NCBI GenBank assembly: GCA_964630185.1
Contig: CAZVTQ010000003.1
Location: forward strand, 109,175-173,174
From: an uncultured Candidatus Saccharibacteria bacterium
GTDB lineage: Bacteria; Patescibacteriota; Saccharimonadia; Saccharimonadales; Saccharimonadaceae
Length of the DNA: 64,000 nt
Reading direction: 5' to 3'
The position numbers and the translations under genes were made by a program. Shown here one piece after another: positions 1-64,000 of the stretch (position 1 is the stretch's first letter; every line of letters begins with the position of its first letter). The notes under the pieces were generated by a model. It searched no databases, was not told the DNA's origin, and saw only the letters and a list, made by a program, of their open reading frames with translations.

Positions 1-1
1 A

Positions 2-790
2 AAGAGGGCAGAGTTAAAGTCTGATAGGTTAAAAAAACAACAGCGCGATCGGCGCAAACGTGCCTATACGATAGTAGCTAGCGGTATTTTTATTGTAATC
101 ATCGGTGCTTGGTACCTTGTAAGTCAATATACATTAGGCATAGGAACACTTACATTTCAGCCAGAAACCAGCAGAACGCCTCGTACGGATCTGTATAAGC
201 AAGCTATTTCCGACTATATTGCTGCTCGGCCTGCGGAAAGATTTCAGTTTGTGCTTAATCAAGACAGGCTTACTCAAGCTGTTTCTACACAGTTACCAGA
301 AGTAAGGAAGATCAAGAAAGACGGAGCTCAGTCAAACCAAGTTGATTTTGAAATTGAACTGCGTAAGCCTATAGCTAGTTGGAAAACTGGAGCTGGGCAA
401 TCATTTGTTGATGAAGAAGGTGTTAGCTTTGCTCATAACTACTTTACAGACCCAAAGGTGGTCATAATAGATAACAGTGGCGCTGAGGCAGCTCAAAAAG
501 GTACCAAAGCAGTTGTTTCCGAGCGATTTCTACGCTTCTTAGGTAGGCTAGTATCACTGACTAATGCATCGGGACTAGGTGAAGTAAAAGAGGCTTCACT
601 ACCTAAGGCAACAGCACGTGAAATCGATATTAAACTAGAAGGACGCCCATACTTTATAAAGACACATATAGATCGTGACCCAGCTGCAACTGTTGAGGAT
701 ATAAAGAGGGTAGTGAACTATATTGAGCAAAAGAATATAACCCCAAGCTATATAGACGTACGTGTTACAGGCAGGGCATTTTATAAATAA
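2..790 (+). CDS. FtsQ/DivIB-like membrane-anchored protein, 5'-truncated by the window edge
   Basis: The frame is open from nt 2, upstream of the tracked start at 251. It encodes a basic stretch, one TM helix (IVASGIFIVIIGAWYLV), then an FtsQ/POTRA-like pattern (LRKPIASW...FVDEEGVSF). The stop is at 788-790. Confidence 0.45.
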   Translation, partial: KRAELKSDRLKKQQRDRRKRAYTIVASGIFIVIIGAWYLVSQYTLGIGTLTFQPETSRTPRTDLYKQAISDYIAARPAERFQFVLNQDRLTQAVSTQLPEVRKIKKDGAQSNQVDFEIELRKPIASWKTGAGQSFVDEEGVSFAHNYFTDPKVVIIDNSGAEAAQKGTKAVVSERFLRFLGRLVSLTNASGLGEVKEASLPKATAREIDIKLEGRPYFIKTHIDRDPAATVEDIKRVVNYIEQKNITPSYIDVRVTGRAFYK

Positions 791-1465
791 AATTTTTTAG
801 GATAAGAAGGACTACTCGCTTTACTCTTCCCTATGTTCTATTTTTGTTCTATATTCAAATAGTATATACCTTTAAAGTGTAAAAACTATATTAAAATGAT
901 TGTTCAATAAAAAAGCAAATTTTATAAATAGACAGGGCAGAGGGGATAGAGGTAAAATATGTTTTAGCAAATGAAAAGCGTGAAAAAGCAAATCCTAAGT
1001 ATCGTGAAAAGTATATAAAAACACTAACTGTGGAAAAAGCAAGTGCAGCTATAGCGTAGTGTCGGGATAGTGCTACGCCGAGAGAAGTGGTTCGTTGGGA
1101 TGCGCAGTATGTGGCGGTAGCGTACGGCATTAACTGAGTGAAACCATAGCAATAAAGCCCTAGTACTACTCCCTATAGGTGATAGTGTAGTAAATAGTAT
1201 TATATGTATAACGTCGTAAAAGATATATTGTGCGACATTATGTATATATAGATAAGTTGTATTGTTACTCAACTTACTTATGCTTTTAACAGTAGTTTTT
1301 GTGCTAATACCCTCATATGTATATGCTCAGTACTCTCTTTTCTCATGCCCGCTCTTATATCTGGTATTTTGCGTTTTTGTAATAATTTATAATTTTTGCC
1401 ATTAACTACATTTTTTTTAATTTTAATTATTATTTAGCTACACAATAATGTAACAGGAATATAGC

Positions 1466-4078
1466 CTAAGATGCTTTTTCTGAAGTTTCCTTACTCGCCT
1501 CTACCTTCGCATTTTCAGTAGGTGCATTTTTTACAACATTTGTGTCTGTAGGTTTTTTCTTGTTACGTGAACGGCTTCGTGTTCGTTTTTTGTTCGGGTC
1601 TTGATGCTGTTGCTGGTTATTATTTTGCATAGTACCTGTGACCCAATTTTTAGCAGGCTGAGGGACTGGAGCAGTCTCCTTCCCTAGTAGTTCTTGAATC
1701 TCTTCCTCAACTTCAGCTCGAGCACGACTATATGCGCGTCGAGAAAGTTCAACTATCTGAGGTGAGTTATCTGCTTGGATAGGAGGGAGGCTAAGGGTCT
1801 TGGCACTGAAAGCAGGGGCCTTCTCTCCCCTGATGACCATGTTGATCACGAAGTTACGATTAGCCATCTGTAGCAAGTCTTCAGGCTGGAATTGAGGCTC
1901 AAAAGGTTTCGCAAGAATCGGTGCATCGTCCGCAGACACACGGAAGGATATCATTGTTCCAACGTTACCGAAAACAGCGTCTCGTACAGTATCTTCCATC
2001 TGAGAGACGTACTGGTTGGCTATAGTGAGGTTGAGGCCGTATTTACGGGCTTCAGAGAGGATTGTTGCGAAACTATCGGTAGCGAAGTTCTGAAACTCGT
2101 CAACGTATAGGTAGAACGGTCGACGGTCTTCGATATTTGGTATATCACTACGGCTCATGGCTGCAAGCTGTATTTTGGTAACAAGGAAGGCGCCGAGGAT
2201 GCCAGCGTTGTCTTCACCGATCAAACCTTTAGAAAGGTTCACGATCAATATCTTCCCTTCGTCCATCATGGTTCGGATGTCGAATGTACTTTTCGGCTGG
2301 CCGATGATATTTCGGATAATTGGGTTGGCTGTAAATGCACCAACCTTGTTTAGCACAGGGGCTACAGCTTCAGATGCAAACTTGTCGTTCCAGCTTGCAA
2401 ACTCAACGTTCCAGAAGTTTAGCACCACGGTATCTTCACATTTATCGAGAACTTTTTTACGGAATTTCTTATCTGTTAGCATGCGCGTAATGTCGAGCAT
2501 GGTGCTGTTTGGATAATCTAAGAGTGCTAATATGGTATAACGCAAAATATACTCAAGTCGCGGCCCCCAACTGTCACCAAACATACGTTTCAAAACTCCA
2601 ATGATTTCTGAGCTGGTATTGCTCTTCATTGAAGGGTCGTGGACTTCCATAGGGTTAAATCCTAATGGGAATGCAGTATCTGCTGGGTTGAAATACACTA
2701 CGTCCTTCATACGGTTTGCAGGAATGAACCGGAGGTTATTAACTGCAAAGTCTCCATGTGGGTCGATGATAGCGTACCCTTGGTCGTGATAGACATCACT
2801 TAGGGCAAACAACTCAAGTAGTCCCGACTTACCCGCTCCTGTTTGGCCAATGATGTATGCGTGCCTTCCCCTATCAGATCGCAGCAGTCCAAATTGATAA
2901 TTTATGCCGCGGAAGTTAGTCACACCAAAAGCACTAATTTGCTCGTCAGCTACATCGTTGCCGGTGATGACCGGTAGCTTGGCTGGCGGTTCAGCAGTTT
3001 TTGTACTAGCCCATACAATATTAGGTGTCTCCACGTTCGTGTGAGGCAAGTGGAATACACTAGCAATCTCTTCAATGTTTAATATAAAGCCGTTGTCGGT
3101 AAAGTACCGCGCTGCATATGCTGCTACATCTTCACGTCTGAAGCTGCTTTTGCTCATACGAAAACCATTGAGGTTTGTACTATTAAACTGTTTAAAAGTA
3201 CCTACCAAGCCCTGAATACGCTGCCTAGCAATGGGCTGTGAGTGACCAAGGTATGCTACGCGGATTTTTACTTGGTAACCAAGCTTGACTGATTTTTTCT
3301 CGACTTCTGCTATACGTGTTTTTTCACGCTCACTTATTTCACGAGTTGCCGATGCCCCACCACCATTTTCTGGTGGTTTCCATAGCAGGGCGAGCATTTG
3401 GCCAATATAGCCCATTGCTCCCCCACTACTAAGGCCCGCGACCGATCCTTTCTTCACCCCTTCAACGTAACGACTTGATCGTTGATGCCAATCGTCGGCT
3501 ATAGGACGAGCAATAACTTGAATCCATAATTCTTCATCTTCATCTTCAAGCTTGGCAAGTGTTGCGGTAATACCTGCAAGAGGGTCAACTTCGAAGTTTG
3601 TGAAGGTTTTTATAGGCAGTACTTCGTTGTCTACCAAAGTTAGTTCCGCAGTATTAACGACACTGTGGGTGATGTGTCGTCGAGTGTAATCTTCTGGCGC
3701 TTCGTGTATTTGCACTGTTGGATACTGTGCGTAGATCTGCCCTTCAACGAAGTTCCGTAGATGCCGCGGTGCCCATACATAAAAACGAATCATCTTGTTT
3801 ATAGATGCCATTTCAAAACTGATGTGTTCTTGAACTCCCCCACTCTGTTTGAGTTCGATTTTATCGCGCAAAATACCATGCAAACTGGCAAACAATTGCT
3901 CGGCTGCGAGCTCTTGCTTATCGTTTGTACGTGGAATTTCAAGCACTAAAAGAACGGGGTCAACAGCTTGGATGCTCTCGGCCTTTTGGTTATTGCGCCA
4001 TGCTAAATACAGCAGTACCCCTACGATTGGTAGCCATACGTACCATTGCAATAAAAATTCAAAAATTGAGCCCAACAT
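1466..4078 (-). CDS. VirD4/TraD-like type IV secretion coupling-protein-family ATPase (N-terminal TM segment, P-loop)
   Basis: 870 aa. N-terminal TM helix; Walker A IIGQTGAGKSG; Walker B-like FYLYVDEFQNF; basic, low-complexity C-terminal tail. Confidence 0.6.
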   Translation of the reverse strand: MLGSIFEFLLQWYVWLPIVGVLLYLAWRNNQKAESIQAVDPVLLVLEIPRTNDKQELAAEQLFASLHGILRDKIELKQSGGVQEHISFEMASINKMIRFYVWAPRHLRNFVEGQIYAQYPTVQIHEAPEDYTRRHITHSVVNTAELTLVDNEVLPIKTFTNFEVDPLAGITATLAKLEDEDEELWIQVIARPIADDWHQRSSRYVEGVKKGSVAGLSSGGAMGYIGQMLALLWKPPENGGGASATREISEREKTRIAEVEKKSVKLGYQVKIRVAYLGHSQPIARQRIQGLVGTFKQFNSTNLNGFRMSKSSFRREDVAAYAARYFTDNGFILNIEEIASVFHLPHTNVETPNIVWASTKTAEPPAKLPVITGNDVADEQISAFGVTNFRGINYQFGLLRSDRGRHAYIIGQTGAGKSGLLELFALSDVYHDQGYAIIDPHGDFAVNNLRFIPANRMKDVVYFNPADTAFPLGFNPMEVHDPSMKSNTSSEIIGVLKRMFGDSWGPRLEYILRYTILALLDYPNSTMLDITRMLTDKKFRKKVLDKCEDTVVLNFWNVEFASWNDKFASEAVAPVLNKVGAFTANPIIRNIIGQPKSTFDIRTMMDEGKILIVNLSKGLIGEDNAGILGAFLVTKIQLAAMSRSDIPNIEDRRPFYLYVDEFQNFATDSFATILSEARKYGLNLTIANQYVSQMEDTVRDAVFGNVGTMISFRVSADDAPILAKPFEPQFQPEDLLQMANRNFVINMVIRGEKAPAFSAKTLSLPPIQADNSPQIVELSRRAYSRARAEVEEEIQELLGKETAPVPQPAKNWVTGTMQNNNQQQHQDPNKKRTRSRSRNKKKPTDTNVVKNAPTENAKVEASKETSEKAS

Positions 4079-4137
4079 TCTATGTTATATTATCTCACAA
4101 AATAGTTTTTTGTGTTGAAAGTACCAGGTAGCTGAAA

Positions 4138-5202
4138 CTAAGCTTTCTTTGCTGGAGTTTCGTTTAGTCCGTAAGTTGCACGAGCAACACGTTTGAACTG
4201 AGGTTTTCCTTGTAGATTTAGTAAAATAGTAGTTTCTTTAACTTGACGTTTCTTGAGTACTTTACGAACGATGTCGTCACGGTGAAGAGGTCCTTCTTTT
4301 CGCAAAATGTCGCTGATGATGTCTGCAACTGTACCAGATGAGTAACCCCATTCGCTAAGTGCGTAGATACCACGGCCAATTAGTACGAAACGGCTGTCTT
4401 TAATAAGCTCGTTGTGTATTGCTTGTTGAGTAACGTCACGTCGTTTGAAGTCGCTAGCCTTGATAGCTTCAGCAACTTTGCTAAAGTGCATTGGCTTGCC
4501 GTTTTCTGCAAGGATTGCGTAAATCTTGTCACGAATGTTCTTTGGGTTAACAAGTGGGTTCTTTACAAGTCCCCATTTGTCTTTAAGGTTTGCTACGTGC
4601 TTGCTTGAGCGAGCCATTGCTTTAACGTTCGATGGGTGCTCAAAGCCATTTACCTGAGCGTGAAGCTCTTCGATAGTAGCTGGTTGACCCTTAAGGTCTT
4701 TGATAGCTTTGTGTACTGTGTCGATGTTTTCTTTGATCTTCTTCTCATCGTGGTGTTCTTTTAGACCAACTGAGTGGTAGTAGTCGTCATTTTCATCAAC
4801 TACAGCGAGGTTTGGTGCCAAAGTTGAAACAAAAGCAACATGTGCGTGGTCTTTTGCATCTGCGTCCGGGTTAATTTTTTCACTGAGGTCTTTTACTCTA
4901 GCTACTCCGCCCATCTCAGAGAGGTGCTTAATAAATTCTTTTTCTAGACGAGCAACATCTGCTTGTCCGTCTTCAGCAGCAATTTTAAGGCGTATAAGAA
5001 TAGCTTTTTCAAGTTGACGAACACGTTCTCGGGTAATGCCAAGCATTTCACCAATTTGTTCAAGAGTCTCTTTGCGGTCGTACAAACCAAAGCGACGAGC
5101 AATAATCTCACGTTCACGTTCACGCTCGATATTTTGCAAAATATTATCAACAGCCACCTTGATGTCTAAGGTTGAAGTACTTGCCTCGGCTGTATCGCTC
5201 AT
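4138..5202 (-). CDS. Sigma-70 region-4-like HTH protein with C-terminal HARE-HTH-like modules
   Basis: ETLEQIGEMLGITRERVRQLEKAILIRLK is a classic sigma region 4.2 HTH. The C-terminal segments (HFSKVAEAIKA...NELIKDSRFVLIGRGIYALSEWGY and a second copy) resemble the HARE-HTH of the RNAP delta subunit. Confidence 0.6.
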   Translation of the reverse strand: MSDTAEASTSTLDIKVAVDNILQNIEREREREIIARRFGLYDRKETLEQIGEMLGITRERVRQLEKAILIRLKIAAEDGQADVARLEKEFIKHLSEMGGVARVKDLSEKINPDADAKDHAHVAFVSTLAPNLAVVDENDDYYHSVGLKEHHDEKKIKENIDTVHKAIKDLKGQPATIEELHAQVNGFEHPSNVKAMARSSKHVANLKDKWGLVKNPLVNPKNIRDKIYAILAENGKPMHFSKVAEAIKASDFKRRDVTQQAIHNELIKDSRFVLIGRGIYALSEWGYSSGTVADIISDILRKEGPLHRDDIVRKVLKKRQVKETTILLNLQGKPQFKRVARATYGLNETPAKKA

Positions 5203-5437
5203 ATTATTTATTCCTTTTAAACTTGTTATAAAGATATCTTATATATACTTTGTACTATATTAGAACACATTCTGCATAAAGTCAAGGGTTTTAGTATGTC
5301 ATTTTCTCTTTTATCTACCCTACTCTTACACACCTCACCCCTGTGTTAAGTAAATTATAGCACAAATTAGACTCTCTTGCCAAAGATTTCTTAGCAATTT
5401 ACTAGTGTTAACTTTTCTGTTATTGCAATTTGTATGG

Positions 5438-7735
5438 TTAGGATTTCTTTTTGACTATCCGTCGTCCACGGCCCTTTTTTGCAGGGGCTTTTGCCAGTAA
5501 TTCTTTAGCCTGATCGTGGGTAATAGATTTAGGTTCTGTATCCTTAGGAATCTTGGCATTTTTAGTGCCGTCGGTGATGTATGGTCCGAAGCGGCCTTTG
5601 AGAACTTTGATGCCGTCACCGAAGTCGGCGATGTTCTTTTCAGCCTCAGCTTTGAGCTTTTCTGAATAATATTTACGTGCTTCTTCGAGGGTAATTGTGT
5701 GAGGATCGAGCGGTTTGATAGAAACAAATAACTTGTCGACTACTATATATGGTCCAAAGCGACCAATATTAGCTTTTATTTCTTTCCCGTCTTCAGTTGT
5801 ACCAAGTAGTCGCGGTAACTGGAACATTTCTAGGGCTTGTTCTAGCGTGACGGTGTCTATTTTGGCCCCTGTTGGCATAGGTGCAAAGTCAGGCTTATTG
5901 TCATCGTCCCCTGCCTCGCCGCGTTGCAACATAGCGCCGTAACGGCCATAGCGTGCGATGATTGGCTTGCCAGATTTCGGGTCATTACCTAGGCTACGAC
6001 TCTGCGATGCATCGGCGCGTGAGATATCCGCACTACTTTCTACTAGTTTATGGAAAGGTCCATAAAAATTCTTGAGCACTTCGACGCGTTGCTTGTTTCC
6101 GTCGGCGATTTCATCCAATTGGTCCTCGACGTCTTTGGTAAAGTCATATTCCATAACTTCACTAAAGTGTTTAACTAAAAAGTCAGTCACTACGTTACCG
6201 GTATCTGTTGGTACTAGCTTGTTGCTATCTTTGCCGTACTCGACGGTTGGCTCACTCTTCTCTACTTTGCCGTCAGCCAAAGTGAATACGGTAATTTTTC
6301 TTTCAACACCTTCGACGTCACCACGCTCCACATAGCCACGGCTCTGGATAGTCGCGATAGTTGATGCATATGTGCTCGGTCGGCCAATACCCATTTCTTC
6401 GAGTTTTTTGACCAGAGATGCCTCGGTGTAACGAGCTGGCCCACGAGACAAGTTCTCGGTCGCGGTAGCTTGCTGTAGTTGCAATGAATCACCACTGTTA
6501 ATATCTGGAAGTAGTTTGTCCTCGCCAGATCGGCCATAGACCTTCAAAAAGCCGTCAAATACCACGATTTCGCCCTTTGCCTCGAGGTTTTGGCTAGATT
6601 CGCTGGCGCTGATTGTCATAGTCGTCTTTTCCAGCGTTGCAGCTGCCATTTGTGAGGCTAAGGCACGACGCCAGATCAAGTTATATAGTTTCTTTTGCTG
6701 TTCATCGGCGCCAGCAACAGATTTAGTGACATTTGTTGGACGGATTGCTTCGTGAGCTTCCTGAGCACCGGATGATTTTGTCTTGAATGTACGAACTTGG
6801 TGATACTGCTCGCCATACTCACCCTTTATATATGTAGTCATGGCGCTCAGTGCGTCACCACTAATATTCAGGCTGTCAGTACGCATATATGTAATATGCC
6901 CAGCTTCGTACAGGCGCTGCGCTAGGCTCATGGTGTTACGTGGACTGAGGCCGAGCTTGCTGCTGGCTTCTTGTTGCAAGGTACTAGTTGTAAACGGTGC
7001 GCTGGGATTGCGGGTACCTGGTTTTTTACTGATGTCGGCCACAGTAAATTCGCTCTTGGCGTATTCTTGCAATATCTTTTCGGCTTCGGTAGCAGATTTG
7101 AACTTCACAGGCGCTTCGCTAGTCAGCTCGCTGCCGTCTTTTAGTATGAAAGTAGCTTCTAATTTGAATGTAGATTCCGCCTCAAAGTTCTCGAGTTCGC
7201 GTTCGCGCTCGACTATTAAACGTACGGCGACACTTTGTACACGACCGGCACTCAGTTTCGGTCCAACTTTGCGCCATAAAACTGGTGAGAGCTCAAAACC
7301 TACCAAATAATCTAGCGCTTGACGAGCCTGTTGAGCCTCGACCAATTCTTGATTAATAGTACCTGGATTTTCAACAGCTTTGTCTAGAGCTTTTTTAGTA
7401 ATTTCGTTAAAAACAATACGTTTGGTATTTTTTGGATCGAGTTTCAACGTTTCGGCTAGGTGCCAGGCAATAGCCTCTCCTTCGCGGTCTTCATCGGATG
7501 CGAGCCAGACTGTGCCAGCCGATTTTACGTCTTTACGAAGCTCGGCGACTACTTTCTTTTTATCGGCGCTGACTTCAAACTTTGGTTCAAAATTGTTATC
7601 AACGTCGATACTGCCATTTTTGCTCGGCAGGCCACGAATATGGCCGATAGAACTCTTTACAACAAAGTCACTACCGAGGTATTTCTCGATAGTTTTGGCT
7701 TTTGCCGGAGACTCTACTATTACTAAGTTTTTCAT
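5438..7735 (-). CDS. topA: DNA topoisomerase I
   Basis: Toprim N-terminus MKNLVIVESPAKAKTIEKYLG, DEDREGEAIAWH, active-site region ITYMRTDS. I moved the start to the ATG at 7735. The tracked 7939 start adds 68 aa with no homology and overlaps a structured RNA-like region. Confidence 0.95.
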   Translation of the reverse strand: MKNLVIVESPAKAKTIEKYLGSDFVVKSSIGHIRGLPSKNGSIDVDNNFEPKFEVSADKKKVVAELRKDVKSAGTVWLASDEDREGEAIAWHLAETLKLDPKNTKRIVFNEITKKALDKAVENPGTINQELVEAQQARQALDYLVGFELSPVLWRKVGPKLSAGRVQSVAVRLIVERERELENFEAESTFKLEATFILKDGSELTSEAPVKFKSATEAEKILQEYAKSEFTVADISKKPGTRNPSAPFTTSTLQQEASSKLGLSPRNTMSLAQRLYEAGHITYMRTDSLNISGDALSAMTTYIKGEYGEQYHQVRTFKTKSSGAQEAHEAIRPTNVTKSVAGADEQQKKLYNLIWRRALASQMAAATLEKTTMTISASESSQNLEAKGEIVVFDGFLKVYGRSGEDKLLPDINSGDSLQLQQATATENLSRGPARYTEASLVKKLEEMGIGRPSTYASTIATIQSRGYVERGDVEGVERKITVFTLADGKVEKSEPTVEYGKDSNKLVPTDTGNVVTDFLVKHFSEVMEYDFTKDVEDQLDEIADGNKQRVEVLKNFYGPFHKLVESSADISRADASQSRSLGNDPKSGKPIIARYGRYGAMLQRGEAGDDDNKPDFAPMPTGAKIDTVTLEQALEMFQLPRLLGTTEDGKEIKANIGRFGPYIVVDKLFVSIKPLDPHTITLEEARKYYSEKLKAEAEKNIADFGDGIKVLKGRFGPYITDGTKNAKIPKDTEPKSITHDQAKELLAKAPAKKGRGRRIVKKKS

Positions 7736-7792
7736 ATTGTTGCCCTTTGGGTCACGTTTGATATAAACACAACTACTAATATTTATGCAAAT

Positions 7793-8120
7793 GAAAATGC
7801 GGTTCGGACTAAAAGTCTGAACCGCGTGTTGTGTATGCCTGATGCATACATGATGTTGTTGGAGACCCCCCTCTACGTTTCCCCCTACAGGGTTAGTAGA
7901 GGGGGTTGAAGATTCGTCTCCTTCTGATGAGCGGAACAAGAGATTGTAGGTTCTCAGGCTCTCTTTTTGAAGCGCTAGCGCTCCTTACTTACTCATCAAA
8001 GTCCATTCAAACAACCGACTGGGTTAGCTCTTCGGGCTAAACACCTAATCCGGAAGCTTACCATCAACATAGGCCTTACTGGCAACCCTTTTTGGGTCTC
8101 GAAGGTGGTGCGGACTTGTA
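7793..8120 (-). ncRNA. Candidate structured ncRNA of about 330 nt, identity unresolved
   Basis: No credible ORF. Upstream promoter is TTGACA-N17-TATAGT. The 3' end is an 11-bp hairpin (GCGGTTCAGAC/GTCCGAACCGC) followed by a U-rich tract. Internal helices include TGATGAG/CTCATCA, GGAGAC/GTCTCC, CCCCCTCTAC/GTAGAGGGGG and TGTATGC/GCATACA. Local resemblance to RNase P conserved segments (AAGUCC, ACAACACGCGGUUCA) is discussed in findings. Confidence 0.5.
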
Positions 8121-8126
8121 TAAACT

Positions 8127-8155
8127 ACTATAGCACTAAGTATTAAGTATGTCAA
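8127..8155 (-). promoter_or_regulatory. Sigma-70-type promoter (TTGACA-N17-TATAGT) for the 7793-8120 RNA
   Basis: On the minus strand, the -35 is at 8155..8150 and the -10 at 8132..8127, with a 17-nt spacer. Confidence 0.45.
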
Positions 8156-8188
8156 TACTTTTTTTGTAATTAATTTATATTATAGGTG

Positions 8189-9046
8189 TTATTGCAGCGT
8201 CCACTGATTTGCGCCAAGTGGTTTTATTAGTCCTTTAATTTCTAACATAGTTAGTGTCTGATTGAATATTGTTGGGTCGAGTCTAGATTGTTGCAGAATT
8301 TCATCACCATCGCGGAGGCCTATTTTTAGTAGTTCAAGTATATTCACCTCTTCTGGATTGTCTCCTAGAATAAACTGAGTTTGTTCTTTTTTAATATTCG
8401 GAGCGATAACATCTAATATATCTTGAGTGCTTGTTACTGGAGTCGCCCCTTGTTTTATTAGGGCGTTGCAGCCAGAACTGAGAGGGCTTGTAATATTACC
8501 AGGGACTGCAAATACTTCTTTGTTTTGGTTTAGCGCATGAGTTGCGGTCGATAATGTACCCGAGCGAGTAGCCGCTTCCACAACGACTATTCCGTCTGCT
8601 ATACCGCTAACAATACGGTTTCTTTCTAGGAACCTGAATGGGAGAGGTGGTGTACCAGCTTTATATTCACTCAGTATCGCTCCGTCTTTAGCGATAATTT
8701 GCTTAGCCAGATCTTGATGGTTCTTCGGGTAAATAGTATCTAGGCCATTTGCTAATACCGCTATTGTTGTACCACCTGCCTCTAGCGTGGACCTGTGCGC
8801 AATACTATCAACGCCTAGTGCTAGCCCACTAATCACTACAACCCCTGCTCTGGATAGTTCACTGGCTAATTTTTCCGTTACTTCCCTTCCGTATTGAGTG
8901 GGCTTGCGTGAACCAACAATTGCTATTGTAGGTATGTTTTTTTCGGGTAATTTTCCTAATATATATAACTTTTTTGGAAAATCTTCAATATCTAATGACC
9001 TCTGTAAATATTTTTGTTTCTCTGTTAATATTGTATTGATTTTCAT
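8189..9046 (-). CDS. dprA: DNA-processing protein DprA
   Basis: Rossmann-like DprA core: VGSRKPTQYGREV...ISGLALGVDSIAHRSTLEAGGTTIAVLANGLDTIYPKNH, with a C-terminal winged-helix-like tail. Confidence 0.9.
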   Translation of the reverse strand: MKINTILTEKQKYLQRSLDIEDFPKKLYILGKLPEKNIPTIAIVGSRKPTQYGREVTEKLASELSRAGVVVISGLALGVDSIAHRSTLEAGGTTIAVLANGLDTIYPKNHQDLAKQIIAKDGAILSEYKAGTPPLPFRFLERNRIVSGIADGIVVVEAATRSGTLSTATHALNQNKEVFAVPGNITSPLSSGCNALIKQGATPVTSTQDILDVIAPNIKKEQTQFILGDNPEEVNILELLKIGLRDGDEILQQSRLDPTIFNQTLTMLEIKGLIKPLGANQWTLQ

Positions 9047-9065
9047 AAACTAAGTGCTTTAATGG

Positions 9066-9094
9066 TTGACATTAAGTCAAATAAGTGCTAATAT
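9066..9094 (+). promoter_or_regulatory. Sigma-70-type promoter (TTGACA-N17-TAATAT)
   Basis: The -35 is at 9066-9071 and the -10 at 9089-9094. It points into a 290-nt ORF-free structured region that ends in a terminator. Confidence 0.45.
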
Positions 9095-9099
9095 GGCAT

Positions 9100-9386
9100 A
9101 TGTTCAGTTATCCTTTTGGGTAACTAGACGCACCTTATACCCCCTATTCTAACCGTAAGTTTACTTTCAGTAAACTTACATAAAAGTTAGAGTGTCCGTG
9201 AGTGCGTTTGACAAGTATCTACCCTCCACTTATCAAGCAATTAAAGCGCTCGCGAGCACACTAACCCCTTTAACCAGCGGACCCCTACTATGTGTGAGGT
9301 GGGTCACGTTTCCCTTGCGGGAGCCTAGCGGTGCGTTGAAGGGTTAAAAAGCGTCAGGCGATGCCCACCCTTGCCTGACGCTTTTT
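9100..9386. ncRNA. Candidate structured ncRNA of about 290 nt; identity and strand unresolved
   Basis: ORF-free. Perfect hairpin GTAAGTTTACT-TTC-AGTAAACTTAC, the GCTCGCGAGC palindrome, a GCAA-capped CCC/GGG hairpin, and the GTTATCC-TTTT-GGGTAAC hairpin. On the plus strand it is bracketed by a consensus promoter and an A5-stem-T5 terminator. On the minus strand some segments resemble RNase P RNA (see findings). Confidence 0.5.
9346..9386. terminator. Bidirectional intrinsic terminator (end of pth, and end of the plus-strand RNA)
   Basis: AAAAAGCGTCAGGC-(13 nt)-GCCTGACGCTTTTT: a 10-bp GC-rich stem flanked by an A-run and a T-run. Confidence 0.75.
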
Positions 9387-9399
9387 AAGTTGGAAGAAT

Positions 9400-9975
9400 T
9401 TATATATTTTTTGGGGACTCGTTAGGGTCTTCTTTTATTTTGTGGCTCGTAGGCTCAAAATTTCCCTGTATAAAATCATCGATCAAACCATCGGTGATTG
9501 CGAATACTTCCTGCAGTTTCGTTGCTTCAGTTTCGTTGAATGGGCTGAGCACAAAATCAATATCAGAGCTTCTGCGACCTTCTTGAGCTATGCCGACTCG
9601 TATTCGGCTGTAATCTTCCCCTAAATGGGCGTTGAGGTCCTTTATGCCGTTGTTGCCGGCGTCGCTACCACCTATTCTAGTACGAACTGTCCCAACTGGC
9701 AGTGCGAGTTCGTCATGGACAACCAATATATCGGTATTTTCTAGTTTGTAAAAGTCTTTGAGCGCACGTGCACCGAGTCCGGTTGTGTTGTAGTTATCGG
9801 TAGTTCTAAAAAATAACACCTTTTCACCTGAGCTGTCTTTTTCAGATACATTTGCATGAAATTTAGGTTTTTCTTGCCAGTCACCAGCTAGGCGCTCAAG
9901 CGCCATAAAGCCTGTATTGTGGCGTGTTTTTTTGTAGTTTGCCTCTGGGTTACCGAGACCAATTATCAACTTCAT
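9400..9975 (-). CDS. pth: Peptidyl-tRNA hydrolase
   Basis: MKLIIGLGNPEANYKKTRHNTGF... and VVHDELALPVGTVRTRIGGSDAGNNGIKD are canonical Pth motifs. Confidence 0.95.
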   Translation of the reverse strand: MKLIIGLGNPEANYKKTRHNTGFMALERLAGDWQEKPKFHANVSEKDSSGEKVLFFRTTDNYNTTGLGARALKDFYKLENTDILVVHDELALPVGTVRTRIGGSDAGNNGIKDLNAHLGEDYSRIRVGIAQEGRRSSDIDFVLSPFNETEATKLQEVFAITDGLIDDFIQGNFEPTSHKIKEDPNESPKNI

Positions 9976-10073
9976 AGTTAATAGTGTACAGTATTGCTTT
10001 TTATCAGTGAATATGCCAAAATATGTCTATAACCAATGCAATCCTGCGGAGGTTCGAGTTACGGAGGTGATAT

Positions 10074-10319
10074 ATGTTCCTCAAGCTGGTGCTGATCGCA
10101 GTATTTGCTTGGCTGGCGTATTCACAGTTCAAGAAGACGCCGATGTCCTTTACCAACCTCGTGGTTGGAGCGGTCAGTACGATCGCCTTGATCTTTCTGG
10201 TCTTGGGGCTGTTCGGCCACGTCGTGTTCGTCTTCTCCATCTCGCTGCTGTTGCTGCTCGCCATCGTCCTCGGTTTGTTCTTGTTCGCAAGATCAAAATC
10301 ATCGACACAAAAGACGTAA
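10074..10319 (+). CDS. Small hydrophobic membrane protein (81 aa, 2-3 TM)
   Basis: GGAGGTGATAT precedes the ATG. Very hydrophobic sequence. Followed by a strong hairpin. Sits in a locally GC-elevated patch. Confidence 0.55.
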   Translation: MFLKLVLIAVFAWLAYSQFKKTPMSFTNLVVGAVSTIALIFLVLGLFGHVVFVFSISLLLLLAIVLGLFLFARSKSSTQKT

Positions 10320-10348
10320 TTGCAGCCGGCGCAATATGCTGCCATGTG

Positions 10349-10390
10349 TTGTCTTGGGCAAAAGCCCAAGACAACGCTGGCGGCTTTTTT
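10349..10390. terminator. Hairpin terminator between the convergent small membrane gene and der
   Basis: GTTGTCTTGGGC-AAA-GCCCAAGACAAC (12-bp stem), with a T-run 9 nt downstream. Confidence 0.55.
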
Positions 10391-11714
10391 ATTTGTCCTT
10401 TTTTTCTTCTTGTCGGAAGCTGAATTTAATAGGAGTTCCTATGTAGTCGAATTCCTCACGAACTTTCTTTTCAAGATAACGCTTATAGCTCCAGTGAAGG
10501 AGTTTAAGGTTACTCCCATGCACAACAAACCACGGCGGGTTCGTATCGGTTTGTACCATGTAGCGAAGCTTAGGATAGGTGTTCTTGAGCCCTGCTGGTG
10601 GATGTGCGGCCACTGCTTTTGCTAGTACTTTATTGAGCTTTGCGGTTTGGTGCTCTGCTTTTCGTCTCTTATCAATATCCATAGCAAGACCAAAGATTTT
10701 TGTGACATTTTGTCCGGTGACAGAGCTTGTGAAAATAAGCGGTGCCCATGGGGTGAATTTGAAATAGTAAGCAACTTTTGGTGCTAAAGCATCTCGCGTA
10801 TATGCGTCTTTGCCCTCAACCGAGTCCCATTTACTTACTACGATTATCATGCCTTTGCCAGCTTCGTCGATAAGCCCTGCTAAACGTTGGTCCAGCTGAG
10901 TATTGAGCTCATTAACGTCCATGAGCAGCAAACATACATCAGACTCTTCAATGGCCTGTAGGGTCCGCAACACGCTGAATTTTTCTATTCCAACCTCTTG
11001 CTTGCCTTGTCGGCGTATACCAGCGGTATCGAGAAGCTCAACATCTCGCTTCTGATATTTCATAGATGTTCGGTTGACATCACGGGTAGTTCCAGCGATA
11101 TTCGCTACAATTGCCTGTTGTTTGCCAGCTAGAGTGTTGAAAAGGTGGCTTTTACCCACATTTGGACGACCGATAAGGGCTATGCGAAGAACATCATCAC
11201 TCTCTGTCTGGGTGGCAGCAGGAATGATGGATATTATTTCTTCTAAAACAGTTCGAATACCCTGACTATGTTCGGCACTTGTGGGTAGGATAGCTTTTAT
11301 ACCTAAGCGACGAAATTCTTCTGGGTCGAGGCTACCTTTGAGGTCAGTTTTGTTTGTAAGTAATATGACGGGCTTCTTGCTTTTGAGGGCTTTTTTGGCA
11401 ACAATACGGTCTTGGTCACTAGGGTATTTTGTACTGTCAACGACGACGAGTATAACGTCAGCCGCATCAGCCGCTTCTTCGATCTGCTCTTGTATGCTGG
11501 CTTCAAACTCGTCATCAGGATCTTTTAGTCCAGCGGTATCTACCAACCAAAAATGTCTGTCGTTATACTCTGCCTTGCCTACTACGTTGTCACGTGTTGT
11601 ACCAGCCTCGCGAGCGACAATAGCTTGCTGGGAACGCATAATGCGATTAAATAGGCTGCTTTTGCCAACATTGGTCTGACCGACAATAGCAACGGTTGGT
11701 AGTTTTTTACTCAT
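10389..11714 (-). CDS. der: Ribosome-biogenesis GTPase Der/EngA
   Basis: Two tandem GTPase domains (GQTNVGKSSLFN and GRPNVGKSHLFN; DTAG twice; NKTD/SKWD) plus a KH-like C-terminus. Confidence 0.95.
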   Translation of the reverse strand: MSKKLPTVAIVGQTNVGKSSLFNRIMRSQQAIVAREAGTTRDNVVGKAEYNDRHFWLVDTAGLKDPDDEFEASIQEQIEEAADAADVILVVVDSTKYPSDQDRIVAKKALKSKKPVILLTNKTDLKGSLDPEEFRRLGIKAILPTSAEHSQGIRTVLEEIISIIPAATQTESDDVLRIALIGRPNVGKSHLFNTLAGKQQAIVANIAGTTRDVNRTSMKYQKRDVELLDTAGIRRQGKQEVGIEKFSVLRTLQAIEESDVCLLLMDVNELNTQLDQRLAGLIDEAGKGMIIVVSKWDSVEGKDAYTRDALAPKVAYYFKFTPWAPLIFTSSVTGQNVTKIFGLAMDIDKRRKAEHQTAKLNKVLAKAVAAHPPAGLKNTYPKLRYMVQTDTNPPWFVVHGSNLKLLHWSYKRYLEKKVREEFDYIGTPIKFSFRQEEKKDK

Positions 11715-11839
11715 AATTTTATTTATTATAACAGAGGTAGCGTGAAAAGTAAAAAGGCGCCCCCGAAGGGACGCCTGCGCAGTTTAGGAGTTGCGTCTCC
11801 AATGGTTCATTCTCGACATAAAGAAGAGTGCCATTCCCA

Positions 11840-12184
11840 TCACGTTGCCTCCGCTTCTGTCTCTGCAGTTGAAAGCTTGTCTGCTGCAACTGCGTAGGCA
11901 AAACCACCCGACATCATATGGAATATGATGATTGAGACTACCGTAGCAGTATCAATGTCTCCATCTGTCCGGAAGTGTCCTGCTTGCCATGTATCGAAGT
12001 AATTCCAATACAAGTACAGTCCAATGATCGAAACGATCCAGAGTAGCGGTGTTAGTGTTCTGACGATGATCCGCTGTGGAGTTTCGGGCAATGTTTTGTC
12101 GTAGAACAGTGTTCCCGCCAAGGCAACGAGCAATGGCAGTAGAGCTGTTACGCCCACAAGCACCTTGAGCACAAGTGGTGACAT
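11840..12184 (-). CDS. Hypothetical 3-TM membrane protein
   Basis: 114 aa, three hydrophobic helices. GC-elevated relative to the flanks. No recognisable family. Confidence 0.5.
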   Translation of the reverse strand: MSPLVLKVLVGVTALLPLLVALAGTLFYDKTLPETPQRIIVRTLTPLLWIVSIIGLYLYWNYFDTWQAGHFRTDGDIDTATVVSIIIFHMMSGGFAYAVAADKLSTAETEAEAT

Positions 12185-12202
12185 ATTCAGACCTCCCTCT
12201 CG

Positions 12203-12553
12203 TTACTTACCAGGTGCTGCCACAGGGTTCAGAGTGATTCCTGCGACTACCTGTCTAGTGAGACTGCAGGTACTGCCTGAAGCCTGTAGCACGTATGACG
12301 GTGTGAGGCTTTGTTTACGACCGAGATTTGTCATCTCCGCGTAAGTCTGTTGGTACTCAAGTAGAGAGTTGATATAAATCGATTTCTCCCGATCACCTCT
12401 CTTAAGACAGACAGCAGCAGCTGAACTGTTGACCTTCTTGAGCTTGTCCTTGCCCTCCCCGACTCTGTCCCAGTCTAGGAAGTTGCATCCGGTCAGACTG
12501 AATGCCATCACTAGGCCTATGACAATCGTCAATACGCGAACAGTGTGCCGCAT
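12203..12553 (-). CDS. Hypothetical lipoprotein
   Basis: Start moved to the ATG at 12553 (AAGGA 9 nt upstream). Signal peptide with lipobox SLTGC. TTGACA-N17-CATTAT lies upstream. Confidence 0.55.
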   Translation of the reverse strand: MRHTVRVLTIVIGLVMAFSLTGCNFLDWDRVGEGKDKLKKVNSSAAAVCLKRGDREKSIYINSLLEYQQTYAEMTNLGRKQSLTPSYVLQASGSTCSLTRQVVAGITLNPVAAPGK

Positions 12554-12629
12554 ATTCTCACGTCCTTTCGGGTTGATTAACAAAACGTAAGACTAGGTAT
12601 ATAATGACAAAATATTGTTAATATGTCAA

Positions 12630-13295
12630 CTATACGTCAATTAATCTATATCTACCTTCACCTAAATTGCCTAGTGAAAAATTACCAAATTGTGTACGGT
12701 GAAGCTTTGTAACTGTGTAGCCTAAGCTGCCAAAAGTCCGACGAATTTGTCGGTTGCGACCCTCTTTCATAGTTATTTTGTAGCCTTTTTTGTCGAGTTT
12801 TTCGACTAAAAATTGGCTTACACCATCTTCTAACTGAACGCCGTGGTCCGATATCATCTGTTGGTGCAAAGGTTCGAGCGGTTTGTCTAGTTCTACCTCA
12901 TATATTTTCACCTTTGAAAAGCTTGGGTGTGTCATGCTGTGTGAGAAATCGCCATCATTTGTGAGCAAAATAATACCAGAACTATCTCGATCGAGACGAC
13001 CCACTAGTTTAAGATAATGCATTTCAGGTGGCAGCAGTGAATAAATCGTTGGGCTGTCACCCTGCTTGTGGCGTGAACTGACGTATCCAACAGGTTTGTT
13101 GAGTGCGATATATGCGAGCTTGCTTGTCTTGTTGATACTTTCCCCACTTACTTTAATATCAGAATTTTCATCAATCTGTTGCCCAAGTTGAGCAACACCG
13201 CCATCAACGCTTACTTGTTTTTTCTCAATCAAACTATCGGCTTCACGTCGTGAGATACCTAAAATAAGAGCAATATGTTTATTGAGACGAGTCAT
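12630..13295 (-). CDS. RsuA/RluB-family rRNA pseudouridine synthase (S4 domain plus catalytic domain)
   Basis: N-terminal S4-like segment and catalytic motif VGRLDRDSSGIILLTNDGDF. Confidence 0.85.
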   Translation of the reverse strand: MTRLNKHIALILGISRREADSLIEKKQVSVDGGVAQLGQQIDENSDIKVSGESINKTSKLAYIALNKPVGYVSSRHKQGDSPTIYSLLPPEMHYLKLVGRLDRDSSGIILLTNDGDFSHSMTHPSFSKVKIYEVELDKPLEPLHQQMISDHGVQLEDGVSQFLVEKLDKKGYKITMKEGRNRQIRRTFGSLGYTVTKLHRTQFGNFSLGNLGEGRYRLIDV

Positions 13296-13311
13296 TAGCC
13301 TCCATTATAGC

Positions 13312-14241
13312 CTATAGTGTAGGCGGAGTAAGTGGAGTCTCTGTTGACGCTGTGTCTTCAGATGCTGGTGCAGGAGGTGGAACTGGAGCACTAGGTTCAG
13401 GTACTACTGGCGCAGGAGGTGTTGTAGCCGCAGGTTCGTCTGCGGGAGGTGGCGTTGGTACCGCTGCTGCAGCATCGGCTACAGGAGTTGGTGGTACTGG
13501 TGCATCCATTGAAACAGATCCGGTTGAGTCCATTGGAGGAACGGCAGACGATGCGCCGTCAGGTACATTTTCAACATCTTGGATTGATGATTTAAACTCA
13601 TTGTCGATCAACTCGCCAACATCAACATTACTTACTCGAGGGTTATCTTTCAAAGGCTGTATAACTCGATCGCCTAAGCCGCTAGGTCGTGCGCCTGTAA
13701 ATGGTGCAGTAGGTTGAGGGATGGTGGTTGAAGAAGCAACCTCTGATACAGGCTGATCTGGTGAAGGCGCTGCTGGTGGTGTTGGTGGAATTGCACCGGC
13801 TACTGCTGCTGCAGGATTTGGAGCTGCCGCCGGAACTGCTCCGGGTGCTGCTGGCGCAGGACTTGCTCCAGGTTTGTCAGCAAGAACTTGATGTACTGCT
13901 TTTACAACATCTTCAATACCAACTTGAGATTTCACTAGGTACATATCGGCGCCTAGTTGTTCACCACGCTTGCGTTGTTCGTCACTAGAAAGCGCGGTCA
14001 TCATGATAACTTTGATGTCTTTTGTTTCAGTTGTAGAGCGCAAAATGTCCAGCATGTCGAAACCGCTGATTTTTGGCATCATAACATCGCTTACTATTAG
14101 ATCGGGTCGGTCTTTTATAGCCATAGCTAGGGCTTCTTCACCGTCTCCAGCAGAAACAATGTCATAACCCTCGGCGAGTAGTCTTACTCCGTATATTTCG
14201 CGTAGGCTCTTGTCATCTTCGACAAGCATAATTTTTGTCAT
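13312..14241 (-). CDS. Response regulator: receiver domain plus a Pro/Ala-rich low-complexity tail of about 190 aa
   Basis: Receiver hallmarks VEDD, SDVMMP, MMTALS and KS. No recognisable output domain. The tail is dominated by P, A, V and T. Confidence 0.85.
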   Translation of the reverse strand: MTKIMLVEDDKSLREIYGVRLLAEGYDIVSAGDGEEALAMAIKDRPDLIVSDVMMPKISGFDMLDILRSTTETKDIKVIMMTALSSDEQRKRGEQLGADMYLVKSQVGIEDVVKAVHQVLADKPGASPAPAAPGAVPAAAPNPAAAVAGAIPPTPPAAPSPDQPVSEVASSTTIPQPTAPFTGARPSGLGDRVIQPLKDNPRVSNVDVGELIDNEFKSSIQDVENVPDGASSAVPPMDSTGSVSMDAPVPPTPVADAAAAVPTPPPADEPAATTPPAPVVPEPSAPVPPPAPASEDTASTETPLTPPTL

Positions 14242-14292
14242 ATTACCCCCATTTTAAATGTTACTTTGCAAAAATGCTAGTGCTTTTTTTAT

Positions 14293-16011
14293 TTACATCA
14301 GGTCGGCCGGTGTCGTCTCTATTTTTCGGGTTGCTTCTTCATGTGATAAGCGTACAAATTCTACAAAAAAGGTGCTTCCATCGCCTTGTCGACTCTCGAG
14401 CCATAACCGTCCACCCATTGTCTCTACTAGTCTACGACACAAATACAGACCAAGTCCAGTACCACCTATATCGCGAGTATCGGTATTGTCGACACGATAG
14501 AATTTTTGGAACAAATGCACTTGGTCTTCTTTTGGAATACCAATACCTGTGTCGTGTACTGATAACACTGCTTTGGTTGCGTCTCCAGTAATATCTACAG
14601 TGACATTACCTGTCTTGGTATATTTTATAGCGTTTTCAATAAGGTTGCTTGCAACTTCACGCAGGTGGTCATTATCGACATCAACATAATACACAGGGTT
14701 AAGTGGCCGACCAGCACCACTGGCCTGTACGGTAGGTTTAAATAACAAAACTAGCCCTTTTTCCTTAGCTCTGGTGTCAAACGTACGTACGATCTCACCA
14801 ACAAAACTTACAAGATCGACAACCTTCGGAGTGTTTTTGAGGCGTCCATCCTCTACCCTAGAAATATCAAGTAGATCTTGAAAAAGTCGGCCTAGGTGTT
14901 GGATGCTCTCGTTTGCTTTCAATAAATAGTCACGAGCTTTTGCGTCTATCGTAGCTGTGGCTGGGTTTAAGGCGAGACCAAGATAGCCTTCAATTGTTGC
15001 CACTGGTGTACGCATTTCGTGGCTGGCGGTCGAGATGAATTCGGCTTGTTGTCGCTCCTCTTCCTTTTCGTGGGTAATATCGCGAAATACAATGATAGCT
15101 CCAGCTCCGATCTGCCCGACTGGCGATGCTGAAACAGATATAAGCAACTTTTTGCCAGAGCTGGTTTCTAGCTGTAGGTCATTTGTTGTTATGGGATTGT
15201 TGGTCCTTAGAACTTGCTGAATCGGGTCGGTATTTTCATTTACTACTTCACCGGTTTTGCTGAGTAGCTTTATGACCGATTTATAGTCGAGCTTCAAAGC
15301 ATCCTGCTTTCCCCAGCCGATGATTGACTGAGCTGCTGGGTTAATAAGTTGAATTGTACCCTGTGAGTCCACAGCTACTACTCCGTCGTTGATAGCGTTA
15401 ATTACTATTTCAGATTTGTTGGCAACTTGGCTTAGCTCGCGTACAAGTTCGCTGTAAGCCTTGTCTTTGGCGCGGTCAGGGTGTGATTTGTGATGCCATA
15501 TGAGCCAGCTTGCGAGTATCGGTACCTCATAGGCAAGTAAATAGACTAAAAGCTGTGATTGAATATCAACACTTTTAAATAGAAATATTTCTAGCAGTAG
15601 ATATAGATTAACGGCAATCATGAAGCCGACGAGCATCCTCCAGCCAAATAAGCCAGCGAAAACACTGGCAAGTATCCAAAGAGCGATAAATGGCGAAGTT
15701 ACGGGGTTTGTCAGCACTAGTAGTAGAGCTACGTTTACACAAAGTCCAATGTATACGGCTAAGGTTATTTGCTCTAGTTTTTCTCGTGGCGCAAAAAGAT
15801 ACGCTCCAAAACTTGTTATGGCGACTATAACTGAGGTAATTGCAACTGGCAAGGGCACTATAAAGTTGGCTGTAACAACACTATCGCTCGTAAAATAGCC
15901 AAAAGCAAAAAAGGCAATCAAAAAGAGTGACACAAAGAAAGATATCTCGCATATGCGGCGATACCAAAAAGCTGAAATGGTAAATGTCGACTCGTCCGAG
16001 TTTATCCCCAC
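14293..16011 (-). CDS. Membrane sensor histidine kinase with PAS domain
   Basis: Multi-TM N-terminus, a PAS-like segment, H-box STASHEMRTPV, N box NLIENAIKYT, G boxes DTGIGI and GGTGLGLYL. The start codon is uncertain: the GTG is immediately preceded by GGAGG. Confidence 0.9.
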   Translation of the reverse strand: MGINSDESTFTISAFWYRRICEISFFVSLFLIAFFAFGYFTSDSVVTANFIVPLPVAITSVIVAITSFGAYLFAPREKLEQITLAVYIGLCVNVALLLVLTNPVTSPFIALWILASVFAGLFGWRMLVGFMIAVNLYLLLEIFLFKSVDIQSQLLVYLLAYEVPILASWLIWHHKSHPDRAKDKAYSELVRELSQVANKSEIVINAINDGVVAVDSQGTIQLINPAAQSIIGWGKQDALKLDYKSVIKLLSKTGEVVNENTDPIQQVLRTNNPITTNDLQLETSSGKKLLISVSASPVGQIGAGAIIVFRDITHEKEEERQQAEFISTASHEMRTPVATIEGYLGLALNPATATIDAKARDYLLKANESIQHLGRLFQDLLDISRVEDGRLKNTPKVVDLVSFVGEIVRTFDTRAKEKGLVLLFKPTVQASGAGRPLNPVYYVDVDNDHLREVASNLIENAIKYTKTGNVTVDITGDATKAVLSVHDTGIGIPKEDQVHLFQKFYRVDNTDTRDIGGTGLGLYLCRRLVETMGGRLWLESRQGDGSTFFVEFVRLSHEEATRKIETTPADLM

Positions 16012-16082
16012 CCTCCTCTTTGTTATTGTTAATGATTATTATCGCAAAAATAAGAGCTGTTGTATAGAGGAGTTTTGTGAAT

Positions 16083-16129
16083 AAAAAAATGGGGCGACCT
16101 CCTGTTCGAAATGAACAAGAGATCGCCCC
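16083..16129 (-). terminator. Intrinsic terminator downstream of TerD
   Basis: On the minus strand: GGGGCGATCTCTTGTTCA-TTTCG-AACAGGAGGTCGCCCC followed by ATTTTTTT. Confidence 0.7.
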
Positions 16130-16182
16130 GTGGGCTGATTACTACGCTGTAAAAGCGATGTAATCGGTTCAGTCAACCGTGA

Positions 16183-16767
16183 CTAGGCGGCTACGCCAAC
16201 ACCGTGGTCGGCGCAGAGGCCTTCCAGTCCGTTGTTGTACCCGTCGCCGACAGCCTTGAACTTCCACTCGCCGTCCTTGCGGTACAGCTTGCCGAAAATG
16301 ACGGCTGTTTCGAGTGAGTAGTCATCGCTGAGGTCGAAGCGAGCCAGCTCGGCTCCGGACTGATCGCAGACGCGCATGAACGCGTTCTGGACACCGCCGA
16401 AGTTCTGGTTGCGCGACGCGGCGTCGTAGATGGTGACAGCGACAATGATCTCCACGATCGACAGCGGCAAATTTGCCAGGTCGATGTTGATTGATTCGTC
16501 GTCGCCGTCGCCGGCACCGGTGCGGTTGTCGCCTGTGTGATGGATAGTGCCGTCGGGGCTGTCGAAGTTGTCGTAAAAGACAAACCAGCCCTCACCCGGC
16601 ACCTTGCCGGAGGCGTCGACCGCAAATACCGAAGCATCGAGGTCGAATTCGGCACCAGCTGTGCCTCCCTTTTGGTCCCAGCCGAGACCGACTGTGACAT
16701 TGGAGAGCTGGCCGCCAGCTTCCTTTGTGAGGCTGACGTTGCCTCCCTTTTGCAGTGAAACGGGCAT
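16183..16767 (-). CDS. terD: TerD-family stress protein
   Basis: VSLQKGGNVSLTK...VGLGWD...FDLDASVF...GDNRTGAGDGDDESINIDL...YNNGLEGL is the canonical TerD/TerZ/TerE Ca-binding fold signature. Start set at the ATG at 16767 (AAAGGAAAC upstream). Confidence 0.9.
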   Translation of the reverse strand: MPVSLQKGGNVSLTKEAGGQLSNVTVGLGWDQKGGTAGAEFDLDASVFAVDASGKVPGEGWFVFYDNFDSPDGTIHHTGDNRTGAGDGDDESINIDLANLPLSIVEIIVAVTIYDAASRNQNFGGVQNAFMRVCDQSGAELARFDLSDDYSLETAVIFGKLYRKDGEWKFKAVGDGYNNGLEGLCADHGVGVAA

Positions 16768-16810
16768 GAGCACGTTTCCTTTCTGGAGTGTGTACTCCGA
16801 TTGTTGGATA

Positions 16811-17962
16811 TTACTCTTTCCCTCGTTGTCCGAGAAGATCGAGAATATGGGTTAGACGTCCGGTTCCCTTCATTTCCAGCTGAAGCTTTCCATTGCCGTC
16901 GTTAGACGGATAGAAAGCAATCAATTGACCTGGTTTGAAGGTTCGCTCGCCTATTTGAACTGGGTAGCGCACTAGAAATTGAGACTGCCATGGAATGTTT
17001 CCATATCCACGACCATGTCGCCTTCTAATGCGATCTGTGCGAAGTGCCTCTTCCAGTTGGTTTGACAACTGAACTGCGGCTGCCGGATTGGCAACCGAGG
17101 TCCAAAAGTCAGTCAACTGTTGAGTGCTCTCATTGCTCTTTTGCTTGATCTCCTTTTGCAAGGGATCTGTAAGTAGCCACGGGTCAAAACCAAGCTCGAG
17201 TTCGTTCAAGGTCGGCTGACGAGTCAGCGCTTCCTTGTAGACGTTCCCAAGTAGGTATGGTGCCCACAGCTTCTGGCCAATCGCAAACACAAGTTCTGCA
17301 ATTGGTACTGCCTTTTTGAGTACTTGCACCGAGTTATTCGTGGTTGTTGTCGCTTCCCAGCTTTTGCTGAGTTGCTTAAACACCACGAGCTGCGGTTGCA
17401 ACTGTTTGACGACCTCTTGGTGTAAAGCTTGCATACGAGACGGAATCCCGTAGTATTCGATCACCGCAAGGTCATCTTGTACCTGCTCGATGACGCAGCG
17501 ACATGCGCACCACACACCCGCAAAGTCTTCCAGCCTTAGTTTCAAGTCCGGAAATTCTGCTAGTTGCGCGTTGAGCGGTCGTGTGCCCATGCTTGACTCG
17601 GCAGTTGCTTGCACAGAGTGCAGCATTGCTTCGTCGGCATAGTCACACAGTGCATCACCTTGTTCATATGCCTTTTTGGGCAATGTCTCTTCCGTTTGAT
17701 AGGATTCGACAACACCGTCTAGAAAGCATGTACTCATCTGCCACAACATTGCTGCGAGCCAGTGGCTGTGCAGAAGTGTCAGGGCTGATATCGGCAGTTC
17801 CCAGATAGCCGAGTTGGCAGTGCTCAAGCCTTGTATCTGCGCATCAAATGCGTCGACAGCTTGAGTTTGCCCCTCGACAGTTCGTGTGAGAAGTTCGACA
17901 ACCTGTGGGTCACCGATTGTGCTAGGCCCTAAACGGCCGTACACCTGGGCGATCCCAGACAT
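16811..17962 (-). CDS. Hypothetical protein (383 aa) co-oriented with and immediately upstream of TerD
   Basis: Long clean ORF with AAAAGGAG upstream of the ATG. No family recognised. 43-nt gap to terD. Confidence 0.6.
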   Translation of the reverse strand: MSGIAQVYGRLGPSTIGDPQVVELLTRTVEGQTQAVDAFDAQIQGLSTANSAIWELPISALTLLHSHWLAAMLWQMSTCFLDGVVESYQTEETLPKKAYEQGDALCDYADEAMLHSVQATAESSMGTRPLNAQLAEFPDLKLRLEDFAGVWCACRCVIEQVQDDLAVIEYYGIPSRMQALHQEVVKQLQPQLVVFKQLSKSWEATTTTNNSVQVLKKAVPIAELVFAIGQKLWAPYLLGNVYKEALTRQPTLNELELGFDPWLLTDPLQKEIKQKSNESTQQLTDFWTSVANPAAAVQLSNQLEEALRTDRIRRRHGRGYGNIPWQSQFLVRYPVQIGERTFKPGQLIAFYPSNDGNGKLQLEMKGTGRLTHILDLLGQRGKE

Positions 17963-18047
17963 GTCTTACTCCTTTTGGAAGTGGGTTGACTGAATTGTTA
18001 AGTTGCCCCTCAAGGTTTTGAAAATCTCCACCGAGAAGCTGTATAAA

Positions 18048-18076
18048 ATTGTATCATATAAAAATATACTATGCAA
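18048..18076 (-). promoter_or_regulatory. Candidate promoter TTGCAT-N17-TACAAT for the 383-aa-ORF/terD operon
   Basis: The -35 is at 18076..18071 and the -10 at 18053..18048, in an AT-rich divergent intergenic region. Confidence 0.4.
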
Positions 18077-18101
18077 TAACTTTATTAAAGATACAAAGGC
18101 A

Positions 18102-18130
18102 TTGACTAGTATTGTTTTTTCAATTACTAT
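18102..18130 (+). promoter_or_regulatory. Candidate promoter TTGACT-N17-TACTAT for the vWA gene
   Basis: The -35 is at 18102-18107 and the -10 at 18125-18130. Confidence 0.4.
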
Positions 18131-18202
18131 AGTATGGTTGACAGAAAGTGTCAAGGTAGCTTACAAAAGGCAATCAATCTAGTCACCCAGGAGGTGTCTA
18201 AT

Positions 18203-18997
18203 ATGGGCGTTTCGCTCAACAAAGTACAGGACCAAGCTCCGCACATGGTCGATCTGGTCAAAAAAGGAGGTGTGGTTCTCGAAAAGAAGGGCATCAACCC
18301 AGACCTGTACAAGGCAGCGGTGATCGCAACTCTCGATCACTCAGGCTCTGCAGCCGGGCTGTACGACAGGGGGCTGATGCAGGAGGTTGCTGACATTGCG
18401 TTCGCAGCCGGACTGTTGTTCGACGATGACGGCTCAGTGCCCGTATCGTTGTTCGACAATACCATCAATCCTCTCGGTGAGATGGATCTGGCGAACTGTC
18501 GCAGCTTCGTTTCGCAGCACACTCGTTACCGCTACGGTGGTACGAGTTACAAGACTGCACTCGAGTGGATCGTTGACGAGGCCGGTTTCGGCGGAATCAA
18601 CCTCGGTGGTTCTAGCGGTGGAGGAGGTTTCTTCCGCAGCAAGAGCAGTGGTGGCAACCTCGAAGTCAAGGCAACTGCCGAATACCCGGTCTACGCCATT
18701 TTCGTCACGGACGGCGAACCTCAAGATGGTGCGGCCGCAGCGGAGTACCTTCGCCTGATGAGTCAGCTGCCGATTTTCGTGCAGTTCATCGGCGTCGGTC
18801 CTCACTCGTTCTCTTTCCTGAAGGGGCTCGATGACATGGATGGTCGCCTGATCGACAACGCGAACTTCTTCGATGCGAAGGACGCCGGCAACGATCAGGG
18901 CAAGATGCTCGAGCTGATGCTTGGGGAATTCCCGGACTACTACACGCTCGCGCGTCAGCAGGGACTGATCAGCCAGGGAGCCGCAGTCGTCAGCTAA
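18203..18997 (+). CDS. vWA domain protein of the TerF-C-terminal (vWA-TerF-like) type
   Basis: Start set at the ATG at 18203 (CAGGAGG upstream). MIDAS-like LDHSGSA, TDGEP, and a Gly-rich linker. Located in a Ter cluster. Confidence 0.75.
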   Translation: MGVSLNKVQDQAPHMVDLVKKGGVVLEKKGINPDLYKAAVIATLDHSGSAAGLYDRGLMQEVADIAFAAGLLFDDDGSVPVSLFDNTINPLGEMDLANCRSFVSQHTRYRYGGTSYKTALEWIVDEAGFGGINLGGSSGGGGFFRSKSSGGNLEVKATAEYPVYAIFVTDGEPQDGAAAAEYLRLMSQLPIFVQFIGVGPHSFSFLKGLDDMDGRLIDNANFFDAKDAGNDQGKMLELMLGEFPDYYTLARQQGLISQGAAVVS

Positions 18998-19003
18998 ACA
19001 ATT

Positions 19004-19042
19004 GGGACTGTGCGGATGGATTTTTATCCTCCGTGCAGTCCC
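19004..19042 (+). terminator. Hairpin after the vWA gene
   Basis: GGGACTGTGCGGATGGA-TTTTT-ATCCTCCGTGCAGTCCC. No clear T-run follows. Confidence 0.4.
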
Positions 19043-19215
19043 ATATATAATTTCTAGGTATTTTTATTCGTCACTAAGTGGCGCTTTTTTATGTTTTCTA
19101 AACTTTCGCCGTTTACGGCTCATCAGTATAGCTTAAAATCTATAGAGTTTAGCGGGAGTGCGTGCTGGATTGCACGCACTCCCTAAGGGTAAAGCACCCC
19201 TGGGCTGTGGTTTGA

Positions 19216-20538
19216 CTAGGCGTTCAGCGCCGGCGTTGCCGGAACGGACGTGGTGATCTGCGGCGGCGTTGTTGCTGCCTCGATGACCTGGTCGATGACC
19301 ACTTCGTCGATCTTCCTGTGAGTGTTCGCCAGCTGCTGCTGGGCAGCCACCATGGCCGCATCCAGTTCGTCTCGCTTGCGTTCGCCTTCCTGGTACTCGC
19401 GCAGAACACCGTCTGCAGCCTGTGCCAACGAGTCGGCAACGACTGAGAGTGTTTCGGGTGTGAACGTCGGAGCCTGGATGGCGCGTTCGATGGCGGGCAT
19501 CGTCTCCGCACCAGCCTTGAAGAACTCCTGCGTCCACTGGTTGGCAGTTGCCTGAACCGCCTCACTCATCTTGCCGGCGTCCTGGGTTTGCACCATCATG
19601 CGCCACTGCACCAGCAATGACTTCATGGTGGGAACAGTGACGTTGACCATCTCACCGAGCTTGGCCGACATGCCGAGGTCCAGATTGCGCATCATGCGCG
19701 TCTGAGGAGCAGTCGCCCATGCGATGAACAGTCGTCCCTTGTACTCGCCGATCTTGGCCTTCATGCTCGTGATCAGGTCGGCACGCTTTTGGCGCTCTTC
19801 CTGACCGCGATCACCGAGGTTGGCGTCGCCGACCTCGATGGAGTCCGCGTCCTTGGCAGCTACATCGACGATCATCTCCATGACGGCGATGACGTAGATG
19901 AGCTTGGCGATCTCCTTCTCGTTTTCCGTGTAGATCGTGTCGAGGAAAGCGACGTTGCGGGACATGTCCGCCTGGCTTCCTGCCAGGTCGGCCGAGATCC
20001 TGTCGAGCTGCTTCTCGATGTCGGTGAAATCCGACCGAAGCACCTCGATGAAGGTACGGCCACGACGGAAGAATCCCTTGACCTTGTTGGCACCGTTGGT
20101 CCACTTTTCGTAGTCCTTCCGAACCTTGGGGTCGCTCATGTCGTACTTCTTCTTGATGCCGAGCATCGTGACGTTGAGCTCTTTCATGAGCCCGTTGAGC
20201 TCAGGGATCTTGGTGGGCTCCACCTCATTGAGGAGGCGCTCGACAAGAACATTGACGTCCTTGAGGGCATCTGTGCCGTAGTACATGATGACCTGAGTGT
20301 CGGTCAGCATCTCCCTGTAGATCTTCTCTGCCTCTGCCTCTGCCTGCCTCTTGGTTTCACCCTCGAGCAGGTTCTTGCAGACGAGACCCTGGCGGCCTTC
20401 CGATGTCTTGGCAATGACTGCCAGACTTGTCTCTGCGGGCCCCTCTACAGGTACCGCAGTCGCCTCAAGCACAGATGACTGAGCAGGAGGAGTTGCAGTT
20501 GCTACCGGAGCAGCAATCTGAATGTTTGAGTCCGTCAT
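19216..20538 (-). CDS. telA: TelA/KlaA-family toxic-anion-resistance protein
   Basis: 440 aa, all-helical. The region YYGTDALKDVNVLVERLLNEV...LNGLMKELN and the overall length match TelA (YceH-like) proteins. A hairpin (GGGAGTGCGTGC/GCACGCACTCCC) follows at about 19152-19185. Confidence 0.8.
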   Translation of the reverse strand: MTDSNIQIAAPVATATPPAQSSVLEATAVPVEGPAETSLAVIAKTSEGRQGLVCKNLLEGETKRQAEAEAEKIYREMLTDTQVIMYYGTDALKDVNVLVERLLNEVEPTKIPELNGLMKELNVTMLGIKKKYDMSDPKVRKDYEKWTNGANKVKGFFRRGRTFIEVLRSDFTDIEKQLDRISADLAGSQADMSRNVAFLDTIYTENEKEIAKLIYVIAVMEMIVDVAAKDADSIEVGDANLGDRGQEERQKRADLITSMKAKIGEYKGRLFIAWATAPQTRMMRNLDLGMSAKLGEMVNVTVPTMKSLLVQWRMMVQTQDAGKMSEAVQATANQWTQEFFKAGAETMPAIERAIQAPTFTPETLSVVADSLAQAADGVLREYQEGERKRDELDAAMVAAQQQLANTHRKIDEVVIDQVIEAATTPPQITTSVPATPALNA

Positions 20539-20568
20539 GTGCGGACCTCCTTCTTCGTGTTGTCTGAT

Positions 20569-21015
20569 TTACAGATGTTGCGCAGACAGAATCTGCGTGT
20601 CTACTTTGAAGTTGATCAGGTCGGCCTTTTTAGACGCCCCTGCTCCACCTCTGAACAACTGTCGTGCAAAACCTTGCACGGACTGCTGCCCTCGGTCCAG
20701 AAATTCCCTCGCGTCTTCATAGGCGTCCGGGTTGTTCTGGATTGTCACGTATTCATCGATGACACGCAAAACTGTTTCCAGTTGTTTTTGAAACGTTGCT
20801 ACTTCGGCGCCTCCAGGAGGACCATTGGAGCCACGTTTTGACAAACAACTTTCACCGTCTTGCGCTATTCGCGTCAGCACTACTTTGATTCGAGGATTGT
20901 TGACACGAAGTCGTGTCATACCCACCTGCTCGAGAAGATCCCGAACATGATCGATGGAGTATTTTTCCTCCCCAACTTCCGGTAGATCAGGTGTTTGCCT
21001 GTCAAACCATGCCAC
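20569..21015 (-). CDS. Hypothetical protein (148 aa) immediately upstream of telA
   Basis: Same strand as telA with a 30-nt gap. No TM segment. No family recognised. Confidence 0.5.
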   Translation of the reverse strand: MAWFDRQTPDLPEVGEEKYSIDHVRDLLEQVGMTRLRVNNPRIKVVLTRIAQDGESCLSKRGSNGPPGGAEVATFQKQLETVLRVIDEYVTIQNNPDAYEDAREFLDRGQQSVQGFARQLFRGGAGASKKADLINFKVDTQILSAQHL

Positions 21016-21259
21016 TTGAGCCTCCCTTCAACCTTGGGCTTTGTAAGTGTATGTTAATTTGCTGGTTGAACTTAGCTTATAATAACATTTTGAAATAGAT
21101 GAGTCAATACTTTGACTACTGTAAAATATGTTAATTTTATTGTTGTCTAACACTTGTAATATATGTAGTTTTATGATATTATAAACAAACTGTACAGATA
21201 AGTTCTGTACGCACCTTAACAGTGTGAGTAAACTTCTACCCTCCTAACAAAGGACATGA

Positions 21260-22309
21260 ATGAAGCATTACAGGATCGATATTGCAATTACAGCGATTGT
21301 TTTCGCTGCGATTGCGGTTTTCGTTGAACCGGCCGCAATGATCCCTCTGGGGATTTTGGCTGTGCTGGAGGTCTCGTTGTCCTTTGACAACGCGGTCGTC
21401 AACGCCAGCGTGCTCAAGCACATGAGTGAATGGTGGCAGAAGATCTTCATGACGGTCGGCATCTTGATTGCTGTTGCTGGAATGAGGCTTTTGTTTCCTA
21501 TCCTCATCGTTGTTGTCACGGCACACCTCAGTTTTTCGGAGGTTGTAAGCCTGGCGCTCAACGATGTCGACACCTATGCGGCTCGCTTGCATGATGCACA
21601 TGCAGAAATCGCCATGCTCGGCGGCATTTTCCTGATGATGGTCTTTTTGAACTTCATGTTTGAAGATCGAGAGACTAAATGGCTGGGACCCCTCGAAAGG
21701 GTTTTGGCTCGGGCTGGCCGCTTCGACACGCTTTCAGCCGCGATCGCATTGATTGTGATCTTGGTTATCAGTGCGTTGGTGCCGAAGGCTGAACAGGTGC
21801 CTGTGCTTGTCACGGGTGTCATCAGTCTTGCGATGTATCTGGTTCTCGACATCTTCGCCTCTGCTTTCGAGCAAGAGGATGAAGACCTCGACGAAGGATC
21901 GTCGCTTGTACCTCGAATTGGCATGGCAGCATTTGCGTTGTTCATGTATCTCGAGTTCCAGGATGCGTCGTTCAGTTTTGACGGCGTTACAGGGGCGTTC
22001 GCTATCACCAACAACGTTGTGTTGATTGCGGCTGGTCTCGGTATCGGAGCGCTTTTTGTGCGGTCTATGACCGTTCATTTGCTCCGTACCAATAAGCTCA
22101 CTGAGTTCAAGTATCTTGAGCACGGTGCGCACTGGGCGATTGGCACGCTTTCGGCCTGTCTGCTTGCCGGCGTCTTCATCAATATCTCTGAGTACATCAC
22201 GGGTCTCATCGGTGTTTCTTTCATCGGTGCGGCTATTTGGCACTCAAAGAGGGAGACAAAGCAGGAAGAAGCTCAGACTCTCGCTACCTCACAGGTAGCG
22301 ACCGAGTAG
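21260..22309 (+). CDS. TerC-superfamily integral membrane protein (DUF475-like)
   Basis: About 9 TM segments. Signature LEVSLSFDNAVVNASVL and a second repeat FSFDGVTGAFAITNN. A hairpin (CTTCGGGTG...CACCCGAAG) follows. Confidence 0.75.
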   Translation: MKHYRIDIAITAIVFAAIAVFVEPAAMIPLGILAVLEVSLSFDNAVVNASVLKHMSEWWQKIFMTVGILIAVAGMRLLFPILIVVVTAHLSFSEVVSLALNDVDTYAARLHDAHAEIAMLGGIFLMMVFLNFMFEDRETKWLGPLERVLARAGRFDTLSAAIALIVILVISALVPKAEQVPVLVTGVISLAMYLVLDIFASAFEQEDEDLDEGSSLVPRIGMAAFALFMYLEFQDASFSFDGVTGAFAITNNVVLIAAGLGIGALFVRSMTVHLLRTNKLTEFKYLEHGAHWAIGTLSACLLAGVFINISEYITGLIGVSFIGAAIWHSKRETKQEEAQTLATSQVATE

Positions 22310-22423
22310 TAGCTCCGCTGCGTTAAACCTTCGGGTGGCTTTGCTTAGGCAGAGTCACCCGAAGTTACGCTTTACTCACACTGTTAATTTATTTCACTGA
22401 ACTATAACCAATAAGAAAACTAT

Positions 22424-23269
22424 ATGAATATTCCAAGGCTTTCGACAATTGAAATTACTCCCCTCTCTGACGACGAGTTTATTCATGCTGATGGAAGCAC
22501 TTTTGATGTTATTGAGTATAGTTTGATGAAATATGGTGACTCATACACTGCATGGCAGTATGGACAAGAGGTAGCTGAAGCTGCAATCGAACAGACCAGC
22601 GAACAACTTTCTCAGCCAGATGTGTTGATAACTGTTCCAGCATGTGTATATTCGCCAAAACCAGCTTTTGCCATTGCTCGAGCTATGGCTGTAGGTGTTA
22701 ATGAATGGCGAATTGAGCAAGGACTTCAACCTGCAAAAATGCTACGAATGTACAGCGAGGCTATGGGCGACCCAAACTATGCTCAGTCAAACTTAGAAGA
22801 TCGCCAAAAAGATAGATTTGGACAAGTGAAACAGCGACATATTCCACCAAGTCTTGTGAAAGACGCCGTTATATTTGCAGTCGATGACTGTGTCATAACA
22901 GGTTCAACTGAGCAGTCTCAATACGAAATACTAGCACCACATGGTCCAGCTGAATTTATTTCTGCGCCGGCAATTGTGGTTGATCCTGAACAGGCCAAGC
23001 TTTTCCCGGGCATTGAGCATGTTATGAATACCGCAGCAAACCCTAGTTTAGAAACTGTTGCTGAGCTTATCGACAAAGATACATTCATGCTTAATTCACG
23101 TGTTCTAAAACTGATTGTTGGTCACGAAGACAAAGAAGAACTAGAAACTTTTCTAGATGACTGTTCCTGGTCGCTTATCAGTGAAATGTATGAAGCATGC
23201 ACCAACTCAACACTAGAGTTCGTGGAAGAATATGCCGAGTCAATAGTTTTATTGCAAAACAGGCTGTAA
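22424..23269 (+). CDS. Ter-cluster-type phosphoribosyltransferase-fold protein (paralog 1)
   Basis: PRPP-loop-like AVIFAVDDCVITGSTEQ. N-terminal Y-KYGD motif (YSLMKYGDS) shared with the next two ORFs. Confidence 0.65.
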   Translation: MNIPRLSTIEITPLSDDEFIHADGSTFDVIEYSLMKYGDSYTAWQYGQEVAEAAIEQTSEQLSQPDVLITVPACVYSPKPAFAIARAMAVGVNEWRIEQGLQPAKMLRMYSEAMGDPNYAQSNLEDRQKDRFGQVKQRHIPPSLVKDAVIFAVDDCVITGSTEQSQYEILAPHGPAEFISAPAIVVDPEQAKLFPGIEHVMNTAANPSLETVAELIDKDTFMLNSRVLKLIVGHEDKEELETFLDDCSWSLISEMYEACTNSTLEFVEEYAESIVLLQNRL

Positions 23270-24133
23270 CTAAGCAGCAATAGCTGCTGCTGTCGTCCGC
23301 TTGTTGTACGCATCTCTGAAGGCTGCAACACCCTCTTTGTAAGCATCCATAGATCCAAGCTCATCGCCCTCTATATACTCTCGAATAGTTTCGAGTGTTT
23401 CTTCATTTATGCTCTGACAAAATGCTTGTATTTCGCTTTCGCTACTCGAAACTAACATTTTACATATACGTGCGTTTGGCACGAAATTGCCGGTGTCATG
23501 TGAAAGCTGTGCTACAGATGACAATGAGCGTATTGCACAATGATTAATCGCAGATTCTACGCGTGGGTCGGTGCTGTTTTCTTCAACGGTCAGTATGTAG
23601 GCATATGTAAGAGGTATTTCAGATAAGCCTGAACGGATAAATAGCCTATGCAAAAGGCGCTCATGTGAGCCAGTTACCAGTATGTCATCGAGCGCTATGA
23701 TGCCGTCTACTGACATGTCAAAATCGTAAGGCATTTGCAGCCCGTTGCGCTCCATGATGTTCTCACGCTCCTCAACACTCATGAGTGCGTAGTCGCCTTG
23801 AGCTAGGTTTTTACGATCTATTTTGAAAGGTTCAAAATTTGCTTGTGGCACAGTTTCTTGCAGTCTTTGTACGAACGAGCCTAACATCGAGTTTGATGCA
23901 GGTGGTGCAACTTTATAGGCAGACGAAGTTACTGCATAGTTCCCGTCCTCTACGATGCTTTGTTTCGCTATTTTGTCGGCTAATGCTTCGCCATATCTCG
24001 AAGCAACATCGCCGTCGCCATATTTAAACCGACTATACTCAACTGGACATACGTCACCGTCTAGTGTTGTTGGCTGTCCATGGGCAGTACCCTGTACTTG
24101 GTCTAGCCACACTCTTTTCACTTCACCAGTCAT
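23270..24133 (-). CDS. Ter-cluster-type phosphoribosyltransferase-fold protein (paralog 2)
   Basis: GIIALDDILVTGSHER and YSRFKYGDGD. Confidence 0.65.
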   Translation of the reverse strand: MTGEVKRVWLDQVQGTAHGQPTTLDGDVCPVEYSRFKYGDGDVASRYGEALADKIAKQSIVEDGNYAVTSSAYKVAPPASNSMLGSFVQRLQETVPQANFEPFKIDRKNLAQGDYALMSVEERENIMERNGLQMPYDFDMSVDGIIALDDILVTGSHERLLHRLFIRSGLSEIPLTYAYILTVEENSTDPRVESAINHCAIRSLSSVAQLSHDTGNFVPNARICKMLVSSSESEIQAFCQSINEETLETIREYIEGDELGSMDAYKEGVAAFRDAYNKRTTAAAIAA

Positions 24134-24135
24134 TA

Positions 24136-25008
24136 TTAATTACCTCGCTTTAGCAATACGTGCTGAGCTACCTGTTGATAGCCTGTTTTATACTTTTGTA
24201 AAAAATCCGGTCCGGTAGCCACTGCTCCACGTGATACAGCCTCTATCTGTTCGTTCGACATTACATTCATTAACTGATCTAAATCTTCACTTGAAGCACT
24301 CAAAATCATTTTCATAGTACGTATATTTAAGTCGAAACCATCGCTACTTGCAATAAGTTCAATCAAATCACCTGCTTTTGAAATTGCAGTTTCGTTAATA
24401 TCTGACTCTACATGTGGTGAGTTATAAGCTTGGCTGCTGTCAAAAACGGCTACGTAGCCTAGTAAAACAGATGTTGGTGTTTGTTTTTCTGCACGCAGAA
24501 CTTCCAAAATACGTCTTTCGGCGCCGCCGGATATACGAATATCATCAAGCACTACAACTGGACGATCGTCGACTCGTTTACCTCTAAGACTGAAGTCTAT
24601 TGCCGCAAGTTCTGCTTCTCGGTCTTCCACTGAAGCTTTTGAATAGTCGGTATTAGTGACATTTTCCTTGTGTACCTTGAATATTTCTACTGGTTCTAAG
24701 TCAGCTTGAACCCTTATGCGGTTAACAAGGTCAACGCAGTACTGAGAAAGATATCCGCAAGCTGGCTGTACGACTTTGTATGCAACTAAAAATGCTGGCG
24801 GCGTCTCATCTTCGAAAATGTGAGGAGCTTCTTGGTGCGCGGCTAGTGCTATCTCTTCGGCAAAGTGTTTTGTATCTTTACGACTACCGTATTTCATACG
24901 GCTGTATGCTGCTGCATCAAATTCTTTACCGTTTGCATCGACTATGTCCCCGTCAGAGGCATATTCAAGATGATGAACAGCTACAGTTTGCTTCATAGTA
25001 TCGATCAT
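24136..25008 (-). CDS. Ter-cluster-type phosphoribosyltransferase-fold protein (paralog 3)
   Basis: PVVVLDDIRISGGAER and YSRMKYGSRKD. Confidence 0.65.
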   Translation of the reverse strand: MIDTMKQTVAVHHLEYASDGDIVDANGKEFDAAAYSRMKYGSRKDTKHFAEEIALAAHQEAPHIFEDETPPAFLVAYKVVQPACGYLSQYCVDLVNRIRVQADLEPVEIFKVHKENVTNTDYSKASVEDREAELAAIDFSLRGKRVDDRPVVVLDDIRISGGAERRILEVLRAEKQTPTSVLLGYVAVFDSSQAYNSPHVESDINETAISKAGDLIELIASSDGFDLNIRTMKMILSASSEDLDQLMNVMSNEQIEAVSRGAVATGPDFLQKYKTGYQQVAQHVLLKRGN

Positions 25009-25715
25009 TACAACAAACCTTTCTCGTGCGCTTCGGCTATAGTTTTAGCTGTTACTATGTCAGTTTGTACAGGCTCGGAGGCTATATGTACTGCTTTCAT
25101 TCCTACCGCGTTCGCCCCGTGGTAATCAGCAGTTAAGTTGTCGCCAACGTGGGTAATTTCGCTGAACTCTCTATCTAAAAGTGTTGCCATATGTCCAAAT
25201 ATTTTAGGGTGTGGCTTTGCTGCTCCAACTTCATTTGAAAATACTTGTAGGTTTGTTTTATCTAAGATACCAATTGATTTCAAAGCTTGGCGCATGTATT
25301 CACCATTTATAAGGCCGGTGTTGCTTGTGAGAACAATGTCACGTTCAGCGGCAATATTGTCTAGAGTTTCAATAAGGTCTGGCTCTTGATGTTCTGGCAA
25401 GTAGTCCAAAAATAGTCCCTGTATACCCTCGGCGAGCTCGGCAATAGCTTTCTGCCCTAACTTTACTCCTAGTGCATCGCAGAGGAATTGCAATCTCTCG
25501 TTTGGTCCAAATTGCAAACCTAGTTCATCGGCTGTATCGTCACAGAGCTTATCGACTTTGTGAAGCGCTTCACCGGTTTCAGTTACATCGGTACCAAAAC
25601 GATTCGCAACAAAACTATTACGCATTGATTTGTGCGAAGGATTTCTAGCTATCAACGTCTTCCAGACATCGAGGCTGACCGCTTGTTTTGTTACTTCTTT
25701 ACTCATATAAAACAA
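25008..25715 (-). CDS. HAD-superfamily hydrolase with atypical motif I
   Basis: Motif II LTSNTG; motif IV HVGDNLTADYHGANAVGM. Motif I reads SLDVWKT, so the second Asp of DxDxT is replaced by Trp. The stop overlaps the start of PRTase paralog 3. Confidence 0.65.
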   Translation of the reverse strand: MFYMSKEVTKQAVSLDVWKTLIARNPSHKSMRNSFVANRFGTDVTETGEALHKVDKLCDDTADELGLQFGPNERLQFLCDALGVKLGQKAIAELAEGIQGLFLDYLPEHQEPDLIETLDNIAAERDIVLTSNTGLINGEYMRQALKSIGILDKTNLQVFSNEVGAAKPHPKIFGHMATLLDREFSEITHVGDNLTADYHGANAVGMKAVHIASEPVQTDIVTAKTIAEAHEKGLL

Positions 25716-25772
25716 TAATTCTTAATTATTTGAACTATAATACCATAAATATGAAGTAAAATCAATAACTAC

Positions 25773-26222
25773 CTAAAGAGTTGACGAGTGTAATTCTTGT
25801 TCTAGTTCAAGAAGTTCTTCGTCGTCTGGTTCAAGAGTTTCATCTTCGCTCACTATTTCATCGACAGGCTCCATTTCGTCCTCGTTTGGAAAAGGAAAAA
25901 CAATATCAAATAGCCCCATAGCGTGCGCCCTGTGCATGATATCAATCTCGTCTATTTCTTCATGTCTCCGTGTAGGTCCTGTACCCCATAACATTCGTAC
26001 AGATTTTACAAAATCGAGTGGTTCAGTTTTGTGACGGGCAATATCAAGAAGTATTCCCTCTCGGCGTAAACCATGTGAAAAAGCCTTAGCCACTAGGTAT
26101 CGAGCAGCTACAGCACTCGCCCCTTCGAGGCTTAGTTCTACGTCGGGTTTCTCAGGATCAACAAAAAATACTTCTGCAAGCTCTATCGGTTCGTTTGTTT
26201 TTTGCTCAATTACCTCAGTCAT
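25773..26222 (-). CDS. Hypothetical protein with a very acidic C-terminus (149 aa), first gene of the HAD-PRTase transcription unit
   Basis: Clean ORF. The C-terminus is DEMEPVDEIVSEDETLEPDDEELLELEQE. No family recognised. Confidence 0.5.
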   Translation of the reverse strand: MTEVIEQKTNEPIELAEVFFVDPEKPDVELSLEGASAVAARYLVAKAFSHGLRREGILLDIARHKTEPLDFVKSVRMLWGTGPTRRHEEIDEIDIMHRAHAMGLFDIVFPFPNEDEMEPVDEIVSEDETLEPDDEELLELEQELHSSTL

Positions 26223-26352
26223 ATTAGATGTACTCTACCATGATTATGTACTTTACTCAAGAAGTCATATGTTTTACAAAATGAAAAAGGCGTCACAATG
26301 TTATGAGATCGAAATCTCACACATGTGACGCCTTTGCACTTTCTTGCTCGGC

Positions 26353-26745
26353 TTATGCCTTGTAGCCTCGGTAATTCCATCCCCAAGGCCACTTGATGTT
26401 CACTGCTCCGTCTGGCCGTAGCCAAACGTAGAAATGATCGCCCAATCCTGCGCCGACATCAATGATGTTGTTGACGCCGTCAAGCTCTGCGGGATCTAGG
26501 TCGCCGCACCAGCTGTCGCAATTGAAGCGCACAGAACTATCACCGTCGTAGGTAATCTTCCATGTTTCTGTCACCTTTCCGACTTGATGGGTTAAGACAA
26601 ATGTCTCGCCAGCGGGAAGCATCACCTTATTGTCGCCAATAACGTGAACACCCTGGGTACTTCTGGGGAGACTACTCTCCACCAAAAAGACAATCCCGAT
26701 GATCGCCGCAATGACTGCGCAAACGGCAAGTACGACCTTGAGCAT
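26353..26745 (-). CDS. Hypothetical small secreted or membrane-anchored protein
   Basis: N-terminal signal/anchor MLKVVLAVCAVIAAIIGIVFLV. GC-elevated. Promoter cassette upstream at 26881-26903. Confidence 0.5.
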   Translation of the reverse strand: MLKVVLAVCAVIAAIIGIVFLVESSLPRSTQGVHVIGDNKVMLPAGETFVLTHQVGKVTETWKITYDGDSSVRFNCDSWCGDLDPAELDGVNNIIDVGAGLGDHFYVWLRPDGAVNIKWPWGWNYRGYKA

Positions 26746-26962
26746 TTCTTCTCCTCGTTTTAGTTGAACAATTCCGCTCTATATAGTCACGAATATCGTT
26801 CCTGAATATGTAGAGCGGTTGTTCCGAGGATAGTGTTTTGAAAGTGCATGCATTCTCAGAGTGACTCGATGAGAATACTAAGTATTATTATAGCATAAAT
26901 ATATAAAAATGTAAAACCCGCCCTCCTAGCATAAGTTCTACACTAGGTAAGGACGGGGTTTG

Positions 26963-27541
26963 CTACTCACGTGGGTAGCTGGAGCCTTTAGGGTATTGAT
27001 CGAAGACGTTGCTGTCGAAATGCAACCAGCCTGTATGGCATTGGTCGTATTCCTGACAGTTACGCAGTAGAATTGCCCAATCATCTGGTACGAACATAGG
27101 TGTGCACACCTTTGAGCAGACCATGACAGTGTGCTCAGGAGTGAAATCCTGAGCTACTACTTGACCGCTGTTTATACGGTACGGGTTGTCGTCGATCAGC
27201 TTTAGGACTGGCATTACAAGCAGCGCTAACGTTGCACATAGAACGACCATCACTGACGCCAAGGAGGTGAAGTAAGTGTCATTCATCATCATGTACATGA
27301 GGAAGCAAAACATACCCACTCCTATCGCTAGTCCTATCCACCAAATTGTCTTTGGCGGTGTAAAAGCGGTCCACATGAGCCAACAGCTGGCGACAGTCAT
27401 TGCAGTGATGGCGATCAGAGTTGTTATTTCCCAGAAACGCGATTTGCGACCAAAGGTGGTGTCTTCGAAAAGATCTGCCTTCAGAGCCAGAAAGCTCACC
27501 GCTAGGACAGCTGCGCTCAGACAAACAGAGAGAGTTCTCAT
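26963..27541 (-). CDS. Hypothetical 4-TM membrane protein with a Cys/His-rich C-terminal domain
   Basis: Start moved to the ATG at 27541 (AAAGGAG upstream). Promoter cassette upstream at 27602-27625. Confidence 0.5.
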   Translation of the reverse strand: MRTLSVCLSAAVLAVSFLALKADLFEDTTFGRKSRFWEITTLIAITAMTVASCWLMWTAFTPPKTIWWIGLAIGVGMFCFLMYMMMNDTYFTSLASVMVVLCATLALLVMPVLKLIDDNPYRINSGQVVAQDFTPEHTVMVCSKVCTPMFVPDDWAILLRNCQEYDQCHTGWLHFDSNVFDQYPKGSSYPRE

Positions 27542-27827
27542 TTGAGCTCCTTTAAGGTACGTGCGGGTCTGCCGCAACAGATCATTCCGAATGGGATTGA
27601 TAACTAATATTATAGCATAAATATGTTGAATAAGCAACTGTAGTAGGGTTTGTATTCACTTGGTGATCTCGGAGGTCCAACGCTTTGATTGTATAGCTAT
27701 GCTAGCTCTACAATCAGCTATATTCTGTCAAATCAATAGATTATGACAGAATTCGAACCCCTTCGTTGTTCCATTTCTACTAGAAATGACCATAAAAAAA
27801 GTCCATCGCAAGGATGAACTGTTTTTA

Positions 27828-27905
27828 TGGTGATCCCACGGGGAATCGAACCCCGATTTCCAGGATGAGAACCTGGTGTCCTAAACCGTTAGACGATGGG
27901 ACCAC
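27828..27905 (-). tRNA. tRNA-Glu (anticodon CUC), CCA encoded
   Basis: GTGGTCCCATCGTCTAACGGTTTAGGACACCAGGTTCTCATCCTGGAAATCGGGGTTCGATTCCCCGTGGGATCACCA. Cloverleaf checked by hand: 7-bp acceptor stem, anticodon loop TTCTCAT, T-loop TTCGATT. Confidence 0.9.
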
Positions 27906-27955
27906 GTATCACCAATCTTAACAGAGGCGGATGGTTTCTACAACTGCTGATAGAT

Positions 27956-27993
27956 AAATAAAAATAGCCCGTCCCCCGGTTTGGGGACGGGCT
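27956..27993 (-). terminator. Intrinsic terminator after the 337-aa ORF
   Basis: On the minus strand: AGCCCGTCCCC-AAACCG-GGGGACGGGCT followed by ATTTTTATTT. Confidence 0.7.
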
Positions 27994-28009
27994 TTCTACG
28001 GAACGTGTT

Positions 28010-29023
28010 CTAGTCCTTTCGGGCTTTATTCAGAGCTTGCATGAAGTTGATTACATCTTCATCAGGCTGAAATGCCAGTCGGTTTTCCTCGTCACGCCAT
28101 GCCTTGATGGCAGTAGCAACGAGCTCACTAATGTCTGAGAAAACACCTTGGAAAGCTCCTGCATACATGATGTCGTCACCGTCATCACGTATGTGGAACT
28201 CAACATAGGCCTTTGAGTTACTGATCTCAACGCCTACACGTTGAAAGCCCCATACAGCTTTTACTTCCACTTCATCGAAAGAAGCAGAATGGCCTTTCCA
28301 CCCAGCTTCTTCAAGCTTCTGCTTCATCCCTTGGGAATAAACAGTCTTGTTGAATTTCAATGCGAGGGCTGCGAGCTCAGCTCCGAGTTCTATCACTTGA
28401 GAGTTACCGCGAAGAGTTGCTTCGGTGAGAGTTCTGTTATTGAGCCAGAGATGATCTTCAATGTGAGATTTCTGCTCAAGTTCACGAAAACCCTCTTTAG
28501 GCGGAAGGTAGATGGTGATTTCGACTGACCTCTCGACAAATTCGCCGAAAAGGCCATCTTCTTCACCACCTTCTTTGTAGATGGCCTCTACCGTCACCCA
28601 TGTCAGGTATGCGATTTTCGAATGGATTCCTCCACTCTTAATTTCTTCGTGGTTGTCACGATACAAGATGTCTCTACCGTAGATAGTCATCTGTCGCCGC
28701 ACATCATCACTCATGCCGAATGGAAGTGAGTTGATGACCTCTCCGCTGTGCGAAATGGCATAGAGGTGTTCACCTTGTTTTGCCATACCGCCCCTGTGAG
28801 GGCCTGAGACCACTCCCAGAGCGCTTCTGTCACCGTATATTCCTACATTTCGAGGTATACGGTACATAAGGTCTCCATCTGCTCTCGCTACCTTGATAGT
28901 GAGGGCGCCGACTTGCGGCTCGTGATTACGCTCGAACGGATATTGAAAGCCGAGATTCATCACTTTTTCAAGAAAAGGATACTGCTTGCGCAGTTTCATG
29001 TTTTTCTGTGAATTTGGGTTCAC
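28010..29023 (-). CDS. Hypothetical protein (337 aa)
   Basis: Clean ORF next to tRNA-Glu. No motif recognised. Confidence 0.5.
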   Translation of the reverse strand: MNPNSQKNMKLRKQYPFLEKVMNLGFQYPFERNHEPQVGALTIKVARADGDLMYRIPRNVGIYGDRSALGVVSGPHRGGMAKQGEHLYAISHSGEVINSLPFGMSDDVRRQMTIYGRDILYRDNHEEIKSGGIHSKIAYLTWVTVEAIYKEGGEEDGLFGEFVERSVEITIYLPPKEGFRELEQKSHIEDHLWLNNRTLTEATLRGNSQVIELGAELAALALKFNKTVYSQGMKQKLEEAGWKGHSASFDEVEVKAVWGFQRVGVEISNSKAYVEFHIRDDGDDIMYAGAFQGVFSDISELVATAIKAWRDEENRLAFQPDEDVINFMQALNKARKD

Positions 29024-29125
29024 AATTTCACCACATTCCGTAGTTATTAAGGAACTAGCATTCCGCTAGGTCTTGGACGAATGTCCAAAGCATATTCTAA
29101 CATATTAATGGAGCTTAGTAAATGA

Positions 29126-29500
29126 CTACAACTCTTTAATAATCTCTAGTAGTTTCCGTGGAGTTATATCGGCTTTTATGAGGTAGGCTTCGACTTTTTC
29201 TTGCAGTGCGTTACGAGCCTGATCGTCTTCGTCGAAGTTAGTTAGTATCAGCACCTTTGTGTCTGGTATGAGATTTTTTTCGCCGCGAAGTTCAGCTATG
29301 ACCTCGTTGCCCTTTTTTTCTGGCAACATAAGGTCGAGTAGCATGAAGTCATAATGTTTGCTTTTAGCAGCTGCTAACCCGTCGCTACCACTCAGTACCC
29401 AGTCTACTTTGTAGCCAGCTTGGTTGAGGGCTCGGACATACATTTCGCCAATGAAGCGGTCATCTTCTATGCACAGTACTGATTGAGCTGGTTTATCCAT
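29126..29500 (-). CDS. Single-domain (CheY-like) response regulator
   Basis: 124 aa. Receiver hallmarks IEDD, LLDLMLP, LTNF and IKA. Confidence 0.85.
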   Translation of the reverse strand: MDKPAQSVLCIEDDRFIGEMYVRALNQAGYKVDWVLSGSDGLAAAKSKHYDFMLLDLMLPEKKGNEVIAELRGEKNLIPDTKVLILTNFDEDDQARNALQEKVEAYLIKADITPRKLLEIIKEL

Positions 29501-29502
29501 GT

Positions 29503-30966
29503 TTATCCCCTATACATTGAGTGGTTTTTAATATATTTCTTTTCTTTTTTCTCGATGATTGACTCGTTACTATTATCGCTTTTTGCTAGCTTATCTGCAA
29601 CACTTGCGTACGTTGGAATGGTGAATGCAAATACAGTACCGTGACCTTCGTCGCTGCGAACAGAAATTGTTCCGCCGTGTGACTCGATAATAGCTTTGGT
29701 AATGTACAGTCCAAGCCCAGTTCCAACGGTGTTTTCGCGGGAACGGTGTGAACGGTAGAATTTGTCGAAAATATGGCTTAGCAGTGCGCCCGGAATACCT
29801 ATACCATTGTCTTGTACGCTGACTTCGACGAAGTTTTCAATAGGCTTGGCAGATATAACGACTAGCCCGCCTTCACTGCTGTACTTGATAGCATTGTCGA
29901 CTAAGTTGACGATTACTTCGCTCAAGCTTCCTCTGTCGGCGGCAACAGTAGGTAAATCTTCTGGGAAATTGACATTGAGCATGCGGTGGTGCGTGCGAGC
30001 TCTAAGATCAAGATCATCACCAACCGAACTATAAATTTTGCTGAGAGTTTCTTCCTTGAGGTGAACTTGGAGGTGGCGTCGGTCATAACGAGAAACGTTA
30101 AGAATGTTGTTGATGTACGTTGTCAGGCGGTCAGCCGAAACGTCAAGCCTCTCAAAGAAAGCTAGTTGGTCGTCGGTGAGCGTTAGCTCTTGGCGAAGGA
30201 CGTCGAGGTAGCCTTTTATGACAGTTATAGGTCCACGTAGCTCGTGGGCGGCTAATGCTGTGAAATCTAGGTCGTCTTCGTCCGTACTGTAATCTTCTGT
30301 GCGATCAACTGAAACGAGCACAGTTTCTATCGACTCGACGCCGTCTTGATGATACAAAGCAAGTAGGTCAAAAAATTGTCGGCTTTCTTCGCTTTCGATA
30401 TTGATTTGGCGCATGCGTTTCCACCATTTTGAGGCAGAGATATTCTTACCTACTACGCTGTCGAGCCAAAGATTTAGCGAGTCGTTTTCGCTAAAGTTTA
30501 TATTGAGTTCTTTGCCGCCACCGTGAGTAGGTGCTGCTTTGTTGCTATATATGATTTCACGTTTTTGGTTGAGCACTACTATGCCTAGCGGCAAATTATC
30601 GAGTAGCGCATGAGCAAATTCAAACTCTGAGTCGACATTGCTCTCGGGGTTTTTCTCGGCATGGAGTCTCCGTATAAGCTCGACGACACTGCTATTTTTG
30701 TCGAAAGGCTTGTCGCTGTATGCATACAAAAGAGCATCACTTACCTGCTGCATTGGTCGAGCAGCAATAGAGGCAATCATATATGCTCCAATACTCTCAA
30801 GGCCAATAAATGCTAGGGCGATAATTAGTAGAGATTCATTGTTACTCATACTTTGAGTAATCAGTGCGGTTGTCAAATAAAGTATGACGCCGATGACAAT
30901 TTGTATAAGCAAAAACAGCCCGATGAGCTGTAGCTTTTGCATTTTTGCTGTAGACTTTACTGCCAC
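29503..30966 (-). CDS. Membrane sensor histidine kinase
   Basis: Two TM segments, H-box LAAHELRGPIT, N box VNLVDNAIKYS, G boxes DNGIGIP and GTGLGLYI. Confidence 0.9.
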   Translation of the reverse strand: MAVKSTAKMQKLQLIGLFLLIQIVIGVILYLTTALITQSMSNNESLLIIALAFIGLESIGAYMIASIAARPMQQVSDALLYAYSDKPFDKNSSVVELIRRLHAEKNPESNVDSEFEFAHALLDNLPLGIVVLNQKREIIYSNKAAPTHGGGKELNINFSENDSLNLWLDSVVGKNISASKWWKRMRQINIESEESRQFFDLLALYHQDGVESIETVLVSVDRTEDYSTDEDDLDFTALAAHELRGPITVIKGYLDVLRQELTLTDDQLAFFERLDVSADRLTTYINNILNVSRYDRRHLQVHLKEETLSKIYSSVGDDLDLRARTHHRMLNVNFPEDLPTVAADRGSLSEVIVNLVDNAIKYSSEGGLVVISAKPIENFVEVSVQDNGIGIPGALLSHIFDKFYRSHRSRENTVGTGLGLYITKAIIESHGGTISVRSDEGHGTVFAFTIPTYASVADKLAKSDNSNESIIEKKEKKYIKNHSMYRG

Positions 30967-32132
30967 GTTACACTCCTATCGGTGCCAATTGCTGCTATCC
31001 AGGTTTGGCCACGCTCCAGAGGAATTTCTTTGCCCTTGCTATCGAGAAACTTGATCTGACTTTTTTTGTCATCCTTTTTCCATGTTCCGGCCACGTGTTC
31101 ACCGTTTTGGAAAATATGCGCTTCGCCTGAGCCGATTGTGCTCATCTGCTCTCTATAGCCGTCTTCATAACCAAGCTTAGTTGGTACTTTCATGACAACG
31201 ACAACTCGTGGGCTAATTTGTCCCTGTTCTCGGTCGAGATGCGGTGCGCCTCCTTGTGAGCGGTTATAGGTTTTAGTGCCTGCATCGTAACTATAAGAAG
31301 AGTTATATAAAGCTCCGGATATATTTACTTGTATTTGGGTGGCGGCTTCTGCTGGGGTTTGCACCTTTTTCTTTTTGGCTGGCTTTTCGGGCTCAATTGC
31401 TACTCGGGTAAAGCCGGTAAAGTTGGATTCTTTATAGCCTTTTGCATCGTTAAGTGCGTTAAGGTTGGCGAAACTCGTGTATACATTGTGCGGTGCATAG
31501 CGGTCTTTTGAGCGCCAGTAAGTGCTAGCATTGAAGAACTGGTCGATATCACGGTACTGACCGTTCCTGACCTCTTTAAGGGCGTTGTAGCTACCCCCAA
31601 TATGGGCAACACTTGCATCAAAAGCGGCTATCCAGTCGACATAGTACGGACGAACCGAACGAACTGGTCCGATTAGCGATGGTTGTTCTTGTTGGTATAT
31701 TGCTAGAAATCGTGTTATTCCACCTTCAGCAACTGCTTCAAACACCACTCCGCTGTCTTTAATTCCTGATTGCGGACGAGCATCGGGGCTGTTTTCTATC
31801 ATAATGCCTGTAACAGCGCGTTTGGTAGCAGCTTCGTCAGTTACTTCGTTGCCGGTGAGTGGTGAGTAGTATTTTTGGGCAAGTTTTTCGTGAATGATGG
31901 TTCCGAGTGTGATGATTTCAGGGTCTTTATAGGTCGAGAGCATAGCCAGTAAGCCTATACCAACAGCAACAATGATAGCAACCGTAGCGAAAAAGTAACG
32001 CACTCCTCGATTGTCGTGCAATAACTGATGTACGCGAGTCCAACGCTTCGGCTTGGTTCGCTCTGACTTTTCTATTTTGTCATGGAGTTCACCGTCGAAG
32101 TGTTTGCGTTTTTCTTTTTGTAAAAAAGCCAT
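30957..32132 (-). CDS. DUF3048 (YerB-like) secreted or membrane-anchored protein
   Basis: GIMIENSPDARPQSGIKDSGVVFEAVAEGGITRFLAIY...VRSVRPYYVDW matches the DUF3048 pattern. I prefer the ATG at 32132; a TATAAT box ends 6 nt upstream, so the mRNA may be leaderless. Overlaps the downstream kinase gene by 10 nt. Confidence 0.7.
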   Translation of the reverse strand: MAFLQKEKRKHFDGELHDKIEKSERTKPKRWTRVHQLLHDNRGVRYFFATVAIIVAVGIGLLAMLSTYKDPEIITLGTIIHEKLAQKYYSPLTGNEVTDEAATKRAVTGIMIENSPDARPQSGIKDSGVVFEAVAEGGITRFLAIYQQEQPSLIGPVRSVRPYYVDWIAAFDASVAHIGGSYNALKEVRNGQYRDIDQFFNASTYWRSKDRYAPHNVYTSFANLNALNDAKGYKESNFTGFTRVAIEPEKPAKKKKVQTPAEAATQIQVNISGALYNSSYSYDAGTKTYNRSQGGAPHLDREQGQISPRVVVVMKVPTKLGYEDGYREQMSTIGSGEAHIFQNGEHVAGTWKKDDKKSQIKFLDSKGKEIPLERGQTWIAAIGTDRSVTWQ

Positions 32133-32198
32133 AAGCGTATTATACCGCAAAACAGAAGTAAAAACCCCCGGTCAATTAAGACCGGGGGTATAGGTTGC

Positions 32199-33002
32199 CT
32201 ACAAGAGGCCGCCGTTTGTTGCATCGATAAGCCTGCCGTGAAAGCCAGGCTCCTCCCAGATTGCGACTGGCGCTTTGAACTCACGTTCTTCTTCGAGGTA
32301 GGCGTAAACAATCGGGTCAAACCCCGATGAATTACCAACTTCGAGTGCCGAAAGTTTGAATTCTACTTTCGGGATGGCGTCCTTGATTGACAGCATCAAC
32401 TGCAGTGTCGATTCGGGTATGACTCCTTTATAGGAGAACGGTCCAACACCTAGAGCTTTGTCAAAGGAATATGAATTCCAGGCTGCTCTTTTTTTTCTAT
32501 AGCCGCGGTACTCAGACCACCAACAGAGCCAGAAGACCAGGCATACGCCTACTACAAATGCAGCAATGATTGCGCCTATGCCAAGTCCATTTACGTTGCC
32601 AAGCTCGTCAGTTACCTTCGCAAAAAGGAAAACAAGCAGCAGTGCGATGATGCTAGTTACAAGGAAAACACCCGTAATAGTCATTGCTCGTACTTGCTTG
32701 CTGTTAACTTCCTTTTCCACCTTCTTAATCTGTTGAGACTTGTACGTCTTAACTTCACTTGGTCGGTACAGCTGAATCTCATGCTCTTGGAACTGAGCCA
32801 GAAGTGTTGGGATCTTCCCTTCCTCAAACCGAACTGTGTTCGAGATTCGGTATTTGAGAGTCTTTTCGACTTTTTCGGCAAACGCTACCACCGGTGCGTC
32901 TTCCGAAGCGTCTGGAAACTCTTCTTCGATCAGCTTTTCAGCCGATATCCGATACGGTGTTCTTGGTGCAGACTGTAGCCTGACACCGCCTCTTCCGCCC
33001 AT
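32199..33002 (-). CDS. Hypothetical 2-TM membrane protein
   Basis: Start set at the ATG at 33002 (AAAGGAG upstream). Two central TM helices. Confidence 0.5.
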   Translation of the reverse strand: MGGRGGVRLQSAPRTPYRISAEKLIEEEFPDASEDAPVVAFAEKVEKTLKYRISNTVRFEEGKIPTLLAQFQEHEIQLYRPSEVKTYKSQQIKKVEKEVNSKQVRAMTITGVFLVTSIIALLLVFLFAKVTDELGNVNGLGIGAIIAAFVVGVCLVFWLCWWSEYRGYRKKRAAWNSYSFDKALGVGPFSYKGVIPESTLQLMLSIKDAIPKVEFKLSALEVGNSSGFDPIVYAYLEEEREFKAPVAIWEEPGFHGRLIDATNGGLL

Positions 33003-33215
33003 GATTACTCCTTTGTCGATGTGTAGGTGCAAAACTTTCTCTCGAAAGATTAAGTATATTTATAGCACTAATATGCTAATAAATCAACTTTATATCGTAC
33101 AGTTGTAACTTCTTATAGGGATTTATATATGCCCATCATATAAACACCTACAAGGTTAGCGAGACCGAGACTTTTTTACGAGTCTCGGTCTCATGTGAGC
33201 CATCCAGGCTCGCTA

Positions 33216-33512
33216 CTAACAACTGAAAGGGGACGTTTGATCAACACTCCTTCCAAGAGCATCGTCATGTGAATCGCCTGCCTTGCGGTAGCCGATGTAG
33301 AGATCAATGAGTCTCAAGTACTCATCTCTACAGTCGTCTTCTGCGAATTGGTCGTAGTCCGCGACGACCTCATCAACCTGTGTTTGAGTTATGGACGGAA
33401 CGTTTTTTCGCAGAACATCCTCTTGCTCTCCCTTGCCCGTGAAGTCAAGCTGATTTAGCGTTAAGATTGAAACCAGGCAAAAAACAGTAATCACCAACAA
33501 CCTCATATTCAC
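33216..33512 (-). CDS. Hypothetical small secreted protein
   Basis: Signal-like MNMRLLVITVFCLVSILTL. 98 aa. Confidence 0.45.
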   Translation of the reverse strand: MNMRLLVITVFCLVSILTLNQLDFTGKGEQEDVLRKNVPSITQTQVDEVVADYDQFAEDDCRDEYLRLIDLYIGYRKAGDSHDDALGRSVDQTSPFSC

Positions 33513-33687
33513 CCACTGTGTAGTTGTTTTTTGAAGTAGCTTGTTCCAATATAATCAGAACTTAAAAATATTATACAATGAAAATAATTATTACACAATT
33601 TTATATCGTACCAGACGAGTCGATATTTCGACTATTCTGGTACGAGGACAGAGGAGCTGGAGGCTCCGCGAGGCCTCGTAGCTAGAC

Positions 33688-34032
33688 TTAGCGCAGGTTT
33701 TCTGCTCGTAGCTTGTAACGCCAGTTGCAGCTGACTGTCACTTCGCGACCCGTCTTCACCGACAGGCATTTGCTCAGTTGTTCTGCTAGTTTGTAGCGCG
33801 TCATGATTGCTTTGAAGCCGACTTTGTCACCAGTTTTTCGCAGAGCAAGTCGTTGCTTGAGCGGCATGGTGTATTCACCGATTGTGGCGTTTCCTCCTGC
33901 ATCCCACCTGATTGCGGCATCGTTTTCGAGCTCAGTTGCGAGCTCTTCAGCGAACGCGTTGATTGCTTTGTAAAAAGCTTCAAAGCGGAAATGCTCGTTC
34001 AAAGTCATCATGCTTGTTGCTGTGCCGCCCAT
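33688..34032 (-). CDS. Hypothetical basic protein (114 aa), tandem paralog B
   Basis: Start set at the ATG at 34032 (AAAGGAG upstream). Layout resembles the upstream ORF. Confidence 0.45.
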   Translation of the reverse strand: MGGTATSMMTLNEHFRFEAFYKAINAFAEELATELENDAAIRWDAGGNATIGEYTMPLKQRLALRKTGDKVGFKAIMTRYKLAEQLSKCLSVKTGREVTVSCNWRYKLRAENLR

Positions 34033-34042
34033 GAGTTCTCCT

Positions 34043-34384
34043 TTAGAGTTTGATTTGGATACGACGTTTTGTACAAACAACCTCTGGATTTTTAAATCCT
34101 TGGTCATGTTTAAGCGAAAGCTCTATTTCTCTCGCAAAAAGACGGATAGTCGTTTTGCGCTTTAATCGTAGTCGTTTACCTGCCTTTTTCAAGGAGGAAC
34201 GAGTTTCCCGTGGTAGAACGAAAGAAACGTAGTTGCCTCTGCCGTAACCCCCGTAGTAGAGGGTTTTGCTCAACTTTTTCGCAAGCGAGGCTACCTCTGC
34301 AGCTTCTGTTGTGAGCTCGTGGAAACTCCACTTCGTCCACATGTTGCACCGAACCTTTGGTTCGGTTGTTGCATTTTCTTGCAC
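34043..34384 (-). CDS. Hypothetical basic protein, tandem paralog A
   Basis: 113-aa ORF; the start could instead be the internal MWTKW. Helix, then Gly-rich turn, then a K/R-rich segment, as in the neighbouring ORF. Confidence 0.4.
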   Translation of the reverse strand: MQENATTEPKVRCNMWTKWSFHELTTEAAEVASLAKKLSKTLYYGGYGRGNYVSFVLPRETRSSLKKAGKRLRLKRKTTIRLFAREIELSLKHDQGFKNPEVVCTKRRIQIKL

Positions 34385-34508
34385 AACTGCTCCCCTGTCC
34401 GAATGTGATTAATCGTCATAAAGACGACCGATGCGACTCCTCTCAAAAGTGTTTTTTAAGATAAAGAGTATAGGCTATTTATAGCATTTTATAGTAAATA
34501 TTACAAGG

Positions 34509-35924
34509 TTAGTTAGTAGCCAATCTTCTTAGACAGGTCTCTTTGCCTAGTAGAGAGAGTGTATCATTTAGCTGCGGACTAAACGGTGCCCAAGTGGTGT
34601 ATATGCGAATAAGGCTGAAGAGTATGCCGGGTTTTTCACCTGTTGTTTCCAGTAGTTTATTTAATGTTTCTTGGATAGCTTCTGGAGTAAATTCACTAAC
34701 TTCCAAAGCATCTTTTGCTTGGCTTATAAGCTCAGCTCGACGTTCTGAGGAGAGTTTGCGCAACTGTTTGCTGCCCTCGATCAACTCCATGTTTGGCTCG
34801 GGATCAGTAAAGAAATAGCCAAACTGACGGAGGTCTTCCAGAGTTTTTAGGCGATCTTGAGCAAGTGAGAGAACTTGTTTTTTATAGTCAACTTCAGCGC
34901 TATTACCCACTTCTGGCCAAAAGTCAGCCGAAAGTTCGTATAATTTTTCTATATCGAGTTTACGAATGAACTGTCCATTTACCCACTCAAGTCGTTTTTC
35001 GTCAAAATGCGCGCCGGATTTCTGCACTCTGCCTAGAGAGAACTTTTGTATTAACTCCTCTGTTGTGAAAACTTCTTGTTCTGTCCCATCGTTCCACCCT
35101 AGCGTTGCAATGAAGCTTACTAAAGCCTCAGGTAAATACCCACTTTTGATGTAATCGAGAATATCCTTTGCGCCATCACGCTTGCTGAGCTTTTTCCCGC
35201 CCTCTCCACCAAGTATGTGAGGCATCGTGGCAAATACAGGGTGTTCAAGCTCTAGCGCCTCGTATAAATTCAAATAATTTGGTTGTGATGATATAAATTC
35301 CTGACCTCTAATAATATGGCTTATTTGCATCTCTGCATCATCTACGACATGTGCAAAATTGTATGTTGGGTATCCGTCACTTTTAATCAGTATAAAGTCG
35401 TCAATAACCTCTGGTCCAGTCGATAAGTCACCCATAACTTCGTCGTGCCATTCGTACCGCTTTGACTCTGATTTAAACCGAAGGGGCTGGCTACCGTCCC
35501 ATTCAGGCGGATTTTCAGGGCGGTGATTGCGGTATAGAAAAGGCTTCTTCTCAGCTTGCGCTTGTTCGCGAAAAGCTTGAAGCTCTTCACGCGTATATGG
35601 GTCGGCATAAGCGCGGCCACTGCTTATGAGCTTTTGTGCCCATTTTTTATATATATCGAGACGCTCACTTTGCTTATATGGTGCGAATTCCCCACCTATA
35701 TCTGGTCCTTCGTCGTAGTTTAGTCCCAATGCTTTGAGGCTATCAATTAAATGTTCTGCAGACCCTTCTACTTCGCGAGCTTTGTCAGTATCCTCAAGTC
35801 TTAAAATGAATGCGCCGCTACTCTGCCTAGCAACAAGCCAAGCAAATAGTGCGGTTCGCACTCCGCCCACATGTAAAAAGCCAGTTGGGCTTGGGGCAAA
35901 ACGAGTGCGAACTTCTTTTGTCAT
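34509..35924 (-). CDS. gltX: Glutamyl-tRNA synthetase
   Basis: RFAPSPTGFLHVGGVRTALF (HIGH region) and KLSKRDG (KMSKS). Confidence 0.95.
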   Translation of the reverse strand: MTKEVRTRFAPSPTGFLHVGGVRTALFAWLVARQSSGAFILRLEDTDKAREVEGSAEHLIDSLKALGLNYDEGPDIGGEFAPYKQSERLDIYKKWAQKLISSGRAYADPYTREELQAFREQAQAEKKPFLYRNHRPENPPEWDGSQPLRFKSESKRYEWHDEVMGDLSTGPEVIDDFILIKSDGYPTYNFAHVVDDAEMQISHIIRGQEFISSQPNYLNLYEALELEHPVFATMPHILGGEGGKKLSKRDGAKDILDYIKSGYLPEALVSFIATLGWNDGTEQEVFTTEELIQKFSLGRVQKSGAHFDEKRLEWVNGQFIRKLDIEKLYELSADFWPEVGNSAEVDYKKQVLSLAQDRLKTLEDLRQFGYFFTDPEPNMELIEGSKQLRKLSSERRAELISQAKDALEVSEFTPEAIQETLNKLLETTGEKPGILFSLIRIYTTWAPFSPQLNDTLSLLGKETCLRRLATN

Positions 35925-35943
35925 TACTGTCTATTTTAACAGA

Positions 35944-36951
35944 TTACATACTAGCGACAATGCGTTCAACCTGTTGGTTGGACAGCGGCGCAGTGCCGTC
36001 GATGATGTGGAGTATGCCGTCGTTTACCCAAACAGCCTTTTTGTTGTAGCTGTACACAGTAAGGCCTTCGACACTGTGTATTTGATAATCATCTTTTGAG
36101 TCTGACTCAACATAGTTATCTAGAGTTGCTGTAGGGTCCCAGTCGGTTGGCTTTTGCGTTAGTTTATAGCTAAGGCTACTCCCCATTTGTTTGTAGGCAA
36201 CGCTTACTTCTCCGTCGCGATAGCTTATTGGTCCGTGAATCTGATAGCCAGCGGGCTGATAAGAAGGTAGATTTGCATCGACACCGCTGCTTGCGGCTGC
36301 TACGCGAATGGAGAGGTTCGGAATATTGATATATGTCAGGTAGCCTCCAAGTAGCATAAGGGCGACACTGGTCATCGCCACACTAGTGAAGCGAGCTCTG
36401 CGAGTAACATGGCCTGCATGTTTTTGGTGAGAGTTCATAGAGTGAGCTGGAACTTTTTCAACAGCTTGTCGCAGTAGGTGTTCTTTTACAGCACGTGAGC
36501 TGATTGGGGTTTTATTGTGTTGGGCTGTTTCGTGCTCAAGTCTAGCTTTTTCAAGCGCTTTTGTTTGAGCTAGAAGATCTTTGTCGATATCATGTTTTTT
36601 TTCTTGAGGAACAATCTGTTTTGCAGGCGCAAAACGAGTAATACGCTCGGACTTTTGAATATGTCGATGAACTTTATTTGCGTTTGGCCGTACTTTGCTA
36701 GCTGGTTTTTTAAGAATATCACGGCGTAAGGTAGTTGATTTTTGAGGACGGGCTTTTGCGTGTGGAGCCACACTACGAGCTTTTACAGGGGTTGGTGGTG
36801 CCTGTCTAGTTGTAGCAGCTTTTGCAACCGGAGCAATATCGTTGATTACTTTTGTTTTAGGTACATTACTAACAGCAGAGGCCATTGGCTGGCCTGTTGT
36901 CATATCGTAAATCTTGCCGTTTATGATGACAGTTTGTTTTTTTGTGTTCAT
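35944..36951 (-). CDS. Hypothetical single-pass membrane protein (basic cytoplasmic N-terminal half, extracytoplasmic C-terminal domain)
   Basis: TM segment FTSVAMTSVALMLLGGYLTYI. No motif recognised. Confidence 0.5.
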   Translation of the reverse strand: MNTKKQTVIINGKIYDMTTGQPMASAVSNVPKTKVINDIAPVAKAATTRQAPPTPVKARSVAPHAKARPQKSTTLRRDILKKPASKVRPNANKVHRHIQKSERITRFAPAKQIVPQEKKHDIDKDLLAQTKALEKARLEHETAQHNKTPISSRAVKEHLLRQAVEKVPAHSMNSHQKHAGHVTRRARFTSVAMTSVALMLLGGYLTYINIPNLSIRVAAASSGVDANLPSYQPAGYQIHGPISYRDGEVSVAYKQMGSSLSYKLTQKPTDWDPTATLDNYVESDSKDDYQIHSVEGLTVYSYNKKAVWVNDGILHIIDGTAPLSNQQVERIVASM

Positions 36952-37090
36952 TTTTCCTTTTCCTCACTCAGTCCTACCCCAGACTGCTTGTGCTTACTGT
37001 TAATAATACTACAGTTGCCTGTTGTTATGCAATACTTTTTTGTACCAAAATTACTACTCTAAAAAGCTAAAATTCCTATATAATAGCCAT

Positions 37091-38527
37091 ATGCATAATC
37101 CTAAACAACGCCAGCGTGATTTGGCAAAGCGCACATTGACATATGCGCTCATGACGCTATCTGTTATAGCCTTGGTGGTTGTTTCACTTTTTTTGGTGCT
37201 AGGCTACAGCGTTGATAGTGATGGGCAGCCTGAGCAGGGTGGTCTGATACAATTTCGTAGCTTCCCTACCGGCGCCACTGTGAACATTGATGGCGCAAAG
37301 CAGGACTTCACTACTAATGGCAAGAAAAACACCGGCGCAGGCTATCACAACGTTACTATGGAGCTTAAAAAATACAGATCTTGGGGTAAAAATTTCGATC
37401 TTGGCCGTGGTGAGTTGCTATGGCTAAATGCTCTACTTATTCCAAAACACATCACAACTTCTGAAGTGCAGTCTTTTGATCAGCTTAGCGGTGTTAAAGT
37501 TTCCCCAGACAAAAATTGGATTGCAGTAATTGAAAAATCAAATGAACCAAAGCTAAAAATAGTTGATATTCGCGATGAGAAAAAACCACGTGTCAGTGAA
37601 TTCACTATTCCTGAAGTTGTTGCCAAGCAAAATACTCCAGCAGACAACTTCAAAATTGTGGAGTGGGATTTTGGTTCACGCTACCTGCTCGTCAAGCACA
37701 CTAGTGGTGATAAAACTGAGTGGTTGCGCTTGGATAGGACCGACAATGCAAATAGTAAAAATATTTCTATACTAAAAAGCCTCAGTATCAGCGATGCTCA
37801 CTTTGTGGGTAATAGCGGCAATATATTCTATGTACTGGCTGGTGGTAATATTCACAAGATAGACATCTCAAACAATACTGAAACATTGAAAACTATTGCC
37901 GATAATGTAAGAGAGTTTGAACTGTACAAAGACAATACGATTGCCTATGTGGGTACCCAGTCTGGAAAACAAATCATCGGCTACTATAATGATGCAGACG
38001 CGAAGCCTCGTGAGGTTAAGTCATTTAAAGCAGATGAGCCGAACGTTCACACGGTTGTTAGCAACTATTTCAACGATGACTACCAAGCGGTATCTCACGG
38101 CACAGTGATTAATATCATAAAAGACCCGAAAGACAGCAAGCAGCAGTTTGCAACCTTTCAGCTGGCAAATGGTGTTCAATGGCTGTACTTCGCAAACAAT
38201 GGCCGATTTGTTGTTGCCCAAAACGGCTCTAACCTTTCGGTATATGATCTTGAACGGAAGCAAAACTTTGTATTTTCTATACCTAATAACCCTGTGTACG
38301 CCTCAGACCACCACCTTAAATGGCTCGACGATTTCCATCTTGTGAGCGATGCTGGTGGTACACTAACAATTTTTGAATATGACGGAACAAATGCCGAAAC
38401 TATAGGTAAGGTTTCTGAAGGCTACGACATAAGTTTGAGCGATAACGGAAAACGACTTTTCGACATTGCTCCAAACACAGTTACGGGCAAGCCTGCTTTG
38501 CAGTCTTCAGTAATGGTTATTGAATAA
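37091..38527 (+). CDS. PEGA-domain membrane-anchored protein with a beta-propeller-like C-terminal region
   Basis: Start set at the ATG at 37091. One TM helix, then a PEGA-like segment FRSFPTGATVNIDGAKQ...YHNVTMELKKYRSW. Confidence 0.6.
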   Translation: MHNPKQRQRDLAKRTLTYALMTLSVIALVVVSLFLVLGYSVDSDGQPEQGGLIQFRSFPTGATVNIDGAKQDFTTNGKKNTGAGYHNVTMELKKYRSWGKNFDLGRGELLWLNALLIPKHITTSEVQSFDQLSGVKVSPDKNWIAVIEKSNEPKLKIVDIRDEKKPRVSEFTIPEVVAKQNTPADNFKIVEWDFGSRYLLVKHTSGDKTEWLRLDRTDNANSKNISILKSLSISDAHFVGNSGNIFYVLAGGNIHKIDISNNTETLKTIADNVREFELYKDNTIAYVGTQSGKQIIGYYNDADAKPREVKSFKADEPNVHTVVSNYFNDDYQAVSHGTVINIIKDPKDSKQQFATFQLANGVQWLYFANNGRFVVAQNGSNLSVYDLERKQNFVFSIPNNPVYASDHHLKWLDDFHLVSDAGGTLTIFEYDGTNAETIGKVSEGYDISLSDNGKRLFDIAPNTVTGKPALQSSVMVIE

Positions 38528-38607
38528 CATTGACATTTTATAATGTTTATGTTAATATATAGATATGATGACATTTGTCATCACGAACCCAACTTTTAGG
38601 AGATACT

Positions 38608-39018
38608 ATGCGTTTGCCAATGCTTATGCTGATAACTGTTGCTGCCTGTGCGGGTTTGTACTTCAGCAACAGCGACAAACCATCCCCTCAGTTCACTTAC
38701 ACGCCACAGCATGTGGTATCCCAGGGGAAGGGCACGGTTTGCGCAGAGGATGAGCGCGATGATGCCTACCAGGTGACCATCAGGTCAAGTACCGGTAAGG
38801 TCACCAAGGCCTCACACCTACAGAAGTTCTATAACTCAGGTAGGAACAGTAAAGGCCAGCTTGTGTGGTTTTCAGACTCGTATGTCAGTAACCACAAAGC
38901 ATGCTCGCAGTACACAGCACCACGTGTCTCTCAGAAGACATACGTGACGTTGAGTGTCTGGCGAGATGGAGACAAGACCGACGAGGTCAAAGTCCCGATC
39001 ATTCCGATCCCCTACTGA
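38608..39018 (+). CDS. Hypothetical lipoprotein
   Basis: Start set at the ATG at 38608 (TAGGAGATACT upstream). Lipobox VAAC. GC-elevated. A terminator hairpin follows. Confidence 0.5.
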   Translation: MRLPMLMLITVAACAGLYFSNSDKPSPQFTYTPQHVVSQGKGTVCAEDERDDAYQVTIRSSTGKVTKASHLQKFYNSGRNSKGQLVWFSDSYVSNHKACSQYTAPRVSQKTYVTLSVWRDGDKTDEVKVPIIPIPY

Positions 39019-39075
39019 GGTTCATACCTTCGATCAAAAAGACCTCCTGGTCTTATGGTCGGGGGTCTTTTTCTT

Positions 39076-40275
39076 TTAGCGTATACCGAACAGTCGTTCG
39101 AGTGCTGATGGTGCGTCGCCACGTATCGATGTGGTTGAAGTTTGTTTGGACGGATCTGCTTTTGCAGCTTTAGACGGGTCTGGGCTGACTTGATCGGCAA
39201 ATACAAGCAGTCGCTTCAAAGCCGTTCCTGGAGGGTCACATGTTATCAAAATGAGGCTTGGTTTTGTTGGGTCGGTTGGAGTGACTTTCGATATTTCTTT
39301 AGGATCTATAATCTCTTTTTTTGTCACGCTATAGGTGTAACGAACGCCCTTGTAGTTTATGTAAATGTTATCACCTTCGCTGAGCTTACTGAGCTGGACG
39401 AATACGAACTTGTATTGACCGTCGTCAAAAACATCCATACTTGAGTGTCCTAGTATGGTCGTTGCGCCGTTTTGCCCTGGCACGCTAGCAGCGTTTGCTA
39501 TTGGGTAGTGTACAACACCATCACGGAGCTGGTCCTCCACTGTGTTGTTGTTGAGTGGGTCCACACCATAAATCATCGGCGCTTCAACGTTTATCTTAGG
39601 TATGATAAGTTTTGGCTCTGGTCCAACTTTTCCGCTAGAAGACGGGTCAACGATTATGTTTTGAGCATCAATACTACCTGGGCTGATATATGCGTGAACG
39701 GTCGCGAATAAGAATTGGTTGTACTGTAAGAATAAAAAGACAAAGGCGAATACCACGGCAGTCATGATGGGTGCATAGTGACGTGATTTTTTGACCTGGT
39801 CTGCCCTATCCTTAACAGTGCCAAGTAACTGGTCGCGTAGTTGAGCAACTGCTTGGTCTTCTTCACTGCCTTGCGGTGGTTCGTAACTAGCTATGATGCC
39901 AGTTTGGCTTGGTGTAGCAGCTTGTGTAGTAGGACTATTTTCCTTTTTAGCTCTTTGTTTAGCATTGTGTAGATGGTTTAGATAATAACGTTCGTAATAC
40001 TGCTGGTAGTATGATGCCCATGAGGTGTGGTATTTTTTCCAGTCTTCATTTAATTGGGCGCGAGATGGAGTGTTTTCTTGAGGCGCCTGGCTGGTTTCTG
40101 CGGATGTCGGAACTTCTGGAGTTTGTTGCTGTGATGAAGCCTGAACTTCTTTTTCGGCTTGAGCTAGAGGTGCGTCATCACCGTCATAGATACGATCTAA
40201 ATTGTCGCGAATAATATTTGCCGCGGCATTTCGATCGCTTAGGGAGTTTGATTTTTTTTGGTTGTCATTTTGCAT
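39076..40275 (-). CDS. Sortase-family transpeptidase with a long Q/S/P-rich N-terminal region
   Basis: TILGHSS (catalytic His), LILITCDPPG (TLxTC-type Cys) and a downstream R. One TM helix. Confidence 0.8.
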   Translation of the reverse strand: MQNDNQKKSNSLSDRNAAANIIRDNLDRIYDGDDAPLAQAEKEVQASSQQQTPEVPTSAETSQAPQENTPSRAQLNEDWKKYHTSWASYYQQYYERYYLNHLHNAKQRAKKENSPTTQAATPSQTGIIASYEPPQGSEEDQAVAQLRDQLLGTVKDRADQVKKSRHYAPIMTAVVFAFVFLFLQYNQFLFATVHAYISPGSIDAQNIIVDPSSSGKVGPEPKLIIPKINVEAPMIYGVDPLNNNTVEDQLRDGVVHYPIANAASVPGQNGATTILGHSSMDVFDDGQYKFVFVQLSKLSEGDNIYINYKGVRYTYSVTKKEIIDPKEISKVTPTDPTKPSLILITCDPPGTALKRLLVFADQVSPDPSKAAKADPSKQTSTTSIRGDAPSALERLFGIR

Positions 40276-40341
40276 AAAGAAGTATCTCCCACCGGAGTAC
40301 CTTTATTTTACCACGTGTGTAGAGTAAAATAAGGTGATTGA

Positions 40342-40429
40342 GCCGCGGTGGTGGAATTTGGTAGACACGCTAGACTCAAAATCTGGTGAGCATTAGCTCG
40401 TGCCGGTTCAAGTCCGGCCCGCGGTACCA
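40342..40429 (+). tRNA. tRNA-Leu (anticodon CAA), type II with long variable arm, CCA encoded
   Basis: GCCGCGGTGGTGGAATTTGGTAGACACGCTAGACTCAAAATCTGGTGAGCATTAGCTCGTGCCGGTTCAAGTCCGGCCCGCGGTACCA. Acceptor stem, anticodon loop CTCAAAA and T-arm GCCGG/CCGGC checked by hand. Confidence 0.9.
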
Positions 40430-40435
40430 TTTAAT

Positions 40436-40458
40436 AGCAACTTTCGAGTTGCTTTTTT
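40436..40458 (+). terminator. Intrinsic terminator after tRNA-Leu
   Basis: AGCAACT-TTCG-AGTTGCT followed by TTTTTT. Confidence 0.7.
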
Positions 40459-41245
40459 ATTTCAGCAAACTTGAGGTGGTTGCCTCGAATATTTGGTCGG
40501 GAGTCCATAGCCAGTAGCTGGCTGCCCTTGTTGCGGTGCGTCCACGCCAAATTTCCATAGCGTTTGTCCACGGTGTGCTAGATACTTTGCCCTGTGAGGC
40601 AATGACGATATTTTCGTTGTGCAGCACCATAAGCGTGACTGGGTATGTAATGGTGAATTTATGTAATGTATCTACAAATGCATTTAGTGGCATAGAAAAG
40701 GTCAGTACTTTCGGATAATACACGCCGCTAAAGAGCTTTTGGATTTGAGCAAAAGACATGACTAGCAGTGTATTTGGACGTTCAACTACTTTCGGGTAGT
40801 TGTTTTTTATGAGGTCTACCGCATCTCGAGTGATAGTGATCGGGATGTCAGTTTTATCAATCAGCTTTTCGTATAAAATTGCAGTTTCACTATTTCGCCC
40901 AGCATCGCCTGGCAGCAATATACCATCCGCCCAGTCTGCAGCAGCTGCAAAATCCGACCAAGCGTCTTTACTGAATCCGCCAGAAGGATTGCTTTTTAGT
41001 AGCGATGCCTCGGCTAAGTTTGTCGGTAGTGTTTTTTTGAGGCTGTCAGGCATCAGTACACGTACTTCACCTACTCCCATATCTAGTGCCACAGAATAGC
41101 TCTCGGCTACGGCAATAAAGCCTTGTGCATGTCCACCAATGACCATGAGCTTGCCTGCTCGATTTTTTTGCTCAGGTTTACTCCACTCTATATCAGGAAA
41201 AAGCGGCTTGGTGGGAGTTTGTTTGAGCCAGTAGCTAAAGTCCAT
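40457..41245 (-). CDS. YjeF_C-like (carbohydrate-kinase fold, NAD(P)HX-dehydratase-related) protein, possibly degenerate
   Basis: The N-terminal pattern NRAGKLMVIGGHAQGFIAVAESYSVALDMGVGEVRVLMP fits the family. I could not see the C-terminal GxGD motif. Confidence 0.45.
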   Translation of the reverse strand: MDFSYWLKQTPTKPLFPDIEWSKPEQKNRAGKLMVIGGHAQGFIAVAESYSVALDMGVGEVRVLMPDSLKKTLPTNLAEASLLKSNPSGGFSKDAWSDFAAAADWADGILLPGDAGRNSETAILYEKLIDKTDIPITITRDAVDLIKNNYPKVVERPNTLLVMSFAQIQKLFSGVYYPKVLTFSMPLNAFVDTLHKFTITYPVTLMVLHNENIVIASQGKVSSTPWTNAMEIWRGRTATRAASYWLWTPDQIFEATTSSLLK

Positions 41246-41262
41246 GCTTTTATTGTATCAGT

Positions 41263-41991
41263 TCACGTTTTGAAGACTGTGGTGTTAGCGAGTACAAGTT
41301 CACCATCTTTTTGTGCAAATTCATATGCAATATTTTTGCGCTCAATAACAATTTTCCAGTTGGACTGTTTGGCATGTTCGAAAAGGCCTTCCGAGGGGTC
41401 GAACGCAATAGGTTTTTCGACGCTGCTAAGTAGCGGTATATCCCCGTCTGAGTCTCCAATTGCTACACTACCCTCGGTTGTCAGGCCATGTTCTGCTATT
41501 AACTCTTTTAAAATAGCGTCTTTTCTACCAATTGTTGAGTGTTGTATTTCACCGGTGAAGCGTCCATCTTTTTGTTCGTATACAACACCAACTACTATGT
41601 CGAAGTCGTAGCGAGAACAAAATGGTTCGAGCATCTCCTGCTGCGAGCCGCTAATTGCGATTATTTTATAGCCCTCGTTTTTTAGATCAGTTATGAGCTT
41701 ACGTGGGTAAAAATGAACTTTATGAGCACTCTGAGCAACTACTTTATCGCAAGCAGCTTGGTAGACAGGTACAGGTATGAGTGGTAAATAATGCACAAGT
41801 GTTTTTACAACTAAACTCTCGTAGTCGTGAAAGCTCATTTCTCCACCTCGCCATTTGTTCCATGCGGTATCTATTTCGCTAAACGTGTTTTTTGGGAATA
41901 CATCGGCAATAGTTAGCTGTACCACAAGTTCATGGAATAGCTGCCAACGAAAAAGTGTTCCGTCGATATCAAAAACTGCAAACTTACTCAT
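41263..41991 (-). CDS. HAD-IB (SerB-like) family hydrolase
   Basis: Motif I FAVFDIDGTLF, motif II ISGSQ, motif IV AIGDSDGDIPLL. Confidence 0.8.
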   Translation of the reverse strand: MSKFAVFDIDGTLFRWQLFHELVVQLTIADVFPKNTFSEIDTAWNKWRGGEMSFHDYESLVVKTLVHYLPLIPVPVYQAACDKVVAQSAHKVHFYPRKLITDLKNEGYKIIAISGSQQEMLEPFCSRYDFDIVVGVVYEQKDGRFTGEIQHSTIGRKDAILKELIAEHGLTTEGSVAIGDSDGDIPLLSSVEKPIAFDPSEGLFEHAKQSNWKIVIERKNIAYEFAQKDGELVLANTTVFKT

Positions 41992-42511
41992 TTACTACCT
42001 CTTGATTCATATTTTGTGTGGGTATACTGCCAGAAAAAGCTTCAACTTCTTTGACATCATGAGTGAGCATCGAGTTGTCGCTTGCGAAAGTATACTTACC
42101 AACTATTTTTTTGCCTTCAAGAACTAGCGGTAGCCAAACAGGGTCGTCTTGCCACATAGAGTTGTATGGAATATCTGATGTCTTAAACCACTGAGGAGCC
42201 ATTTCTTCACTCTCTGTCGGCTCACCCTCCCACTCGGAGCTGATATATACGTGAACATACATGTGGTACGGCTGGTCGGTGTCTGTATCCATGAAAAAGT
42301 CTTGTTCTGCGACTTTGTCGTATGTGATTGGCGTAACACTTATTTCTTCCTGAGTTTCGCGTACAAGAGTTTGTTCTATAGTTTCATTAGGCTCTATCTT
42401 GCCACCTGCTCCGTTCCAGTGACCCTTGCCAAAACCACGCTTTTTCATAGCAAGTAATATTTCATCATCACGACGCAAAAAAAGCAGTGTGCAAACTTTA
42501 TCGTTACTCAT
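41984..42511 (-). CDS. NUDIX hydrolase (MutT-like)
   Basis: NUDIX box GAGGKIEPNETIEQTLVRETQEEISV. Start set at the ATG at 42511, overlapping the upstream stop (ATGAGTAA). Confidence 0.85.
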   Translation of the reverse strand: MSNDKVCTLLFLRRDDEILLAMKKRGFGKGHWNGAGGKIEPNETIEQTLVRETQEEISVTPITYDKVAEQDFFMDTDTDQPYHMYVHVYISSEWEGEPTESEEMAPQWFKTSDIPYNSMWQDDPVWLPLVLEGKKIVGKYTFASDNSMLTHDVKEVEAFSGSIPTQNMNQEVVNE

Positions 42512-43238
42512 GCCGCATCCTCTCAAGCTCTCTTTTTGCAGCAATCTTCATAAGTCCGATGCTATCTCGAGTTTTATAGTTTGTTGTATCAAAATCTTCT
42601 CTTTGTGTAAGATTCACGATAGATCGGGCAATTTCTATGCCCTTATTGGTCTCGTTTTTATAAACAGGAAATGTAGCTAGATTATTTTCAAGATAACCAA
42701 GAACTTTCAAGGCTTCGTGCAGCCTTTCGCCGTAGTCGAAATCTTTTTTTCTGGGCTGGAGCCTCTCTATCCATTGATCGGCTGGTGCGTATAGTCCCAC
42801 AGGAATGACTCGACGATATCCCACTTGGCCAAACTGCCCAACACTGTCCGCAAGTGCTGGGGTGATGATATGGTCGGTTGGTTGACTGGCGATATCACTC
42901 CCATACAACTCTCCTGTAAATTGGTGGCGATGAAATTGTACCAACTCGCCTTCCATCACTTTTTGCGCGAATTCTTCTACAGCTACACCTGTACGGTAGT
43001 TTTCCGGATCATCTGGTTTCGGTGGTCTTGTCGAAATAGTACCAAGTTCTGAAAAGCTCGGGTCAGTTTCAGTAACACGACGACTTATGAAGGATTTACC
43101 CACACCAGCTGGTCCAATAACAAGAATTATTGATTTTTGAGCAATTGCCGCCTGTACCTCAGTGTTTGGCTCGTAGTTCTTTGCTCGCTCTCCTACCCAC
43201 TCAAAAAGCTTTTGGTCTTTTTGACTCACGCTGTTCAT
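42504..43238 (-). CDS. Guanylate-kinase-like P-loop protein
   Basis: Walker A GPAGVGKS, then TSTRPPKPDDPENYRTGVAVEEF...GELYGS, which resembles the guanylate-kinase GMP-binding region. Confidence 0.55.
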   Translation of the reverse strand: MNSVSQKDQKLFEWVGERAKNYEPNTEVQAAIAQKSIILVIGPAGVGKSFISRRVTETDPSFSELGTISTRPPKPDDPENYRTGVAVEEFAQKVMEGELVQFHRHQFTGELYGSDIASQPTDHIITPALADSVGQFGQVGYRRVIPVGLYAPADQWIERLQPRKKDFDYGERLHEALKVLGYLENNLATFPVYKNETNKGIEIARSIVNLTQREDFDTTNYKTRDSIGLMKIAAKRELERMRHE

Positions 43239-43615
43239 AGGCCGCTTTTTTTATGCTTTAATTTCGCGTCCAGCCAGTTTTTTCTTGCTTCTTCTCTGTC
43301 TACGCCTTTAAACTTCTCTGCTGGATATTTCTTTTTTACCTTCTCGAGCTTTTTTATTATTTCTTCAGCTATATCAATATCTAAGTTTTGTGCAAGCTGA
43401 AATGAATATAAAAAGATATCGGCTAGTTCTTCTGCTACTTCATCACGTGTACCAACAGGATCATCTCGCCATTGGTAATGTTCTAACAGCTCACTGGCTT
43501 CAAGACTGATTGATATTGCAAGTCCGCGCTGAGTGTTGTTGCCCCAATCACGCTCTTCGAGGTACTCATGTATAAGAGTTGATATTTCCTGAAAAGATCT
43601 TTTAGATTGTGTCAT
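43235..43615 (-). CDS. MazG-like nucleotide pyrophosphohydrolase
   Basis: EASELLEHYQW...EVAEELADIFLYSF is the all-alpha NTP-PPase EExxE/D motif pair. Confidence 0.8.
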   Translation of the reverse strand: MTQSKRSFQEISTLIHEYLEERDWGNNTQRGLAISISLEASELLEHYQWRDDPVGTRDEVAEELADIFLYSFQLAQNLDIDIAEEIIKKLEKVKKKYPAEKFKGVDREEARKNWLDAKLKHKKSGL

Positions 43616-44409
43616 AGCTCCACCTCAATACTCACGGGACAGTGGTCGGAACCCATAACTTTGGGGTGTATTTCGGCTGCTTTTATGGCGTCTTTTAGCT
43701 TGGAGCTGGCCATCCAGTAGTCAATACGCCAGCCAACATTTCGGGCCCTAGCATTTGCCCAGTTGGTCCACCATGTGAAAGCTTCGGTTCGGTCTGGGTA
43801 GAATATGCGAAACGTATCGATAAATCCGGCATCGACAAAATCTTGAAAGCGTTCACGCTCTTCGTTTGTAAAGCCATGTTTACCTACATTTTCTTTTGGC
43901 CGAGCTAGGTCAATTTCCTTGTGTGCAACATTGAGGTCGCCGCAAAAAAGGACCGGTTTGGTTTTTTCAAGTGATTGCACATACTCCAAGAATGCTGGGT
44001 CCCAAGCTTCGTAGCGAAGTTTGAGTCGACCTAAATCGCCTTTTGAATTTGGAGTATAAACCGTTACAACCCATAACTTTTCAAATTCGGCAGCTGTCAC
44101 CCGACCTTCGTCGTTTGGGTCGCCAAAGCCGTCTTTCAAGTTGTACTTGTTCGCAATTTCATCTGGGAAGTTGTTGATAACTTGCAATGGTTTTGTTTTG
44201 CTAAATATCGCAGTAGATGAATAACCTTTTTTTGTCGCACTATTCCAATATTCGTGATAGCCAGGTAGATCAATCTCTACTTGGTCACGGTGGGCTTTGG
44301 TTTCTTGTAGACATAGAACGTCGGGGTCGTGTTCTTCTAGGAATGGTTGAAAAGCGCCTTTGTTCAGTACGGCGCGGATGCCATTTACGTTCCAAGAATA
44401 TAACTTCAT
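43612..44409 (-). CDS. xth: Exodeoxyribonuclease III
   Basis: MKLYSWNVNGIRA, LCLQETKA, CGDLNVAH and SDHCPV. Confidence 0.95.
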   Translation of the reverse strand: MKLYSWNVNGIRAVLNKGAFQPFLEEHDPDVLCLQETKAHRDQVEIDLPGYHEYWNSATKKGYSSTAIFSKTKPLQVINNFPDEIANKYNLKDGFGDPNDEGRVTAAEFEKLWVVTVYTPNSKGDLGRLKLRYEAWDPAFLEYVQSLEKTKPVLFCGDLNVAHKEIDLARPKENVGKHGFTNEERERFQDFVDAGFIDTFRIFYPDRTEAFTWWTNWANARARNVGWRIDYWMASSKLKDAIKAAEIHPKVMGSDHCPVSIEVEL

Positions 44410-44447
44410 TATTCTTATTGTAACAGATACGGTACAATATATCTCTA

Positions 44448-44981
44448 ATGAATATTGTAGAGATTTTAAAAAATGACGGCGTTGGAGTTATTGCGACCGA
44501 CACGGTATATGGCGTGGTTGCTCGTCTTGATTCTCCAGTGGCCGTTGAGCGCATATATCAAGTGAAGCAGCGCAACCCAAATAAACCTGTTGGTACAGTT
44601 TTGATTGCCTCGACTGATCAGCTAAAAGGTATCGTCGAAGAAAATCTCTTGGCTAAGGTTGCACATTATTGGCCGGGACCGGTAAGTGTCATCTTGCCAG
44701 TTGGCGATAATCTTGAGTATGCACACAAAGGATTTGCTAGTCTTCCCTTTCGCATTCCAGATGACGAAAGTTTGGTAGAGTTTTTGCACCAGACAGGCCC
44801 TCTGGCAACGTCTAGTGCGAATATAGAATCGCGTCCACCTGCAGCTACAATCGAGCAAGCGAGACAATATTTTGACGATACAGTGGATTTTTACAAGGAT
44901 GGTGGCAATTTGTCGGCTAGGACGCCTTCTCGGATAATTCAAATATCAGAAGATGGCACAGAACAAGAAATAAGGTCTTAA
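44448..44981 (+). CDS. tsaC: L-threonylcarbamoyladenylate synthase (YrdC/TsaC type)
   Basis: IATDTVYGVVARLDSPVAVERIYQVKQRNPNKP, YWPGPVSVIL, PLATSSAN. Confidence 0.85.
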   Translation: MNIVEILKNDGVGVIATDTVYGVVARLDSPVAVERIYQVKQRNPNKPVGTVLIASTDQLKGIVEENLLAKVAHYWPGPVSVILPVGDNLEYAHKGFASLPFRIPDDESLVEFLHQTGPLATSSANIESRPPAATIEQARQYFDDTVDFYKDGGNLSARTPSRIIQISEDGTEQEIRS

Positions 44982-44991
44982 AATGAAAACG

Positions 44992-45022
44992 CCCCGTGTA
45001 AAAACACGGGGACTTGAGTTTT
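44992..45022. terminator. Hairpin terminator after tsaC
   Basis: CCCCGTGT-AAAA-ACACGGGG, with T-rich sequence on both sides. Confidence 0.6.
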
Positions 45023-45024
45023 GC

Positions 45025-45227
45025 GGCGATGCCGCCTTGTCACAGGGACCATTGGGTAACTCGTAGATCGTAGGGTGTCTAGGGCCTAGGCCAGTGAAGG
45101 ATATCTTCTTATTGACTCTTACGATGAACGCAATCACGTTTATGGTGTGATCCAAGGCGGCATTTTCGCCACTGCAGTGGTAGGACACTCAGGTTTGCAA
45201 CGCAGATAACCTGAGGGTGTCTCTTTT
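45025..45227 (+). ncRNA. Candidate sRNA of about 200 nt (rod-like closing stem plus strong terminator), identity unknown
   Basis: GGCGATGCCGCCTTG (45025-45039) pairs with CAAGGCGGCATTTTCGCC (45153-45170). The CCACTGCAGTGG hairpin follows. GGACACTCAGGTT-(12 nt)-AACCTGAGGGTGTC is followed by TCTTTT. The overlapping 80-aa minus-strand ORF has no support. Confidence 0.4.
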
Positions 45228-45486
45228 GGCATTTTTTATGAGGCCAGCTGAGACGCTGCATATTTTAGACGCGGACGGCTGTGAGGAGCTGTTTTCTATT
45301 CGTGTGATGAGCATGAAAACAGTTAGCTCTTCTTTGCTTGTCGTTGTCTTTACCTTTTGAAGGACATGCCGAAGTGATCAAATGAACACCTCAACAATAA
45401 AGCCTATACTACTCTTTAGTCTTGTAAGTGTCAAGGATTATTATCTACAAAATCAAAATAGACTACATCCAAACCACAACATATAA

Positions 45487-45515
45487 TTGACTTTTCTCTG
45501 TAAAATAGGTATTAT
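45487..45515 (+). promoter_or_regulatory. Candidate promoter TTGACT-N17-TATTAT upstream of the ParB-like gene
   Basis: The -35 is at 45487-45492 and the -10 at 45510-45515. This implies a hairpin-rich leader of about 165 nt before the ATG at 45687. Confidence 0.45.
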
Positions 45516-45686
45516 AATTATTAATTCTCTTCTTGAGAGTATTCCTGTGTATACAGGTGGTTCGTACGCTCAAGAGCATACACGAATAACGAGTTTTTGG
45601 TCCTCTAAAACCAATGTTCATTAACAAACGGGTTGCTACAGCTTGCTAAGCAAGCAATGCATACCCCTTGTCAAAAGGAGCCAGAA

Positions 45687-46757
45687 ATGGCTGAAAAACG
45701 CGAATCAGTAAAAGTGATCAACGCGGCGCTTGATGAAACTCCCCAGGGGGAAATCATTTTGCGTGGTGTTGTATCGGCCGACAGTCTGAAGCTGCTCAAG
45801 GTGGATGATTATCAGCGTGAAGTGCTCTCGACCAAGAAAGTCATGGAACTCAAGGAGGCTCTCCGTATTGGCAGTGTCCCAGCAATTACGTTGGGAATGC
45901 GCGGAGAGTCTTTCAGGGAACGTGATGGCAACTGGTACCTCGACGACGATGTTTACATCATCGACGGTCTCCAGCGCGTAACGGGTGGTCTTCAGCTACT
46001 CGCTGAAGATTCTGGTACGGAGCCTCACATTGGTGTGGAAATCCACTTCGGCACCACTCAGCAGTCGGAGCGTGGAATGTTTTCGAAGCTGAACATCTCT
46101 CAGTCCAAACTGAGTAGCAATGTCACGCTTCGAAACGCACGACACGAATACCCCGTCATGAACACCCTCTACCGTCTGACGACGGAAAAGGCGTTTGTGA
46201 TGAACGGCCGCGTCTGCTGGAACCAGTCGATGAAGCGTGACGACTTGATCAGTGCGGTGACGTTCATCAAGGTTGTCGCCATGCTGCACTCTCACGCGGG
46301 GCCAGGTCGTGGAAATAACACGGCTGAAATTCCGAAGGGACTGGAGAAGATCGTCGACAATGTCGGTAGAAATATTTTTGCCGACAATGTGCGGACATTC
46401 TTCGACATCGTTGACCAGTGCTGGGGCGTTCAGCGTGTTGCATACAGAGAAGGTGCGGCGTACATGCGCTCGAACTTCCTGATGCAGCTTGCACGAGTGC
46501 TTTCTGATCACCCGATCTTCTGGGACGAGGATCGTCTGTGTGTAAACAGATCTGAGATCAAGAAGCTGAGCGCATTTCCGACCTCAGACCCTGAGATCGC
46601 TCGTCTTGCTTCGTCGAGTGGGTCTGCTGCCGTTGAACTGCTGTACATGGTGATGGTGAAACACATCAACAGCGGCAAACGGACGCGTCGATTGGTTGCA
46701 CGCCGATCTGCAAACGATGTTCCCATCGAAGGAGTGGACGGTAATGACCATGAATGA
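45687..46757 (+). CDS. ParB/Srx-fold protein of the DUF262 / DGQHR (DndB-like) type
   Basis: Start set at the ATG at 45687 (AAAGGAG upstream). LKVDDYQREV...(40 aa)...VYIIDGLQRVTGGLQLL reproduces the YQR ... DGQQR-T pattern of DUF262/DndB-like ParB-fold domains. No HNH/DUF1524 motif is visible in the C-terminal half. Confidence 0.6.
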   Translation: MAEKRESVKVINAALDETPQGEIILRGVVSADSLKLLKVDDYQREVLSTKKVMELKEALRIGSVPAITLGMRGESFRERDGNWYLDDDVYIIDGLQRVTGGLQLLAEDSGTEPHIGVEIHFGTTQQSERGMFSKLNISQSKLSSNVTLRNARHEYPVMNTLYRLTTEKAFVMNGRVCWNQSMKRDDLISAVTFIKVVAMLHSHAGPGRGNNTAEIPKGLEKIVDNVGRNIFADNVRTFFDIVDQCWGVQRVAYREGAAYMRSNFLMQLARVLSDHPIFWDEDRLCVNRSEIKKLSAFPTSDPEIARLASSSGSAAVELLYMVMVKHINSGKRTRRLVARRSANDVPIEGVDGNDHE

Positions 46758-47487
46758 ACCAAGCTTCTCAGGAACTACAAGTGAGTGCCTGAAGCACCTG
46801 TTCGAAAGCCATGAGTGGGATCTTGTTAGGCCTTGCCTAGCTAACTTCTCTCAGGTTGACGAACAAACGGTTCGACACTGGTATAAGCAAAAAAATGCTC
46901 CAGTTGGCCCCTCTCTTTTAAAGGTAAGGGTTTTTCTGGACCTGCTCGGATATCAAGTGAAAGAGTTCTATACATTGCCAGACGTGACTAAGGACTTTAG
47001 TCGTCTGATTGTGTTTGGGCACATTTCAGTTGAAGATGCTCGTAAGACCCTAAACTATGCCGACGACAAAGGATTGTTCGACATAGTGCTTCGAGCGAAG
47101 TCAGCACAGCGGGATCGCATCTACAGACTGGAACGGTTCGTCGAACGCTCGAGCGATGAGCTCGATAATTTGACGCAGAAGTTCAAGAAGCAGATCATGG
47201 ATGAACTGCACCTCAGTTATGAGCAGGATGTCCAAGAAGAGCAGCCGCCTACTGCACAGGTGGATCTTTCGGGCTATGTAAGTCTGGAAGATCCAATGAT
47301 TGCAGCTGTTGTGACTACCATTGCATCAGCTGAAGCAGTAATAAGCATGCTTGACTGGAATTCTCAGGCAGATGAGCTTGTCAGTAAGATCGCTGAAAAG
47401 GTTGATTTTACTGACTTGCGAAGTCTCATCTCGTCTCTTGAGGCAATTGAGTCGGTTGTAGTACAGGGCTGGTCTGAGAGCCGATAA
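46744..47487 (+). CDS. Hypothetical partner protein (247 aa), translationally coupled to the ParB-like gene
   Basis: The ATG at 46744 overlaps the upstream stop region by 14 nt, with AAGGAG 9 nt upstream. The N-terminal third could be HTH-like (weak). A coiled-coil-like middle follows. Confidence 0.55.
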   Translation: MTMNEPSFSGTTSECLKHLFESHEWDLVRPCLANFSQVDEQTVRHWYKQKNAPVGPSLLKVRVFLDLLGYQVKEFYTLPDVTKDFSRLIVFGHISVEDARKTLNYADDKGLFDIVLRAKSAQRDRIYRLERFVERSSDELDNLTQKFKKQIMDELHLSYEQDVQEEQPPTAQVDLSGYVSLEDPMIAAVVTTIASAEAVISMLDWNSQADELVSKIAEKVDFTDLRSLISSLEAIESVVVQGWSESR

Positions 47488-47523
47488 TCTCAGGTAAATT
47501 CCTCAAAACTTTTGAGGTTGTGT

Positions 47524-47552
47524 GGCGGGTGTGACCTTTTGGTCACCCCGCC
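47524..47552 (+). terminator. Hairpin after the two-gene module
   Basis: GGCGGGTGTGACC-TTTT-GGTCACCCCGCC. Confidence 0.6.
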
Positions 47553-47614
47553 GCATATTTAACTTTTTACATATTTACTCAAGTATATTGAGCACGCATG
47601 TAATAAAGTTAAAA

Positions 47615-48082
47615 CTATCTATTGATATTTCGTTTTGTATCGCGGTCTATGTCGCGGCGTTTGATCGTTTCGCGCTTGTCATAGTTCTTCTTACCCTTAC
47701 CTACTGCTATGACCAATTTAATGTGGCGACCGGTTGTGAGAAGTTTTGTTGGAACAATGGTGTAGCCTGCCTGTCTTTTAGACATGAATTCATCGATTTG
47801 CTTGCGGTGTGCCAGTAGTTTTCTGGGAGTGGTGTCGACTGTGCGAGCATTTGTTTTACCTTTTTCGTTAAGTCTTAAGCTGAAGCTGGCGTTGTTTAGG
47901 TACAGTTCTGAGTTATGTACATTCACGAAAGCACCTTTTAGCTGCACATGGGAATCGCGTGCTGCTCGGACTTCTGGCCCCGTCAGGACTATTCCTACTA
48001 CTAGTTCATCGCCCAATTCATAATCAAACCGTGCGCGACGGTTGACCAAACTCGAAACTGGCTTTTTGGGCTTTTTACTCAT
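47615..48082 (-). CDS. smpB: SsrA-binding protein SmpB
   Basis: NRRARFDYELGDELVVGIVLTGPEV...GAFV, with a basic C-terminal tail. Confidence 0.95.
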   Translation of the reverse strand: MSKKPKKPVSSLVNRRARFDYELGDELVVGIVLTGPEVRAARDSHVQLKGAFVNVHNSELYLNNASFSLRLNEKGKTNARTVDTTPRKLLAHRKQIDEFMSKRQAGYTIVPTKLLTTGRHIKLVIAVGKGKKNYDKRETIKRRDIDRDTKRNINR

Positions 48083-48174
48083 AACCTTTATTGTATCCTA
48101 TCTTACATAAAAAACACCTCTCGTGGATATACTGTGGCATCCTTGCCGTATATATCGTTACGAGAGGTTTTGTA

Positions 48175-48567
48175 CTACTTGCCCTTCGAGAAGGTCGTTC
48201 CTGCTTTGACGGTTATACCGTCGGGCACAGTGGCGCCGGGTTCGACGCAGGCCCCTTCTTCGATAGTGACATTGTCGCCAATAGTGACGCTTTCGGCCTC
48301 GCCTGCATTCGGACGCTTGGTTCCGATAGTTGCCTTTGCACCTATGACGCAGCCCTTGCCTACAACAACCAACCTACCAATGACAGCCGATGGATCAACT
48401 AAGCTGTCGGGTTGAATCTCTGATGTTTCAAAGATTTGGATTCTCCCAAGACTTTTGTCCTTTAGGTTGAAGAACCACTTTTTGTCACGAGCCAAAATTG
48501 GTCGGTGTTCGACGGTATTCTGAGATACTGGCACGCAGTCCCCTTTAATCGATTTGACAAAGTACAT
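48175..48567 (-). CDS. Small hexapeptide-repeat (left-handed beta-helix) protein
   Basis: Consecutive [LIV]-G-x4-type hexads: VIGRLV VVGKGC VIGAKA TIGTKR ... TIGDNV TIEEGA CVEPGA TVPDGI TVKAGT. Confidence 0.55.
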   Translation of the reverse strand: MYFVKSIKGDCVPVSQNTVEHRPILARDKKWFFNLKDKSLGRIQIFETSEIQPDSLVDPSAVIGRLVVVGKGCVIGAKATIGTKRPNAGEAESVTIGDNVTIEEGACVEPGATVPDGITVKAGTTFSKGK

Positions 48568-48617
48568 TAACGATTATAAACAATCTAAATAATAAATCAA
48601 TAACTACTTAAGTTATA

Positions 48618-48646
48618 TTGTAAAATATTATATTTTATGCTATAAT
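48618..48646 (+). promoter_or_regulatory. Extended -10 promoter (TTGTAA-N17-[TGc]TATAAT)
   Basis: The -35 is at 48618-48623 and TGCTATAAT at 48638-48646. It is part of a 24-nt cassette also seen at 26881-26903 and 27602-27625. Confidence 0.55.
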
Positions 48647-48680
48647 AATACTAGTACCTTAATAATCTACGACTTACCTT

Positions 48681-49649
48681 TTGAAAGGGGTGAGGACTGT
48701 GAACTGGCTGCTGCTAGTTGTAATAGGTCTTTTAGGATTTGTTGCGGCTTTGATTAGCGCCGCAATCCTTCTCCTGATTTTTGACGCAGTTCTGCGTCTA
48801 TTGTTTTGGAGGAACGAGCAGGCTGTTGACATGGAAGTACTGGCACCCGACGGTTCAAGTACTACATTCATTGTTTATTTGCCTGGAATATTGGCAAGCG
48901 CAACAATGATGCCAGAACGGCTGGTCAAAACAATGGCTCAGTTTGGTGAAGTATGGGGTGTTAATTACCTCTCGCCTCGCTTTCGTCCTAAGCGAATCGT
49001 CAGTGTGGTATCTAGATGGATAATTGCATGTTGCGAGAAGGATTCTCGTATCGAACATGTCATACTCGTTGGAAGTTCGATGGGTGGCCTGCTCGCTTAT
49101 GACATCAACAAAAAGCTGTCAAAGAGTCCACTCATGAAGAATGTGGAGATTGGGCTAATGCCTATCGATGCTCCTACGGGAAGCAAAGATCTGCAGCCGC
49201 CGTTTGATTTTCTGTCTCCGTTTGTTCGTATAATCCCATTTGGTCCCTTGTGGAACCTCTTGAGGAAACCGATCATGAAACGGCTGGTTATTCCGCCAAA
49301 GGAAGGCGAAATTGACTACGACATTGACCTCGAGTGGTTGGAACAGCAGGTCGAAGGAGCACGCAGTTTTCTGCCGTCGTTCTGGTATGACCAAACCATG
49401 TACATCGTTCGTCATGGTGCTCTAGAGGCTAACTCGATCGACTGTCCTGTTGTTTACATCAGGTCCACCGAGGATGACGACACTGTCAATCCACGGGCTG
49501 CTGATAGCTGGCGGCAAGCAGTGAGTCCAATCTCACCAGTCAGTTTCATGCTAGACGCCGAAGGCGCAAAGCATGCGGCATACGCTCAAAATCCTCGTGC
49601 ATACGAGGAAGCGTTACCGTTTGCGTTTAGGCTTCTGATTGGTTATTAG
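48681..49649 (+). CDS. Alpha/beta-fold hydrolase with an N-terminal membrane anchor
   Basis: Nucleophile elbow GSSMGG and an N-terminal TM helix. The start may be the GTG at 48699 rather than the TTG at 48681. Confidence 0.6.
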   Translation: MKGVRTVNWLLLVVIGLLGFVAALISAAILLLIFDAVLRLLFWRNEQAVDMEVLAPDGSSTTFIVYLPGILASATMMPERLVKTMAQFGEVWGVNYLSPRFRPKRIVSVVSRWIIACCEKDSRIEHVILVGSSMGGLLAYDINKKLSKSPLMKNVEIGLMPIDAPTGSKDLQPPFDFLSPFVRIIPFGPLWNLLRKPIMKRLVIPPKEGEIDYDIDLEWLEQQVEGARSFLPSFWYDQTMYIVRHGALEANSIDCPVVYIRSTEDDDTVNPRAADSWRQAVSPISPVSFMLDAEGAKHAAYAQNPRAYEEALPFAFRLLIGY

Positions 49650-49684
49650 TTAAGGTATTCGGCCCGTCATTCGTGACGGGCCTT

Positions 49685-50758
49685 TTACTTTTTCAAACCG
49701 TTTTTGTGTAGCTTCTTCATAGTTTTTAGAAGTTCTTGGGCGGATTTTTTCCAAGTGAATTTGCCAGCTTGCGCCTTGCCTTTTTTGGTCATTTGCGCGC
49801 GTATAGTCTTTTTTTCGAGCTTTCGCACTTGTTTTGCAAAGTCTTTTGGTGAGTCAGGGTCAAAGAATAATCCGGCGTCCCCTGCTACTTCATGGAAAAT
49901 CTCTATGTCGCTACATATAACTGGTACACTTACGCTCATAGCCTCAATGATAGGCAGGCCAAAGCCTTCTTCTTTGCTCGCTGTTACGAGTGCGTGAGCG
50001 CTCCCCAGTATCTCAGCATATTCTTTGTCACTCACACCGCCAAAAAACTCTACTCGAGCGTCTTTGCCGGCTAGTTCTACAAGTTCTTTTTCGCGCCGCG
50101 GGTTTATGCTTGAGAGTAAAAGTAAGTCATATCCAGGCAAATACTCAAGCGAGGCAATGAGTGTCTCAACGTTTTTATATGGCATGAAAGACCCCATATA
50201 GACTAATTTTTTTGCTGGTTTCTTTAGCTTGACCTTAAGTGGACTAGGCGCATTGTAGGCAACCGTAATCGGTTTTTTGGTTATATTGTGGTGCTGGATA
50301 TATTTTTTGGAAGTGTGACTCACAGTTGCTATAGCATCTGCTTGGTTGAGTAGAGTCCGTTGTGGCCAATAAGAAATATGGAATAAACGCCAGACAACGC
50401 GCACTGGCCAAATTAAAAATGTCGGTGGCTTTGGATGTCGATAGTAAATCAAGTCTTGCAGAGTAAGTATTAGTTTGTATTTCCTTCCCCATATACCCAT
50501 ATACTGCAAAGGGCTAAAAACGATATCAGCCCCTAGCTCGTTAAGTTTTCGTGCGAGTAATAGTTCTCGTGGTGAGATCGGATTGTTTACTATGACGTAC
50601 GGTATTTTTTTGGGTAGAAAAGCCAGTTGCTTTTCGTCGTGTATGAGCACTGTGATTGGGTGAATTTTGTGCAAAGCCCCAAGTAAGCTCGAGCCGTAGC
50701 GGCTAATGCCATCGTGAAATTCAGTTTGGGTCCAGCGTGCGTCTACAAAAATCTTCAT
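49685..50758 (-). CDS. GT-B glycosyltransferase (GT4/GT1-like)
   Basis: C-terminal EEGFGLPIIEAMSVSVPVICSD (E-x7-E region). Confidence 0.8.
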   Translation of the reverse strand: MKIFVDARWTQTEFHDGISRYGSSLLGALHKIHPITVLIHDEKQLAFLPKKIPYVIVNNPISPRELLLARKLNELGADIVFSPLQYMGIWGRKYKLILTLQDLIYYRHPKPPTFLIWPVRVVWRLFHISYWPQRTLLNQADAIATVSHTSKKYIQHHNITKKPITVAYNAPSPLKVKLKKPAKKLVYMGSFMPYKNVETLIASLEYLPGYDLLLLSSINPRREKELVELAGKDARVEFFGGVSDKEYAEILGSAHALVTASKEEGFGLPIIEAMSVSVPVICSDIEIFHEVAGDAGLFFDPDSPKDFAKQVRKLEKKTIRAQMTKKGKAQAGKFTWKKSAQELLKTMKKLHKNGLKK

Positions 50759-51105
50759 GGCTTTTTGTTAGTTTTTTCAGAAGATTCTTTTCTTTGCAAA
50801 TATATACAATAACCAGCGAGAGCAACGAGCCAAATTACTTGAGATAGCACAAAAAGTCCTACTGTGGAGTCTAATTGTGGCCAGAGATGATCGAGAGCGA
50901 TAATTCTAAATAAATTTCCCTCTTGGAAATCTTTGAAGAGCATAAGGGTGTATGAAATAAACAGATGTATGCTGGCAAAAGTAAGCACTGTATATTTGAG
51001 GGCTTGCAGAAGTATACGTCTGTTGGGCATAGAAAAAGTATAACACTTTGTTCTGCTATAATTAACCCTAGTATTATGCGTATTGTAATAGCAAATGATC
51101 AGCAC
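50755..51105 (-). CDS. Hypothetical 3-TM membrane protein
   Basis: Hydrophobic 116-aa ORF with a 4-nt overlap with the downstream GT gene. The start is uncertain. Confidence 0.4.
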   Translation of the reverse strand: MLIICYYNTHNTRVNYSRTKCYTFSMPNRRILLQALKYTVLTFASIHLFISYTLMLFKDFQEGNLFRIIALDHLWPQLDSTVGLFVLSQVIWLVALAGYCIYLQRKESSEKTNKKP

Positions 51106-52251
51106 TGGCCTATGGTGAGCGGTGTCGCTACTGCCGCTCGTACGTTAGCGCTCGGACTTACTCGTGCTGGGCACGATGTATTGGTTATTGCCCCGTCTCA
51201 AACTGGCGGACGCTATGAGGAGCAGGATGAGGGCTACCAGATTGTTCGTACCCGCTCTGTACGCTTCCCTTTTCGACAGAACTTGCGTATTTCGGTGGTA
51301 TTGGAACGCGAGGTTCGTAGTATTTTGAAAGAATTTCAACCAGATATTGTTCATGTTCACACTCAGCTAGGAGTTGGGCTGGCTACTATTACTAGCGCTG
51401 GCAAGCTTTCTATTCCAGTTGTAGCAACAAACCACGTGATGCCGGAAAATATTATTAAAAACGTACGTATCATCACTCCACTAGCGAAGCCTGTTAGTAG
51501 TATTTTTACTCGTTACGGCATGCTTCTTTATAAGGGTGCAAGTTGCATCATCATGCCAACGCAGTCTGCGATTGATCTATTCAAAAATGCATCGGTAGAT
51601 GTGCCGATTGTACCAATCTCGAACGGTATTGATTTGAGCCACTTTCGTCCACTTGCTGCCAAAAAAAGTACATATGTAACCTTTCAGCTCCCTGTTGATA
51701 GGCCAATTGTGAGCTATGTGGGCAGGCTTGACCGTGAGAAGCATGTACATATATTGCTACATGCCGCTAAGTCCGTTTTAAAAGAACATAAAGCACATTT
51801 TCTGATTGTTGGCGACGGCAATGCTACGGAAAGTCTTGAGGACTTTGCGCAAGCGCTTGGTATAGCCGATTCAGTTACTTTTACGGGTCGAGTGAGCGAT
51901 GATGATTTGTTACAGTTACATCGTATAGGCGATATTTTTGTTATGCCCTCACCTGCCGAGCTTCAGAGTCTTGCGCTACTGGAATCTATGGCGTCGGGCA
52001 AACCAGCCATCGCCGTTTCAGCTGGGGCATTGCCGGAATTATGCCAGGATGGGCGCAACGGTTTTATAGTACCCGTAGACAATGTCAGAATAATGTCCGA
52101 GAGAATATCGCGGCTACTTGGTGATGAAAAGCTTCGTAAAAAATTCAGTAGCGAGAGTCTCAAGATTGCCAGGGCGCACGATATCAAAAACGTTATCAAA
52201 CGATTTGAAGATATATACAAAGAAGTTATTTCTACTTATTCAAAAAACTAA
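51076..52251 (+). CDS. GT4-family glycosyltransferase
   Basis: Start set at the ATG at 51076 (MRIVIANDQHWPMVSGVA). C-terminal PSPAELQSLALLESMASGKPAIA. Confidence 0.85.
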   Translation: MRIVIANDQHWPMVSGVATAARTLALGLTRAGHDVLVIAPSQTGGRYEEQDEGYQIVRTRSVRFPFRQNLRISVVLEREVRSILKEFQPDIVHVHTQLGVGLATITSAGKLSIPVVATNHVMPENIIKNVRIITPLAKPVSSIFTRYGMLLYKGASCIIMPTQSAIDLFKNASVDVPIVPISNGIDLSHFRPLAAKKSTYVTFQLPVDRPIVSYVGRLDREKHVHILLHAAKSVLKEHKAHFLIVGDGNATESLEDFAQALGIADSVTFTGRVSDDDLLQLHRIGDIFVMPSPAELQSLALLESMASGKPAIAVSAGALPELCQDGRNGFIVPVDNVRIMSERISRLLGDEKLRKKFSSESLKIARAHDIKNVIKRFEDIYKEVISTYSKN

Positions 52252-53104
52252 GAATTGAGCCAGCAATAGCTTCAGGCTCTTCATAGTGCGACAAATGCCC
52301 AGCGTCGGCTAGCTCTACCAACTGCGCTTGTCGAAATGCTTGGACGGCTTTTTTTTGCTGAATTATTGGACATTGTCCGTCTTTATCACCCCCGACAATA
52401 AGCACTTCTTTTGTAATTTTACTCGCCTCTTTGACTACACCTGATCGGTTAGTTTCGCGAAATAAACGATAGGTTTGCTTTGGATTTTGAACATATTTTG
52501 TGTTTTCAATGTGCTGGTCTATGATTTCATTTCTTAAGTCTTTGTCTGAAGTCGTTAACATATGTTTTGTTATCGTTTTTGTAACAAAATGGCTTTTAAG
52601 TACCTTTTTGCCAACAGGTCCAGGGGTTGCTCCAACCCAAAAGTACATCTGACTTATTAATTTACCTATGTAGCGTGCGTCGGGAAAACTAATTGGTGTT
52701 GCAACCGGACTTACTAATATAGTTTTTTTGTCACTTATACCAGGGTTGATTGTATGTAGCCTTGCTACAACGAGTGAACCGTATGAGTGGCCAAGTACCG
52801 TTGGTGGATTTTTTAATTGAAGTTTTTGTATTAAACCTGCTAGGACTTCGGCGTGGTATTGGATAGTCATTTTTTGCTTGCCAATTTCTGAAAGTCCAAA
52901 GCCTGGTAAATCGAGGGTTATCACCGTGAAGTAATTTGTAAGAAACGGTACAATCTTGTAAAAGCCACGGTGGTCGCCTGTAAAACCATGCACAAGAATA
53001 ATAACTGGTTGCTCTAGGCTACCATGCTGCCAGTAGTGAAGTTCGTTCCCCAGTATTTTCAGGGTTTTGTGTTCTGCGCTCAATGTCATGTCTACAGTAT
53101 ACAA
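52232..53104 (-). CDS. Alpha/beta-fold hydrolase
   Basis: HGFTGDHRGF and nucleophile elbow GHSYGS, with a C-terminal GHLSH. Confidence 0.75.
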   Translation of the reverse strand: MYTVDMTLSAEHKTLKILGNELHYWQHGSLEQPVIILVHGFTGDHRGFYKIVPFLTNYFTVITLDLPGFGLSEIGKQKMTIQYHAEVLAGLIQKLQLKNPPTVLGHSYGSLVVARLHTINPGISDKKTILVSPVATPISFPDARYIGKLISQMYFWVGATPGPVGKKVLKSHFVTKTITKHMLTTSDKDLRNEIIDQHIENTKYVQNPKQTYRLFRETNRSGVVKEASKITKEVLIVGGDKDGQCPIIQQKKAVQAFRQAQLVELADAGHLSHYEEPEAIAGSILSFLNK

Positions 53105-53131
53105 GCTGTTATAATAGATAGGATACTAACT

Positions 53132-54175
53132 ATGAAAAAAATACTTATAAATATGATCAGTGAAAGTGAAATTTCAGTTCGTGGTCACGGTGTTCACACT
53201 GCTTACTTAGAGCTTGCTAAAGCTTTGAAGGCACGTGATGATTGTGACGTTGTAGTGAATGAGTTTACACAAAATGTTCATGCTGATATTACCCACATTC
53301 ATACTATCGGACTACTTTCGCTGTCCAAGCTTCTCTTTGGTAAAGGAAAGAAAGTTATTTCTGCTCATGTTGTACCCGACTCTCTTGTAGGTTCAATTGC
53401 TTTAGCGAGCGTGTGGCTACCTCTTGCAAAAGCATATATGAAATTCTTTTATCGTCGCGGGGATAAAGTTTTGGCTGTTTCTAGTATGGTTGCTGATATT
53501 TTGCAAAACGACCTAGGGGTTGCAAAGGAAAAGATTGAAATTACCCACAATACTATTGATACATCTCAGTACAAAACTACTGAAGCAGATAAAAAAGCTT
53601 CACGAAAGAAACTCAATATTTTTGATGGTACATTTGTGGTAGCAGGTAACGGCCAAATCCAACCACGTAAACGTTTTGATAGCTTTGTTGAAATGGCCGA
53701 AAGCTTACCAGATATCAGTTTCATCTGGATAGGCGGAATTCCTTTTAAAAATATCGGGGCCGACTACAAAAAAATGCAGAAATTGATAGAAGAAACACCG
53801 AAGAATCTACTCGTTACCGGTGTTATTGAGCTTGAGGATGTAAAATCATATCTACAAGCATCCGACGTGTTTGTTCTGCCTGCTGAACAGGAAAATCACC
53901 CAATGGCTGTTATAGAAGCTGCAGCTGCAGGTTTGCCTATTGTACTGCGTGATATTCCAGAATATGACGATACTTTCGGTAACGATATTGTCAGGTGTAA
54001 AACTCAGAACGATTTTGTAAAAGCAGTACAAAACTTACGCGCAGACGACTCAATGTATAACAAATTTGTATCAGCTTCAAAAAAAATTGCACAAAGATTT
54101 GACTCCAGCGCTGGTGCAAGTCAAGCGATGGGCATATATAAAACACTTCTGAAAAATGAAGGAATTACTTCATGA
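53132..54175 (+). CDS. GT-B glycosyltransferase
   Basis: Start set at the ATG at 53132. PAEQENHPMAVIEAAAAGLPIVLRD. Confidence 0.75.
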   Translation: MKKILINMISESEISVRGHGVHTAYLELAKALKARDDCDVVVNEFTQNVHADITHIHTIGLLSLSKLLFGKGKKVISAHVVPDSLVGSIALASVWLPLAKAYMKFFYRRGDKVLAVSSMVADILQNDLGVAKEKIEITHNTIDTSQYKTTEADKKASRKKLNIFDGTFVVAGNGQIQPRKRFDSFVEMAESLPDISFIWIGGIPFKNIGADYKKMQKLIEETPKNLLVTGVIELEDVKSYLQASDVFVLPAEQENHPMAVIEAAAAGLPIVLRDIPEYDDTFGNDIVRCKTQNDFVKAVQNLRADDSMYNKFVSASKKIAQRFDSSAGASQAMGIYKTLLKNEGITS

Positions 54176-55533
54176 GAATAGGTCTTTTCACTGATACGTA
54201 TAGACCGTCGATAAACGGTATTGTATATGTTATTGATATAACCAAAAAACACCTTGAAGATCTCGGACATGAAGTATATGTGTTTTGTCCTGCAGACGGT
54301 GTTACTGCTACTAAAGTACGTGAAGATGAAGAGTATGGCATTATACGTTTTCCTAGCGTAAAGGGTGCTTTTTATGATGACTACAACTTTTCGTTTTTCT
54401 TCCCACCATGGAGTCTGCGTAAAATACGAGAACTTGACCTTGATGTCATACATATTTTCACCCCAGGTCAGATAGGAATACTTGGCATTAATGCGGCGTA
54501 CAAGACAGGCGTTCCGCTCGTCACTCAACATAGCACAGACATATACGAATATGTACGGCATTACCCTATGGTTTTACCTGGCCTCTTAATGCTTGTTCCT
54601 CTCACTCCATTTGCCACCAAATTTCACGGACGTGATATCAAGGAGCTCATCAAACTCTATATCCCCCGCCCTGGTGTGACGAAGTGGAATCAAGACATCA
54701 TAGAAGCAATGATAACTATTGTGTATAGTCGTTGCGATAAGGTTATAGCTCTTTCTCAAAAAAGCAAAAATCAACTAGAAAGCTGGATGGATGGCGAGGA
54801 GTATTCGTACCCTATAGATGTACTGCCAACTGGTATCGATGCCTTGCCTGAAGCTACTGAAGAATCACTCAAAACTTTTCGTTCGAAGTACGGCTTTGAT
54901 GAAGATGATGAAATAGTCACCTACGTAGGTAGGCTTGGAGCAGAAAAAAATCTTGCAAGTCTTATACCAATGATTGAGGAAGTTTTGGAGTCGCGTCCGA
55001 AAGCTAAGCTTTTGTATGTTGGTGATTTTGAATACAAAGCTGCACTTGAACAGCTTGCTAGCAAATCATCTGCTAGTGAAAGAATTGTATTTACAGGAGC
55101 GTTACCTCGGGAAAGTTTAGGAACAGTGTATGGGGCTACATCAGTGTTCGTATTCCCTTCTCTGACTGACACTCAAGGATTAGTCATACATGAAGCAGCT
55201 TTGGCTGGCTGTCCTATAGTGTTGATTGATAAAGGGGTAAGTGAAGTTGTTGAAGACGGCGTGAATGGGTACATTGCAGACTCTTCAGAGGATATGGCTA
55301 GTAAAGTCGTTCCAATACTTTCTGATAAAAAGTTACGTCAAACATTTGGGCAAGCCAGTAAAAAGCTCGCTGGTCGCTATACAGAAGTAAAACAGACGAA
55401 AAAACTAGAAACTCTTTATATCGATGCAATAGCTTCGCATACCGAAAAACGTCGTACATCTATGCAAAAAATTTATAAGCACATACTTGTCATGCGTCGA
55501 AAAATAGCAAAGCGCATTAGTACTGATTTATAA
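54172..55533 (+). CDS. GT4-family glycosyltransferase
   Basis: MRIGLFTDTYRPSINGIV and FPSLTDTQGLVIHEAALAGCPIV. 4-nt overlap with the upstream GT gene. Confidence 0.85.
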   Translation: MRIGLFTDTYRPSINGIVYVIDITKKHLEDLGHEVYVFCPADGVTATKVREDEEYGIIRFPSVKGAFYDDYNFSFFFPPWSLRKIRELDLDVIHIFTPGQIGILGINAAYKTGVPLVTQHSTDIYEYVRHYPMVLPGLLMLVPLTPFATKFHGRDIKELIKLYIPRPGVTKWNQDIIEAMITIVYSRCDKVIALSQKSKNQLESWMDGEEYSYPIDVLPTGIDALPEATEESLKTFRSKYGFDEDDEIVTYVGRLGAEKNLASLIPMIEEVLESRPKAKLLYVGDFEYKAALEQLASKSSASERIVFTGALPRESLGTVYGATSVFVFPSLTDTQGLVIHEAALAGCPIVLIDKGVSEVVEDGVNGYIADSSEDMASKVVPILSDKKLRQTFGQASKKLAGRYTEVKQTKKLETLYIDAIASHTEKRRTSMQKIYKHILVMRRKIAKRISTDL

Positions 55534-55539
55534 AAGGTC

Positions 55540-56008
55540 AAAAAAATAACCCCGAAAACCGAGCGAACACAACACCTGATGTGGTGTCGACGGCCGGTTA
55601 GGCTATCGCAACTTTCTCGTGACGCGAGTCAAGAAAGTTGTGTGCTGGGGTAGAATTGCCTTAACAACTCACCCCTTCACTTGGTTTTCGGGGGGCGCTA
55701 GGAGCGCACAGGACACACAGTTAAGTGTCGATTGTTGACTTTTCGTGGTACGCGGAGTGCCACGGAGCCGCACGAAGCTTGCCGGTGCTTCGCTTGCTTA
55801 CAAAACGGTCACACGGATAACCGCCGTCAACGTAAGTCTACTGTATCTATCCTGCAACCTTCCCCGGATCATGGGAGATTACTGGACAGGCTTTAAAGAA
55901 CTACTCGCTCCACGGCCGCCTACGAAAGTGTCGTGGAGCGAGCTTTGGATCACATGCCAACTACCCAACAAAACGAGATAAATACCTGGAATGATACTCA
56001 CCTCGGAT
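55540..56008 (-). ncRNA. Candidate large structured ncRNA A (about 470 nt); strand assignment tentative
   Basis: No ORF above 78 aa, and 37/60 GC in line 55741-55800. On the minus strand a TTGTTT-N17-TATTAT promoter (56044..56016) lies upstream. The 3' end is a 145-nt domain closed by CCCCGAAAACCGAG/CTTGGTTTTCGGGG, followed by a U-run. It shares a 3' module with RNA B. Confidence 0.5.
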
Positions 56009-56044
56009 CGGCACAATAATACCATATGCTACTATTTTAAACAA

Positions 56045-56616
56045 GAAAAAACCCGGAGATGCCGGATGAGGAGAGATCGCATGCGTAGTAGCGATCAGCA
56101 TTCCTCATCCGGACATTCCGGGCGATGTAGTGCTCCGTGTAACGGGAGCGAGTGACACCCAGCAGTGTCGATTGTTAACTACCCGAGTACTTTTGGAGTT
56201 TTTAGCTCCGTGTAAGCCTCGGTCTACTTAGGTCAGATCATTGGACGCATCGGAGTACGTACGTCCTACTTGCTTAGTAGCTTGTTTCTCACGGTCGGGT
56301 ACTGTTGTAACAATACCGAACCGTTAGTCAACTCAAGATTTGCTGTGCCCCGTCGGCTTTACCGAGTCCGACGGAATCTTTTTTAAGGTGTCCCGCTCCA
56401 CGATCGCTACAGATGACTGTAACGCCGTCCATGACCTGGTGGGTCACCGAATGAGAGACTGCCCTTTTGGGGCTATCATGGAGCGGGCTCTGTACTACGG
56501 ACTGCGATGTTGCATCACCACTCCGCTGGGCGGAGCCTAGGCAGTTGCCGTAGTGCGTGCCGTTCTCGCTTGCTCGATATGTACAACTAGAGAGTGAAAA
56601 TGCCTCCCACTTCTCT
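56045..56616 (-). ncRNA. Candidate large structured ncRNA B (about 570 nt); strand assignment tentative
   Basis: Nested long-range stems: CCCGCTCCA/TGGAGCGGG, CTACGG/CCGTAG, CTCCGC/GCGGAG, TACCCGA/TCGGGTA. The 3' end on the minus strand is CCGGATGAGGA/TCCTCATCCGG inside CCCGGA/TCCGGG, followed by UUUUUU. A possible TGnTAGTAT promoter at 56623-56652 overlaps the nrdB terminator. Confidence 0.5.
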
Positions 56617-56632
56617 TACACCATACTATCAC

Positions 56633-56663
56633 AAAAAAACCAGCCTAATCAAGACTGGTTTTT
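56633..56663. terminator. Bidirectional hairpin terminator downstream of nrdB
   Basis: AAAAAAACCAG-(11 nt)-CTGGTTTTT. Confidence 0.6.
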
Positions 56664-56679
56664 ATGGTGGGTAATTTAC

Positions 56680-57678
56680 TTACTTTTTAGTGCTACCAGC
56701 GTTGACTTCGTAGCTAGTATTTGTGCTTTCAAAGAAGTTTACGAGCTCGAGAGTGTCATTAGCTGCGGCCATCCATTTAGCTGGGTTGCTTACTTTGTAG
56801 TGTGCACCAAAGCCAAGTTCTTCGAGGCGGCGATCAGCAAGATATTTGACGTATTGGTTGATGTAGTCAGCATTGAGGCCTAAAATACCGTTTGGCAAAA
56901 GATCTTTGTTGTACTGCTCTTCCATCTCAACGCCGTCGAGGATCATTTGCTTGATCTCGGCTGCAAACTCTTCAGTTTGAAGGTCTGGGTTTTCGTCTAG
57001 AACTGTCAAAATAAGGTTTATACCAAACTTGAGGTGAAGACTTTCGTCACGAACTACCCAGTCAATGAGACTACCGAAGTTACGGAGTAGGTTTCGTTGA
57101 CGGAAGCTCAGTGCAACCATGAAGCCACTGTAGAACCAGAGGCCCTCAAGGATGATGTTGTAGGCTACGAGGTTTCGTACGAAATCCTTCTTACCTTCAG
57201 TGGTTGTGATGTCGATTTGTTCCTCAGTCATACGCTTAATGTATTTGACCTCGAACTCTTCTTTTGCAGCCATAGATGGAATGTTGATGTGTGCGTCGTA
57301 AGAACCTTCGCGGTCAACTGGGAATGTCTCAAGAACGTATTCAAAAGACATACAGTGGTTGGCTTCTTCCCACATTTGTTTTGCAAGATACATGTGTGCT
57401 TCTGGCGCATTGATGTAGGGGTATACACCGAAGGCTAGAGCTTTGTTTACTAGTAACTCGTTTGGGTTGAAATAACTCATTAGGAATGTGACTGCGTGTT
57501 TTTCTTCATCACTCATTTTGCGCCAATCGGCGACGTCTTGTCCTAGTTGGATTTCGTTTGGAAACCAAGTATTTGCAACTGCTTGTTCGTATAGGTCATA
57601 TGCCCATTGGTAACGAACTGGCTTGAGTCGCAGTCCATCTTGGATACCTGTTCCTAGTATGCCTTTTGTTTTTGTCAT
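56680..57678 (-). CDS. nrdB: Class I ribonucleotide reductase beta subunit with class Ic-like residues
   Basis: Ferritin-like di-metal motifs: NPNE(L), WEEANH, ILEGLWFYSGF, RDESLH. The residue at His+4 of the first ExxH is Phe (HCMSF), where the radical Tyr normally sits. Confidence 0.9.
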   Translation of the reverse strand: MTKTKGILGTGIQDGLRLKPVRYQWAYDLYEQAVANTWFPNEIQLGQDVADWRKMSDEEKHAVTFLMSYFNPNELLVNKALAFGVYPYINAPEAHMYLAKQMWEEANHCMSFEYVLETFPVDREGSYDAHINIPSMAAKEEFEVKYIKRMTEEQIDITTTEGKKDFVRNLVAYNIILEGLWFYSGFMVALSFRQRNLLRNFGSLIDWVVRDESLHLKFGINLILTVLDENPDLQTEEFAAEIKQMILDGVEMEEQYNKDLLPNGILGLNADYINQYVKYLADRRLEELGFGAHYKVSNPAKWMAAANDTLELVNFFESTNTSYEVNAGSTKK

Positions 57679-57684
57679 AGCAAT

Positions 57685-57864
57685 CTACTCGCAACCGTCG
57701 CAGATAAGACCTTCTTGTGGGTCAACCAATGCGTCCATGTTGATATTTTTTGTTGAAAACGTTTGAGAACCTTGCTTTTGCGCTTCGGCCATCGCTTCTT
57801 GGATGATCTTCATTCGTAGTTCGATTTCTTCTTGTGTTTCTTGTTGTGTATTGTTTGTGCTCAT
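57685..57864 (-). CDS. Small ORF (59 aa) between nrdA and nrdB, ending in CDGCE
   Basis: Not in the ORF track (below 60 aa). ATG at 57864 with GGGGG 9 nt upstream. Translation: MSTNNTQQETQEEIELRMKIIQEAMAEAQKQGSQTFSTKNINMDALVDPQEGLICDGCE. Stop TAG at 57685-57687. Confidence 0.5.
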   Translation of the reverse strand: MSTNNTQQETQEEIELRMKIIQEAMAEAQKQGSQTFSTKNINMDALVDPQEGLICDGCE

Positions 57865-57899
57865 AACTTTTACCCCCGTTACTTTCGCTTTTTATTATT

Positions 57900-60302
57900 T
57901 TATCTTGCTCTGGAGCCAAAGCCAAATCCTGACCCACTTGAGCTAGATTTAGCAATTGCTTCTGACTTATTAACTTTTGTTGTACTCTGCTCGGCCTGAT
58001 GTCGTGGTTTGACGTGTAGGTAGTAAGTAGTCTTGAGACCCTTTTTCCAGGCGCTCGAATAAATACCTACCATGTCGTCAATATCACGTGTCTCTAGATA
58101 CATGTTGCGTGAAATAGCTTGGTCAACCCATTTCTGAGCTCGCCCTGCTACTTCTATAAATGCGTCTGGAGACAACTGGAAACTGGTTTTGTATACATCT
58201 TTAATGTGTTGTGGAACAGCATCGATCTTCGTGAGGTCACCCTGATGTGCGAGGACGTCGTCTTTTACCTCAGTCCAAAGATCAAGTGCTTTCAGGTCGT
58301 TGACCAAGTTGACGTTTACTTCTAGGAACTTACCGTTAAGTGTTGATCGTGAGAAGATTTGTGAAAACTGCGGATCAAGACCTGGAGTTGTGCCTGCAAC
58401 GTGTGCGATGTTTGCTGTCGGTGCAATAGCCATAAGAGTTGCATTTCGCATACCTTTTTTGACTTTTTTGCGTAGTTTTTCCCAGTCGAGACGGGTTGTG
58501 CGGTTGATATCAATACCTACGCCACGGTCGATGCTAGCAAGCTCCACTGTGTCGAGTGGGATTAGTCCCTTGCTCCAGCCAGAGCCTTTGAACATTGGAT
58601 ATGCTCCACGCTCTTTGGCAAGCTCTGCACTTTCGTCGATTGCTTGGTAGCTGATGAACTCTACAAGTTGGTCAATCAAGTCGTATGCTTCTTCAGACTC
58701 GTATGAGTAACCAAGCTTCTCGATAACATCGGTGAATCCCATAACGCCTAGTCCAATAGCACGGTTTTGTTTGTTGGAGTGCATCGCTTCTTTAACTGGT
58801 GTGTTCGTGATGTCCACAAGGTTATCGAGTTGGCGAACAGCCGAACGAGTACTACGCTCAAGTCGCTTCCAGTCGAAGTCTCTTTTGTCGAGCAGTAAGT
58901 GTGCTGAAAGGTTCATGCTGACTAAGTTGCAAACTGCAGTGTTGTCTTTGTCTTGCGGTAATGTGATTTCGGTACATAGGTTTGAAAGATGGATTGTACC
59001 AGTGTTGTTGTTGAGTGCGCGTACGTTGATAGTGTCTTTCCAAGTAAGCCACGGGTGACTTGTTGCTTGGAGTACTATAAGAATTTGACGGAATTGTTCG
59101 CGAGCTTTGATTTTGTCGAATGTACGCATTTCACCTGCTTCAGCTAGTGCAATGTACTCGGCATAGCGTTTAGAAAAGTCGCTACCGTAGAGTTCGCACA
59201 AGTCTGGAGTATCAGCTGGGTCAAATAAGTACCAATCTTCGTCGTTGTCGACTCGTTTCATGAATTCATCTGACATCCATACGGCAGTGTTGGCGGTTCG
59301 CACACGGAGGTACGGGTCACCGGAGTTTTGCTTTAGGTCGAGGAATTGTGGGAAGTTTAGGTGCCAGTTTTCCATGTAGAAAGCCAAGGCGCCGGCTTTT
59401 TTGCCTTTTCGGCTCACAGCACGAAGAGCTGCATCGACAACGTTCATAAATGGAATTGGTCCAGTAGAAACAGTATTTGTACTCTTCACAGGTGAACCTT
59501 CGGCACGAAGCTTGTTCATAGAAAGGCCGATTCCACCGGTACCCTTAGATATCCACATAACGTCGCTGACGGTCTTTGCGATAGAATCCATGTCATCTTG
59601 CGTCTCCATGACAAAACAGTTGCTGAGCTGCGGGAAAGCACCTCCTGCGTTAACTCTTGTTGAGCCACCAGGCACGTAGTCGAAGTTACTCATGCGGTCG
59701 TAGAATTCCAAAGCTGCTGCTGTAGGGTTTTTCTCGTTAAAGCTAAGACCCATAGCAATACGCATCATAGTGTACTGTGGTGTTTCAATCGGTTCGCCGT
59801 CTTGTTTGCGCAAGGCATAACGGTTTTTACTGGTGATAACACCAAGATATTTCATAAGATTGTCTCGGCTTGGGTCGAGTGCTGCAGCTAGTTTTTTGAG
59901 GTCAAATAGCTTGCTGTCGCCCATTCGTTTGTCTAGTAGTTTGTCTTTAACACCTTGACGTATGTAAGGCGCAAAGTTTTTCTGATGAAGTGCTACAAGT
60001 TCTTCATCACTTTCATAGTCACCAAGGACATTCTTGTAAATTGTTTTTAGCAGCAATCGTGCAGCTATGATGTCAAAGTCTGGGTCGTCTTTGACGTTTT
60101 GCAAGGCTGCGTGAATGACTGCTTCATCTAATTGCGTTGTTGTAATGCCGTCGAACAGAGTCAAACTTACCTCTGTAGCAACTTGAATTACTTTTGATAT
60201 TTGATCATCAAGGCCGCGCGTTGCTCTCTCTAGCGCACGGTTGATTTTGTCGGCATTGTAGGCTTGTTTGCTGCCGTCAATTTTTGTGACTTGAATGTCC
60301 AC
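57900..60302 (-). CDS. nrdA: Class I ribonucleotide reductase alpha subunit with an N-terminal ATP-cone
   Basis: ATP-cone (VTKIDGSKQAYNADKINRALE). Catalytic regions SNLCTEI and TTYYL. Start set at the GTG at 60302 (TAGGAGGGTCACCAAAA upstream). The C-terminus is Ser/Gly-rich and has no Cys pair. Confidence 0.9.
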   Translation of the reverse strand: MDIQVTKIDGSKQAYNADKINRALERATRGLDDQISKVIQVATEVSLTLFDGITTTQLDEAVIHAALQNVKDDPDFDIIAARLLLKTIYKNVLGDYESDEELVALHQKNFAPYIRQGVKDKLLDKRMGDSKLFDLKKLAAALDPSRDNLMKYLGVITSKNRYALRKQDGEPIETPQYTMMRIAMGLSFNEKNPTAAALEFYDRMSNFDYVPGGSTRVNAGGAFPQLSNCFVMETQDDMDSIAKTVSDVMWISKGTGGIGLSMNKLRAEGSPVKSTNTVSTGPIPFMNVVDAALRAVSRKGKKAGALAFYMENWHLNFPQFLDLKQNSGDPYLRVRTANTAVWMSDEFMKRVDNDEDWYLFDPADTPDLCELYGSDFSKRYAEYIALAEAGEMRTFDKIKAREQFRQILIVLQATSHPWLTWKDTINVRALNNNTGTIHLSNLCTEITLPQDKDNTAVCNLVSMNLSAHLLLDKRDFDWKRLERSTRSAVRQLDNLVDITNTPVKEAMHSNKQNRAIGLGVMGFTDVIEKLGYSYESEEAYDLIDQLVEFISYQAIDESAELAKERGAYPMFKGSGWSKGLIPLDTVELASIDRGVGIDINRTTRLDWEKLRKKVKKGMRNATLMAIAPTANIAHVAGTTPGLDPQFSQIFSRSTLNGKFLEVNVNLVNDLKALDLWTEVKDDVLAHQGDLTKIDAVPQHIKDVYKTSFQLSPDAFIEVAGRAQKWVDQAISRNMYLETRDIDDMVGIYSSAWKKGLKTTYYLHVKPRHQAEQSTTKVNKSEAIAKSSSSGSGFGFGSRAR

Positions 60303-60471
60303 TTTTGGTGACCCTCCTAATTTTTTTGTATTATGAGCACTTATAAGCAACGAGGAGCCACACCACTCCTTTATGCTCGGTGATCGATGGAAGACATCGT
60401 TCTACACCCCCTGGTGTCTTCGGGCGAGACATAGCTATTTTGGATATACTATATCTAGCGCTTATGTTCCA

Positions 60472-60501
60472 TAGTAATACCCTATATATGCTATTGTCAA
60501 C
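60472..60501 (-). promoter_or_regulatory. Candidate nrdA promoter TTGACA-N18-TACTAT with an overlapping AT palindrome
   Basis: The -35 is at 60501..60496 and the -10 at 60477..60472. The spacer contains CATATATAGGG. A second palindrome GATATACTATATC lies about 35 nt downstream. The leader is about 170 nt. Confidence 0.35.
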
Positions 60502-60553
60502 GGTTTTATGCTTTAGAATTTACAACGATTCTATATCTGTTAGGTGGGTAAAA

Positions 60554-60820
60554 CTAACTGTTTTTAGCCAGTGCGGCATCTATTTTTGGCCGGTCAAAAC
60601 CCACTACAATTTCGCCGTTAATGCTGCTGGTAGGAACACCTTGAAAATTACCGCGACCACCTATAGTTTCCATTAGTTCGTTATACGCTGTCTCGTCTTT
60701 TTCTATGTCTTTTGTGACAAAGGTTACTTTTTTGTGTTCTAAGTATTGCTCTAAGCTATGGCAAAAAGCACACCAGCTTGTACTGTATATAGTTACTTGA
60801 GGCGTTGTACTACTACTCAT
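60554..60820 (-). CDS. Glutaredoxin-fold redoxin (NrdH/Grx-like)
   Basis: VTIYSTSWCAFCHSL (CxxC), GVPTSSINGEIVVGF. Immediately upstream of the RNR genes. Confidence 0.8.
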   Translation of the reverse strand: MSSSTTPQVTIYSTSWCAFCHSLEQYLEHKKVTFVTKDIEKDETAYNELMETIGGRGNFQGVPTSSINGEIVVGFDRPKIDAALAKNS

Positions 60821-60900
60821 AGTTCTAGTATAGCAAATAGTTACCTGTAACGTAAAAGCTCATGCTTGCACGCAGTTTTATAGAGGTCTAGACTAGAGTT

Positions 60901-61677
60901 ATGAGTGAGAAACTTAGTAGCGATAAGCTGGTTGCAATTAGTGATTTGCATGGATATGACGAACCTCTTGAAGAAGCAGTCGGCTTTTATGGCGATAAGC
61001 CCGATAGGTACCTACTAAACGGAGATGTCATCGGCGCAGGACCAAATACGGCTCGGACTCTCGATATTGCTAAAAGTATTGATGCCGATATAACACTGGG
61101 TAACTGGGAGCTCTATCTCCTAGCTGGCATGCTTAACGAAGACCCTGAAATACGTCAAAGAATTCAGACGACAGCACGGGTATTTAGTGAGAGAAAAGGT
61201 GTTCTTGATGCCATAGCAAGCTCCTACGGAGTAAAAACGCGCAATGTAAAACATAGTGAAAAAGTAGAACGCTTGCACGAGGCTATGTTAGAAAAAGGTC
61301 ACTTGCAAATGCTGGCTAAAGCAGCGATGTATTTTGAAGGCGAGGATTTCATAGTTGTGCATGCTGGGCTGACTGATTCTGGTTGGTTATTACAAAAACA
61401 GGAACTCTTTTATGCAAGAAAAGACCTCGTTGAAAATACAGGTGAAGAAGAATTTGAAGAGCCGCCTCAAATAACGAGCCTCGCTCTCGCCCACCAAACA
61501 GAAGCTTTTCAGGCGACCCACAAAACCGTTGTGACCGGGCATGCTCACACTCCGCAGGGTGATCGAATCACAGCCGGTGGAGCGCGAGTCCGTATAGGCA
61601 GTCAACTTGAACTACGCGAGCCATTGCAGGTTTGGCAAAGTTGGAACGGCCAGCTACGAGAATTTAGCCAAGACTAA
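60901..61677 (+). CDS. Metallophosphoesterase (calcineurin-like/ApaH-type)
   Basis: Motifs ISDLHG, NGDVIGAGP, GNWE, VHAG and GHAH. Confidence 0.75.
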   Translation: MSEKLSSDKLVAISDLHGYDEPLEEAVGFYGDKPDRYLLNGDVIGAGPNTARTLDIAKSIDADITLGNWELYLLAGMLNEDPEIRQRIQTTARVFSERKGVLDAIASSYGVKTRNVKHSEKVERLHEAMLEKGHLQMLAKAAMYFEGEDFIVVHAGLTDSGWLLQKQELFYARKDLVENTGEEEFEEPPQITSLALAHQTEAFQATHKTVVTGHAHTPQGDRITAGGARVRIGSQLELREPLQVWQSWNGQLREFSQD

Positions 61678-61700
61678 TAGTTTTGGTATAATGAAGAAAA

Positions 61701-62036
61701 GTGATGGCGAAGACAAATCAGAAAAATGTGAAACCCAAAAAAACTAACCCTAAGTTAGTTCGATTTGAGGACGATGAATTTGAGGACGATTGGAACCAAA
61801 AACCCCCAGTTATGACTGAAAGAACTAGGAAGTTACAAGGAATGTTTTTCTTCTTTCTCATGGATATATCATGGAAGTTAGCCCTAAGCTTCTTGGTGCC
61901 GTTTTTTATAGCCCTAGCCTTTTCGGATGGAAAAACTATGATTGTTATTTTGGGTATTGTTGTTGGTCTTGCTGTTTCTACTCTTACAATTGCGTTAGAA
62001 GTGAAGAAAATTAATAAGGCGGTAGAGAATGTTTAG
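61701..62036 (+). CDS. Small 2-TM protein upstream of atpB (AtpI/AtpZ-like position)
   Basis: Basic N-terminus and two TM helices. Overlaps the atpB start by 8 nt. The assignment rests on position only. Confidence 0.4.
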   Translation: MMAKTNQKNVKPKKTNPKLVRFEDDEFEDDWNQKPPVMTERTRKLQGMFFFFLMDISWKLALSFLVPFFIALAFSDGKTMIVILGIVVGLAVSTLTIALEVKKINKAVENV

Positions 62037-62814
62037 TCTATTTGCGTCTACGGGGCCAGAAATTGCAGTAGCACCAGAGGTTCTATTTCATGTAGGCGGT
62101 GTAGCGATAACCAACTCTATGGTGTATGGGTGGATTGCCGCTGTCTTCATCATCGTATTTCTATTTGTAATGTCTCGCAAGATAACTGTTAATGGTAGCC
62201 GAGGCTTTGCGCAACCCATAGAAGCTTTGACTGAGTTTATATATAACTTCACAGCCGACAGTCTAGGCTCTCAGGAACGAGCACGAAAGTACGCACCATA
62301 CTTTGCAGCGATATTCTTCTTTGCACTTTTCAACAACTGGCTTGGGCTATTACCGATTGTTGGGCACGGTTTTACATATGATGGCAATCCCCTCTTCCGA
62401 CCATTTACTGGAGATTTAAACGGTACGCTTTCTATGGCTTTAGTGATGATGGTGCTTATACAGGGCTTTGCAATAAAAGAGTCTGGCATAGTTGGCTATA
62501 CCCGGCATTTCTTTGGCGGCAAGCTATACAACCCCATCACCTATCTTGTTGGTTTTTTCGAAATCTTTACTGAGTTTACGCGTTTGTTCAGCCTTGGGCT
62601 TCGACTTTTCTTGAACGTGGTTATTGGTGAAATATTGATAGCCATCTTTGCTTATCTGGGCGGTTTGTTTGGCTTCGCAACAGCGGTGCCTTTCACTCTG
62701 CTGGAAGTGTTTGTAGGTCTTCTGCAGGCATATATATTCGTCCTACTAACTGTTTCATATTTGTCTATGACTGTTTCGCACGACCATAATGAAGAGTTAA
62801 AGGCGGAAAGTTAA
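62029..62814 (+). CDS. atpB: F0 ATP synthase subunit a
   Basis: FSLGLRLFLNVVIGEIL (essential Arg helix). 5-6 TM segments. Confidence 0.9.
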   Translation: MFSLFASTGPEIAVAPEVLFHVGGVAITNSMVYGWIAAVFIIVFLFVMSRKITVNGSRGFAQPIEALTEFIYNFTADSLGSQERARKYAPYFAAIFFFALFNNWLGLLPIVGHGFTYDGNPLFRPFTGDLNGTLSMALVMMVLIQGFAIKESGIVGYTRHFFGGKLYNPITYLVGFFEIFTEFTRLFSLGLRLFLNVVIGEILIAIFAYLGGLFGFATAVPFTLLEVFVGLLQAYIFVLLTVSYLSMTVSHDHNEELKAES

Positions 62815-62890
62815 GATGTAAATAGAGCAAATATTTGTTATAATATAGAGTAATCGTTAGTAAAAAATAGGAATTTCAAAGGAGAAATAA

Positions 62891-63124
62891 GTGGAATTAT
62901 TCGCAGCAGAAACAATTAATACAGGTGTAATCGCCAAAGGTATCTTGGTAGGATTTGGTGGTATGGGTCCAGCAATCGCTATCGGTTTGCTTGGTAGTAG
63001 CTATATGACAGCCGTGAGCCGTAACCCAGAATCATCAAAGTACTTTGGTCAATTATTTGTATTCGTCGGTATGGCCGAGCTTTTCGGTTTGATCGCGTTC
63101 GCATCAATTTTCATTATCTCGTAA
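62891..63124 (+). CDS. atpE: F0 ATP synthase subunit c
   Basis: Hairpin of two TM helices, RNPE loop, carboxylate helix FVGMAELFGLIAF. Confidence 0.9.
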   Translation: MELFAAETINTGVIAKGILVGFGGMGPAIAIGLLGSSYMTAVSRNPESSKYFGQLFVFVGMAELFGLIAFASIFIIS

Positions 63125-63149
63125 TAAATAAAGAAAGAGTTAGTTAACA

Positions 63150-63701
63150 GTGATCAATAATGTTTTTATTCAGTTTGCCAGTAGCGCCCCAGCCGAAGAA
63201 GCTGGTGGTTTTGGTGCCTTAGGCATAGACCTCAAGGCCTTTATTGTTCAGCTTATAACTTTTGTTATTGTTTTCTATATCCTTAAAAAGTATGTATTTG
63301 GACGAATTGTCGAAGTACTAGACAAACGGCAAAAGATTATAGAAGAAGGCGTCAAGTCTGCTAAAGACATGACAGCACAAAAGGAAAAGCTTGAAAAAGA
63401 GGTCGCCAAGTTGAAGTCTGAAGCACGTACTCAGGCAGATGAGATTTTGGCTGAATCTAAGGCGCAATCAGAGGAGATGATTACCAAAGCAACTGAGACG
63501 GCAAATGAAAAGACCGACAAAATGATTGCAGATGCTAAGAAGAAAATTGACGAAGAGACTGACCGCTCACGCCGTAGTCTCAAAAATGAAATTGTTGCAC
63601 TTGTCGTAGATACAACCGAAAAGCTCATAGGCTCAAAGGTAGATGCAAGCAAAGACAAAGCTTTGATTGACGAAGCTTTAAAGTCAGGGCAAGGTAAATA
63701 G
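63150..63701 (+). CDS. atpF: F0 ATP synthase subunit b
   Basis: One N-terminal TM helix followed by a long charged helix. Conserved operon position. Confidence 0.85.
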   Translation: MINNVFIQFASSAPAEEAGGFGALGIDLKAFIVQLITFVIVFYILKKYVFGRIVEVLDKRQKIIEEGVKSAKDMTAQKEKLEKEVAKLKSEARTQADEILAESKAQSEEMITKATETANEKTDKMIADAKKKIDEETDRSRRSLKNEIVALVVDTTEKLIGSKVDASKDKALIDEALKSGQGK

Positions 63702-63702
63702 T

Positions 63703-64000
63703 ATGAGTGCTAGTAGTATCGCTAATTTGATCAACCAAGATGCAACTAGCCGCGGTATTGCTAAAAAAATTGCTAGTTATTTGATAGACACAAAGCAAAC
63801 TTTGCAACTCGACTCCCTCATGCGTGATGTCATGAGTGTGCGTGAGGAAAAAGGAACATATGAGGTAAATGTGGCAACCGCTCACCCACTCTCAGCTGCT
63901 CAAACAAATAACATTTCTGCATATATCAAAAAGCATTTTGATAATTGCAAAGACGTTATTATTCATCAAAAAGTCGACCCTAGCTTGCTAGGCGGAGTCC
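63703..64000 (+). CDS. atpH: F1 ATP synthase subunit delta (OSCP), 3'-truncated by the window edge
   Basis: The ATG at 63703 lies 2 nt after the atpF stop. VATAHPLSAAQ...KVDPSLLGGV is the conserved C-terminal delta motif, reached after only about 95 aa. Confidence 0.65.
   Translation, partial: MSASSIANLINQDATSRGIAKKIASYLIDTKQTLQLDSLMRDVMSVREEKGTYEVNVATAHPLSAAQTNNISAYIKKHFDNCKDVIIHQKVDPSLLGGV

Follow-up and report, generated by a model that had tools for sequence, protein, structure and literature searches.

Two tandem units downstream of nrdB very likely encode large structured RNAs of one Candidatus Saccharibacteria family

Results

Two predicted RNA genes between nrdB and a GT4 gene

The window, a 64-kb stretch of Candidatus Saccharibacteria DNA, contains between a GT4 glycosyltransferase gene and nrdB a gap of 1146 nt (55534-56679), which would hold two tandem genes, both on the minus strand, for large, highly structured non-coding RNAs. 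We consider it very likely that these are structured ncRNA genes and old paralogues of one RNA family found only in one Candidatus Saccharibacteria clade. The gap was the longest stretch without an ORF in the window and had its highest GC content (50.7% vs. 44.9% overall). According to the predicted ends, unit B (~56616 to 56046) is followed by unit A (~56008 to 55539), both being co-directional with nrdAB and immediately downstream of it. The features of the two units, all on the minus strand, are the following:

Unit B
56046-56616, minus strand: structured ncRNA gene of ~570 nt (predicted TSS ~56616, U-run end 56046), its ends placed from promoter and terminator
56623-56652, minus strand: predicted promoter (-35 TTGATT, 56647-56652; 18-nt spacer; -10 TAGTAT, 56623-56628)
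56392-56487, minus strand: three-way-junction domain closed by the signature stem CCCGCUCCAUG/CGUGGAGCGGG (arms 56477-56487 and 56392-56402)
56174-56332, minus strand: central multibranch domain closed by GUUGAC (56327-56332)/GUUAAC (56174-56179, the RAC end of the 15-mer)
56154-56169, minus strand: hairpin GACAC-UGCUGG-GUGUC; alternatively, UGCUGGGU can pair with GCACAGCA at 56341-56348
56132-56149, minus strand: small hairpin GCUCCCG-UUACA-CGGAGC, kept in orthologues
56046-56122, minus strand: predicted terminator, a long hairpin (56052-56122) followed by UUUUUU (inverted repeat and terminator-like site)

Unit A
55539-56008, minus strand: paralogous structured ncRNA gene of ~470 nt (predicted TSS ~56008, U-run end 55539)
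56016-56044, minus strand: predicted promoter (-35 TTGTTT, 56039-56044; 17-nt spacer; -10 TATTAT, 56016-56021)
55904-55942, minus strand: signature stem CUCGCUCCACG/CGUGGAGCGAG (arms 55932-55942 and 55904-55914) with a 17-nt loop at its tip
55734-55831, minus strand: central multibranch domain closed by GUUGAC (55826-55831)/GUCAAC (55734-55739)
55712-55729, minus strand: hairpin GACAC-UUAACUGU-GUGUC; alternatively, ACUGUGU can pair with AUACAGU at 55840-55846
55695-55707, minus strand: small hairpin GCGCU-CCU-AGCGC, flanked by the GACAC hairpin and the terminator domain
55539-55693, minus strand: predicted terminator domain, whose ~17-bp base helix (55550-55567/55676-55693) closes a three-way junction and is followed by UUAUUUUUUU

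Each unit apparently starts at a sigma70-type promoter of its own and ends at a stem and U-run of its own, and independent transcription of units A and B, as well as their transcript ends, is predicted from the promoter and terminator consensus. A match to TTGnnn-17/18-TAnnnT was present at the 5'-end of all 17 units from 13 loci, and terminator-like sites were detected on the minus strand at 55563-55551 (unit A) and 56067-56051 (unit B), this evidence being at the level of consensus for promoters and terminators alike. The -35 of unit B sits in the loop of a terminator hairpin belonging to nrdB itself (56632-56666, found by inverted-repeat search); the promoter of unit A, which is conserved in L169 and L175 (TTGTTT-17/18-TATTAT/TACTAT), comes directly after the U-run of unit B, and the terminator of unit A adjoins the GT4 stop codon.

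Covariation, strand and coding potential

The minus-strand folds were far more stable than both the shuffled sequences and the plus strand. Unit B had an MFE of -240.4 kcal/mol (z -7.85) on the minus strand vs. -224.5 (z -4.8) on the plus strand, and unit A of -204.7 (z -7.9) vs. -173.8 (z -4.4). Six orthologues of unit B aligned over their full length, with 149 pairs, 95.8% of cells paired and 13 compensatory pairs vs. 6.1±1.7 in shuffles and 0-4 in slid controls. The 3' half of unit A together with three orthologues gave 69 pairs (90.7% paired) and 12 compensatory pairs vs. 4.8±1.7 in shuffles, and in the signature-stem analysis 10 were found vs. 4.3. None of 500 shuffles reached the observed counts in any of the three analyses and the slid controls gave 0-5, although the sequences under test had also served, in part, to derive the structures. 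As the sample consisted of 17 units from 13 loci, all from metagenome assemblies, these statistics rest on few independent lineages.

The covariance model scored 108-120 bits on the minus strand vs. 19-27 bits on the plus strand; model R1 gave 108 bits at the three-way-junction domain of unit B and 34 bits (E 4e-7) at the signature stem of unit A, and units that were not in the training set were also detected (L196, 29.5 bits; L193, 25.2 bits). No conserved ORF was found in the gap, the variable columns lacked a 3-nt periodicity (71/66/85) and many indels were frameshifting; the gap thus has no coding potential. A short ORF after an SD-like GGAGG was discarded because neither its length nor its frame was conserved, as judged partly by eye. 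As in structured ncRNA genes in general, compensatory substitutions above the controls go together here with a promoter and an intrinsic terminator of its own, at the consensus level, and the lack of a conserved ORF.

Shared architecture of units A and B

The two units are paralogues that have sequence in common only as islands, and a MAFFT alignment of A with B gave no meaningful register outside them. They share from 5' to 3' an architecture of eight elements: (1) a 5' hairpin; (2) the signature 11-bp stem with a variable insert; (3) an ACCUU-AAA linker; (4) the central multibranch domain closed by GUUGAC/GUYARC; (5) a short linker; (6) the GACAC/GUGUC hairpin; (7) a small GC hairpin; and (8) the terminator domain.

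The signature stem (consensus CYCRCUCYRYG/CRYRGRGYGRG) was 100% paired in all 12 of the units compared, with compensatory changes at five of its 11 pairs. The closing helix of the central domain was 100% paired in the six unit B orthologues (pairs 301-306/459-464), its variants being U-G and G-U wobbles that pair on the minus strand only; in unit A its 6 bp were invariant in four orthologues, while the inner hairpins covaried. The GCGC/GCGC stem of the small hairpin of unit A, with a variable loop of 3-6 nt, was also present in L175A, L188A, L194b, L193 and L192. Pair 491/504 of the unit B small hairpin (A3 alignment) was U-A in four units and C-G in one. Read from their sequences, the L169B and L188B hairpins both start with GCCCC and end with GGGC, so that both probably carry the change from U-A to C-G.

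In the unit B terminator, helices 20 and 21 were 96.8% and 100% paired and the apex showed a compensatory change from A-U to G-C; the base helix of the unit A terminator covaried as well (G-C/A-U and C-G/U-A), and the same domain (CCCGAGAAnCGAGUGA...) was found in L175A, L188A, L194b, L183, L193, L196 and L192. Like Rho-independent terminators, both units have a GC-rich stem directly followed by a U-run. Unlike them, in unit A and most relatives this stem closes a conserved, covarying three-way junction with an insert of ~110 nt, which argues that it is part of the folded RNA and not merely a termination signal.

The repeated motif at the junction

A preliminary description of this DNA had noted a repeated module, with a 15-mer and hairpins, at 55680-55739 and 56116-56179, and the sequence of both copies is as it reported. 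The 15-mer GTGTCGATTGTTRAC had exactly two matches in the 64 kb (55725-55739 and 56165-56179), even when two mismatches were allowed, vs. a mean of 0.24 in shuffled sequence. Each one is preceded by a GACAC arm (55712-55716 in copy A and 56154-56158 in copy B) and a small hairpin, which reads on the plus strand GCGCT-AGG-AGCGC (55695-55707) or GCTCCG-TGTAA-CGGGAGC (56132-56149) and pairs in both cases. The true repeat is the 17-mer AGTGTCGATTGTTRACT, with the copies spaced 440 nt; by our own arithmetic, a 17-mer with at most one mismatch would be common to two unrelated 500-nt stretches ~8e-4 times. A second co-linear element, overlooked at that time, was revealed by direct- and inverted-repeat search: the stem CGCTCCAYG/CRTGGAGCG at 55904-55914/55932-55942 and 56392-56402/56477-56487. 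What had been taken for closing stems are arms of the long stems 55550-55567/55676-55693 and 56052-56072/56102-56122, both followed by a T-run on the minus strand.

The reading of this motif as RNA under structural selection holds, with genuine compensatory changes in orthologues, and on the minus strand both copies do lie just 5' of a terminator domain. The copies are not a recent duplication: blastn of A against B gave no match at E<=1e-4, and the A and B types were both already present in the L175 and L188 lineages. The framing as a module was only partly right. Instead of a small autonomous module, or a mark of the 3'-end of an sRNA family, a possibility that had been raised for checking, the motif is a junction inside two large RNAs (~470 and ~570 nt) with a common whole architecture, in which it runs from the 3' strand of element 4 to element 7. 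Its repetition reflects the paralogy of the two genes and the constraint on this junction. The compensatory change claimed between the first hairpins of A and B was not borne out, since these are two non-alignable hairpins of unequal length whose base pairs are not homologous; the genuine compensatory evidence comes from the orthologues and not from the comparison of A with B.

The 15-mer, described as conserved, turned out to be composite. Its GUYAAC pairs with an invariant GUUGAC 100-170 nt upstream and so provides the 3' strand of the helix that closes the central domain, but its AAUC linker is variable. The exact 15-mer is in part lineage-specific: the orthologues have AAUC, AAC, AAU, AAUA or AAUU as linker and, in some of them, GUCAGC in place of GUYAAC. 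In viral contigs the 15-mer had 82 matches in unrelated sequence, without the flanking GACAC hairpin except for one that lacked the loop (L117); we estimate this to be about the number expected by chance for a 15-mer in a collection of that size.

Two competing pairings

The GACAC/GUGUC hairpin is present in both copies, as had been claimed, but it is not clearly the native pairing, given that a long-range helix competes with it. In unit A, where ACUGUGU comprises the hairpin loop and the first two bases of the 3' arm, the hairpin was in the MFE structure with a mean pair probability of 0.80, and forcing the long-range helix cost only 1.8 kcal/mol; pair 2 of the hairpin was A-U, G-U or G-C across orthologues. 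In unit B the MFE structure contained the long-range helix (5 of 7 pairs), with a mean probability of 0.66 vs. 0.04 for the hairpin. All cells of this helix were paired, one pair being C-G, U-G or U-A, whereas the unit B hairpin showed zero covariation in orthologues and was broken in two of the six (C.A in L181 and L185). These predictions indicate that the junction can take two near-isoenergetic pairings. A H-type pseudoknot joining both was rejected on steric grounds, inasmuch as the linkers would be 0-1 nt.

The hairpin and the long-range helix (AUACAGN/NCUGUGU) might then be alternative states of a conformational switch that responds to a ligand, a protein or temperature and controls, for example, read-through from B to A or the activity of the RNA, a reading that we regard as unlikely. 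The pairings overlap and, judging from the linkers of 0-1 nt between the competing strands, would exclude each other sterically. Both have comparative support, the energy gap between the states is at most 2 kcal/mol in units A and B, L199 has both elements separate and L193 has the hairpin without the long-range partner. However, neither pairing overlaps the terminator stems, and therefore there is no obvious expression platform; nearest-neighbour predictions often give near-isoenergetic alternatives for RNAs this long, the complementarity could partly stem from GU-repeat sequence (ACUGUGUGUC), and the gene context suggests neither ligand nor partner. A switch would refine the explanation as tandem structured RNA genes, not replace it.

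Distribution of the family

Through GT4 homologues (73-97% identical), 11 related syntenic loci were found with one or two units each and an RNA gap of 49-54% GC. The RNA locus was at the same place in all 12 lineages, with a YecM gene between nrdB and the RNA in four relatives and no linked protein gene seen besides the constant neighbours. The nrdB gene could not single out close relatives because it is too conserved (all hits 83-89% identical). At 80 genome loci with nrdB synteny the RNA was not found by blastn, nhmmer, fuzzy motif search or covariance model. At other Saccharibacteria loci the gaps after nrdB were mostly 2-340 nt (773 nt in L015, reaching the contig end).

When 241 million metagenome records were scanned with a strict motif, there were 10 matches, nine of them by chance and one real (L169), and a protein search with a spurious ORF overlapping the RNA returned only three clusters, all from loci already found. 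The RNA family is rare. A mobile or phage-borne element was ruled out, since blastn against 50,697 phage and 72,556 plasmid records gave no match and the locus was the same in 12 lineages; the family is at a fixed chromosomal locus and is inherited vertically.

Comparison with known RNAs

At gathering thresholds, Rfam 15 recognised only two tRNAs in the window, which agrees with tRNA-Glu (27828-27903) and tRNA-Leu (40342-40429) as the sole ARAGORN matches. In the region 55450-56750 at E<=10 only a snoRNA chance match of 13.7 bits appeared, and at E<=1 the RNA gaps of six homologous loci were free of matches. The families covered include OLE, GOLLD, ROOL, HEARO, raiA, 6S and RNase P, as well as tmRNA, SRP, group I/II introns and riboswitches. 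ARAGORN detected neither tmRNA nor a tRNA-like structure in the gap, and group II intron domain 5 and RNase P P4 motifs were absent by eye and gave no covariance-model match. A search of the literature on structured ncRNAs of Saccharibacteria/CPR found no description of such an RNA.

OLE RNA (RF01071), a bacterial ncRNA confined to a single lineage, is large (~600 nt) and ornate and has numerous conserved helices; its function, that of a ribonucleoprotein scaffold, long escaped notice. The Saccharibacteria RNAs resemble it in being large, with many conserved helices and in one lineage only, but there was no sequence or structure match, OLE belongs to Bacillota, no adjacent oapA-like partner gene was seen and the Saccharibacteria RNA gene frequently occurs as a tandem pair. 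ROOL (RF03087) and GOLLD (RF01998) are large (500-800 nt) multi-domain RNAs of unknown biochemical role and patchy distribution, reported to self-assemble into multimers. Size, multiple structured domains and patchiness are shared with them, but no covariance-model match and no phage or tRNA-cluster context was found here, and the Saccharibacteria units showed no conserved palindromic loop suggestive of kissing-loop assembly. With the raiA motif RNA (RF03072) and 6S/Ms1-type RNAs, which are independently transcribed, stable and trans-acting, the family shares structure, a predicted promoter and terminator of its own and conservation within a phylum; those RNAs are, in contrast, much smaller (~200-300 nt) and gave no match, and the central bubble architecture of 6S is lacking. 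Because of GGAGG in the 5' hairpin loops a CsrB/RsmZ-type (CsrA) sponge was considered and excluded, as there was no enrichment of GGA (GGA, AGGA and GGAG counts at or below shuffled expectation at nine loci, z -1.5 to +1.2).

Discussion

In some assemblies the homologous gaps carry ORFs of 71-106 aa set by gene callers, as might be expected if the gap contained small-protein genes or a decaying pseudogene and its structure were incidental. These ORFs vary by lineage in position, frame and length, however, and the RNA strand is open for at most 48 codons in the window; there is no codon periodicity, the indels are mostly not multiples of 3, the ORF products had no Pfam hit and only three relatives among 5.8 billion proteins, and compensatory changes exceed the shuffled controls, all of which leaves this idea barely credible. 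Position and orientation immediately after nrdAB would also suit a cis-acting 3' untranslated structure of nrdB that stabilises or terminates its mRNA or, on the other strand, one of GT4, given that the unit A terminator next to the GT4 stop codon could serve both strands. Such a role seems very unlikely to us: nrdB has its own terminator hairpin, a conserved promoter accompanies each unit, YecM separates nrdB from the RNA in four relatives, other Saccharibacteria have nrdB without such a region, and a covarying multibranch structure of 0.5-1.1 kb far exceeds what a terminator needs.

The repeats could instead be DNA-level elements, either a palindromic protein site such as a NrdR-box-like operator or a REP/MITE-like repeat. 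The NrdR box is a 16-bp palindrome of fixed length, usually present as two boxes ~31-32 bp apart upstream of nrd promoters. ACAC...GTGT palindromes near nrd genes recall it, and ACACACAGTTAAGTGT of copy A matches ~11 of the 16 positions of the NrdR consensus. Against this, copy A has a spacer of 8 nt and copy B one of 6 nt, and the sites are 440 bp apart downstream of nrdB, not in tandem upstream; with such inconsistent spacing and location, a NrdR box was rejected. Moreover, the motif is found nowhere else in the window, strand-asymmetric G-U wobbles and model scores are unexpected for a DNA site, and the whole 1.1 kb covaries as RNA. We hold a DNA element to be extremely improbable and close to excluded.

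Our best guess on the role of the two tandem structured RNAs, a tentative one, is a trans-acting function as stable scaffold or ribonucleoprotein RNA. In that case the stems of invariant sequence (CGCUCC.., GUUGAC and GACAC) would be sites of protein binding or tertiary contacts and not simply helices. Few bacterial RNAs exceed ~400 nt and have many covarying helices, and to our knowledge almost all the large ones that are understood are ribozymes or cores of ribonucleoprotein machines. Like other rare large bacterial RNAs, this one may prove to act as a ribozyme, to self-assemble or to form the core of an unknown RNP, although a catalytic or self-assembling role in addition to its being a new class appears rather improbable.

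The family is small and its narrow distribution limits wider impact until its function is known, but its anatomy is clean, with defined (predicted) promoters and terminators and a signature stem. The choice between hairpin and long-range helix is a concrete structural question for chemical probing, and the family lends itself to direct testing, provided that a relative can be cultured or enriched. We think it probable that the family is a new, real class of large (~370-650 nt), ornate ncRNA, with a 3' junction that may be bistable, in one clade of ultrasmall, host-dependent Saccharibacteria, whose ~1-Mb genomes retain one copy or two in tandem. Given the streamlined genomes of Saccharibacteria and their life on other bacteria, the 0.5-1.1 kb spent on these RNA genes argues for a useful role.

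Location and predicted transcriptional organisation of the repeated module

The preliminary description had reported a duplicated RNA module made up of a hairpin, a GACAC/GTGTC hairpin and a 15-mer, and direct look-up showed that the sequence reads as claimed. The 15-mer GTGTCGATTGTTRAC occurred at only two places in the 64-kb window, even with up to two mismatches allowed (mean of 0.24 matches in shuffled sequence), and the repeat finder extended it to a 17-mer with a copy spacing of 440 nt. Both copies lay within a 1146 nt ORF-free gap (55534-56679), the longest of the window and the most GC-rich (50.7% vs 44.9% overall), whose features were as follows.

Features of the gap and its flanks
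54172-55533, plus strand: GT4 glycosyltransferase gene, one flank of the gap
~56008 to 55539, minus strand: unit A, ~470 nt, predicted ends
55550-55567/55676-55693: long inverted repeat
55725-55739: 15-mer, first copy
55826-55831, minus strand: invariant GUUGAC of unit A
55904-55914/55932-55942: stem arms CGCTCCAYG/CRTGGAGCG, unit A
~56616 to 56046, minus strand: unit B, ~570 nt, predicted ends
56052-56072/56102-56122: long inverted repeat
56165-56179: 15-mer, second copy
56327-56332, minus strand: invariant GUUGAC of unit B
56392-56402/56477-56487: stem arms CGCTCCAYG/CRTGGAGCG, unit B
56632-56666: nrdB terminator hairpin, CCAGTC-TTGATTAG-GCTGG
56680-57678, minus strand: nrdB, other flank of the gap
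57900-60350, minus strand: nrdA, beyond nrdB

When the two halves of the gap were folded as RNA, the minus strand gave -204.7 (z = -7.9) and -240.4 kcal/mol (z = -7.85), as against -173.8 (z = -4.4) and -224.5 kcal/mol (z = -4.8) for the plus strand. T-runs followed both long stems on the minus strand only, the terminator scan detecting both, and a TTGnnn-17/18-TAnnnT promoter match was found upstream of each half; the nrdB terminator hairpin holds the -35 hexamer of unit B in its loop, and the -35 of unit A comes directly after the U-run of unit B. Because of these folds, T-runs and promoter matches, we read the gap as two putative tandem minus-strand genes, units B and A, with ends placed from promoter and terminator consensus. 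The location of a -35 region in a terminator loop recurred in three of the loci fetched for comparison (L183, L194 and L196), where the upstream terminator has TTGTCA in its loop. In most units the loop of the 5'-proximal hairpin displayed a Shine-Dalgarno-like GGAGG (56586-56613 in the window, and in homologues), in the context AGAGAAGUGGGAGG, invariant in all B units, or CAAUGGGAGGUUU, in L183-type units; no conserved ORF was found downstream of it in the units.

The "closing stems" of the preliminary description were present, as arms of the long inverted repeats. A second co-linear element common to both units, the CGCTCCAYG/CRTGGAGCG stem, was missing from its list.

Structure of the repeated junction

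On the RNA strand the 15-mer read GUYAAC-AAUC-GACAC, of which GUYAAC pairs with the invariant GUUGAC 100-170 nt upstream and forms the 3' strand of the resulting 6-bp helix, which closes the central multibranch domain. Its sole variants, GUUAAC and GUCAGC, gave G-U or U-G wobbles, which are valid on the RNA strand only. The AAUC linker varied among orthologues (AAC, AAU, AAUA, AAUU), so that the exact identity of the 15-mer between A and B is partly lineage-specific. The first hairpin, said to keep its position with a different pairing sequence, did so: in L192, L193 and the A-type units a variable loop was closed by a GCGC/GCGC stem, and in unit B the stem was GCUCC/GGAGC, with U-A becoming C-G in some orthologues.

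The loop of the GACAC hairpin and the first two bases of its 3' arm were complementary to a conserved AUACAGN just upstream of GUUGAC, the partners being AUACAGU/ACUGUGU in A and RYACAGCR/UGCUGGRU in B, with U-A after ACAG in unit A changed to C-G in unit B. Among B orthologues this long-range helix was paired in 100% of cells, with one pair appearing as C-G, U-G or U-A, and the local hairpin showed no covariation and had a C.A in L181 and L185. In A-type units the hairpin had one compensatory change (A-U to G-C, L194) and one wobble. It stood alone (GACACG-CCGA-CGUGUC) in L193, where the central domain is missing, and in L199 an 8-bp long-range helix coexisted with a separate GGACAC/GUGUCC hairpin. 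In the window units the two pairings overlap and their energies differ by 2 kcal/mol or less. A pseudoknot combining them there would be sterically precluded by the linkers of 0-1 nt, and the junction may have either one native pairing or two true states.

Covariation

Selection on RNA structure, as had been proposed, was borne out by compensatory changes above controls in both units, measured on metagenome assemblies from few independent lineages and on structures partly derived from the same sequences. In the full-length alignment of six unit B orthologues (149 pairs, 95.8% of cells paired), 13 pairs had compensatory double changes, compared with 6.1±1.7 in shuffles (0/500 reached 13) and 0-4 in the slid-partner control. 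The 3' half of unit A with three orthologues (69 pairs, 90.7% paired) had 12, against 4.8±1.7. The 11-bp signature stem, which closes a three-way-junction domain, was paired in all 12 units of all types, with double changes at 5/11 positions (one, for example, G-C in six units and A-U in six), and the inner helices of the junction likewise covaried. A covariance model of this domain recovered units on which it had not been trained (L196, 29.5 bits; L193, 25.2; L199, weakly, 15). Its scores on the opposite strand were lower by a factor of 4-5, and neither 28 nrdB loci of other Saccharibacteria nor the rest of the window gave a match.

Distribution and genomic context

When 241 million metagenome records were scanned strictly for GACAC-N3-14-GTGTCGATTGTTRAC, 10 matches came up, nine by chance and one real (L169, a syntenic relative with 89.5% identity over unit B). 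A 244-kb Logan contig was identical to the window throughout the RNA region. The 15-mer did occur without its flanking hairpins in IMG/VR (82 matches in unrelated sequence, of which only L117 had the GACAC arm, without the loop), about the chance number by our estimate. No such region was found at nrdB-anchored loci of other Saccharibacteria by blastn, nhmmer or motif search, the gaps downstream of nrdB there being mostly 2-340 nt (773 nt to the contig end in L015). Anchoring on the GT4 protein worked better, since identity to its homologues falls off gradually, from 97% to 61%. Contigs with GT4 homologues of 73-94% identity kept the order GT4, gap, (YecM), nrdB, and the gap of these relatives measured 433-1196 nt with 49-54% GC. 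Both unit types were present in L175 and L188, unit B only in L181 and L185, two units in L194 and one each in L183, L192, L193, L196 and L199; in L195 (64% GT4 identity) synteny was lost and no unit was found. A spurious ORF overlapping the RNA, used as a proxy protein query, retrieved 3 clusters among 5.8 billion. The distribution of the family is narrow.

A simple recent duplication does not fit the two copies: A and B gave no blastn match at E<=1e-4 and could not be aligned by MAFFT outside the shared islands. By sequence comparison the duplication is old, since both types occur in three lineages. Unit A of L188, in its 5' half, and the first unit of L194 resembled the single L183 unit and differed in their 3' parts, that of L194 being unrelated and with its own terminator; this mosaicism, seen at L188 4348-5543 and L194 4366-5475, suggests that tandem copies recombined or that domains were shuffled.

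The nearest NrdB relatives among 185,579 species genomes were Candidatus Saccharibacteria/Saccharimonadia MAGs (84-89% identity). NrdB was about equally close (83-87%) to that of Microbacteriaceae and other Actinomycetota (L008, L013, L019-L028 and others; window 56680-60350), suggesting that nrdAB has been exchanged between these epibionts and the phylum to which their hosts usually belong. A 59-aa ORF between nrdA and nrdB (57685-57864, minus strand), without a Pfam match, was called at the same position in all syntenic relatives (56-69 aa) and could encode a small conserved protein belonging to the nrd operon. Directly beside the RNA genes lies a cluster (49685-55533) of five glycosyltransferase genes of the GT4 family and an alpha/beta hydrolase gene, whose order is kept in relatives. 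The other long ORF-free gaps (550-675 nt; 791-1465, 33033-33687, 44982-45632 and 60351-60900, the last upstream of nrdA) were neither raised in GC nor matched by Rfam.

Possible function

No Rfam 15 family matched the gap, whether gathering thresholds or E<=10 was applied, and none matched its counterparts in six related loci; ARAGORN found two distant tRNAs only, and the literature searched did not describe an RNA like this from Saccharibacteria or the CPR. A coding region was rejected: ORFs in the gap were not conserved, variable columns showed no codon periodicity (71/66/85 by position) and frameshifting indels were numerous. A mobile element was likewise rejected, since none of 50,697 phage and 72,556 plasmid records showed similarity to the region. 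A cis-acting 3' UTR element was rejected on account of the units' own putative promoters and of a YecM-family gene (169 aa) that separates nrdB from the RNA genes in four relatives (L175 7472-7981, L181 6963-7472, L185 4962-5471 and L188 5544-6053). This gene was absent from the window, L169, L183, L193, L194, L196 and L199. NrdR operators at the GACAC...GTGTC sites were discarded on spacing, and a CsrB-like sponge because GGA motifs were not enriched in the nine loci counted.

Like OLE, ROOL, GOLLD and raiA, the units are large, ornate and lineage-restricted, with no function obvious from context; they are RNA of the same kind, but belong to none of these families by covariance-model test. 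Tentatively, they could be stable trans-acting scaffold or ribonucleoprotein RNAs. That the junction acts as a conformational switch, a refinement compatible with such a role, seems to us rather unlikely. A scaffold or ribonucleoprotein RNA would agree with the putative promoter and terminator of each unit, with the large, multi-domain, covarying fold, with the conservation of several helices in sequence as well as pairing, which suggests recognition surfaces, and with the retention of these genes in very small genomes, repeatedly as two copies.

Follow-up and report, generated by a model that had tools for sequence, protein, structure and literature searches.

A short gene between nrdA and nrdB of a Saccharibacterium probably encodes the redox tail of a class I ribonucleotide reductase as a separate polypeptide

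In class I ribonucleotide reductases (RNRs), two cysteines of the active site are oxidised at every turnover and are re-reduced by a second cysteine pair at the C-terminus of the alpha subunit (NrdA), which in turn is reduced by thioredoxin, glutaredoxin, or NrdH (PMC4078304, PMC5704485, PMC9669993). The class I consensus is CXXC, present in 1737 out of 2022 class I sequences (PMC9669993, PMC9531940), and both reviews and large-scale analyses treat the cysteine pair as integral to the alpha polypeptide (PMC9669993, PMC9531940, PMC4390871). A split organization is described for the class II RNR of Pseudomonas aeruginosa. Crona et al. (2015; PMC4520616) present NrdJa/NrdJb as a split RNR that is unique for a free-living organism. 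In their work, reductive dithiol exchange was shown to be mediated by NrdJb, and neither of the two parts was dispensable in vivo. NrdJb has folded IscU-like and Zn-finger domains (PMC9669993).

The locus analysed in the present work lies in a stretch of 64,000 nucleotides (hereafter, the window) from an uncultured Candidatus Saccharibacteria bacterium (GCA_964630185.1, CAZVTQ010000003.1:109175-173174). To our knowledge, the class II NrdJa/NrdJb is the only split RNR that has been characterised; in the literature searched, RNR-wide analyses included, no description of a split class I RNR tail was found. In NrdJa/NrdJb, a catalytic polypeptide lacks the C-terminal cysteine region and an adjacent second gene supplies it, as at our locus; however, that enzyme is of class II and B12 (AdoCbl)-dependent, whereas the NrdA of the window belongs to class I, and the sequences are unrelated. 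Moreover, NrdJb is much larger and has another fold, the small protein studied here having 59 residues, one helix, and two cysteines only. By analogy, NrdJa/NrdJb may be taken as the closest counterpart of the system and as a precedent for a trans-acting tail. We consider it quite probable that, in the class I RNR of the window, the redox tail of the alpha subunit is a polypeptide of its own, the product of the 59-aa ORF, and that it originated by fission of nrdA within the long disordered linker by which the barrel and the CxxC end are connected in the nearest fused relatives. The features of the locus, in the coordinates of the window, are the following:

60554-60820, minus strand: glutaredoxin/NrdH-like gene (redoxin), 88 aa, with a CAFC motif (Pfam PF00462, E 6.6e-12).
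60471-60500, minus strand: candidate promoter-like site, TTGACA-18-TACTAT, 5' of nrdA (consensus scan, 10/12 matches).
57900-60350, minus strand: nrdA, class I RNR alpha subunit (Pfam PF02867/PF00317/PF03477; NCBIfam NF005101).
57873-57877, minus strand: Shine-Dalgarno-like GGGGG of the small ORF, 8 nt 5' of its ATG (sequence reading).
57685-57864, minus strand: small ORF of 59 aa, probable detached RNR tail protein (ORF reading and conservation).
56680-57678, minus strand: nrdB, class Ic-like RNR beta subunit (Pfam PF00268).

The order on the minus strand is, therefore, redoxin, nrdA, small ORF, and nrdB. The nrdA stop codon is a TAA at 57902-57900 and is followed, after a spacer of exactly 35 nt, by the ATG of the small ORF at 57864; the latter ends with a TAG, and nrdB starts 6 nt 3' of this stop. 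The first-pass annotation of this DNA had described a free-standing 59-aa ORF between nrdA and nrdB, 35 nt downstream of the former and in another frame, with its own G-rich RBS and ending in CDGCE; coordinates and sequence agree with that description in all its parts. Some 200 nt separate the redoxin gene from nrdA, which is downstream of it, and the redoxin scored 78.8 bits against the YruB-family model TIGR02196 of NCBIfam, below the cut-off of 88.55; from its position, the redoxin would be a candidate reductant of the small tail protein. A promoter and terminator scan of the region gave site counts not above chance, and no terminator-like sites were found by the scan between nrdA, the small ORF, and nrdB.

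The NrdA of the window has the ATP-cone, all-alpha, and barrel domains (Pfam) and matches NCBIfam NF005101 with 1376 bits, above the cut-off, covering positions 2-786 of the 822 of the profile; none of 14 control genomes scored above the cut-off for this model. It also matches the class I model TIGR02506 and is paired with NrdB. The catalytic motifs are kept, namely the cysteines of SNCFV, NLCTE, and AVCNL and the YY dyad of TTYYLH. Nevertheless, the last cysteine of the protein is the active-site one in ...TAVCNLV..., about 330 residues from the end; no cysteine follows AVCNL, the terminal stretch, with a conserved GFGFG motif, is ...SGSGFGFGSRAR, and the C-terminus reads ...KSSSSGSGFGFGSRAR. 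The earlier statement that this NrdA is devoid of a C-terminal cysteine pair thus holds for the last ~330 residues. The same is true of its relatives: the 120 closest homologues, mostly of 793-807 aa apart from a few shorter fragments, have 0-1 cysteines each in their last 60 residues, and a cysteine pair in none. As for the other end of the protein, the nrdA ORF as listed has 816 aa from the first TTG, i.e., about 16 codons more than the closest homologues (797-803 aa), and translation probably begins in reality at the GTG of V17 (VDIQVTK...), about 16 codons past that TTG (60303-60350, minus strand).

The host genome is that of a Saccharibacterium of about 1.04 Mb, about 99% complete. The only match to PF02867 in it is this nrdA, and no class III RNR was found in this ~99% complete genome. 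Since this is the only RNR catalytic subunit of the genome, the enzyme is presumably functional and needs a route of re-reduction; on the same grounds, we infer for the small protein a trans-acting redox function, as the dithiol shuttle of this NrdA. In those Saccharibacteria that possess only this RNR, the small protein is probably essential.

The best PDB match of NrdB was 1SYY/4D8F (E 1e-71), which we take to be the class Ic R2 (R2c) of Chlamydia trachomatis. The Phe of HCMSF (in WEEANHCMSF) aligns with the Phe in HTHTF of 1SYY, that is, at the position of the radical Tyr; moreover, the first metal ligand is a Glu, and an NPNELLV motif is present. Given this Phe and this Glu, the RNR of the window looks class Ic-like by sequence. 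These two features are those of the class Ic (Mn/Fe R2c) enzymes, whose heterodinuclear Mn(IV)/Fe(III) cofactor may be present here as well.

The full translation of the small ORF is MSTNNTQQETQEEIELRMKIIQEAMAEAQKQGSQTFSTKNINMDALVDPQEGLICDGCE, and it ends with ...DPQEGLICDGCE (i.e., ...ICDGCE), a CxxC followed by one residue; in its relatives, the end is more typically PLDPADLTMCEGCQ. Its frame differs from that of nrdA and, as had been noticed in the first-pass annotation, contains a TAA TAA just upstream, 10-11 codons before the ATG; no ATG, GTG, or TTG occurs between these stops and the ATG. The columns I21, A24, Q29, D48, P49, C55, and C58 are invariant. Probing Pfam and NCBIfam with the small ORF did not retrieve any family (E<=0.1); for the small ORF together with the Microbacteriaceae peptides discussed below, the only match was to DUF5816, sub-threshold (E 0.04), which was regarded as noise and discarded. 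The AF2 model (single chain, 26-sequence alignment) has a mean pLDDT of 63, indicating a moderate confidence. It contains one N-terminal amphipathic helix, from residue 11 to 32 (pLDDT ~75), followed by the cysteine-bearing end, residues 33-59, without secondary structure (pLDDT ~55-60). A single helix with a disordered cysteine-bearing end, as predicted by this model, is what one would expect of a flexible shuttle, and the helix might serve for docking.

The distribution of the small ORF in other Saccharibacteria was then considered. A six-frame search retrieved it in seven of the eight other genomes of the genus (61-97% identity; one of the seven copies is cut by a contig end), and also in five other genera of the family; the same arrangement was found in families f34 and f59 of the order. 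In every relative examined, the small ORF adjoins nrdA/nrdB and, in the genus and family relatives, it sits between a tail-less nrdA and nrdB, with the exception of one genome (G088). Here, in a genus of the same family, the order is nrdA, nrdB, and small ORF (locus L037, contig G088:C1, at 1492-3648, 480-1559, and ~176-394, respectively, all on the minus strand), with nrdB overlapping the nrdA end. Depending on the genome, the frame of the small ORF relative to nrdA is 0, +1, or -1, the in-frame cases having one to four stops in between, and every Saccharibacterial copy opens with its own ATG.

When 201 genomes evenly sampled from the order were screened, eight (G000, plus seven others) proved to have a close homologue of this NrdA (E<=1e-52), and good matches to the small ORF profile (E<=3e-5) were found in exactly the same eight genomes and in no other of the 201; the small ORF is, therefore, conserved in all the sampled genomes having the same NrdA. 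The distribution of this class I (Ic-like) NrdA within the order, eight out of 201 sampled genomes, is patchy. The full small ORF gave dN/dS values of 0.018/0.726 against G003 and of 0.26/2.2 against G002, i.e., a ratio of about 0.03-0.12. When the profile was run on 5.8 billion proteins, clustered at 90% identity, about 3150 clusters matched, of about 57 aa each and unnamed or 'hypothetical', the named ones being all Saccharibacteria. All 123 inspected members of the family have exactly two cysteines, in a CxxC followed by one final residue (usually Q). The family was not found either in viral contigs (profile) or in 50,697 phage records (tblastn). According to these data, the small ORF is a real, conserved gene, which evolves under purifying selection and shows a strict linkage to NrdAs of this type, and we infer that it is translated in vivo. 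The co-occurrence in the same 8 of 201 genomes and the dN/dS refute a coincidence, which had been one of the three explanations initially put forward.

One Saccharibacterial genome departs from this picture: in G213 (L022/L038/L041, G213:C1 437119-437919), nrdA is distributed over several frames and the small ORF has only 25 aa. This genome is listed as 50% complete, and the region is either a decaying operon or the result of a poor assembly.

To find NrdA proteins with a tail, a wider search was necessary, the closest-homologue search being filled by Saccharibacterial NrdAs of ~800 aa; the fused outgroups were obtained from 1.84 billion representatives (50%-representative set), of which the best 150 relatives of NrdA were examined. 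Within these 150, 127 end in CxxC plus one or two residues, mostly CE[AS]CQ. The nearest fused relatives are Paceibacteria-type Patescibacteria and Actinobacteria outside Microbacteriaceae, with tails ...CPIDPQERLQCESCQ. In the former, found at 60-66% identity, the tail is fused in 74 out of 78 resolved loci. With a Propionibacteriales query, 72 loci were resolved: 56 were fused (examples being Aeromicrobium, Nocardioides, Jiangella, Cellulomonas, and Demequina), 14 split, and 2 neither, and 13 of the 14 split loci are Microbacteriaceae-type micro-ORFs. The fused architecture consists of the barrel, YYLH...NK..., a GFG motif, a long low-complexity linker, and the end ...(C)P[IV]DP.E..QC[DE]SCQ.

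The small ORF and the fused tails share the motif P-x-D-P-x5-C-x-x-C-Q/E, with a spacing that is equal residue for residue, at the extreme C-terminus. An HMM built on the Saccharibacterial small ORFs alone was run on 160 foreign loci, translated in six frames into 27,313 segments, and 49 of 55 matches fell on the extreme C-terminus of fused NrdAs; individually, the matches to fused NrdAs are weak (best E 0.005), and the case rests on their positional consistency. Judging from the shared motif and from its position, the C-terminus of the small ORF is homologous to the fused NrdA tails. The flexible, disordered context and the presumed shuttling between redoxin and active site would be common to both as well. 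The small protein differs from the covalent tail in that a gene of its own, with its own start codon, encodes it, and in that Saccharibacteria add an N-terminal helix to it; furthermore, many fused relatives have a CP.DP motif, the first cysteine of which is missing from the small protein. The alignment with the NrdA proteins of relatives, suggested in the first-pass annotation, thus places the tail as separate in Saccharibacteria and Microbacteriaceae and as fused in Paceibacteria and other Actinobacteria. The first of its three explanations, a genuinely split tail, is the one that the data support, the gene being separate and conserved and its end homologous to the fused tails of the nearest relatives.

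Two loci belonging to otherwise fused clades, one of Paceibacterota (L169, DALYDD010000005.1) and one of an uncultured member of Actinomycetota (L224, CAVVQG010000013.1), have the usual linker and tail of the fused type, but with a change of frame inside the linker. Either the assemblies contain an indel at this point or a fission is caught here in its nascent state. Such isolated cases, together with the fragmented nrdA of G213, resemble the window at first sight, and they are what could be quoted in favour of an indel introduced by sequencing or assembly, of pseudogenisation of nrdA, or of an ORF due to chance in the window itself. We assign to this explanation a negligible probability, because the arrangement of the window recurs in more than 100 independent assemblies, isolate genomes included, a conservation that renders an indel artefact untenable; moreover, the ORF has its own translation signals and a dN/dS of 0.03-0.12, and the nrdA concerned belongs to the sole RNR of the genome.

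A second group of organisms harbors a similar organization. One tail-less NrdA representative was 69% identical to the NrdA of the window, a member of its cluster being named Naasia; using this Naasia-type representative as a query, we retrieved 80 Microbacteriaceae loci, Leifsonia, Clavibacter, Rathayibacter, Microcella, and Cryobacterium among them. In 78 of the 79 loci in which the nrdA end was resolved, NrdA terminates in ...RRGFGG... without cysteines and is followed by a separate micro-ORF of 21-47 aa, placed between nrdA and nrdB and ending in ...Y.VPVDPMDDLQCESCQ. The start of the micro-ORF overlaps or abuts the nrdA stop (ATGA, GTGA, TAATG), and its frame relative to nrdA is -1 in 67, 0 in 6, and +1 in 5 of the 78 loci. 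Its last 15 codons have a mean pN/pS of 0.19. With the Saccharibacterial HMM, the micro-ORFs were detected in 78 of the 79 loci, at E<1e-3 in 46 cases; nrdB is of the class Ic-like type (WEEANHCMSF, having Phe in place of the Tyr) in 79 of the 80 loci. The micro-ORFs thus have in common with the window the tail-less NrdA and the class Ic-like NrdB, but their products are shorter and without the helix. The sole exception out of 79 is a Homoserinimonas sp. (L090, JAMLGP010000001.1), in which the 400 nt downstream of the Cys-less nrdA yielded no tail micro-ORF; its tail ORF may lie elsewhere in the genome.

The frames bear on a further possibility, i.e., that programmed frameshifting or stop-codon read-through joins the tail to NrdA, so that the alpha subunit would be a conventional one. 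A -1 frame with overlap of the nrdA stop in 67 of 78 Microbacteriaceae loci is what one might look for in the first case, and the few genomes having the small ORF in the frame of nrdA in the second. However, such a -1 bias is the expected outcome of the ATGA, GTGA, and TAATG start-stop overlaps, no conserved slippery heptamer was seen, and each of the frames 0, +1, and -1 is represented in Saccharibacteria as well as in Microbacteriaceae, the Saccharibacterial in-frame cases being interrupted by one to four stops. Furthermore, an ATG, GTG, or TTG of its own opens every copy, usually after a Shine-Dalgarno-like sequence; in the window, the 35-nt spacer and the TAA TAA in the small ORF frame stand between the two coding regions, and in G088 the whole of nrdB does. 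Recoding is, according to these data, very improbable, and the programmed or erroneous frameshift proposed at the outset is refuted by the three frames, the intervening stops, the own ATG with its Shine-Dalgarno sequence, and the gene order of G088.

We then asked how many times a separately encoded tail has originated. The NrdA tree (FastTree, LG+gamma; core region, delimited by the HPWLTWKD motif and the YY dyad) groups the split Microbacteriaceae with the other, fused Actinobacteria (0.995), the split Saccharibacteria being joined to this pair (0.965) and the fused Paceibacteria being sister to the whole. This topology implies that fission occurred twice and was persistent, and it indicates that two independent fissions of nrdA would be the simplest account of the data. 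The different architectures of the two types of small ORF agree with this, since the Saccharibacterial one codes for 55-59 aa with a helix and, being separated from nrdA by a spacer, is preceded by a Shine-Dalgarno sequence of its own, in place of the short overlapping peptides of Microbacteriaceae. A single fission followed by HGT had been considered on the basis of a first tree without fused Actinobacteria, in which Saccharibacteria and Microbacteriaceae were sisters (0.999); it was dropped when, on adding 22 fused actinobacterial NrdAs, Microbacteriaceae moved beside them (0.995). The position of Saccharibacteria as sister to the actinobacterial clade hints at a possible exchange of the operon with the phylum to which the known hosts of these epibionts belong.

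In principle, a protein linked to an RNR might also serve it otherwise than as a shuttle: the small protein could take part in the metal handling or assembly of the Mn/Fe NrdB, or act as a regulator, NrdA being reduced by the redoxin. NrdB is class Ic-like throughout the split systems compared (79 of the 80 Microbacteriaceae loci, plus the window), CxxC motifs can bind metals, and the redoxin gene upstream of nrdA could serve NrdA directly. On the other hand, two cysteines alone rarely form a metal site, the C-terminal motif is homologous, in both sequence and position, to the covalent tails of the nearest NrdAs, and the small ORF is present exactly and only where NrdA has lost its cysteine pair. 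We therefore hold a role of this kind to be unlikely.

If the small ORF does encode the detached tail of NrdA, the following cycle can be depicted. After turnover, the C-terminal CxxC dithiol of the small protein would reduce the disulfide of the NrdA active site; the oxidised small protein would then be re-reduced by thioredoxin or a glutaredoxin-type protein, the product of the upstream NrdH/Grx-like gene being the obvious candidate. In Saccharibacteria, the amphipathic helix would probably dock the small protein on NrdA in place of the covalent tether. Three points can be raised against such a shuttle: a free peptide forfeits the high local concentration given by tethering; the helix is without counterpart in the 21-47-aa Microbacteriaceae peptides, so that the docking mode is not conserved; and the upstream redoxin might reduce the active site of NrdA directly. 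The broader proposal, that a third, dissociable micro-subunit, i.e., a dithiol shuttle of 21-59 aa, evolved independently in the class I RNRs of Saccharimonadia and of Microbacteriaceae, is advanced with some reserve, and we rate its chances as slightly short of even.

Like the redoxins NrdH, glutaredoxin, and thioredoxin, which are often encoded in nrd operons, the small protein is a small CxxC dithiol protein that would bring electrons to RNR. Unlike them, it lacks the thioredoxin fold (one helix in the AF2 model, no match in Pfam or NCBIfam), and its CxxC is at the extreme C-terminus, whereas that of redoxins is at a helix N-cap inside the fold. The RNR electron-delivery chain is likewise modular in Facklamia ignava, whose NrdB has an N-terminal glutaredoxin fusion (PMC6187632); that case is, however, the opposite one, in that the redox component is fused on and is a redoxin rather than an alpha tail (PMC6187632).

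A class I tail that is naturally detached, and that would have become so twice, suggests that no covalent tether is necessary for the shuttle to work, and it offers a system for asking about the path of the tail to the active site, about the redoxin that recharges it, and about the control of dNTP supply. If the tail were a true third micro-subunit, the recharging of RNR would be bimolecular and potentially regulatable, with the abundance or the redox state of the tail gating dNTP synthesis, and the peptides would be among the smallest dedicated redox-carrier proteins known.

These peptides also pose a problem of annotation, being unannotated, 'hypothetical', or wrongly called 'subunit beta' in many genomes, and surveys would score the corresponding NrdAs as devoid of a reductant interface. 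The peptides of 24-25 aa from Leifsonia and Clavibacter (clusters P0407, P0408, and P0410), for instance, bear in NCBI the erroneous name 'ribonucleotide-diphosphate reductase subunit beta', whereas 'Ribonucleotide reductase, alpha 2 subunit' is the name used in one entry from Clavibacter; the peptides have thus already been noticed by annotators.

Finally, a Gly-Phe-Gly motif is conserved at the end of NrdA. In Saccharibacteria, it has the form K.GFGFAK (57903-57935 in the window, minus strand), while the NrdA of Microbacteriaceae ends with one or two copies of (R/K)(R/K)GFG; the motif is also present in the fused relatives, about 20-30 residues past the YY dyad. Both fissions cut just downstream of this motif, which may anchor the base of the tail.
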